A stretch of DNA of 4,169 nt. Origin: a virus. Its lineage: Duplodnaviria > Heunggongvirae > Uroviricota > Caudoviricetes. Shown piece after piece: positions 1 through 4,169 of this stretch. The notes beneath the pieces were generated by a model that worked only from the letters and a program-made list of their open reading frames with translations, was not told where the DNA came from and did no database searches. The DNA is taken from IMG/VR virus record IMGVR_UViG_2531839368_000014; one strand, written 5' to 3'. The position numbers were made by a program, and so were the translations under genes. How positions within the stretch are numbered: position 1 is the first letter of the stretch; every line of letters begins with the position of its first letter.

Positions 1-33
1 GCTTCCATCGGAAACGATGATCTGGCAGCCTGA
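1..33 (+). CDS. transposase orfB, C-terminal fragment (5' partial, continues left of the window)
   Basis: Open frame from the window edge to TGA at 31..33, translating ASIGNDDLAA; it lies just inside the IS right inverted repeat. Too short to judge independently of the IS context. Confidence 0.5.
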   Translation, partial: ASIGNDDLAA

Positions 34-75
34 GTTCACAGATAAAACACTCTCCAGGAAACCCGGGGCGGTTCA
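1..75 (+). mobile_element. 3' end of an IS3-family insertion sequence (IS629/IS1203-like by recollection); right inverted repeat about 41..75 ending in ...GGTTCA
   Basis: Seen in sequence: the reverse complement of 41..75 (TGAACCGCCCCGGGTTTCCTGGAGAG...) matches 4096..4121 (TGAACCGCCCCGGAAATCCTGGAGAC...) at 22 of the first 26 positions, with TG...CA termini typical of IS3-family inverted repeats. Frame 1 of 1..33 reads ASIGNDDLAA-stop, consistent with a transposase C-terminus. The IS629-like assignment is from memory and not verified. Confidence 0.75.
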
Positions 76-439
76 CTTTCGCATGGTGCTTAAACCGTGG
101 CGCGAGAGACGCAGTCTTTCCCAGAATGCACTCAGCCACATGTGGTACAGCGAAATCAGTGAATACCTCATCAGCAGGGGGAAATCGTTCGCTACTTCAG
201 CATGGGTAAAAGATGCTCTCAAACACACATACCTCGGTTATGAAACCAAGGACCTGGTTGATGTCGTAACCGGCGAAATCACTACTATCCAGTCGTTACG
301 CCATACCTCCGATCTTGGTACCGGAGAGATGTATGTCTTCCTGTGTAAGGTTGAAGCCTGGGCGATGAATATTGGCTGCCACCTGACTATTCCACAGAGC
401 TGCGAGTTCCAGCTGCTGCGTGACAAGCAGGAGGCGTAA
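17..439 (+). CDS. NinB/YbcN-family phage protein, apparently 5'-disrupted; the first ~20 codons (17..75) are IS-derived and the first prophage-derived in-frame ATG is at 83
   Basis: The ORF runs 17..439 with stop TAA 437..439 overlapping the ninE ATG (TAATG). It sits immediately upstream of ninE, as ybcN/ninB does in DLP12-like and lambda-like nin regions. A motif RERRSLSQN resembles my recollection of lambda NinB (RNRSLDQN). The IS boundary at 75 falls inside the ORF. Family call is from synteny plus a remembered motif. Confidence 0.5.
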   Translation: MIWQPEFTDKTLSRKPGAVHFRMVLKPWRERRSLSQNALSHMWYSEISEYLISRGKSFATSAWVKDALKHTYLGYETKDLVDVVTGEITTIQSLRHTSDLGTGEMYVFLCKVEAWAMNIGCHLTIPQSCEFQLLRDKQEA

Positions 440-609
440 TGGCTACACCGCTTATTCGTGTCATGAACGGACACATCTACAAAGTACCAAATCGTCGTAA
501 GCGTAAACCTGAGCTGAAGCCATCCGAAATACCAACACTGCTCGGATATACCGCCAGCCTGGTTGATAAAAAATGGTTGCGACTGGCAGCAAGGAGGAAT
601 CATGGCTGA
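439..609 (+). CDS. ninE: NinE-family protein (56 aa)
   Basis: ATG 439 preceded by AGGAGG at 429..434; stop TGA 607..609. Translation [56 protein letters not shown]; length and the basic C-terminal WLR..ARR pattern fit NinE as I recall it. Missing from the ORF track only because it is short. Confidence 0.75.
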   Translation: MATPLIRVMNGHIYKVPNRRKRKPELKPSEIPTLLGYTASLVDKKWLRLAARRNHG

Positions 610-892
610 TTTGAGAAAAGCAGCGCGTAGTCGGGAATGCCAAGTAAGAATCCCTGGCGTATGTAATGGCAACCCTGAAACGTCTGTACTGGCACATATC
701 CGGCTGACTGGATTGTGCGGCACCGGTACCAAACCGCCAGACTTGATTGCCACCATTGCATGTTCTGCCTGCCACGACGAAATCGACCGCCGCACACATT
801 TTGTCGATGCTGCATATGCAAAAGAATGCGCGCTGGAAGGTATGGCGAGAACACAGGTTATCTGGCTGAAAGAGGGGGTTATTAAGGCGTGA
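602..892 (+). CDS. ybcO: YbcO-like DUF1364 protein (putative Cys-rich metal-binding nuclease, 96 aa)
   Basis: ATG 602 preceded by AAGGAGG at 591..597; overlaps the ninE stop by 8 nt. Translation from 602 ([23 protein letters not shown]...CSACHDEID...) matches my recollection of E. coli YbcO almost residue for residue. The track ORF starting at 563 is a 5' extension with no ribosome-binding site. Confidence 0.85.
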
Positions 893-1251
893 ATACCTAC
901 AGCATCACATTACCCTGGCCTCCGAGCAATAATCGCTACTACCGGCATAATCGCGGGCGCACGCACATCAGCGCAGAAGGGCAGGCATACCGTGATAACG
1001 TCGCCCGAATCATCAAAGGCTCCATGCTGGATATCGGCCTGGCTATGCCAGTGAAAATCCGTATTGAGTGCCACATGCCGGATCGCCGTCGCCGTGACCT
1101 GGATAATCTGCAAAAAGCCGCTTTTGACGCACTCACCAAAGCAGGTTTCTGGCTGGATGATGCTCAGGTCGTTGATTACCGTGTTGTGAAGATGCCCGTT
1201 ACCAAAGGTGGGAAGCTGGAGCTGACCATCACCGAACTGGGGAATGAATGA
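889..1251 (+). CDS. rusA: RusA Holliday-junction resolvase (120 aa), GTG start
   Basis: Translation [26 protein letters not shown]...[19 protein letters not shown]...ELGNE is near-identical to E. coli RusA as I recall it. Start GTG 889..891 overlaps the ybcO stop (GTGA); G-rich stretch AGAGGGGG upstream at 871..878. Confidence 0.9.
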
Positions 1252-1388
1252 TGTTTGAGTCTTATATGGCAGAACGTCTTCGCCACCGCTGGATGCGCCT
1301 GCGCTTATATCGTTTTCCTGGTTCTGTTTTGACCGATTACCGGATACTGAAGAATTACGCCAAAACACTGAAAGGAGCTGCCGCATGA
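1248..1388 (+). CDS. ylcG: YlcG-like small protein (46 aa)
   Basis: Tandem ATG at 1248 and 1251 overlapping the rusA stop; stop TGA 1386..1388 overlaps the next ATG. Translation [46 protein letters not shown] resembles DLP12 YlcG and occupies the same slot between rusA and the Q-position gene. Start could be 1251. Confidence 0.65.
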
Positions 1389-2074
1389 ATACCCAATATT
1401 TACAGTATGTCCGCGAGCAACTCATTGTGGCTACCGCTGATTTGAGCGGAGCAACGAAAGGACAGCTTGAAGCCTGGCTGGAGCATGCACAATTTGATAC
1501 TGGTACATACAAACGAAAGAAGCCGCGCATTCTGGATGAGGTAACTGGCAGGATGATTACGCTGGATAATCCGCCGATTTCCGGTAAGCAGTCGTACGCA
1601 AAAGGTTCATCCATTGCACTGGTCAGCCAGGTTGAGTTCTCAACCTCGTCATGGCGCCGCGCGGTTCTGTCTCTCGAAGAACATCAGAAAGCGTGGTTGC
1701 TGTGGAGTTACAGCGAAAGTGTTCGCTGGGAACATCAGGTCACCATAACGCAGTGGGCATGGAGCGAGTTTAAGACTCTGTTGGGTACCAGGAAAATTGC
1801 AGGTAAGACACTGGAACGTTTGAAGAAGTTGATCTGGCTGGCGGCACAGGATGTGAAGAACGAGCTGGCAGGGCGTAAGACCTATGAATACCAGGAGCTG
1901 GCATCACTGGTGGGAGTGACATCAAAAAACTGGTCTGAGACATTTACTGAACGCTGGGTTGCAATGAAACACATTTTTCTACAGCTTGATAGCCAAGCTT
2001 TATTGCTTTTAACGAAAACACGTTCAAAACAAAAGACCACATTTTCACAGCAAGATATTGCAAAACTGGATTAA
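1385..2074 (+). CDS. putative late-gene antiterminator in the Q position (229 aa), not lambda-Q type
   Basis: Last gene of the nin-region chain, followed by a promoter/terminator intergenic region and then the lysis cassette, the canonical Q position. AGGAG at 1373..1377 seven nt upstream of ATG 1385. The protein has no cysteine, so it cannot carry a lambda-Q-like zinc ribbon; a helix-turn-helix-like stretch lies near residues 170-190 (YQELASLVGVTSKNWSETF). Assignment is positional. Confidence 0.5.
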   Translation: MNTQYLQYVREQLIVATADLSGATKGQLEAWLEHAQFDTGTYKRKKPRILDEVTGRMITLDNPPISGKQSYAKGSSIALVSQVEFSTSSWRRAVLSLEEHQKAWLLWSYSESVRWEHQVTITQWAWSEFKTLLGTRKIAGKTLERLKKLIWLAAQDVKNELAGRKTYEYQELASLVGVTSKNWSETFTERWVAMKHIFLQLDSQALLLLTKTRSKQKTTFSQQDIAKLD

Positions 2075-2086
2075 AAATCATATATT
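2058..2086 (+). promoter_or_regulatory. candidate sigma70 late promoter (PR'-like): TTGCAA - 17 nt - TATATT
   Basis: -35 TTGCAA at 2058..2063 and -10 TATATT at 2081..2086 with 17-nt spacing, straddling the Q stop codon (2072..2074), where PR' and the qut site lie in lambdoid phages. Hexamer match only; no expression data. Confidence 0.35.
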
Positions 2087-2142
2087 TTATGTAAATCTGA
2101 TATTTTGCCAATGTTGTACGCACTGGCAGTAATCCAAATTCA

Positions 2143-2176
2143 AGCCCGAGGTTTAAAGCCTTGGGCTTTTCTGTTT
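2143..2176 (+). terminator. intrinsic terminator-like hairpin (9-bp stem, 7-nt loop) followed by a T-rich tract
   Basis: AGCCCGAGG (2143..2151) pairs with CCTTGGGCT (2159..2167) with one G-U pair, loop TTTAAAG, then TTTTCTGTTTCT. Lies roughly 50 nt downstream of the candidate promoter. Confidence 0.45.
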
Positions 2177-2255
2177 CTGAACGGTGAGTAGCCTTCCAAC
2201 CTACCCCAGCCAGGGGGTCTTCAGCTGTTGAGTTGATATTGCTTAGCCCTCTGTT

Positions 2256-2278
2256 GCCAGCTACATGCTGGCTTTTTT
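2256..2278 (+). terminator. intrinsic terminator (tR'-like): GCCAGC-TACAT-GCTGGC followed by TTTTTT
   Basis: Perfect 6-bp GC-rich stem (2256..2261 with 2267..2272), 5-nt loop, then six T at 2273..2278. Located between the Q-position gene and the holin, as tR' is in lambda. Confidence 0.6.
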
Positions 2279-2395
2279 ATTCCAGGCTTGTGGGGAGCAT
2301 CAACTCCGTGCTTTGTCGTTAAATTACCCCGTGAGCCTGATTTCTGACATTTAACGTCCCGGCCTTTTGTCGGCGGCGAAACATTGGCTATTCAT

Positions 2396-2701
2396 ATGCA
2401 CGAAAAAGAGAGCCTTGCCGGAGCGTTCTGGCTCGTTTTGCTGATCATCGCAGGTTGGGGCGGTCTGGTCCGCTACCTGATAGATGTGAAGCAGAGTAAA
2501 GCAACGTGGAGTTGGATAAATGCTCTGGCTCAAATAGTGGTATCAGGATTCACCGGTGTTATTGGTGGCCTGATCAGCATCGAAAGTGGATTCAGTATTT
2601 ACATGATTCTCGCGACAGCGGGGATTAGTGGTGCGATGGGTTCGGTTGCACTGACGTACTTCTGGGAACGACTGACAGGGGTGAAAAATGCAAAATCTTA
2701 A
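2396..2701 (+). CDS. putative holin (three predicted transmembrane segments, about 101 aa), not lambda S-like
   Basis: Small hydrophobic protein with three hydrophobic stretches (AFWLVLLIIAGWGGLV; INALAQIVVSGFTGVIGGLISI; IYMILATAGISGAMGSVAL) and a short charged C-terminus, directly upstream of the endolysin and overlapping it by 14 nt. First ATG is at 2396; the track start at 2384 is an in-frame TTG four codons upstream. Sequence is unrelated to lambda S as I recall it. Confidence 0.6.
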   Translation: MHEKESLAGAFWLVLLIIAGWGGLVRYLIDVKQSKATWSWINALAQIVVSGFTGVIGGLISIESGFSIYMILATAGISGAMGSVALTYFWERLTGVKNAKS

Positions 2702-3164
2702 TCCTCAGCGTAAAGCCTTCCTCGATATGTTGGCGTGGTCAGAAGGAACGGATAACGGGCGACAACCGACACGTAACCACGGTTATGATGTTATTGTTGG
2801 CGGCGAACTGTTTACTGATTACTCCGATCACCCTCGCAAACTTGTCACGCTACACCCCAAACTCAAATCAACAGCCGCCGGACGTTATCAGCTTCTTTCA
2901 CGCTGGTGGGATGCTTACCGTAAACAGCTTGGTTTGAAAGACTTCTCCCCCAAAAGCCAGGACGCAGTGGCATTGCAGCAGATTAAAGAGCGTGGTGCTT
3001 TACCTATGATTGATCGCGGTGATATCCGTCAGGCAATCGACCGTTGCAGTAATATCTGGGCTTCACTGCCGGGCGCTGGTTATGGTCAGTTCGAGCATAA
3101 GGCTGACAGCCTGATTGCAAAATTCAAAGAAGCTGGCGGAACGGTCAGAGAGAGTGAGGTATGA
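2688..3164 (+). CDS. R: lambda R-type endolysin (lytic transglycosylase, 158 aa)
   Basis: Translation [20 protein letters not shown]...[20 protein letters not shown]...[27 protein letters not shown]... is near-identical to lambda R as I recall it, including Glu19 in the AWSEG motif. AGGGG at 2676..2680 upstream of ATG 2688; stop TGA overlaps the Rz ATG. Confidence 0.92.
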
Positions 3165-3622
3165 GCAGAATAACCGCGATTATCTCCGCTCTGCTCATCT
3201 GCATCATCGTCTGCCTGTCATGGGCTGTTAATCATTACCGTGATAACGCCATTACCTACAAAGCCCAGCGCGACAAAAATGCCAGAGAACTGAAGCTGGC
3301 GAACGTGGCAATTACTGACATGCAGATGCGTCAGCGTGATGTTGCTGCGCTCGATGCAAAATACACGAAGGAGTTAGCTGATGCGAAAGCTGAAAATGAT
3401 GCTCTGCATGATGATGTTGCCGCTGGTCGTCGTCGGTTGCACATCAAAGCAGTCTGTCAGTCAGTGCGTGAAGCCACCACCGCCTCCGGCGTGGATAATG
3501 CAGCCTCCCCCCGACTGGCAGACACCGCTGAACGGGATTATTTCACCCTCAGAGAGAGGCTGATCACTATGCAAAAACAACTGGAAGGAACCCAGAAGTA
3601 TATTAATGAGCAGTGCAGATAG
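3161..3622 (+). CDS. Rz: Rz spanin, inner-membrane subunit (i-spanin, 153 aa)
   Basis: N-terminal transmembrane segment ([20 protein letters not shown]) followed by a charged coiled-coil-like periplasmic domain; near-identical to lambda Rz from memory. ATGA overlap with R. Confidence 0.9.
3381..3563 (+). CDS. Rz1: Rz1 spanin, outer-membrane lipoprotein subunit (o-spanin, 60 aa), embedded in the +1 frame of Rz
   Basis: Lies wholly inside Rz in a different frame. AAGGAG at 3368..3373 seven nt upstream of ATG 3381. Signal peptide with lipobox (LVVVGC), then the proline-rich run [15 protein letters not shown]; matches lambda Rz1 from memory. Confidence 0.85.
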
Positions 3623-3647
3623 AGCTGCCCATATCGATGGGCAGCTC
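3622..3647. terminator. perfect 11-bp inverted repeat (GAGCTGCCCAT-ATCG-ATGGGCAGCTC) between convergent Rz and bor; candidate bidirectional terminator
   Basis: Perfect palindrome sitting exactly between the Rz stop (3620..3622) and the bor stop (3654..3656 on the minus strand). Flanking T/A tracts are weak, so terminator function is an inference. Confidence 0.4.
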
Positions 3648-3653
3648 ATGCAA

Positions 3654-3947
3654 TTATTGTGAGCAATACACACGCGCTTCCAGCGGAGTATAAATGCCTA
3701 AAGTAATAAAACCGAGCAATCCATTTACGAATGTTTGCTGGGTTTCTGTTTTAACAACATTTTCTGCGCCGCCACAAATTTTAGCTGCATCGACAGTTTT
3801 CTTCTGCCCAATTCCAGAGACGAAGAAATGGTGGGTGATGGTTTCCTTTGGTGTTACTGCTGCCGGTTTGTTTTGAACAGTAAACGTCTGTTGGGCACAT
3901 CCTGTAATAAGCAGGGCCAGCGCAGTAGCGAGTAGCATTTTTTTCAT
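3654..3947 (-). CDS. bor: Bor outer-membrane lipoprotein (lysogenic-conversion, serum-resistance family, 97 aa)
   Basis: Minus-strand ORF translating MKKMLLATALALLITGCAQQTFTVQNKPAA...; lipobox LITGC; near-identical to lambda Bor from memory; convergent with Rz as in lambda. Confidence 0.9.
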   Translation of the reverse strand: MKKMLLATALALLITGCAQQTFTVQNKPAAVTPKETITHHFFVSGIGQKKTVDAAKICGGAENVVKTETQQTFVNGLLGFITLGIYTPLEARVYCSQ

Positions 3948-4095
3948 GGTGTTATTCCCGATGCTTTTTAAAGTTCGCAGAATCGTATGTGTAGAAAATT
4001 AAACAAACCCTAAACAATGAGTTGAAATCTCATATTGTTAATATTTATTAATGTATGTCAGATGCGAAGGATCGTCACTGTATTCCCGGATTAAC

Positions 4096-4169
4096 TGAAC
4101 CGCCCCGGAAATCCTGGAGACTAAACTCCCTGAGAAAGAGGTAAACAGGATGACTAAAAATACTCGTTT
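4096..4169 (+). mobile_element. 5' end of an IS3-family insertion sequence (IS629/IS1203-like by recollection); left inverted repeat about 4096..4121, element continues right of the window
   Basis: TGAACCGCCCCGGAAATCCTGGAGAC at 4096 is the inverted counterpart of the repeat at 41..75. It is followed by AGAGG at 4137..4141 and ATG 4150 opening MTKNTR..., which I recall as the N-terminus of IS629-type orfA. Confidence 0.75.
4150..4169 (+). CDS. transposase orfA, N-terminal fragment (3' partial)
   Basis: ATG 4150 with a ribosome-binding site 8 nt upstream; open to the window edge (MTKNTRF...). Only 6-7 codons are visible. Confidence 0.5.

Follow-up and report, generated by a model that had tools for sequence, protein, structure and literature searches.

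The 4,169-nt stretch of Escherichia coli O157:H7 DNA analysed here (the window) begins and ends with termini of an insertion sequence (IS) and holds lambdoid phage genes in between. Did these genes arrive as a unit carried between two IS copies, or was a resident prophage hit twice by the same element? Our data make it very probable that in strain EC4436 and its sibling assembly one IS629/IS1203 subtype inserted twice, independently and each time as a simple insertion in + orientation, into a defective lambdoid prophage adjacent to icd. The pair of IS629 copies flanking this 4-kb prophage piece is real, but it is an ordinary strain-specific polymorphism.

The window is the entire scaffold JH694520.1 of draft assembly GCA_000267285.2, from strain EC4436, and the sibling assembly GCA_000267265.2 contains this contig less 10 nt on either side. 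In both assemblies, contigs end 64-75 nt inside the IS at every junction. A multicopy IS would be impassable to the assembler, which probably accounts for the contig stopping 74-75 nt into the IS on both sides, and the window would represent the unique DNA lying between two IS629/IS1203 copies. This is a hazard for annotation, as a contig with IS termini at both ends is what short-read assembly yields around any stretch of unique sequence lying between copies of a multicopy IS.

IS629/IS1203 termini at both edges of the window

Two stretches of the window belong to the IS:

1..75, + strand: right end of IS629/IS1203 (left-hand copy), equal to positions 11256-11330 of strain 28RC1, the end of a 1310-bp annotated IS
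4096..4169, + strand: left end of IS629/IS1203 (right-hand copy), equal to positions 10021-10094 of strain 28RC1

The reference element (28RC1 10021-11330; 1310 bp) is annotated as 'IS3-like element IS1203 family transposase', and in relatives the joined transposase CDS of the IS bears the annotation 'programmed frameshift'. Window positions 1-75 are the last 75 nt of this element and positions 4096-4169 its first 74 nt, both at 100% identity. The left-hand copy contributes the last codons of the transposase gene orfB, with the stop codon at 31-33, and a terminal inverted repeat at about 51-75; the right-hand copy contributes its own inverted repeat (about 4096-4120) together with the first seven codons of orfA (4150-4169), whose ATG lies at 4150-4152. 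From the positions of the orfB stop and the orfA start, both ends therefore read in the + direction.

The window contains the 13-mer TGAACCGCCCCGG at two places only, 63-75 (- strand) and 4096-4108 (+ strand); 200 shuffled sequences had no match to it. A repeat search recovered the same termini as inverted arms of 28 nt (51-78 and 4093-4120), 86% complementary. The left and right inverted repeats, TGAACCGCCCCGGAAATCCTGGAGA and TGAACCGCCCCGGGTTTCCTGGAGA, are imperfect, start with TG and have 22 of 25 positions in common. Four bases, at IS positions 14, 69, 1245 and 1297, distinguish the subtype from a variant of 95.6% identity; the first two fall in the right-hand copy and the last two in the left-hand copy, and both ends carry the bases of the same subtype.

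A previous, sequence-only reading had proposed ends of two copies of the same IS3-family element, at 75 and 4096, both in + orientation and separated by 4020 bp (76..4095). Mapping onto the 1310-bp element bears this out, with exact boundaries at 75/76 and 4095/4096, and the four subtype bases, all of them in agreement, place both ends in the same IS629/IS1203 subtype. Neither different IS types nor an inverted orientation was found, as judged from the mapping of the ends and from the subtype bases.

Genes and signals between the IS copies

The following features were recognized in or across the 4020-bp interval:

77..439, + strand: ybcN' (NinB/Orf family), first 31 codons absent; PF05772 (NinB) at E 1.3e-4, just under the cut-off; 100% match to the O157 YbcN gene
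17-439, + strand: ORF fusing the IS end to ybcN, annotated WP_050547108.1
439..609, + strand: ninE; PF05322; RefSeq 'NinE family protein'
602..892, + strand: ybcO (DUF1364, putative nuclease); PF07102, E 1.6e-41
889..1251, + strand: rusA, Holliday-junction resolvase; PF05866, E 1.9e-21; RefSeq rusA
1248..1388, + strand: ylcG; PF26818 (precomputed); RefSeq 'YlcG family protein'
1385..2074, + strand: late antiterminator Q; PF06323, E 1.4e-94
2058..2280, + strand: putative late regulatory region, from a consensus scan and a sub-threshold Rfam match
2058-2086, + strand: pR'-like promoter, consensus scan
2090-2169, + strand: short isrJ-like leader; RF01393 sub-threshold, 30.4 bits, E 0.008
2142-2168 and 2256-2272, + strand: candidate terminators, each followed by a T run, consensus scan
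2396..2701, + strand: holin; PF16083, E 7.5e-22
2688..3164, + strand: lambda R-type endolysin (lytic transglycosylase); PDB 1AM7, E 2e-100
3161..3622, + strand: Rz spanin; PF03245, E 5e-53
3381-3563, + strand: Rz1, embedded in Rz; ORF with lipobox LVVVGC
3654..3947, - strand: bor, serum-resistance lipoprotein; PF06291, E 1e-30

The endolysin gave no Pfam match at 1e-3; in the window as a whole no tRNA was found and no Rfam family scored above its gathering threshold. The order NinB-like, NinE, YbcO, RusA, Q, holin, endolysin, Rz/Rz1 and Bor is that of the lambdoid nin and late genes. Pfam, the PDB match and RefSeq thus agree with the gene content first read from the sequence (a nin remnant, rusA, a gene in the Q position, a lysis cassette and bor). 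The fusion ORF at 17-439 is already in RefSeq as a 'YbcN family protein'.

In O157:H7 genomes the inner 4020 bp are found at 100% identity and in native gene order, as the ybcN'-ninE-ybcO-rusA-ylcG-Q-holin-R-Rz/Rz1-bor block of a defective prophage that adjoins icd. According to the RefSeq annotation, this prophage runs from int through xis to a truncated O and has no immunity region. It is therefore already defective without the IS copies, so the crippling by IS-linked loss of lysis genes that had been suggested for it adds little. The block has the same genes in the same order as the DLP12-type module (ybcN ninE ybcO rusA ylcG Q S R Rz bor ybcV), and R, Rz and Bor are lambda-like; the prophage in the window differs in adjoining icd, in its Q of PF06323 type and in its holin of PF16083 type.

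In E. coli K-12, insertion of IS2 or IS10 upstream activates the quiescent rusA (PMC1636454). EC4436 likewise has an IS upstream of rusA, but the consensus scan detected no promoter leading out of the left IS629 across the junction into ybcN'. By analogy with K-12, it is only a possibility that the + oriented copy in ybcN might drive ninE-ybcO-rusA.

Two independent insertions

Each IS copy is accompanied by its own target-site duplication:

76..78, no strand: CTT duplication of the left copy, from the junction on the neighbouring scaffold; intact ybcN has CTT once
4093..4095, no strand: AAC duplication of the right copy; AAC-IS-AAC in 28RC1, one AAC at empty sites

For the left copy, the decisive sequence comes from the neighbouring 804-bp scaffold JH694519.1, which ends in GGCAAATGCTT followed directly by TGAACCGCC, the junction reading GCTT/TGAACC. 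This identifies the left copy as a simple insertion after nucleotide 95 of ybcN, accompanied by a 3-bp duplication; the check for a duplication at the left outer boundary proposed earlier thus found CTT on both sides, the outer side coming from a scaffold of the same assembly. Both assemblies have the reciprocal junction, in which ybcN 1-95 runs into the IS left end with CTT, on the adjacent scaffold, and in both the scaffolds bearing the two halves of the insertion have consecutive numbers. Moreover, a 3-bp duplication predicts a 47-aa product running from YbcN codons 1-31 into the IS left end, and this exact protein is on record for two contigs only, both named for E. coli EC4436; the product that a 4-bp duplication would give was not found in the same search. 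The draft status of the assembly leaves room for later recombination between IS copies, which may have moved or inverted DNA between the two scaffolds.

This insertion was seen only in EC4436 and one sibling assembly. Among 5,426 complete E. coli genomes, the inner junction (IS right end plus ybcN from nucleotide 93) had no one-piece match, its six partial matches being ISs at other positions, and the outer junction (ybcN 1-95 plus IS left end) was likewise absent. The fusion ORF was recorded on only two contigs of the collection searched, both from this locus. The window holds the last 75 nt of the left copy, which is probably full length (about 1310 bp); contigs of two assemblies break off within the IS, which points to a long repeat at this position.

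The right copy lies in the bor-ybcV spacer. Two relatives have empty sites there that read GGATTAACTATG, with a single AAC. The inner junction of EC4436 is base for base that of a full-length 1310-bp copy with the duplication AAC; among complete genomes, 25 have this inner junction and 26 the outer one, and the copy measured 1310 bp in all five complete relatives in which its length was determined. The duplication at the right outer boundary is thus confirmed in relatives, with AAC on both sides, from which we infer the outer side in EC4436. There, the junction is expected to read GGGGCGGTTCA followed by AACTATGTCCGCAGCC, and the copy starting at 4096 to lead into AACTATGTCC and then ybcV.

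These data are consistent with an older insertion in the bor-ybcV spacer, with duplication AAC, that would be common to a sub-lineage, and a recent, strain-specific one after ybcN nucleotide 95, with duplication CTT. Both duplications are of 3 bp, within the 3-4 bp expected for the IS629/IS1203 family.

Three other explanations were considered. One or both ends could be solo IS remnants, or the scaffolds could have lost their adjacency through IS629 recombination elsewhere. The interiors of both copies lie outside the window, about 20 copies of IS629 are present in O157 genomes (PMC3271280; PMC9943667), and the order of draft scaffolds is no proof of adjacency. Nevertheless, stopping 64-75 nt into the IS in two assemblies is how an assembler behaves at a long multicopy repeat, the scaffolds are consecutively numbered in both, and the right copy is full length in every relative measured, with its outer junction present in complete genomes; we regard this explanation as very unlikely.

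The structure could also reflect a single IS, through a collapsed repeat, a chimeric join, or an arrangement of segment plus IS as a circle or in tandem. Complete genomes do map the whole window as 4020 + 1310 = 5330 bp, with positions 1-75 falling on the end of the right-hand IS, and the left junction is in none of them. Both junctions are present, however, in two separate assemblies, and the reciprocal ybcN 1-95/IS junction with its matching CTT is what a simple insertion predicts and a circle or chimera does not, which makes an artefact of this kind highly improbable.

The weakest explanation is transposition of rusA, Q, the lysis genes and bor as one unit, in a composite (compound) transposon. 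It would fit a passenger flanked by two direct copies of one IS, but it is extremely improbable and, as the origin of the structure, refuted: the passenger sits in its native prophage context, continuing ybcN on the left and reaching the bor-ybcV spacer; relatives with a single IS have the same right junction; in the collection searched, the IS-end/ybcN fusion is confined to the two contigs of this locus; and the outer ends have no duplication in common (CTT on the left, AAC on the right), the pairs being CTT/CTT and AAC/AAC. Separate duplications for the two copies mean that the segment and its flanking ISs were not brought in together as a composite transposon.

Loss of the Q-lysis-bor block

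One published account attributes inactivated genes and deletions to IS629 and describes its excision as promoted by IEE (PMC9943667); the same article and a preprint (bioRxiv 10.1101/2023.06.07.543989) report that IEE promotes excision together with deletions adjoining the IS. With two independent insertions in direct orientation, the ybcN'-bor block of EC4436 would be liable to loss, either by homologous recombination between the IS copies or by deletion linked to transposase or IEE. A circle excised in this way would lack a replication origin and would not persist, and nothing supports the mobilisation of rusA or bor that had also been envisaged.

The deletion foreseen by the sequence-only reading holds by analogy. 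In the complete genomes of strains 08-3918 and 272, ninE-bor is gone and a single IS629-type copy lies exactly at the joint; IS-associated loss of this block is thus a real event. The predicted product itself, with 76-4095 lost and one IS left, is absent from the 5,426 complete E. coli genomes; in the EC4436 window itself nothing has been deleted yet. Both natural deletions begin at the ninE site (window position 448) and not at 75/76, and in one of them the IS is inverted. Strain 3-5-1, the only genome with both parental IS copies, has them inverted relative to each other. Given the different left site and the inverted copies, the natural deletions do not document homologous recombination between direct repeats. 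A search for the 08-3918 intermediate, with a + oriented IS at the ninE site and ninE-bor retained, matched only 08-3918 itself. Microhomology between the shared 13-bp IS termini was rejected as a general explanation: it could fit the joint of 08-3918 but not that of 272, where the flank starts with CTATG and not AACTATG. The two deletions are evidence that IS-linked events do remove the Q-lysis-bor block from this cryptic prophage.

IS629 polymorphism in O157 prophages

IS629 sites differ among O157 strains, and 62% of them are in prophages (PMC3271280). Polymorphism of IS629 and the deletions linked to it are already well documented for O157 prophages, and presence or absence of IS629 at defined sites is already used for O157:H7 subtyping. 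The locus described here matches the polymorphisms of IS-printing in its element, its duplications of 3-4 bp, its prophage site and its strain-specific presence or absence (PMC3271280), and is of little importance beyond strain typing. The ybcN insertion differs from the known polymorphisms in being absent from all 5,426 complete genomes, and offers an extra typing marker private to EC4436 and its sibling.

Other strains carry IS629 copies within the same few kb, in ybcK, upstream of ybcN, at ybcN 331-333 and in ninE. The deletions of 08-3918 and 272 end precisely at an IS terminus. One may speculate that the ybcK-ybcV stretch is a hot spot in which IS629 returns to the same targets of a few bp (ACAC in ninE; AAC/CTA between bor and ybcV), and in which at least two independent Q-lysis-bor losses reflect a transposase- or IEE-driven, or selected, 'disarming' of the lysis cassette, with EC4436 as a caught intermediate; we consider this doubtful. 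The loss of the same ninE-bor block in 08-3918 and 272 parallels the IS629-associated deletions and IEE excision known in O157, and fits the published picture of small structural polymorphism driven by IS629.

Flanking Elements and the Block Between Them

The arrangement found in Escherichia coli EC4436, a DLP12-type nin-Q-lysis-bor module lying between two IS ends, is real, and our analysis supports the first structural reading. It is one more case of the IS629 polymorphism long used for typing O157:H7, and as such an ordinary finding of a known kind. NCBI scaffold JH694520.1 (4169 bp, assembly GCA_000267285.2) matches the window exactly, and JH694143.1 from a second assembly (GCA_000267265.2) is the same contig with 10 nt fewer at both ends and two N-gaps. 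The strain name is the one under which NCBI lists a protein of the adjacent scaffold. Many O157:H7 chromosomes match the inner 4020 bp at 100% identity, and in 748 of 5,426 complete genomes coverage of the window reaches 80% or more.

The window has two copies of the 13-mer TGAACCGCCCCGG, at 63-75 (-) and 4096-4108 (+), against none in 200 shuffles, and a repeat search returned inverted arms at 51-78 and 4093-4120 (28 nt, 86% complementary). Strain 28RC1 (locus L001) carries at 10021-11330 an element of 1310 bp with the annotation [quoted passage not shown]; its first 74 nt correspond to window 4096-4169 and its last 75 nt to window 1-75. With the orfB stop at 31-33 of the window and the orfA ATG at 4150, the window begins with the right end of an IS and finishes with the left end of one, both in + orientation, as the sequence-only reading had proposed. 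A 95.6%-identical variant differs at IS positions 14, 69, 1245 and 1297, all within the parts held by the window. Both window ends have the bases of one and the same subtype at all four, which bears out that the same element, IS629/IS1203, stands at both edges.

Genes were identified by Pfam unless stated otherwise:

77-439, +, ybcN without its first 31 codons (PF05772 NinB, E 1.3e-4, just below cut-off)
439-609, +, ninE (PF05322)
602-892, +, ybcO (PF07102, E 1.6e-41)
889-1251, +, rusA (PF05866, E 1.9e-21)
1248-1388, +, ylcG (PF26818, precomputed)
1385-2074, +, Q (PF06323, E 1.4e-94)
2058-2086, +, promoter-like site, pR'-like, after Q
2142-2168 and 2256-2272, +, two strong terminator-like hairpins after Q
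2396-2701, +, holin (PF16083, E 7.5e-22)
2688-3164, +, R endolysin, lambda R-type (PDB 1AM7, E 2e-100)
3161-3622, +, Rz (PF03245, E 5e-53), with Rz1 inside at 3381-3563
3654-3947, -, bor (PF06291, E 1e-30)

The R endolysin (2688-3164, +) had zero Pfam matches at E 1e-3, which is a gap in profile coverage and not a feature of the sequence.

Two Independent Insertions

The window spans 5330 bp in complete genomes, that is, 4020 + 1310. Most matching complete genomes have a single IS beside the block, usually the copy right of bor; BLAST then puts the window's other IS end onto that copy. Because a single IS thus absorbs both window ends, each junction was searched for on its own. On the right, the inner junction (bor side plus IS left end) had a one-piece match in 25 complete genomes, and the outer one (IS right end plus AACTATG, ybcV) was present in 26, so that the bor-ybcV copy is common to a sub-lineage. 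At this site relatives carry the full 1310-bp IS as AAC-IS-AAC, and genomes without it have the empty site GGATTAACTATG.

The left junction (IS right end plus ybcN nucleotide 93) was found in 0 of the 5,426 complete genomes. Its partner was sought by predicting the protein made when YbcN codons 1-31 run on into the left end of the IS, 47 aa long with a 3-bp duplication and 32 aa with a 4-bp one. Only two E. coli EC4436 entries, EIP48246.1 and EIP62062.1, match the 47-aa fusion exactly. They lie on contigs JH694519.1 (804 bp) and JH694142.1 (784 bp), each numbered immediately ahead of the window contig in its own assembly; the 32-aa fusion had no match in the protein look-up. With a slash marking the junction, JH694519.1 ends ...GGCAAATGCTT/TGAACCGCCCCGGAAATCC..., the window starts ...GGGGCGGTTCA/CTTTCGCATGG and uninterrupted ybcN reads GGCAAATGCTTTCGCATGG. 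These junction sequences indicate a simple insertion of the left copy in + orientation with a 3-bp duplication, CTT. The 140-aa IS-end/ybcN fusion ORF occurs on only two contigs across the whole gene-position collection; no strain or assembly other than EC4436 and one sibling assembly has the ybcN copy.

The expected 3-4 bp duplications are therefore present, CTT at the left copy and AAC at the right, the latter seen in relatives. Both copies are probably full-length. The right one measures 1310 bp in relatives, and the sequence recovered from EC4436 covers the two ends of the left copy and the inner junction of the right. The block lies in its native context and the two copies are flanked by different matched duplications, one pair each, which makes the insertions independent events. 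A composite transposon arriving as a unit is ruled out on the same grounds.

Contig JH694519.1 begins within ybcK without an IS end (1-75 match L001 from 5274 onward), and its counterpart in the second assembly begins 10 nt further in, the same trimming as at the IS junctions. Probably a different repeat boundary lies here, perhaps a ybcK paralogue in another prophage.

Loss of the ninE-bor Block

For EC4436, whose copies are direct, RecA-dependent recombination would be the obvious deletion route, as for direct repeats in general; the excised circle would have no replication origin. Nothing was found here in support of the suggestion that rusA and bor are mobilised. The exact predicted deletion product (ybcN 1-95, one IS, then ybcV) was found in 0 of 5,426 complete genomes.

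Strain 08-3918, found by comparing the right-hand junction counts (25 versus 26), reads ybcN...GGCTACAC/IS(+)/AACTATG...ybcV: it lacks window 449-4095 (ninE to bor) and keeps one + copy (its locus L009, 2791-4100). Strain 272 reads ...GGCTACAC/variant IS(-)/CTATG...ybcV, with the same block gone (L012, 3310-4619). Its IS, inverted and of the 95.6% variant, has exactly the sequence of the one in ninE of strain 3-5-1, which holds both copies, inverted, with an intact block between them (L002, 6374-7683 and 11335-12644). All three strains share the left end point at window 448 (ACAC). Since 08-3918 and 272 lack the block and have one IS at the joint, IS-linked loss of Q, lysis genes and bor does occur, and the proposed deletion has this support by analogy.

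The joint of 272 is 2 nt off the AAC site and the known parental copies are inverted. Intramolecular transposition that re-uses target sites, or else IEE-type events, fit 08-3918 and 272 better than plain repeat recombination. Deletions have been reported for IS629, as has promotion by IEE of its excision with adjacent deletions (PMC9943667; bioRxiv 10.1101/2023.06.07.543989).

IS629 Sites in the Region and the Host Prophage

Across strains, at least six distinct IS629 sites fall within ~5 kb (L001 about 4946-10021, ybcK to the bor-ybcV spacer):

ybcK, duplication GAAT, +, strain F7386
upstream of ybcN, duplication CGT, +, strain 1613
ybcN nucleotides 93-95, duplication CTT, +, EC4436
ybcN, window 331-333, duplication GTA, +, strain FDAARGOS_293
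ninE, window 445-448, duplication ACAC, inverted, variant subtype, strain 3-5-1
bor-ybcV, duplication AAC, +

Five further genomes show the same 6386-bp, three-piece match as F7386 and may share its ybcK copy. This looks like a regional preference of IS629 for the stretch, and several sites near the block agree with the high variability reported for IS629 sites, 62% of them in prophages or prophage-like elements (PMC3271280).

The prophage adjoins icd. Its left arm runs int, xis, a replication gene without its N-terminus, P, ren, emrE and ybcK, and the immunity and early regions are absent; the prophage is already defective.

The left insertion removed the first 31 ybcN codons. ORF 17-439 (+) has its ATG within the IS right end, out of frame with the transposase, and runs into truncated ybcN; its RefSeq entry, WP_050547108.1 ("YbcN family protein"), is an insertion artefact annotated as a gene. 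A consensus scan found no promoter reading out of the left IS across the junction. In K-12, silent rusA is switched on by IS2 or IS10 inserted upstream (PMC1636454); here IS629 is now upstream of rusA, where activation is at most a possibility.

A late promoter and terminators after Q are the usual arrangement on which Q acts. Window 2090-2169 (+) has a sub-threshold Rfam match to isrJ (RF01393, E 0.008, 30.4 bits where the gathering score is 37), a Salmonella Hfq-binding sRNA, placed exactly between the pR'-like promoter and the first terminator. It is probably the short promoter-proximal late transcript modified by Q, which suggests that isrJ is a transcript of this kind from a Salmonella prophage.

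Follow-up and report, generated by a model that had tools for sequence, protein, structure and literature searches.

Gene Content of the Scaffold

The window, by which we mean the whole 4,169-nt stretch of DNA that was analysed, is the entire scaffold JH694520.1 of assembly GCA_000267285.2, and the strain name, E. coli EC4436, was taken from the protein accessions on the scaffold that neighbours it. A near-identical scaffold, JH694143.1, is present in the sister assembly GCA_000267265.2, and its first 429 nt are identical to window positions 11-439. EC4436 and EC4437 have been described as two indistinguishable O157:H7 isolates of clade 8.32 and as temporal outliers of the 2006 Taco Bell outbreak (PMC4928038); from this report and the taxonomy listing, we infer that GCA_000267265.2 is EC4437.

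The genes in the window make up the nin-to-lysis module of a DLP12-like cryptic prophage (ybcN', ninE, ybcO, rusA, ylcG, Q, holin, lysozyme, rzpD, and bor), which in complete O157:H7 genomes lies between emrE/ybcK and ybcV/nohD. The ninE-ybcO-rusA genes (439-1251) form part of the same transcription unit as ybcN, and this unit is now parted from its native upstream region by an insertion sequence (IS) whose right end opens the window (Table 1). Positions 76-4095 matched the genome of strain 28RC1 with zero mismatches, and an Rfam scan of the entire window gave no match. The window closes with the left end of a second IS copy (4096-4169), which is identical to the IS left end in the comparison locus L001 and in scaffold JH694519.1. 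The trinucleotide AAC at 4093-4095 is the target duplication of this second copy; strain 28RC1 has a full 1310-bp IS with AAC/AAC flanks at the same site, and the copy is common to many O157:H7 genomes.

Table 1. Features of the window (positions in nt) and IS629-like insertions in or near ybcN in other strains (positions relative to ybcN)
Feature	Position	Strand or orientation	Description
IS629/IS1203 (IS3 family) right end	1-75	+	same orientation as ybcN; as in annotated IS1203 copies
Transposase orfB, 3' end	1-33	+	stop TGA at 31-33, where the frame-1 translation ends
Chimeric 140-aa ORF	17-439	+	20 IS-derived residues (MIWQPEFTDKTLSRKPGAVH) followed by YbcN residues 32-151
Terminal inverted repeat (IRR), ~25 bp	51-75	+	compared with left end 4096-4120
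ybcN, 3' part	76-439	+	nt 93-456 of 456; residues 32-151 plus third base of codon 31
CTT target site duplication, right copy	76-78	+	ybcN nt 93-95
Alternative 118-aa ORF	83-439	+	first prophage-derived ATG, Met34 of YbcN
ninE	439-609	+	intact; Pfam match
ybcO	602-892	+	intact; Pfam match
rusA	889-1251	+	intact; Pfam match
Second IS629/IS1203 copy, left end	4096-4169	+	direct orientation; includes orfA start ATG 4150
CRE287, IS629-like insertion	ybcN nt 44-47	same as ybcN	4-bp duplication
EC4436/EC4437, IS629 insertion	ybcN nt 93-95	same as ybcN	CTT duplication
UTME-7, IS629-like insertion	ybcN nt 101-103	opposite to ybcN	
Z1323PEC0008, IS629-like insertion	ybcN nt 158		left-side deletion, unrelated left flank
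Strain 1613, IS1203	-243 to -241 from ybcN		upstream of intact gene
FHI_NMBU_11 and related strains, IS629-like insertion	about -184 from ybcN		

The Right End of an IS629/IS1203 Element

A preliminary description of this DNA had placed the right end of an IS at position 75, which is where annotated IS1203 copies end. Window positions 1-75 differ from the right end of the annotated IS1203 of strain 1613 by one extra C and are otherwise identical, and they gave thousands of matches in E. coli genomes. The annotated end of the IS1203 transposase coding sequence (L001:3033) corresponds to window position 33. The tip at 75 (...GGTTCA) is the reverse complement of the tip at 4096 (TGAACC...). Counted inward from the tips, 22 of 25 bases match between the two inverted repeats, and the similarity is gone beyond ~27 nt.

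Two features of the IS3 family and of IS629/IS1203 were found. The tips carry TG...CA inverted repeats, reading TGAACCGCCCCGG at 4096 with the reverse complement ending at 75, and the target duplications fall in the 3-4 bp range published for IS629 (CTT in ybcN; AAC/AAC for the second copy, in 28RC1). A further feature of IS629/IS1203 is a length of ~1.3 kb with orfA and orfB joined by a programmed -1 frameshift; complete elements that share these ends measure 1309-1310 bp and are annotated with a programmed frameshift. For the copy in ybcN, 75 and 74 nt are assembled at its two ends, and the scaffolds break inside the repeat. The presence of both ends together with the target duplication suggests that this copy is a single complete 1310-bp element.

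Reciprocal Junction and Target Duplication

Over window positions 76-439, the sequence agrees at 100% identity with the final 364 nt of an intact ybcN gene of 456 nt, which encodes the 151-aa protein WP_001053040.1 in many O157:H7 genomes. The breakpoint therefore falls after nt 92 of ybcN and splits codon 31 (TG/C, the slash here and below marking the junction). The insertional truncation proposed in the preliminary description is borne out by this alignment, in which the gene is broken between nt 92 and nt 93 of its 456 nt.

The same description had advised looking for the missing 5' part of the gene beyond the IS. To this end, the peptides expected from the 5' fragment were predicted for several lengths of target duplication and looked up as exact sequences in the protein collection. 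The 47-aa peptide predicted for a 3-bp duplication, MNLPQDGIKLHRGNFTAVGQQIQTYLEDGKCFEPPRKSWRLNSLRKR, exists as EIP48246.1 and EIP62062.1, on 2 contigs and named for E. coli EC4436, and the same exact look-up found none of the left-junction peptides for 0, 1, 2, 4, 5, or 6 duplicated bases. The peptide is encoded on scaffolds JH694519.1 (L005; 804 nt) and JH694142.1 (L006), which are numbered directly before the window scaffold and its sister scaffold, respectively. On both, ybcN nt 1-95 run directly into the IS left end (...GGCAAATGCTT/TGAACCGCC...), and on JH694519.1 the left copy of the CTT trinucleotide occupies positions 728-730, immediately before the IS. The left junction there reads ...GACGGCAAATGCTT/TGAACCGCCCCGG..., and the right junction in the window reads ...GGTTCA/CTTTCGCATGG. 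When the IS and one CTT are removed, positions 636-730 of JH694519.1 joined to window positions 79-439 restore the intact 456-nt ybcN base for base. The missing 5' part of ybcN has thus been recovered as nt 1-95, with CTT duplicated.

Since the two junctions are reciprocal, share the CTT, and account for every base of ybcN, the event was a simple transposition with a 3-bp duplication in which nothing was deleted. IS629 is known to duplicate 3-4 bp of its target, and 62% of its copies reside in prophages (PMC3271280). These observations bear on the suspicion that the junction might be an assembly artefact or the product of an IS-adjacent deletion or of recombination between IS copies. In its favour, the window is a short-read scaffold that starts and ends inside a repeated IS. 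In strain 1613, an IS1203 lies only 241 bp upstream of ybcN, close enough in principle for a deletion next to it to extend as far as nt 92; deletions of this type, promoted by IEE, are known to occur beside IS629 (PMC9330008), and in strain Z1323PEC0008 the sequence to the left of an IS-ybcN junction is unrelated. However, the same right and left junctions occur in two assemblies, and neither a deletion nor a chimeric join would leave junctions that share CTT and together cover all of ybcN. The reciprocal junction and the duplication exclude a chimeric assembly, IS-IS recombination, and an IS-adjacent deletion, including one from an upstream IS like that of strain 1613, and we give this group of explanations a negligible probability.

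Length, Family and Fold of Intact YbcN

A search with the intact protein recovered homologues with 60-85% identity in Salmonella, Klebsiella, Citrobacter, Enterobacter, Cronobacter, and Pantoea. Nearly all of these proteins from six genera are exactly 151 aa long, with 100% query coverage. In an alignment of 38 homologues, residues G7, L10, H11, N14, L26, and G29 are invariant, and M1, F15, A17, I18, and G19 are nearly so. The native GTG start codon is preceded by a GGAGG site and overlaps the stop codon of a small upstream ORF as GTGA. These comparisons indicate that the true full length of YbcN is 151 aa.

The first prophage-derived ATG is at position 83, as had been noted, and corresponds to Met34 of YbcN. 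It was also recognized that a natural start at this codon would place the IS upstream of an intact 118-aa gene rather than within one. A 118-aa product is indeed predicted from intact loci by some gene callers, one such protein occurring on a complete genome and one on 79 contigs. Against this, alignments with the homologues from the six genera extend along the whole 151-residue length, the first 31 residues show conservation of their protein sequence and are covered by both the NCBIfam and the PHROG profiles, and the GTG codon has both the GGAGG site (-10.8 kcal/mol) and the overlap with the upstream stop. A natural start at 83 is thus highly improbable, and the IS lies within the gene. The estimate that roughly 30 N-terminal residues are missing also proved accurate, 31 native residues having been replaced.

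The membership of YbcN in the Orf/NinB family was assessed at the levels of profile, sequence, and structure. Scores against the Pfam NinB profile (PF05772) were 22.5 bits for the intact protein, 22.4 for the chimera, and 21.6 for the 118-aa form, all below the gathering threshold of 23.8; some YbcN homologues carry a precomputed PF05772 match. Intact YbcN had no sequence match in the PDB at E <= 1, and the hhalign alignment of YbcN with lambda NinB, in which RSLSQN pairs with RSLDQN, was weak (E 0.06) and counts for little alone. For an intact YbcN with 93% identity, the AlphaFold2 model has a mean pLDDT of 87 and a confident helix at residues 12-27. The top two PDB matches of this model in Foldseek were chains of 1PC6 (lambda NinB/Orf), with probabilities of 0.99 and 0.98 and with modest E-values (0.013-0.04) and TM-scores (0.43-0.52). 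Published Phyre2 modelling and biochemistry favour the same assignment: purified DLP12 YbcN binds ssDNA and SSB, like lambda Orf (PMC4118853). The two proteins belong to the same family of ssDNA- and SSB-binding recombination mediators, and they share the same position in the nin region before ninE, ybcO, and rusA; YbcN is a distant member, and the copy in the window lacks its N-terminal fifth. The gene called "NinB-like" in the preliminary description is better described as ybcN, whose product is a distant relative of Orf/NinB just under the Pfam NinB threshold and not a close NinB.

Part of the dimer interface of Orf is formed by its beta1-alpha1-beta2 segment, the RAGNYA motif (PMC4118853). 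Judged from the models, the region of helix 12-27 would correspond to beta1-alpha1 of this dimer-forming motif. Truncation at residue 31 removes the model-predicted helix and everything before it, and 20 unrelated residues stand in its place.

The Chimeric Open Reading Frame

The 140-aa ORF is represented in public databases as WP_050547108.1, labelled "YbcN family protein," and an exact sequence look-up found it on only 2 contigs. The preliminary description had the frame open from ATG 17 with about 20 IS-encoded codons fused in frame to the gene. This is correct; the IS contributes 19 codons and two bases of the twentieth, and the ORF continues in the ybcN frame. The coordinates in that description are all correct, and only its statement that the ATG lies within the inverted repeat of the IS has to be revised: the repeat is confined to ~25 bp (51-75), and the three bases of ATG 17, at a distance of 57-59 nt from the IS tip and 14 nt upstream of the orfB stop, belong to the 3' end of orfB.

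Translation of the last 75 nt of the IS in the three outward frames showed that frame 2 is fully open and that its ATG 17 is the sole start; the remaining frames are interrupted by stops, at 43 and 18, and have no start afterwards. With one of three outward frames open and provided with a start, about one third of same-orientation insertions into coding sequence would yield a fusion ORF of this kind, and the open chimeric frame is no more than chance. A coding sequence that starts inside the IS has likewise been annotated by PGAP at the IS-ybcN junction of strain CRE287.

We compared the chimera with intact YbcN to see what is retained. With the NCBIfam model NF007281 (PRK09741), the score is 272.4 bits for the intact protein and 217.6 bits for the chimera, both above the cut-off of 164; the match spans model positions 1-151 for the intact protein and only 31-151 for the chimera, the latter short of the full length of the model. 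In PHROG 72 ("NinB/Orf homologous recombination mediator"; 161 positions), the intact protein matches positions 7-158 and the chimera 41-158; for two further PHROG families, the match to the chimera is limited to its first 20-26 residues, which derive from the IS. The chimera keeps the C-terminal two thirds and, within the protein, the residues that are most conserved in the wider Orf family, namely the RSLSQN motif and the equivalents of the His and Trp residues that line the channel. It lacks the invariant G7, L10, H11, N14, L26, and G29.

An alternative reading is that this ORF is translated into a working YbcN with an exchanged N-terminus. The frame is open from ATG 17, the NCBIfam score exceeds the cut-off, RefSeq names the product a YbcN family protein, and the motif and C-terminal two thirds are intact. 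Yet 31 conserved N-terminal residues, including the invariant H11, have been swapped for 20 IS-encoded ones, the region of helix 12-27 (beta1-alpha1 of the RAGNYA motif) is gone, the ribosome-binding site is weak, and a fusion of this sort is expected by chance in about one third of same-orientation insertions. Even full-length YbcN, both untagged and His-tagged, was insoluble on overproduction (PMC4118853). We therefore consider a working chimera very improbable.

Expression Signals at the Junction and the Possible Activation of rusA

The predicted pairing with the anti-Shine-Dalgarno sequence amounts to -10.8 kcal/mol for the native GTG start, -3.5 kcal/mol for ATG 17, and -7.2 kcal/mol for ATG 83, compared with -10 to -12 kcal/mol for the neighbouring genes. 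The value for ATG 83 comes from a G-rich stretch that is poorly placed and ends 9 nt upstream of the ATG. A scan of window positions 1-700 for sigma-70-like promoters found none, nor any hexamer pair that spans or follows the junction, which leaves the idea of a hybrid promoter without support. No terminator-like site was found on the + strand between the orfB stop or the IS right end and the ORF, so read-through transcripts from the IS are predicted to be able to carry the chimeric ORF; since ATG 17 lies just upstream of the orfB stop, some coupled re-initiation is possible.

The loss of the strong ribosome-binding site, the native start, helix 12-27, and the invariant residues makes it most likely that the ybcN 3' fragment is a non-functional pseudogene and the chimeric ORF an annotation by-product. 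We infer from the sequence features that the fragment is neither expressed nor functional. The preliminary description had left the choice open between a pseudogene and an altered product driven by the IS; on these grounds, the former appears much more likely.

A separate question is whether the IS acts as a mobile promoter or a source of read-through that switches on the quiescent ybcN'-ninE-ybcO-rusA(-Q) genes, which would be compatible with the disruption of ybcN as a side effect. Transposase promoters of the IS3 family are weak. The rusA gene of the K-12 prophage DLP12 is quiescent until IS2 or IS10 inserts upstream of it, as in rus-1 and rus-2, and so activates it (PMC1636454, PMC4118853), and expression at this locus needs insertions that supply a promoter (PMC4118853). 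The right ends of IS3-family elements can carry an outward -35 hexamer (PMC9330008). The IS in ybcN is in the orientation of the operon, and no + strand terminator-like site stands at its right end or at the junction, which is in keeping with such a role. Its position upstream of rusA in the same prophage module also resembles that of rus-1 and rus-2. However, rus-1 and rus-2 were selected as ruv suppressors and are proven activators of transcription, whereas the IS629 insertion here arose without selection and has no promoter-like signal, the scan having found no hexamer pair across or after the junction. Among complete E. coli genomes, IS629-like ends within ~0.7 kb of ybcN are in the same orientation as the gene in 7 cases and in the opposite orientation in 7, a crude count of small numbers from lineages that are not independent, which shows no bias and no sign of selection for outward transcription. 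A promoter-like site is present upstream of intact ybcN (L001:3139-3167; also in L005), and the IS now separates it from the operon, so that the net effect of the insertion could be polar. Activation of the operon by the IS is, in our judgement, unlikely. More doubtful still is the extended version of this idea, by which the IS629 right end would drive the silent ybcN'-ninE-ybcO-rusA genes with re-initiation at ATG 17 after orfB, and insertions would recur here beyond what target preference explains. If it were true, this IS629 copy would be a natural O157:H7 counterpart of the rus-1 and rus-2 activations of K-12.

Recurrence and Strain Distribution

None of the 5,426 complete E. coli genomes that were searched contains the exact EC4436 junction; the isolates EC4436 and EC4437 are the only ones in which it was observed. 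Genome matches with an apparent coverage of 100% resolved into two separate pieces, a nearby IS and an intact or otherwise broken ybcN.

Other IS629-like insertions recur at the 5' end of ybcN or upstream of it (Table 1). They involve the same gene and element family as the insertion in EC4436. They differ from it in their nucleotide positions, lineages, and DLP12 variants, and they occur in both orientations; they are independent events. Ooka et al. reportedly described, in 2009, IS629/IS1203 insertion polymorphisms in the prophages of E. coli O157:H7. The insertion in ybcN also resembles the IS629 polymorphisms of Rump et al. (2011; PMC3271280) in the element, the host lineage, the prophage target, the 3-bp duplication, and the strain-specific presence. 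The main text of that paper mentions "ybcN" 0 times, and the site at ybcN nt 93-95 does not appear in it.

Discussion

The best explanation of the locus, and one that we hold with high confidence, is an IS629/IS1203 insertion into codons 31-32 of ybcN that split the gene, most likely left it non-functional, and produced the chimeric ORF as a by-product. IS629/IS1203, an IS3-family element that moves by copy-out/paste-in, transposed into ybcN, which in this DLP12-like cryptic prophage is the recombination-mediator gene of the Orf/NinB family. This took place in an ancestor shared by the O157:H7 isolates EC4436 and EC4437, and the trinucleotide CTT was duplicated. The 5' piece (ybcN nt 1-95) runs into the IS left end and gives the 47-aa ORF, and the 3' piece (nt 93-456) has by chance come into frame with the open, ATG-bearing outward frame of the IS, which gives the 140-aa ORF. 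Missing from the 3' piece are the strong ribosome-binding site, the start that overlaps the upstream stop (GTGA), the part of the Orf fold made up of its first strand and helix (helix 12-27 in the model), and 6/38 invariant residues.

The event is an ordinary strain-specific IS629 insertion in an O157:H7 cryptic prophage, of a kind already known as a well-documented source of small polymorphisms. The site at ybcN nt 93-95 can serve as a marker of the EC4436/EC4437 lineage, given its absence from the complete E. coli genomes. For annotation, the finding is a warning that the RefSeq protein WP_050547108.1 (140 aa) is an IS-gene fusion and that a similar call has been made in CRE287. With ybcN naturally disrupted and an IS upstream of rusA, EC4436 and EC4437 may be of use for work on rusA and the activity of the Orf family in O157:H7.

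Insertion of IS629-like elements around the ybcN 5' end

Independent IS629-like insertions are clustered in a region comprising nt 1-160 of ybcN and the preceding 250 nt, as found in strains CRE287 (L008), Z1323PEC0008 (L009), FHI_NMBU_11 (L010), UTME-7 (L011) and 1613 (L001). The E. coli lineages concerned are unrelated, and both orientations occur (7 vs. 7 records). This pattern suggests that the region is a preferred target, rather than that the insertions were selected.

Two of the resulting IS-ybcN fusion ORFs have been entered in public annotation as an ordinary "YbcN family protein", namely WP_050547108.1 (window 17-439) of EC4436 and WP_371011376.1 (L008:2042-2488) of CRE287, whereas the ybcN fragments of UTME-7 and Z1323PEC0008 carry a pseudogene flag. 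In the EC4436 chimera, residues 1-26 (window 17-94) are matched by two PHROG families, phrog_33794 (profile length 542) and phrog_31974 (length 141), and both matches are restricted to the 20-26 N-terminal residues that derive from the IS. Fusions of the same kind, starting at this IS629 ATG, are probably also present among other annotated phage proteins.

The transcription signals near the insertion and the other features located are listed in the table. The terminator-like hairpin in the IS right end lies on the strand that reads into the IS and could limit the entry of outside transcription into the element. In EC4436, the IS cuts off the promoter-like site upstream of ybcN from the remaining operon.

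Features of the insertion locus, the late region and the region beyond bor
Feature	Coordinates	Strand or orientation	Position
Terminator-like hairpin (CCGGGTTTCCTGG, then T-rich tail)	window 54-66	minus	within IS right inverted repeat
Promoter-like site (TTGATT, 17-nt spacer, CATAAT)	L001:3139-3167 (strain 1613) = L005:456-484 (neighbouring scaffold JH694519.1)		about 150-180 nt upstream of ybcN start, intact locus
GC-rich hairpin, then T run (direct sequence reading)	window, about 2141-2176		Q-to-holin intergenic region (2075-2395)
60-aa ORF	window 3381-3563	frame different from rzpD	inside rzpD (3161-3622)
Second IS629/IS1203 copy	window 4093-4169; L007:6521-7830 (O157:H7 locus)	direct, relative to IS in ybcN	3' of bor

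Lysis and late region

In the ORF embedded in rzpD, a lipoprotein-like signal (...LVVVGC) is combined with a proline-rich stretch; nesting of the o-spanin gene inside that of the i-spanin in this way is usual for Rz1/Rz. In lambdoid phages, late-promoter terminators are located in the Q-to-holin intergenic region. This region of the window carries no inserted stx or tRNA genes, and no Rfam match was obtained anywhere in the window.

Assembly and the segment between the IS copies

The window and its neighbouring scaffold each end in an IS stretch of 74-75 nt, and the corresponding scaffolds of the sister assembly (L004, JH694143.1; L006, JH694142.1) stop 64-65 nt into the IS. These ends reflect the breaking of short-read assemblies at a repeat, and the interior of the ybcN IS copy is therefore unassembled. 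The shortened calls in JH694143.1, which are 47 aa for ybcO (592-733) vs. 96 aa in the window and 82 aa for bor (3692-3938) vs. 97 aa, are probably draft sequencing or assembly errors and not real differences.

The second IS629/IS1203 copy has AAC on either side and is also present after bor in many O157:H7 genomes. In EC4436, the ybcN'-to-bor segment (4,020 bp) is therefore bracketed by two direct IS copies, one in ybcN and one after bor. This arrangement resembles a composite transposon, and recombination could readily delete the segment.

Follow-up and report, generated by a model that had tools for sequence, protein, structure and literature searches.

Sequence context of a prophage rusA gene downstream of an IS629 end in Escherichia coli O157:H7

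The DNA analysed here, referred to below as the window, is a stretch of 4,169 nt that is identical over its whole length to an entire draft contig (JH694520.1, assembly GCA_000267285.2), both ends of which fall inside IS629/IS1203; the breaking of a draft contig in a repeat accounts for the odd length of the window. The DNA between the two IS ends (76–4095) is a 100% match to E. coli O157:H7 chromosomes (Sp8-type prophage DNA), and the matching region of the Sakai annotation is described as 'prophage Sp8; lambda-like phage'. Judged from these matches, the window is the nin-Q-lysis-bor segment of Sp8, a defective lambdoid prophage of E. coli O157:H7. Its genes and signals are listed in Table 1. 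The annotation of Sp8 runs from int and xis through truncated O, P, ren and emrE to ybcK and includes no immunity genes (comparison loci L001, 4451–6636, and L008, 915–3136). This defective layout, including the lack of annotated immunity genes, matches that of DLP12 in E. coli K-12, and Sp8 is integrated beside icd, not argU.

Table 1. Genes, signals and IS ends of the 4,169 nt window.
Feature	Position (nt)	Strand	Evidence or remark
IS629/IS1203 (IS3 family) right end: 3′ end of orfB (stop TGA, 31–33) and right inverted repeat ending ...GGGGCGGTTCA at 75	1–75	+	Comparison with L001
Chimeric ORF, ATG within the IS end, frame continuing into truncated ybcN	17–439 (native part 76–439)	+	ORF list; intact ybcN in L001 and K-12
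ninE	439–609	+	Start overlaps ybcN stop (TAATG)
ybcO (DUF1364, putative nuclease)	602–892	+	Pfam YbcO, 140.6 bits; stop TGA (890–892) overlaps rusA start
Shine-Dalgarno-like AGAGGGGGUU	871–880	+	5′ of the rusA GTG; identical in K-12
rusA, Holliday junction resolvase, 120 aa, GTG start	889–1251	+	Pfam RusA; alignment to PDB 1Q8R; RefSeq WP_001099695.1
ylcG	1248–1388	+	ORF list, annotation; ATGA overlap with rusA stop
Late antiterminator Q	1385–2074	+	Pfam Phage_antiter_Q, 316 bits; ATGA overlap with ylcG stop
PR′-like promoter, TTGCAA-17-TATATT	2058–2086	+	Consensus scan
Strong terminator hairpin, 12 bp stem	2142–2168	+	Consensus scan
Second terminator, downstream of Q	2256–2272		
Holin	2396–2701	+	Pfam match
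Endolysin	2688–3164	+	ORF list, annotation
Rz with embedded Rz1 (3381–3563)	3161–3622	+	Pfam match for Rz
bor	3654–3947	−	Pfam match for Bor
Second IS629 copy, left end (first 74 nt)	4096–4169	+	Identical to the IS start in L001; same flank, ...ggattaac

RusA, a small endonuclease, is a dimer and resolves Holliday junctions. The predicted product of the window gene scores 77.4 bits on the RusA profile (PF05866; cutoff 22.8), with residues 9–114 aligned to profile positions 1–123 of 124. Its alignment with the K-12 protein of structure 1Q8R is full-length (1–120 to 1–120), with 115/120 residues identical, and the stretch from residue 46 to 108 is unchanged, including D70, D72, K76 and D91; the D70N variant of RusA is inactive (PMC1636454). 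By these comparisons the gene is an ordinary prophage rusA, the counterpart of rusA in DLP12. The first-pass annotation had already named the gene correctly and had placed its GTG start (889–891) over the ybcO stop as GTGA, with exact coordinates.

The genes around rusA are tightly packed. Start and stop codons overlap at every junction from ybcN to Q (437–441, 602–609, 889–892, 1248–1251 and 1385–1388), and the reading frames are continuous from the ATG at nt 17, inside the IS, through Q. Small, overlapping, colinear genes with Q in last place, followed by a PR′-like site, a terminator and lysis genes, constitute the arrangement of a lambdoid nin-region operon, and the holin-endolysin-Rz/Rz1 lysis cassette (2396–3622) is intact. 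The first gene of the chain had been called ninB; it belongs to the YbcN family and is cut by the IS at about codon 31. Comparison with intact ybcN in L001 and K-12 shows that approximately the first 31 codons are absent from the window, and what is left gives only a sub-threshold match to the Pfam NinB profile. The chimeric frame that results is called as a 140 aa gene on the source contig. Its ATG precedes the orfB stop by 14 nt and has a weak predicted Shine-Dalgarno (SD) duplex (−3.5 kcal/mol).

The PR′-like promoter and the hairpin that follows Q (2058–2168) are presumed to be the target of Q ahead of the lysis genes. An Rfam search of the window gave nothing beyond a sub-threshold match to isrJ at 2090–2169 (30.4 bits, gathering threshold 37, E 0.008), which is downstream of Q, unrelated to rusA, and probably represents a short PR′ leader RNA. 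In intact Sp8, the spacer between ybcK and ybcN (L001 8729–8790) carries a promoter-like sequence (TTGATT-17-CATAAT) and then a GC-rich hairpin with a 12 bp stem, for which a terminator-like score was obtained only on the minus strand. This site may be the native promoter of the ybcN–rusA chain, or a tR2-like signal for it. The IS of the window stands between a spacer site of this type and rusA.

It had been proposed that translation of rusA is intrinsically weak, an idea at odds with the predicted initiation region. The duplex between the rusA SD sequence and the 3′ end of 16S rRNA (−11.8 kcal/mol, with a spacing of 8 nt to the GTG) is the strongest predicted in the window, which argues against weak ribosome binding. 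Inhibitory RNA structure is likewise not supported, as the predicted fold of nt 845–925 around the start is no better than that of shuffled sequences (z = +0.5). The initiation region is also the same as that of K-12, where a supply of transcription yields protein. A GTG start by itself implies a modest reduction. Translational coupling of rusA to ybcO, suggested by the overlap, is plausible but not required. The overlap is not peculiar to rusA, since all junctions from ybcN to Q overlap and rusA of DLP12 has the same GTG within an identical 40 nt context. The GTG/GTGA arrangement is native and conserved, and does not derive from the IS.

The IS sequence at the left end of the window (1–75) is 100% identical to the final 75 nt of a complete, 1310 bp copy of IS629/IS1203 in L001, in which the annotated transposase CDS stops 42 nt short of the IS end. 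The terminal inverted repeats of IS629 begin TGAACCGCCCCGG; the first 13 nt of both repeats match, as do nine more past a 3 nt gap. With orfB on the + strand and the IS ending at nt 75, the element has the same orientation as rusA and ends 813 nt upstream of its start, in agreement with the earlier description of an IS end about 800 bp upstream. Only 75 nt of the IS are on the contig, and from this assembly break we infer that a complete IS629 lies upstream of rusA. The second copy, at the right end of the window, occupies the bor–ybcV site, a position common to many O157 genomes. The rusA-Q-lysis-bor segment (76–4095) is flanked by the two copies in direct orientation (1–75 and 4096–4169), a composite-transposon-like layout that is a ready substrate for recombinational deletion between the copies.

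Insertions of IS629 in this part of Sp8 were surveyed in 5,426 complete E. coli genomes, of which 817 carry the region, with two queries in which ybcN–Q sequence was joined either to the right end of the IS or to its left end, reverse-complemented; insertions were counted from ybcK to rusA. Seven independent insertions were found within about 3.5 kb among the 817 genomes, in both orientations. Those oriented as rusA lie in ybcK (six genomes), in the ybcK–ybcN spacer (strain 1613) and at about codon 117 of ybcN (FDAARGOS_293). The opposite orientation is seen in CEC96047 (ybcK), AR-0428 (immediately 5′ of ybcN), 3-5-1 (ninE) and 7.1_Anguil (within the 3′ end of rusA). When the window is included, four insertions are oriented with rusA and four against it; for insertions upstream of rusA only, the tally is four against three. 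The lack of an orientation bias, together with the strain that carries IS629 in rusA, gives no sign of selection for activation. The 7.1_Anguil insertion truncates the 3′ end of rusA, indicating that rusA is dispensable in Sp8. An equal tally is expected of neutral IS629 scatter. Such scatter in Sp8 fits the distribution of the element in four sequenced O157:H7 strains, in which prophages or prophage-like elements hold 62% of the copies (PMC3271280). The IS629 at 1–75 is one of many strain-specific insertions in O157 prophages, a routine polymorphism.

None of the 5,426 complete E. coli genomes searched has the particular junction seen in the window, between the IS right end and about codon 31 of ybcN. 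The only matches were two draft assemblies, the source (GCA_000267285.2) and its sibling GCA_000267265.2 (JH694143.1, with N gaps). As the second draft assembly also has the junction and none of the complete genomes do, it is real and rare. Its simplest origin is a fresh IS629 insertion in a 28RC1-type background, because the window carries the bor–ybcV copy of IS629, and genomes with same-orientation copies upstream of rusA lack that copy. A less likely origin is a deletion adjoining the right end of an earlier upstream IS629, for example one in ybcK or in the ybcK–ybcN spacer, which would have brought the IS nearer to rusA. The IS-excision enhancer has been described as promoting deletions beside an intact IS629 (PMC9330008), and complete genomes with a same-orientation IS629 in ybcK or in the spacer offer a possible parent state. 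Because the contig breaks off within the IS, the left flank of the element and any target-site duplication lie outside view, which is also compatible with such a deletion. However, the genomes with those upstream copies are without the bor–ybcV IS629 that the window carries, and the other insertions examined show ordinary 3 bp duplications. An origin by adjacent deletion would be compatible with either of the explanations of rusA expression considered below.

Transcription of the nin genes in a functional lambdoid phage starts at the early-right promoter. Sp8 has no annotated immunity genes, a truncated replication gene coming immediately after int and xis, and its rusA is therefore expected to be quiescent, as in K-12. 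The gene keeps its place in the native, tight and overlapping chain ybcN-ninE-ybcO-rusA-ylcG-Q, and the IS629 at 1–75, in truncating ybcN, cuts the rusA chain off from anything upstream. The effect of the IS on rusA would most likely be nil, or at most faint read-through of a weak transposase transcript. Very probably, then, rusA in this strain is quiescent or unchanged in expression, and IS629 is irrelevant to it or mildly polar.

The alternative is that transcription leaving the right end of IS629, either from an outward promoter or by read-through from the transposase genes, runs through truncated ybcN, ninE and ybcO and switches on rusA. The precedent named in the first-pass annotation is documented, as two papers state that rusA of DLP12, normally quiescent, is expressed after insertion of IS2 or IS10 upstream activates transcription, and that ruv defects are thereby suppressed (PMC1636454, PMC10956419). 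Outward promoters can occur in IS3-family elements, and a strong one, P3R, is cited for the related element IS3 (PMC8860574). Several features of the window suit a similar event. IS629 points toward rusA from 813 nt away, and the rusA SD sequence is strong. A terminator between nt 75 and 889 would stop read-through of this kind, as had been pointed out, and no terminator-like site was found on the + strand in 76–889. An IS upstream, oriented into rusA with no terminator intervening, is the configuration of a rus-1/rus-2-type allele. Start and stop overlaps are unbroken from the ATG at nt 17 to Q, and if ribosomes use that chain, the continuous frames would lessen Rho-dependent polarity.

Such activation is nevertheless unlikely. 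Consensus scans gave no promoter-like site on the + strand in 1–889 or in full-length IS629, and a sigma-70 position-weight scan of the + strand of IS629 and of window nt 76–1300 gave a best score of 8.0, compared with a median maximum of 9.6 for shuffled sequences; on the same scale lacUV5 scores 12.9 and lambda PR 12.7. Nothing above shuffles was found in either type of scan for an outward promoter within IS629 or a hybrid promoter at the junction. The IS-supplied promoter of a rus-1/rus-2-type allele is thus not seen at the sequence level, at a sensitivity that is limited, as the scoring also misses the transposase promoter of IS629 itself. A literature search found no report of an outward promoter in, or of gene activation by, IS629/IS1203, and found no expression data for the Sakai locus tags. 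The survey also argues against activation, as insertions upstream of rusA are without orientation bias and one strain has IS629 inside the gene. The earlier suggestion of outward transcription from the IS is therefore unsupported, with no site reaching the shuffle median, no published promoter found, and insertions equal in both orientations, one of them disrupting rusA.

Two further considerations weigh against activation. The orfB product is annotated as made only via a programmed frameshift, so that ribosomes would leave most of the transposase transcript uncovered and accessible to Rho. In addition, a transcript that entered rusA would also express Q, which would act on the PR′-like promoter and terminator that stand before the intact lysis cassette. 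Strong activation should then be harmful or costly, because Q, and thereby the lysis genes, would be expressed too. In a specific form of activation, IS629 in ybcN would act as a mobile promoter, and ribosomes re-initiating at the ATG at nt 17 and passing along the overlapping chain would keep the transposase read-through translated, giving low, constitutive levels of RusA and Q from an otherwise silent prophage. This form is improbable; if real, it would be the counterpart of rus-1 and rus-2 arising naturally in O157:H7, via an IS that is not known to activate genes.

As it stands, with rusA very probably quiescent or unchanged, the locus is a known gene beside a routine IS629 polymorphism, and matters little. 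The rusA gene, its GTG start, its overlap with ybcO, the activation of the K-12 gene by an upstream IS, and the scatter of IS629 in O157 prophages are all already known. If IS629 were to drive rusA, it would join the IS elements that awaken cryptic prophage genes, and the strain would gain a second Holliday junction resolvase, possibly with leaky expression of Q and the lysis genes; even so, this would be a modest, strain-specific effect and not a new principle.

Among known systems, the IS629/IS1203 polymorphisms of O157:H7 involve the same 1310 bp, IS3-family element, with identical ends, the same preference for prophages and the same variability between strains. The window junction at about codon 31 of ybcN differs from those known polymorphisms in being found in none of the 5,426 complete genomes. 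The rus-1 (IS2) and rus-2 (IS10) alleles likewise have an IS upstream of a quiescent prophage rusA. They differ in that the element in the window is IS629, for which no outward promoter was found in sequence or literature, and in that rus-1 and rus-2 were selected in ruv mutants, whereas there is no sign of such selection for the IS629 of the window.

The closest counterpart is rusA of K-12 DLP12 (b0550; structures 1Q8R, 2H8C and 2H8E). Nucleotides 76–1378 of the window show 95.8% identity to DLP12, and the gene order, ybcN-ninE-ybcO-rusA-ylcG, is the same in both. The GTG start, the 4 nt GTGA overlap and the 40 nt initiation region are also shared. The K-12 protein has the same acidic catalytic residues, and differs from that of the window by five conservative changes (V26I, N44G, A45S, R109K and M117L). 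The two prophages occupy different sites, Sp8 at icd and DLP12 at argU. The window also departs from DLP12 on either side of this gene group, with ybcL and ybcM absent upstream, and a different, longer Q that directly overlaps ylcG.

Follow-up and report, generated by a model that had tools for sequence, protein, structure and literature searches.

The window considered here, i.e. the whole stretch of 4,169 nucleotides that was analysed, carries an open reading frame for a 229-residue protein between a nin/rus region and a late promoter with lysis genes (Table 1). Genes for NinB/YbcN-like, NinE, YbcO, RusA and YlcG proteins lie 5' of it, whereas the late promoter, terminators, a holin gene, a lambda-R-like lysozyme gene, Rz with an embedded Rz1, and bor on the opposite strand lie 3' of it. 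An earlier note on this DNA had placed the 229-residue product in the slot of the late antiterminator Q, and the neighbours on both sides bear this out (Pfam, NCBIfam, PHROG, RefSeq). The order is that of the phage 82 record X92588.1, in which orf151, a ninE-like gene, orf96, rus and orf45 precede Q. The Q start codon overlaps the stop codon of ylcG (ATGA), through which the pair appears to be translationally coupled. The protein contains no cysteine, four histidines and ten tryptophans. Four minus-strand ORFs that cover parts of Q (1770..1943, 1882..2040, 1944..2123 and 910..1614) are most likely spurious. The lysozyme gene (2688-3164, plus strand), almost identical to lambda R, is annotated by RefSeq as glycoside hydrolase family 24 and gave no Pfam match at E <= 0.01.

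Table 1. Features of the Q region and of the two edges of the window.
Feature	Position	Strand	Basis and remarks
IS629/IS1203, right end	1-75
ylcG, 46 aa	1248..1388	+	NCBIfam NF033498, E 5e-23; equals orf45 of phage 82
Q ribosome-binding site, AGGAG	1373..1377	+	Read from the sequence; 7 nt 5' of the ATG
Q82-type late antiterminator gene, stop included	1385..2074	+	ORF from ATG to TAA, 690 nt, 229 aa
pR'82 -35 hexamer, TTGCAA	2058..2063	+	Promoter scan; within the last Q codons; invariant in seven Q82-type phages
Spacer between -35 and -10, 17 nt; presumed position of the Q-binding element	2064..2080	+	Many invariant columns in the seven-phage alignment
pR'82 -10 hexamer, TATATT	2081..2086	+	Promoter scan
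Sigma70-dependent pause element	2098..2109	+	Extended -10-like TGaTATTTT (+6..+14, 2098-2106), then GCC (+15..+17, 2107-2109)
Predicted pause positions, +25 (T2117) and +26	2117..2118	+	Counted from +15 = G2107
First intrinsic terminator past pR'	2142..2178	+	Terminator scan, RNA fold; 12-bp stem and T-rich tail
Second intrinsic terminator	2256..2279	+	Terminator scan, RNA fold; GCCAGC...GCTGGC and T6
Holin, first late gene, presumed target of read-through	2384..2701	+	Pfam PF16083, PHROG 785
Second IS629/IS1203 copy, left end	4096-4169		Inverted repeat and orfA start (MTKNTRF); same orientation as the first copy

The protein corresponds to the long-studied late antiterminator Q of phage 82. 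The record X92588.1, entitled 'Bacteriophage 82 orf33 ... rus, orf45, and Q genes', annotates its product as 'phage 82 Q antiterminator', and the Q gene of the window is 98.4% identical to it over 690 nt. At the protein level, 225 of 229 residues are shared with phage 82 Q (CAA63332.1) without gaps, and the four differences (Q204E, K211R, T218A and D224N) are conservative and lie beyond the helix-turn-helix (HTH), in the C-terminal tail. Both proteins are free of cysteine, and their genes share the ribosome-binding site (annotated at 1621-1625 in X92588.1) and the upstream genes rus and orf45/ylcG. They differ in setting, as the window allele resides in an IS629-flanked O157 prophage and the other in phage 82. 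The earlier opinion that the protein is longer than Q82 was wrong, since the phage 82 coding sequence in X92588.1 is likewise 690 nt and encodes 229 aa.

Q proteins fall into three families, namely Q21 (PF06530), lambda Q (PF03589) and Q82 (PF06323) (PMC9388147; PMC7171158). The window protein scores 316.3 bits with PF06323 (Phage_antiter_Q; cut-off 25, E 1.4e-94), and the match extends over protein residues 4-220 and over positions 1-217 of the 220 in the profile. A second match, with E 1.5e-108, is to PHROG 304 ('anti-termination protein Q-like'), and the RefSeq name of the protein is 'bacteriophage antitermination protein Q'. No NCBIfam model matches the protein, and no match to any other family was obtained in Pfam, NCBIfam or PHROG; specifically, PF03589 gave none at E <= 0.01 and the Q21 family PF06530 gave none in the Pfam search. 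With 98% identity to phage 82 Q and a PF06323 match over its full length, the protein is of the Q82 type itself. The suggestion that it may belong to a less-studied Q family thus holds insofar as the family is not that of lambda, but the protein does not stand outside the classical types. A confident match to a non-antiterminator profile, the outcome against which the earlier note had set its reading, did not appear, as Pfam and PHROG gave Q antiterminator families only.

The absence of cysteine had been taken as a sign of an unusual protein. The translation confirms it, and the Cys4 zinc site of lambda Q is indeed absent, so that the motif cannot form, as had been stated. However, with an assumed E. 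coli average of 1.16% cysteine, about 7% of proteins of 229 aa are expected to have none, so the cysteine-free state is unremarkable and of low significance. A library-wide HMMER search for the Q82 family returned only 172 cluster representatives, from which an alignment of 58 members, down to 17% identity, was drawn. Five of the 58 lack cysteine, i.e. the window protein and four others that are all at least 63% identical to it, and the remaining members carry one to eight cysteines each. Among the 58, no alignment column exceeds 55% cysteine and there is no conserved CxxC pair, whereas C118, C121, C144 and C147 are invariant in 24 members of the lambda-Q alignment. As judged from these alignments, the Cys4 zinc site is a feature of the lambda-Q family, and its absence is the norm in the Q82 family. 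Given 225 of 229 residues in common with phage 82 Q, a cysteine-free protein at this locus is unexceptional and accounted for. The most conserved motif of the Q82 alignment is AWL.YCY (reference positions 104-109), in which Y109 is invariant and W104 nearly so; position 108 is serine in the phage 82 clade as opposed to the cysteine that is common elsewhere in the family. Further near-invariant residues are R10, A16, W126, L152, Q155, W191, D202 and L206.

An AlphaFold2 model of the Q protein, built on the 58-sequence alignment, has a mean pLDDT of 86.8 and a pTM of 0.74. Confidence is mostly above 90 for residues 81-225, and residues 21-80 are poorly defined. Helices are predicted at 82-95, 99-109, 115-133, 140-162 and 169-176, followed by a three-residue turn and a long helix from 180. 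The model supports an HTH near the C-terminus, formed by the helix at 169-176, the turn and the helix from 180 at pLDDT above 90, in agreement with the HTH-like segment that had been noticed there in the sequence. A Foldseek search of 350,542 chains with the model matched lambda Q (chain 7ubn_Q, probability 0.98) and AlpA (chain 7xyb_G, probability 0.93); all remaining matches had probabilities of at most 0.21, and Q21 was absent from the match lists. A fold search of BFVD returned one member of the Q82 family and nothing further. Sequence searches of the PDB with the Q protein gave no match even at E <= 10, and an experimental structure of Q82 was neither found in the PDB by this search nor reported in the literature examined. 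The resemblance of Q82, AlpA and lambda Q in fold is already published, as AlphaFold models of 82Q and lambda Q were found to resemble AlpA (Wen et al., 2022, PMC9371919).

Lambda Q (PF03589; PDB 4MO1, 7UBN) occupies the same genomic slot and has the same regulatory role as the window protein, but it is 207 rather than 229 aa long and shows no significant sequence similarity to it (BLASTP E 3.9). Alignment of the Q82 and lambda-Q family profiles with hhalign was weak, with a probability of 10%, and aligned nothing but the HTH region (residues 163-202 of Q82 with 151-195 of lambda Q); at this probability, sequence homology between Q82 and lambda Q is not claimed. AlpA of Pseudomonas aeruginosa (PDB 7XYB) is zinc-free and reads a promoter element with a C-terminal HTH; its identity to the window protein is 13%, and, unlike a lambdoid late-gene switch, it is encoded on the chromosome and regulates a pathway of programmed cell death. 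Q21 (PF06530) has the same slot and function in lambdoid phages.

At the end of Q lies a late promoter of the same kind as that of phage 82, with which it shares the -10-like repeat, the GCC at +15-17 and the U at +25. The Q-binding element (QBE) is known to sit between -35 and -10 (PMC4914094). Transcription would start at A2093, the standard 7 nt past the -10 hexamer, since the published GCC at +15-17 corresponds to the GCC at 2107-2109. The -10-like repeat then lies at +9..+14. Together with the pause element, the promoter -10 makes up a direct repeat of 14 nt (2075-2088 and 2093-2106). For phage 82 pR', the pause signal has been described as an extended -10-like repeat with GCC at +15-17, a pause at +25/+26 and U at +25 (PMC5001585). 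The elements in the window agree with these text descriptors; as X92588.1 extends no further than the Q stop codon, the comparison is not base by base. In lambda the pause is at +16/17 as opposed to +25/26 in phage 82. In an alignment of seven Q82-type phages, with Q proteins 62-99% identical to that of the window, the -35, the -10 and the spacer between them were largely invariant, as were the initial transcribed region and the pause element, and a hairpin and T-run lay 3' of the pause element in each of the seven. The window thus combines a cognate pR'82 and its pause element (2058-2118) with a terminator that follows. A full-text literature search for the promoter string TGATATTTTGCC returned unrelated papers only. 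On the minus strand, TTGCAATATCTTGC at 2050-2063 fits the CII consensus TTGY-N6-TTGY and overlaps the pR' -35; one such match compares with 1.06 expected by chance and is weak alone. A record of phage 434 has a CII site and 'paQ' annotated at the same place. The promoter scan also marked a minus-strand promoter-like site, TTGGCA-16-TAAAAT, at 2111-2084.

Both terminators separate pR' from the holin gene, and the first is predicted to end a leader RNA of about 80 nt. The Rfam isrJ model matches the window at 2090-2169 (plus strand) below threshold, with 30.4 bits against a gathering score of 37, whereas the genuine IsrJ of the Salmonella prophage Gifsy-1 scores 100 bits (L005:1234-1308). Matches above threshold were also found in Klebsiella phage KO-TP1 (L007:1233-1309) and Enterobacter phage CobraSix (L008:1249-1322). 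Because the matches in Gifsy-1, KO-TP1 and CobraSix all start near the aligned +1 of a Q82-type late promoter, IsrJ looks like the terminated leader RNA of Q82-type pR' promoters, comparable to lambda 6S RNA or StxS. In Gifsy-1, AntQ is annotated as similar to REGQ_BP82, and the short transcript of the pR'82-like promoter that comes after it is IsrJ. Unlike the window, Gifsy-1 carries an isrK-orf45-anrP module between Q and the late promoter. This insert (L005 365-1250) comprises isrK and a C4-like antisense RNA with its targets. It also holds an antirepressor-like gene that reproduces, at its 3' end, the usual end of the Q gene and carries the -35 there.

Antitermination by phage 82 Q is known to depend on the QBE and the pause and to be stimulated by NusA (PMC4914094). 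If the window allele acts as described for phage 82 Q (PMC4914094; PMC5001585), RNA polymerase would start at pR' (+1 at about 2093), sigma70 would re-bind the -10-like repeat at +9..+14, and the complex would pause at +25/+26. Q would bind its promoter element and, with the help of NusA, engage the paused complex close to the beta-flap. It would then travel with the polymerase, which would ignore the terminators at 2142-2178 and 2256-2279, and read-through would lead to transcription of the lysis genes and other late genes. From this analogy we infer both the antitermination activity of the window allele and its expression in the IS-flanked prophage.

From position 76 to 4169, the window aligns at 100% identity with a single uninterrupted segment of an E. 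coli chromosome of the O157 lineage. That genome also contains an IS1203 copy, and bases 1-75 match its right end. This end truncates the ninB/ybcN-like gene at position 76, and a listed ORF (17..439) begins inside it. Other O157 genomes carry IS copies at different sites of the same DLP12-like prophage. Since the IS right end truncates the ninB-like gene, transcription from the early promoter into Q may be interrupted in the source strain, and the prophage is probably defective. The interruption bears on the expression of Q and not on its identity. The genes that flank the prophage segment in NZ_CP022050.2 are ren, emrE, ybcK ... ybcV, ybcW, ylcI and nohD. Among them, emrE, ybcK ... ybcV, ybcW and nohD are genes of the cryptic DLP12 locus of E. 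coli K-12. By gene content, the flanking genes show the prophage to be the O157 counterpart of the cryptic K-12 prophage DLP12. Where the O157 prophage has its Q82-type Q/pR' module, K-12 carries quuD. The presence of this module in place of quuD is a case of module swapping at the Q slot. The Q gene has matches in 1357 of 5426 complete E. coli genomes (about a quarter), 697 of them at 99% identity or more.

The ORF is almost certainly a phage 82 Q allele of the Q82 family (PF06323), which E. coli O157:H7 carries, with the cognate pR'82, in a DLP12-like prophage. The earlier note had also considered a different regulator in the Q slot. Such a protein, for instance a sigma-like one or an HTH activator, would bind DNA without antiterminator function and would have replaced Q. 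The HTH of the protein and its lack of sequence similarity to lambda Q could be read that way. Yet antitermination by phage 82 Q, to which the protein is 98% identical, was reconstituted in vitro, and the two top structural neighbours are antiterminators. With Pfam, NCBIfam and PHROG matching no other family, the idea of a replacement is unsupported and exceedingly improbable, and the identity with phage 82 Q effectively refutes it.

A more serious proposal, although one that we hold to be rather doubtful, is that the gene is an intact but silent remnant, in which Q is unexpressed or no longer serves a lytic programme and survives as a Q82 fossil. The IS629/IS1203 ends at both edges of the window with the truncated ninB-like gene, the IS copies elsewhere in the same prophage of related O157 genomes, and flanking genes that are those of the cryptic DLP12 locus all speak for this proposal. 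However, the ORF is uninterrupted and is found at 99% identity or more in the 697 genomes mentioned above, and pR', pause element, terminators and lysis genes are all intact. The proposal moreover concerns the expression of the gene, whereas the assignment of its product as an allele of phage 82 Q concerns protein identity.

The window Q protein is therefore already known, i.e. the classical Q82, and as a near-identical copy of a textbook regulator that is common in complete E. coli genomes it has small discovery value. Some general interest remains in the Q82 family, for which there is no experimental structure; the question whether its members, like Q21 and lambda Q, act through a closed nozzle has been raised in the literature as still open (PMC9388147), and the window offers nothing special towards it. 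The gain lies in a correction: neither the absence of cysteine nor a length of 229 aa points to a new regulator, as both are normal in the Q82 family.

Follow-up and report, generated by a model that had tools for sequence, protein, structure and literature searches.

One of the questions raised by this stretch of tailed-phage DNA (4,169 nucleotides, called the window throughout) concerns the gap that separates its antiterminator gene, Q, from its holin gene. Why does a region that encodes no evident protein carry two intrinsic terminators ahead of the lysis genes, and do the two belong to the same device? The answer put forward here, with a probability of about 0.7, is that the gap is a late control region in two parts, in which a promoter, a pause site where Q would act and the terminator tR' form one unit, and a hairpin, a second terminator and a stem linked to the lysis genes form the other. 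The prophage is lambda-like, its late genes are controlled from the gap, and the two modules, A and B, are separable and independent of one another. Much of this is ordinary late-control anatomy; what is added is that the second terminator lies in a conserved, recombining module placed before the lysis genes and that the spacer in front of it is structured. The coordinates of the features are collected in Table 1.

Table 1. Features of the Q-holin gap and of the genes that border it, with positions in the window.
Feature	Position	Strand	Description
Antiterminator Q gene, phage 82 family	1385..2074	+	Pfam PF06323 Phage_antiter_Q, E = 1.4e-94, 217/220 profile positions
Late promoter pR'	2058..2086	+	-35 TTGCAA 2058-2063, 17-nt spacer, -10 TATATT 2081-2086; overlaps the last Q codons
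Short pR'-tR' transcript (predicted), divergent IsrJ family member	2090..2176	+	Probable start 2090-2093, end in the U tract 2169-2176
Conserved initial transcribed block	2093..2106	+	AAATCTGATATTTT, with -10-like hexamer TATTTT (2101-2106); 24-locus alignment
Stem-loop 1 of the short RNA	2105..2129	+	RNAfold; first helix of the Rfam isrJ model
Terminator 1 (tR')	2142..2176	+	12-bp stem 2142-2168 (6 G-C pairs), U-rich tail 2169-2176 TTCTGTTT
Conserved pre-lysis RNA element	2199..2280	+	5' helix 2204-2217 or long-range 2211-2252; inner hairpin 2221-2236; unpaired 2237-2255; terminator 2
Terminator 2	2256..2278	+	Stem GCCAGC/GCUGGC 2256-2272, 6 bp, 5 G-C pairs; T6/U6 at 2273-2278
Long-stem leader (type A)	2283..2339	+	13 bp, 2283-2295 with 2327-2339
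Holin gene (LydA type), first lysis gene	2384..2701	+	Pfam PF16083, E = 8e-22; alternative start ATG 2396

The genes of the window run in the order ninB, ninE, ybcO, rusA, ylcG, Q (229 aa), the gap, a LydA-type holin, lysozyme and Rz/Rz1, with bor at the end on the opposite strand. Between 1385 and 2700 the window has exactly the sequence of Sp8, a prophage that adjoins icd in E. coli O157:H7 Sakai. Of 5426 complete E. coli genomes searched with the 361 nt around the gap, approximately 790 match over at least 80% of the query, in most cases with an identity of 99% or higher, and phage PhiR47_2 carries the same region at 99.2% identity. The length of 309 bp originally given for the gap holds if the holin starts at the TTG at 2384 and becomes 321 bp with the ATG at 2396 called in RefSeq; the annotated start of the holin varies from record to record. 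The gap had also been described as non-coding, and between 2075 and 2383 indeed no + strand open reading frame reaches 30 aa, those present being 24-29 aa long; two mechanical minus-strand frames reach into the gap and overlap the ends of Q and the holin. The idea that the gap encodes a small protein was rejected, as the insertions, deletions and compensatory changes of its relatives also oppose coding. A search for tRNA genes in the gap found none. Several known RNAs were likewise set aside as identities for the region: AgvB, AsxR, Esr41 and STnc100 have no Rfam match in the window at E values up to 10, and PasA/PasC, which also sit just upstream of holins, lie in E2348/69 on the strand opposite to the holin and are unrelated in sequence.

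What, then, drives transcription into the gap? The Q gene is of the phage 82 family, with relatives at 59-76% identity in 27 genomes from other genera of the Enterobacteriaceae. A sigma70 promoter had been predicted over the end of this gene, and the two hexamers are present there at the predicted spacing, such that the Q stop codon TAA (2072-2074) falls within the 17-nt spacer. Taken singly, the match of 9/12 to the consensus is at chance level, with 5 promoter-like sites in the window against 4.7 ± 2.1 in shuffles. The call is supported because the promoter is conserved across loci. Among 24 distinct aligned Q82-family loci from approximately 15 genera, the core, made up of the TTGC of the -35 element and most of the -10 element, is invariant or nearly so, and the succession of promoter, initial transcribed block, stem-loop and terminator recurs in 29/29 of the distinct Q82-family loci inspected for layout. 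The same promoter is found downstream of the Q82-like gene of phage 434 and upstream of IsrJ in the Salmonella prophage Gifsy-1. The window has two marks of a Q82-type unit, namely a PF06323 Q gene immediately upstream and a conserved sigma70 promoter at its end.

Directly after the promoter, Q82-family loci share an almost invariant block that reads (T)AAATCTGATAT. Within the 24-locus alignment the columns G42, A43, T44, A45 and T49 are invariant and T46 is conserved in at least 90% of loci, which in the window correspond to 2099-2102, 2106 and 2103, respectively. Three of these columns, T44, A45 and T49, are positions 1, 2 and 6 of a -10-like TATNNT element at 2101-2106. With +1 placed at 2093 the hexamer TATTTT occupies +9 to +14, a spacing that fits a pause near 2117, or +25, and the native pause at pR' of phage 82 is at +25 (PMC4914094); the start near 2093 given in the original prediction sits well with this known pause. 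By alignment with phage 82 we infer that a constitutive sigma70 promoter over the end of Q starts transcription at about 2090-2093, and that the -10-like hexamer within the first 15 nt, a probable sigma70-dependent pause element, would hold RNA polymerase near +25, as in phage 82, in a region where Q would load. In many E. coli genomes the homology of the Q module stops at approximately 2107-2118, as far as one would expect a Q-specific unit to reach.

Polymerase that has not acquired Q would stop at terminator 1 and release an RNA of around 80 nt. A short RNA comparable to lambda 6S had been anticipated from a Q-type promoter-terminator switch, and positions 2090-2169 do match the Rfam isrJ family (RF01393) over the full length of the model, at 30.4 bits and E = 0.008, a score below the gathering cut-off of 37 bits. 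Seven related loci (L002, L009, L014, L021, L025, L028 and L031) score 45.2-100.3 bits with the model at the corresponding position, and therefore the window copy and that of locus L018, at 29.6 bits, are stem-1 variants of the isrJ family. Gifsy-1 itself is one of the seven loci above the cut-off. The fold of 2090-2176 has an energy of -27.6 kcal/mol (z = -3.65). The helix of stem-loop 1 occurs in two sequence variants among the loci, and because these misalign, RNAalifold on the MAFFT alignment of module A returned the terminator only; stem 1 is taken from the Rfam model. From a start at 2093 the predicted transcripts are 84 nt long if they end at 2176 and 186 nt if they end at 2278.

The relationship with IsrJ can be read from the Salmonella locus itself. 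In Gifsy-1, isrJ is preceded by ATTGCAAAACTGGATTAA, which corresponds to the last codons, or relic C-terminus, of a Q82-type gene, and by the same -35 and -10 elements, so that IsrJ is to be seen as the pR'-tR' RNA of a phage-82-type late unit. The first 14 nt (UGUAAAUCUGAUAU) are identical in the predicted window RNA and in Gifsy-1 isrJ, and the two RNAs share the promoter, the layout of two helices plus terminator, and their length; the window copy differs in the sequence of stem 1. In Gifsy-1 an isrK-orf45-anrP module is inserted between the IsrJ unit and the Q gene. IsrJ was described in Salmonella as an RNA of 74 nt that was detected on northern blots and by primer extension and was expressed from a plasmid under its own promoter, with a role in invasion and a dependence on HilA (PMC2330248); these last two properties cannot be transferred to E. 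coli. What Rfam lists as isrJ is thus no more than the pR'-tR' RNA belonging to phage-82-type Q modules of many genera, and one stem variant, frequent in E. coli and present in the O157 prophage Sp8 and the ST131 strain JJ1886, falls below its curated cut-off.

The rest of module A holds nothing new, its biology being that already known for phage 82-type late units and the IsrJ family. The late region of phage 82 has a Q protein of the same Pfam family, a promoter over the Q stop codon, an early -10-like hexamer and a terminator within approximately 85 nt; at the end of Q the codons are near-identical, with 97% identity to record X92588 along 35 nt, whereas the Q protein and the terminator differ in sequence. 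In phage 434, with its Q82-like gene, the leader is different and shorter and has no stem-loop 1. Short pR' RNAs have been reported for lambda, 21, phi80, 82 and P22, and StxS is a functional example, showing that late-promoter RNAs can be Hfq-bound regulators (PMC7547250). Both lambda 6S (194 nt, from pR' to tR') and StxS resemble the RNA predicted for the window as constitutive short late-promoter RNAs ended by a terminator that Q overrides, but they bear no sequence relation to it, and the Q proteins of lambda and the Stx phages belong to other families. For E. coli Sakai, a table of Hfq-crosslinking sites shows no orphan peak in Sp8 or at ~1,626,425-1,626,610; it lists only peaks above threshold, which makes absence from it weakly informative, and an abundant Hfq-bound RNA from the Sp8 gap is not evident under the conditions of that table.

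The presence of two terminators in series was the feature that first singled out the gap. Each has, as had been predicted, a G+C-rich hairpin immediately before a U tract, folding of the region recovered both hairpins, and they are the two top-ranked of the 9 terminator-like sites in the window (4.5 ± 2.2 expected for 4169 nt, both strands). Both helices also covary. In terminator 1 changes on both sides leave pairing intact at 4/9 pairs over the 24 loci. In terminator 2 the stem alleles GCCAGC, CCCGGC and CCUGGC all pair, double-sided changes occur at 3/6 pairs, and pairing holds in 98.2% of cells. For lambda, tandem terminators past pR' were reportedly described in the 1980s. What did not survive is the view of the pair as one layout: terminator 1 belongs to the Q module, and terminator 2 to a separate module of the lysis cassette that is found across phages with other types of Q. 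It is plausible that in combination they give a tighter block than the single tR' of lambda. Terminator 2 would serve as a second barrier or insulator, halting ahead of the holin any polymerase that lacks Q modification, whether leaked through tR' or started within inserted DNA, and Q-modified polymerase would pass both. A terminator before the lysis genes is common in lambdoid phages and is not special to the window phage.

The evidence that the gap consists of two modules comes from how they are distributed. Module A (2058-2176), comprising the late promoter, initial block, stem-loop and tR', travels with the Q gene. Module B (~2199-2340), made up of a covarying hairpin, terminator 2 and the long stem of 13 bp, goes with the lysis cassette and not with Q. 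Many E. coli genomes share with the window only the sequence from 1385 to ~2107-2118, and others share it only from 2219, 2351 or 2365 onward. Module B also occurs with other types of Q, for instance in phage UPF_BP1 (P22-like) and phage mEp237 (Qin-like), each of which has in addition a separate tR'-like terminator farther upstream. In other genera, too, the stretch 2177-2255 is joined to terminator 2 and to what comes after the terminator. A 23-mer taken from the module B consensus has exact matches in at least 120 viral contigs, and by blastn the region is present in 61 phage records, which come from Klebsiella, Salmonella, Enterobacter, Escherichia and Citrobacter.

The spacer between the terminators had been regarded as lacking any obvious function, a view that does not hold, as it contains a conserved, covarying hairpin at 2204-2252. 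A covariance model built from 44 copies, with the window copy left out, finds window positions 2199-2280 at 58.6 bits (E = 1.1e-15), the next-best match in the window scoring 8.4 bits, and also picks up divergent copies in loci L155, L006 and L026. In an alignment of 46 distinct copies the inner hairpin and terminator 2 stay paired through compensatory changes. In these helices 92.5% of cells are paired, against 85.8% in shuffles (0/500 reach the observed value) and 22-40% when the partners are slid. No Rfam family matches module B in the window or in eight related loci, and the conserved sequence appears in none of the papers searched; module B is a conserved RNA element without a catalogue entry.

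One part of this fold admits two forms. The GGG run (2213-2217) has two possible partners, CCCC (2204-2207) on its upstream side and CCCUC (2247-2251) on its downstream side, and the alignment is compatible with either. Could module B then be a switch in cis, an attenuator or a leader responsive to a ligand or protein, that modulates terminator 2 or translation of the holin? The two pairings are mutually exclusive, A-U, U-A and C-G all occur at one pair of the local helix, and one subfamily has a perfect long-range helix, all of which would suit such a device. However, no competition between either pairing and the terminator stem is visible, the runs of G and C are invariant and so offer no covariation by which to choose, and there is no similarity to the riboswitches in Rfam. 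We consider a switch of this kind very unlikely.

Among 122 copies of module B counted, 70 come straight after a tRNA gene, 15 follow another T-run, and in most of the 122 the first open reading frame begins 83-109 nt downstream. That first frame is a holin, and the holins fall into at least four Pfam families, PF05106, PF04971, PF16083 and PF16931. In relatives the tRNAs begin approximately 10 nt past tR', which leaves no room for a promoter, and therefore the tRNAs are part of the late transcript. In most relatives module B closes off a tRNA or accessory-gene segment lying between tR' and the lysis genes; we would suppose that the stable flanking hairpins shape the ends of the resulting RNAs, and that excision of the tRNA would leave the conserved hairpin at a new 5' end, where together with the long stem it may protect or process the lysis mRNA.

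The window itself departs from this pattern, with only ~22 nt between the end of tR' and module B where most relatives have tRNAs or genes. Its hairpin and terminator 2 might consequently be a functionless relic, the 3' end of a tRNA or accessory cassette that has been deleted, and some strains carry the O157 relative in the form of a degraded prophage. A relic is nonetheless a decidedly unlikely account of a copy that keeps all of its helices by way of compensatory changes (A-U for G-C, and G-U pairs) and that is retained so widely and so exactly in the E. coli genomes counted above. Within the favoured two-module reading the insulating role of module B may still be vestigial in the window prophage, because no tRNA or accessory gene lies between its terminators.

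Proximity to tRNA genes also invites comparison with systems of another kind. Terminators of accessory ('moron') genes, and RNAs derived from tRNA 3' trailers such as 3'ETS-leuZ, mark the 3' ends of inserted segments with an intrinsic terminator, often right after a tRNA CCA, and module B resembles them in position; in concept it resembles the processed late leader of lambda. It differs from such terminators and trailers in that its hairpin is itself conserved whichever genes lie upstream, and is linked to holin leaders that are conserved as well. To our knowledge no processing or sponge activity is known for module B. The likeness does raise the prospect that 2199-2278 is a regulatory sRNA, processed like a tRNA trailer from read-through or antiterminated transcripts and acting in trans through its unpaired stretch, with terminator 2 as an Hfq-binding 3' end. 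The copies that follow tRNA genes do start within a few nucleotides of the tRNA 3' end, the unpaired stretch GACAUUGCCUUACCCUCA is conserved beyond structural need, a hairpin followed by a terminator and U6 is typical of sRNA 3' modules, and StxS and IsrJ are late-leader RNAs able to act in trans. On the other side, no promoter is evident upstream of module B, relatives having their tRNAs so close to tR', the window copy departs from the consensus at approximately 5 positions of the supposed seed, there is no target, and neither Rfam, the papers searched nor the table of Hfq peaks for Sakai provide a counterpart. An sRNA of this description is unlikely on balance.

Beyond terminator 2 lies a further conserved RNA stem, at 2283-2339, that formed no part of the original prediction. 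The leader that follows the module B terminator is of the window type, type A, in 60/122 copies and of a second type, B, in 51/122. The long stem of type A appears in the minimum free energy fold of 9/9 copies whose folds were inspected, with 12-14 long-range pairs in each, and its arms are complementary in 40/40 distinct type-A copies, with compensatory changes such as CAGGUU/AACCUG and CAGGG/CCCUG. These figures come from folding each sequence individually, a column-wise count of pairs having been dropped owing to register shifts in the alignment. Inverted repeats of this sort, 2283-2295/2327-2339 in particular, could instead be DNA sites for a dimeric regulator, as perfectly symmetric changes would keep a DNA palindrome too and the two strands are close in energy (mean -24.0 vs -23.1 kcal/mol, the + strand being the more stable in 26/40 copies). 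C/U changes face a constant G, though, and this gives G-U pairs on the + strand where a palindrome, or the opposite strand, would have A-C mismatches, which points to RNA of the + strand; the window stem also has three consecutive G-U/U-G pairs, and its arms are bulged and lie ~31 nt apart. The palindrome reading, scarcely credible for any of the repeats, is rejected for the long stem on this G-U evidence.

The same stem has a possible parallel in lambda. As cited in PMC7547250, Daniels et al. (1988) placed RNase III processing sites in the lambda late leader, and these share with the window a long imperfect stem of the late transcript upstream of the lysis genes. The window stem is of only 12-14 bp with a bulge and has no sequence similarity to the lambda sites, and its cleavage by RNase III would be a lead to follow by analogy.

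A broader possibility, tentative and held at well under even odds, is that 2199-2339 as a whole represents an undescribed RNA family, widespread among the lambdoid phages of enterobacteria, that has its own function, either as a processed regulatory RNA of the tRNA-trailer type or as a leader that determines how leaky basal expression is, how stable the mRNA is or when the lysis genes are expressed, whichever Q or holin the phage carries. If module B does control basal leakage of lysis, or yields a stable RNA in the lysogen, this would bear on prophage stability and on what keeps inserted genes, tRNAs and toxins among them, insulated from the lysis genes. The distribution described above indicates in any case that many lambdoid lysis cassettes own a conserved terminator and a structured leader, which recombine as a unit apart from Q. 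The joint can be seen in phage mEp237, which has only 2270-2340 in common with the window and in which an inserted gene with its own terminator is fused to a type A leader exactly at the T tract.

In related loci a small hairpin of the form CACCCCG-loop-CGGAGGUG is predicted directly upstream of the holin start, where it would sequester the Shine-Dalgarno sequence; its loops vary between loci, the changes in its stem are compensatory, and the window has a counterpart. The hairpin of these relatives recalls the situation in lambda S, where structure sets the choice of start codon. The window holin has two in-frame starts spaced four codons apart, an arrangement that, judged from sequence, corresponds to the dual starts of holin/antiholin pairs. 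When read from the TTG the window protein begins M-A-I-H, the relatives beginning M-A-K-R-M, and the annotated holin start differs among public records.

Coordinates of the features discussed
Feature	Record	Position	Strand	Detail
Segment diverging from Sakai Sp8	window	1-80 (approximate)
CII-box form	window	2050-2063	-	TTGC-N6-TTGC
Sigma70-like site	window	2111-2084	-	TTGGCA-16-TAAAAT, 10/12
Counterpart of Shine-Dalgarno hairpin	window	~2354-2377		GUCCCGGCC-UUUUG-UCGGCGGC
Holin starts	window	2384-2398		TTG 2384, ATG 2396
IsrK region, further Rfam matches	L002 (Gifsy-1)	1685-1883 and 2501-2615		c4-a1b1, 48.1 bits; C4 antisense RNA, 69 bits

Module B consists of the conserved hairpin, second terminator and long-stem leader that precede the holin. 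The sequence GCCGGAGATCAGCACCGGCCACCA recurs 20-60 nt before its hairpin in the viral locus L034 and about 24 others, with 24 copies counted. With CCA at its end, this sequence is possibly a degenerate tRNA 3' end. Besides type A, the leader of the window, a type B leader (CAGGCCGCAGACA...TGTCTGACGGCC) occurs, with a predicted long stem analogous to that of type A.

At the end of the phage 82-type antiterminator gene Q, the top sigma70-like match of a consensus scan of the whole window lies on the minus strand and points into the 3' end of the gene, with a CII-box form also present on that strand. A phage 434 record has a CII site and the -35 of paQ annotated at the equivalent place. As the hexamers of the sigma70-like site are weaker in most related loci, the site could be a side effect of the A+T-rich promoter.

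Against the Sakai prophage Sp8 the window shows 63 mismatches in 3668 nt; it diverges over roughly its first 80 nt and is near-identical thereafter, and all 20 of the mismatches listed fall within its first 21 nt. The window would therefore either come from a strain other than Sakai that carries an Sp8-like prophage, or have a mosaic joint inside ninB.

In Salmonella Gifsy-1, the isrK-orf45-anrP unit resembles a c4/icd/ant immunity module of the P1 type, since the IsrK region matches both c4-a1b1 and C4 antisense RNA. The unit appears to have been inserted, with antQ on one side and, on the other, a relic Q82 C-terminus and an 82-type pR' driving the 74-nt RNA IsrJ.

Follow-up and report, generated by a model that had tools for sequence, protein, structure and literature searches.

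The open reading frame immediately upstream of the endolysin gene in the window, by which we mean the whole 4,169-nucleotide stretch of viral DNA analyzed here, is in our assessment probably the working holin gene of a mosaic lambdoid lysis cassette from a prophage of the Escherichia coli O157:H7 type, one in which the antiholin arm of a dual start has decayed. The evidence comes from the gene layout, from family and structure predictions for the product, from alignment with lambda, and from a comparison of the start region among 82 E. coli copies and the relatives of the gene in other enterobacterial phages.

Gene layout and identity of the holin

By its predicted gene content, the window covers the late-control and lysis genes of a lambdoid prophage (Table 1). 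The entire window DNA is 100% identical to O157:H7 E. coli chromosomes. Escherichia phage PhiR47_2 shares 97% identity with positions 76-4004, and the nin-Q record of phage 82 (X92588) shares 97% DNA identity with positions 76-2074. The genes follow the order Q, promoter and terminators, holin, R, and Rz/Rz1, which is identical to the order in the relatives, and the gene-order test found the holin beside the endolysin gene in the late lysis cassette. The holin region was found in 1,014 of 5,426 complete E. coli genomes.

The interval between Q and the holin harbors the predicted control elements. The candidate promoter overlaps the end of the Q gene. The first terminator (2142-2178) is the expected target of Q read-through, and the homology of the Klebsiella phage holin module to the window starts just inside or after the second one, at window positions 2266-2370. 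A tRNA scan of the window found none, in contrast to relatives in which tRNAs lie between Q and the holin. An Rfam scan of the window gave no match above threshold; the isrJ model matched positions 2090-2169 below threshold, with 30.4 bits against a gathering score of 37.

Table 1. Predicted features of the window and its DNA identity to phage lambda by position.
Feature	Position	Strand	Basis or remark
NinB, truncated	76-439		
NinE	439-609		
YbcO	602-892		
RusA	889-1251		
YlcG	1248-1388		
Q antiterminator, phage-82-type	1385-2074	+	97% DNA identity to phage 82 Q; PF06323, E=1e-94
Non-coding stretch, 300 nt	between Q and holin ORF		
Late promoter candidate, pR'-like (TTGCAA, 17-nt spacer, TATATT)	2058-2086	+	consensus scan, 9/12; putative function
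Short leader and first intrinsic terminator (stem 2142-2168, then T-rich tail)	2090-2178	+	terminator scan, 12-bp stem
Second intrinsic terminator-like hairpin (GCCAGC...GCTGGC, then TTTTTTATTC)	2256-2282	+	terminator scan
RNA hairpin CGUCCCGGC-CUUUU-GUCGG-C-GGCG; 3' arm holds the Shine-Dalgarno remnant	2355-2378	+	MFE and centroid folds
Degenerate Shine-Dalgarno, GGCGG	2372-2376	+	about 6-7 nt before TTG 2384, 19 nt before ATG 2396; GGAGG in relatives
In-frame TTG, in the place of the ancestral first ATG	2384-2386	+	start used by the PhiR47_2 submitters
First ATG, Met5 of the long frame	2396-2398	+	invariant in copies and relatives; RefSeq/PGAP start
Holin	2384/2396-2701	+	105 aa from TTG, 101 aa from ATG
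Mosaic junction: holin/R overlap and first R codons	2688-2704		lambda alignment
Endolysin R, lambda-type transglycosylase	2688-3164	+	94% identity to lambda R; phrog_90 'endolysin'
Rz, inner-membrane spanin subunit	3161-3622	+	PF03245, E=5e-53; 97% identity to lambda Rz
Rz1, outer-membrane lipoprotein spanin subunit, inside Rz, +1 frame	3381-3563	+	PF06085, E=3e-20; 97% identity to lambda Rz1
bor, serum-resistance lipoprotein gene, moron outside the lysis set	3654-3947	-	PF06291, E=1e-30; 99% identity to lambda Bor
Identity to lambda	2600-2704		44%, random level
Identity to lambda	2701-2750		82%
Identity to lambda	2751-2800		72%
Identity to lambda	2801-3000		86-94%
Identity to lambda	3001-4050		96-100% in nearly all 50-nt bins; 88% at 3151-3200
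Identity to lambda	4051-4096		91%

Read from TTG 2384, the holin frame has the N-terminus M-A-I-H-M and runs to a stop codon at 2699-2701, sharing 14 nt with the R frame. The nearest in-frame stop codon upstream is TGA 2345-2347, and there is no further start codon in frame between it and the TTG. The two in-frame start codons, the five-residue N-terminus and the overlap with R at 2688-2701 had been reported in a preliminary description of this DNA, and all of them are present.

The same description proposed that the product be compared with holin family profiles and its membrane topology predicted. The frame matched Pfam PF16083 (Phage_holin_3_3, 'LydA holin') over model positions 2-78 of 78 with 77.6 bits (E=8e-22; the curated cut-off is 28.4 bits), and it matched phrog_785 'holin' with E=5.5e-40. 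RefSeq/PGAP already names the product 'phage holin family protein' (WP_000544528.1). Three uncharged hydrophobic segments were found at residues 10-29, 40-66, and 68-94, followed by a short, charged C-terminus. AlphaFold placed helices at residues 2-36, 44-68, and 72-98 in the best model, which had a mean pLDDT of 74.7, used 26 homologues, and stood apart from the remaining four models with pLDDT of only 50.6-55.7. Both the profiles and the predicted topology are consistent with a membrane-embedded holin.

Genetic evidence is available for a relative of this gene. Gene 13 of the Salmonella phages ST64T, ST160, and L was found in the phage collection with 73% identity to the holin over the full length. 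The amber mutation 13-am43 of phage L is a nonsense codon within the holin gene (PMC8022706). In the record 'phage L cI-40 13-am43', gene 13 ends early, at codon 50/51, and Gln50 is invariant across the holin alignment. The mutation in gene 13 means that the PF16083 holin family includes a genetically marked member.

The NCBIfam collection holds no model for either the holin or R; its sole match, to CrcB, is meaningless and lies far below the cut-off. Pfam gave no match for R at E<=0.01. Since neither collection matched R, this gene was named by its identity to lambda R and by PHROGs; its PGAP label is 'glycoside hydrolase family 24 protein'. The N-terminus of R carries charges all along, with no hydrophobic segment and no signal-anchor-release domain.

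Relation to lambda and to other lysis cassettes

The preliminary description had described R, Rz, Rz1, and bor as looking almost identical to their lambda counterparts, had judged the holin to be unlike lambda S, and had placed a mosaic junction near the holin/endolysin overlap. The alignments agree with it on all three points. The four lambda-like proteins are 94-99% identical to those of lambda (Table 1), and positions 2705-4096 of the window are 95.2% identical to lambda DNA. The comparison of the holin with lambda S gave E=9 by BLASTP and a probability of 0.1 in an hhalign profile comparison. The NCBIfam model holin_lambda (TIGR01594) matched lambda S at E=2.6e-37 and left the window holin unmatched. 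All three comparisons were negative, and the frame is thus predicted to encode, from either start, a three-helix PF16083 holin with no detectable similarity to lambda S.

Window position 2705 aligns with lambda position 45510, the first base past the S stop codon, so that lambda homology starts within the opening codons of R. The possibility of one sharp crossover with lambda was rejected, since identity climbs stepwise at about 2700, 2800, and 3000. In the 82 E. coli copies compared with the window, the holin bins are 98-99.5% identical, and the mean falls to 92% in the 2701-2800 bin, where 37 copies are less than 93% identical. This drop after position 2700 points to the same junction as the lambda alignment. 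On these alignments R is itself mosaic, its 5' third being a more diverged allele whose boundary lacks one clean break.

The pairing of a PF16083 holin with a lambda-type R is stable in E. coli, in that R of this type follows the holin in all 80 IMG/VR copies, whereas Rz, Rz1, and bor differ among these copies or have given way to other genes. More distant members of the holin family are found with a 179-aa lysozyme (Klebsiella phages), with a GH19 enzyme (a Hafnia phage), or with a Gifsy-2-like lysin (Serratia phage Eta). Among six P22-like Salmonella phages, three types of holin with no homology to one another and three types of lysin were reported (Villafane et al. 2008; PMC2629481). Lambdoid and P22-like phages have mosaic lysis cassettes in which the types of holin and endolysin are swapped as separate modules at gene boundaries, and the window cassette, with its PF16083 holin and lambda-type R, is another such combination with no difference in kind.

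The closest comparison is with gene 13 of ST64T and L (Lederbergvirus), which shares with the window holin the length of 105 aa, the three-helix layout, and the PF16083 assignment. Like the window holin, it is the first lysis gene after Q and the terminators and overlaps the endolysin gene by a short stretch. In ST64T and L, however, the holin is partnered with the gene 19 endolysin (132 aa) and a phage-21-type Q, as opposed to the lambda-type R and phage-82-type Q of the window. A second difference lies in the start region: the Salmonella phages have ATG-A-K-R-ATG behind GGAGGTGGT, an intact dual start, whereas the window has TTG-A-I-H-ATG behind GGCGG. LydA of phage P1, the namesake of PF16083, is assigned to the same Pfam family as the window holin. 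According to the literature, P1 LydA has two predicted transmembrane helices (PMC9025707), as compared with three predicted helices in the window holin. In addition, P1 encodes its antiholin in a gene of its own, lydB, and uses a SAR endolysin, whereas the window has no lydB-like gene and a predicted soluble endolysin.

The start region and its decay

In the relatives, the start region reads GGAGG, 4-8 nt, ATG GCT AAA CGT ATG. This type is carried by Klebsiella, Enterobacter, and Citrobacter, by the Salmonella phages ST64T and L, and by Serratia phage Eta, whose GenBank record notes a 'possible dual start motif'. The homologues begin with M-A-K-R-M, M-K-R-M, M-A-K-H-M, M-K-M, or M-R-M, and they also include sequences from Cronobacter, Kluyvera, and others. 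In lambda, S107 is S105 extended by Met-Lys, and the added positive charge bars the first transmembrane domain from the membrane, making the longer protein an inhibitor (PMC6116005). Judged by sequence, the relatives have a classical dual-start motif in which basic residues separate the Met codons, matching the layout of lambda S107/S105.

The start of the window allele reads GGCGG, 7 nt, TTG GCT ATT CAT ATG. Compared with the relatives, the E. coli clade has lost the A of the Shine-Dalgarno sequence, its first ATG has become TTG, and Lys and Arg have been replaced by Ile and His, respectively. The predicted pairing of the Shine-Dalgarno sequence with the 3' end of 16S rRNA is -5.0 kcal/mol in the window, versus -9.5 to -10.8 kcal/mol in the relatives. 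There is no Shine-Dalgarno sequence within 20 nt of ATG 2396 (-1.5 kcal/mol). Likewise, no Lys or Arg is found between the two starts of the window (Ala-Ile-His), whereas the relatives have Ala-Lys-Arg, Lys-Arg, Lys, or Arg. The N-terminal net charge of the two possible products (H-E-K-E, with or without M-A-I-H) is therefore equal, and for this reason an antiholin would not be expected from the window allele.

Codon 1 varies among the 82 E. coli copies: it is TTG in 77, GTG in one, and GCG, a non-start codon, in four. These four keep GGAGG. GCG is likewise found at codon 1 in a protein cluster of 79 member sequences (P0001). Copies with GCG at this position must initiate at ATG 2396. The rest of the gene is well conserved. 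Forty of the 44 variable codons vary only synonymously, the amino-acid-changing ones being codons 1, 10, 72, and 89, and all copies are intact, with no internal stop codon. This pattern indicates that the predicted holin protein is under strong purifying selection. Together with the variable codon 1, it suggests that the gene is kept functional and the upstream start is not. We conclude from these comparisons that the window allele is probably a working holin gene with a vestigial antiholin arm, whose initiating codon may be TTG or ATG. The resemblance to the S107/S105 arrangement, to which the preliminary description had drawn attention, thus holds as history, since the motif is intact in the relatives; as a present function it probably does not, given the TTG, GGCGG, Ile-His, and the variable codon 1.

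The start annotations in public records conflict: RefSeq begins at ATG 2396 (101 aa), PhiR47_2 at TTG 2384 (105 aa), and gene callers produce lengths of 99-105 aa family-wide. The family-wide comparison accounts for this conflict.

A hairpin is predicted to enclose the Shine-Dalgarno remnant (Table 1). Over 18 diverse family members, its pairing was kept in 95.7% of cells, versus 32-67% in controls in which the partner was slid by 1-3 columns. Compensatory changes occur at two pairs (A-U to G-C and C-G to U-A) of this short helix of nine pairs. An equivalent hairpin, in which a pyrimidine run pairs with GGAGG, was found in every family member examined. RNAalifold on the start regions recovered the six outer pairs only, with weak covariation, and the Klebsiella start sequences fold in a slightly shifted register; the helix would therefore be conserved in kind and not pair for pair. 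The folding energy of the window hairpin was not significant relative to shuffled sequences (z-score of -0.2 to -0.4), nor was that of the relatives. For this reason, the support for the hairpin was taken entirely from the comparative evidence. The hairpin CCCC-UUAUU-GGGGG before lambda S, which we take to be the sdi stem-loop, also gave a non-significant z-score (-0.16). By comparison with it, the window hairpin is plausibly an sdi analogue that masks the Shine-Dalgarno sequence.

The likeness to lambda S is therefore one of layout. Both genes encode about 105 aa with three hydrophobic helices and lie upstream of R, which they overlap, and the family of the window holin shares with lambda S the Shine-Dalgarno-masking hairpin and two Met codons parted by basic residues. 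Distant members of the holin family even start M-K-M-P-D-K, as compared with M-K-M-P-E-K in lambda S. The window allele itself, however, has no detectable sequence similarity to lambda S, and it lacks both the basic residues and the first ATG.

Other readings of the start region were weighed against the vestigial antiholin arm. The first is that TTG 2384 gives a single product, that Met5 is an ordinary residue, and that RefSeq has annotated the start at 2396 in error. It draws on the position of the only Shine-Dalgarno-like element, which has a gap of 6-7 nt to the TTG, while ATG 2396 has none; the strong Shine-Dalgarno sequence of the relatives is also positioned for the first ATG. We nevertheless regard this reading as unlikely: it fails for the GCG copies (four of 82, and cluster P0001), in which the gene is conserved and intact, and Met5 is invariant family-wide even with a spacing to Met1 that varies from 2 to 4 codons.

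A dual start that still works, with TTG 2384 giving a 105-aa antiholin, ATG 2396 giving a 101-aa holin, and the hairpin setting their ratio as sdi does, would account for the two in-frame starts 12 nt apart, the proper spacing of GGCGG for TTG, the conservation of the Shine-Dalgarno-masking hairpin, and the full motif kept by the relatives; it would also agree with the annotation of the PhiR47_2 gene as 'holin/antiholin component S'. It appears quite improbable, however, because the Lys or Arg that confers the antiholin property in lambda is absent between the starts, because codon 1 is TTG, GTG, or GCG in copies that are otherwise strongly conserved, and because the Shine-Dalgarno sequence has about half the strength of that in the relatives.

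Very improbable is the reading of the cassette as the decaying remnant of a defective prophage, with the odd start region a sign of pseudogenization: two IS1203/IS629 ends bracket the window segment, ninB is truncated, and one O157:H7 copy resides in a prophage missing most early genes, but all 82 copies are free of internal stops with overwhelmingly synonymous variation, R, Rz, Rz1, and bor are intact, and the same holin allele is present in PhiR47_2, whose deposited record is a complete phage genome with E. coli C as host. The predominance of synonymous changes was the ground for rejecting a pseudogene reading of the holin.

Three further considerations run against the preferred reading. The TTG has a weak but correctly spaced Shine-Dalgarno sequence and ATG 2396 has none within 20 nt, which would allow the 105-aa form to be the principal or even the sole product. 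In addition, deformylation of the N-terminal amine or partial protonation of His4 could make the long form somewhat inhibitory. Finally, the window copy is flanked by IS1203/IS629 ends in a prophage that has been rearranged, and it may itself never be expressed.

Proposed mechanism and significance

The preferred reading, a working holin with a decayed antiholin arm, leads to the following model. The phage-82-type Q would modify RNA polymerase at the candidate late promoter (2058-2086) and let it pass both putative terminators (2142-2178 and 2256-2282) and enter holin-R-Rz/Rz1. The holin would build up in the inner membrane, probably with its N-terminus outside and its C-terminus inside, and trigger at a set time. 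Since the lambda-type R is predicted to be soluble, the holin would have to form large holes, of a size sufficient to release it. The released R would degrade the wall, and the Rz-Rz1 spanin would then disrupt the outer membrane. TTG 2384 would mark the first start of the ancestral holin/antiholin dual start. With either start in use, the products would differ by the four uncharged residues M-A-I-H, and a lambda-style antiholin would not be made.

Much of this system is already known, including the gene family, its function, the RefSeq annotation, the mosaicism of lysis cassettes, and the occurrence of dual-start motifs in unrelated holin families. The exact sequence is annotated in hundreds of genomes, which leaves it little discovery value. 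No paper about this E. coli allele turned up in the literature searches, nor did a sequence of the phage 82 holin; the phage 82 record X92588 ends at Q. A description of the loss of dual-start features in the E. coli clade was not found in the literature searched. That loss amounts to a small evolutionary footnote and a clarification of the annotation, and the E. coli allele offers a natural variant with which to probe the role of the dual start in lysis timing in a holin family unrelated to lambda S.

Tentatively, and with considerable doubt on our part, the E. coli clade may represent a dual-start gene whose antiholin half has been knocked out naturally, in which the first ATG, the strong Shine-Dalgarno sequence, and the Lys-Arg pair are gone, the holin and the hairpin remain under selection, and lysis timing and its sensitivity to membrane de-energization are shifted relative to the Klebsiella, Enterobacter, and Salmonella relatives. 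More speculatively still, the start region may be a module shared with lambda S. If so, the hairpin of a C-run and a G-run together with M-K-(R)-M-P-D/E-K would constitute a translational-control module that was exchanged or inherited between otherwise dissimilar holin families. The shift in lysis control, if real, would affect widespread prophages, found in roughly a fifth of complete E. coli genomes, O157:H7 included.

IS copies around the segment and mosaicism within R

At either terminus, the window carries one end of an IS3-family element (IS1203/IS629), which indicates that two directly oriented IS copies bracket the 4-kb late-control and lysis segment. The left copy cuts off ninB/ybcN at position 76, and the right copy lies between bor and ybcV, the same place that it occupies in other O157:H7 strains.

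The R gene is a mosaic relative to that of lambda. Its first approximately 300 nt (window 2701-3000) are 72-94% identical to lambda, whereas from 3001 to 4096, which takes in the remainder of R together with Rz, Rz1, and bor, identity is 96-100% over nearly the whole length. Such a step in nucleotide identity suggests a second exchange point within R near position 3000. The R gene of phage PhiR47_2 (3614-4089) is annotated as two CDS, both named 'lysozyme R' (3614-3934 and 3931-4089). The split implies either a frameshifted gene or an error in sequencing; in other respects this R is of the lambda type.

Features of the bracketed segment and of lambda-S-like start regions
Feature	Locus	Position	Strand	Details
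IS right end	window	1-75		100% identity to the IS copy of strain 28RC1
IS left end	window	4096-4169		100% identity to the IS copy of strain 28RC1; transposase start MTKNTRF at 4150
isrJ match (RF01393)	window	2090-2169		30.4 bits; gathering score 37
Terminator hairpin	window	2142-2168		
Promoter-like match	window	2111-2084	minus	TTGGCA, 16-nt spacer, TAAAAT; 10/12 matches
Hairpin and start region	Serratia phage Eta (L111)	~1478-1510		
Hairpin and start region	Erwinia (L015)	~2478-2515		
Hairpin and start region	Hafnia phage (L113)	~1470-1515		
Hairpin and start region	lambda (L002)	1365-1400		

Possible leader and promoter-like sequences between Q and the holin gene

The spacer contains a sub-threshold match to isrJ, a Salmonella sRNA family. 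Since this match begins directly after the -10 element TATATT, with 14 identical bases at its 5' end, and takes in the terminator hairpin, IsrJ looks like the short leader transcript that runs from a phage-82-type late promoter to its terminator. The top promoter-like match of the spacer is on the minus strand, where it overlaps the plus-strand late promoter candidate and is directed into the end of Q.

Start region of the holin gene and its relatives

The annotated start of the window holin gene differs between public records: it is ATG 2396 in RefSeq/PGAP (101 aa, WP_000544528.1) and TTG 2384 according to the submitters of PhiR47_2 (105 aa). Family-wide, PGAP-style entries start at the second Met (99-101 aa), and other gene callers choose the first one (103-105 aa). 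One E. coli allele from IMG/VR (L106-L109; equivalent of window 2372-2386), found in a minority of copies, keeps a strong GGAGG, has GCG (Ala) at the position of the first start, and also carries Ser10Asn; with GCG at codon 1, gene callers push the ORF far upstream, yielding a cluster of 134-aa proteins (P0001).

The Photorhabdus relatives (L016-L028, around 2460-2500) are ~55% identical. Some read GTG-S-L-K-ATG-P-S-D, with two possible starts separated by Lys, and others read GTG-S-F-I-ATA-P-S-D, with one start. This variation between ATG and ATA indicates that a further branch of the holin family has likewise either acquired or lost the second start.

In distant family members, a CCCC-loop-GGGGG hairpin is followed by M-K-R-M-P/Q-D-K or M-R-M-P-N-K, which is almost the layout of lambda S (CCCCUUAUUGGGGG, M-K-M-P-E-K), but outside the start region lambda S has no detectable similarity to these proteins. 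The lambda-S-like layout could be the result of convergence, or of a shared or exchanged start-region module.
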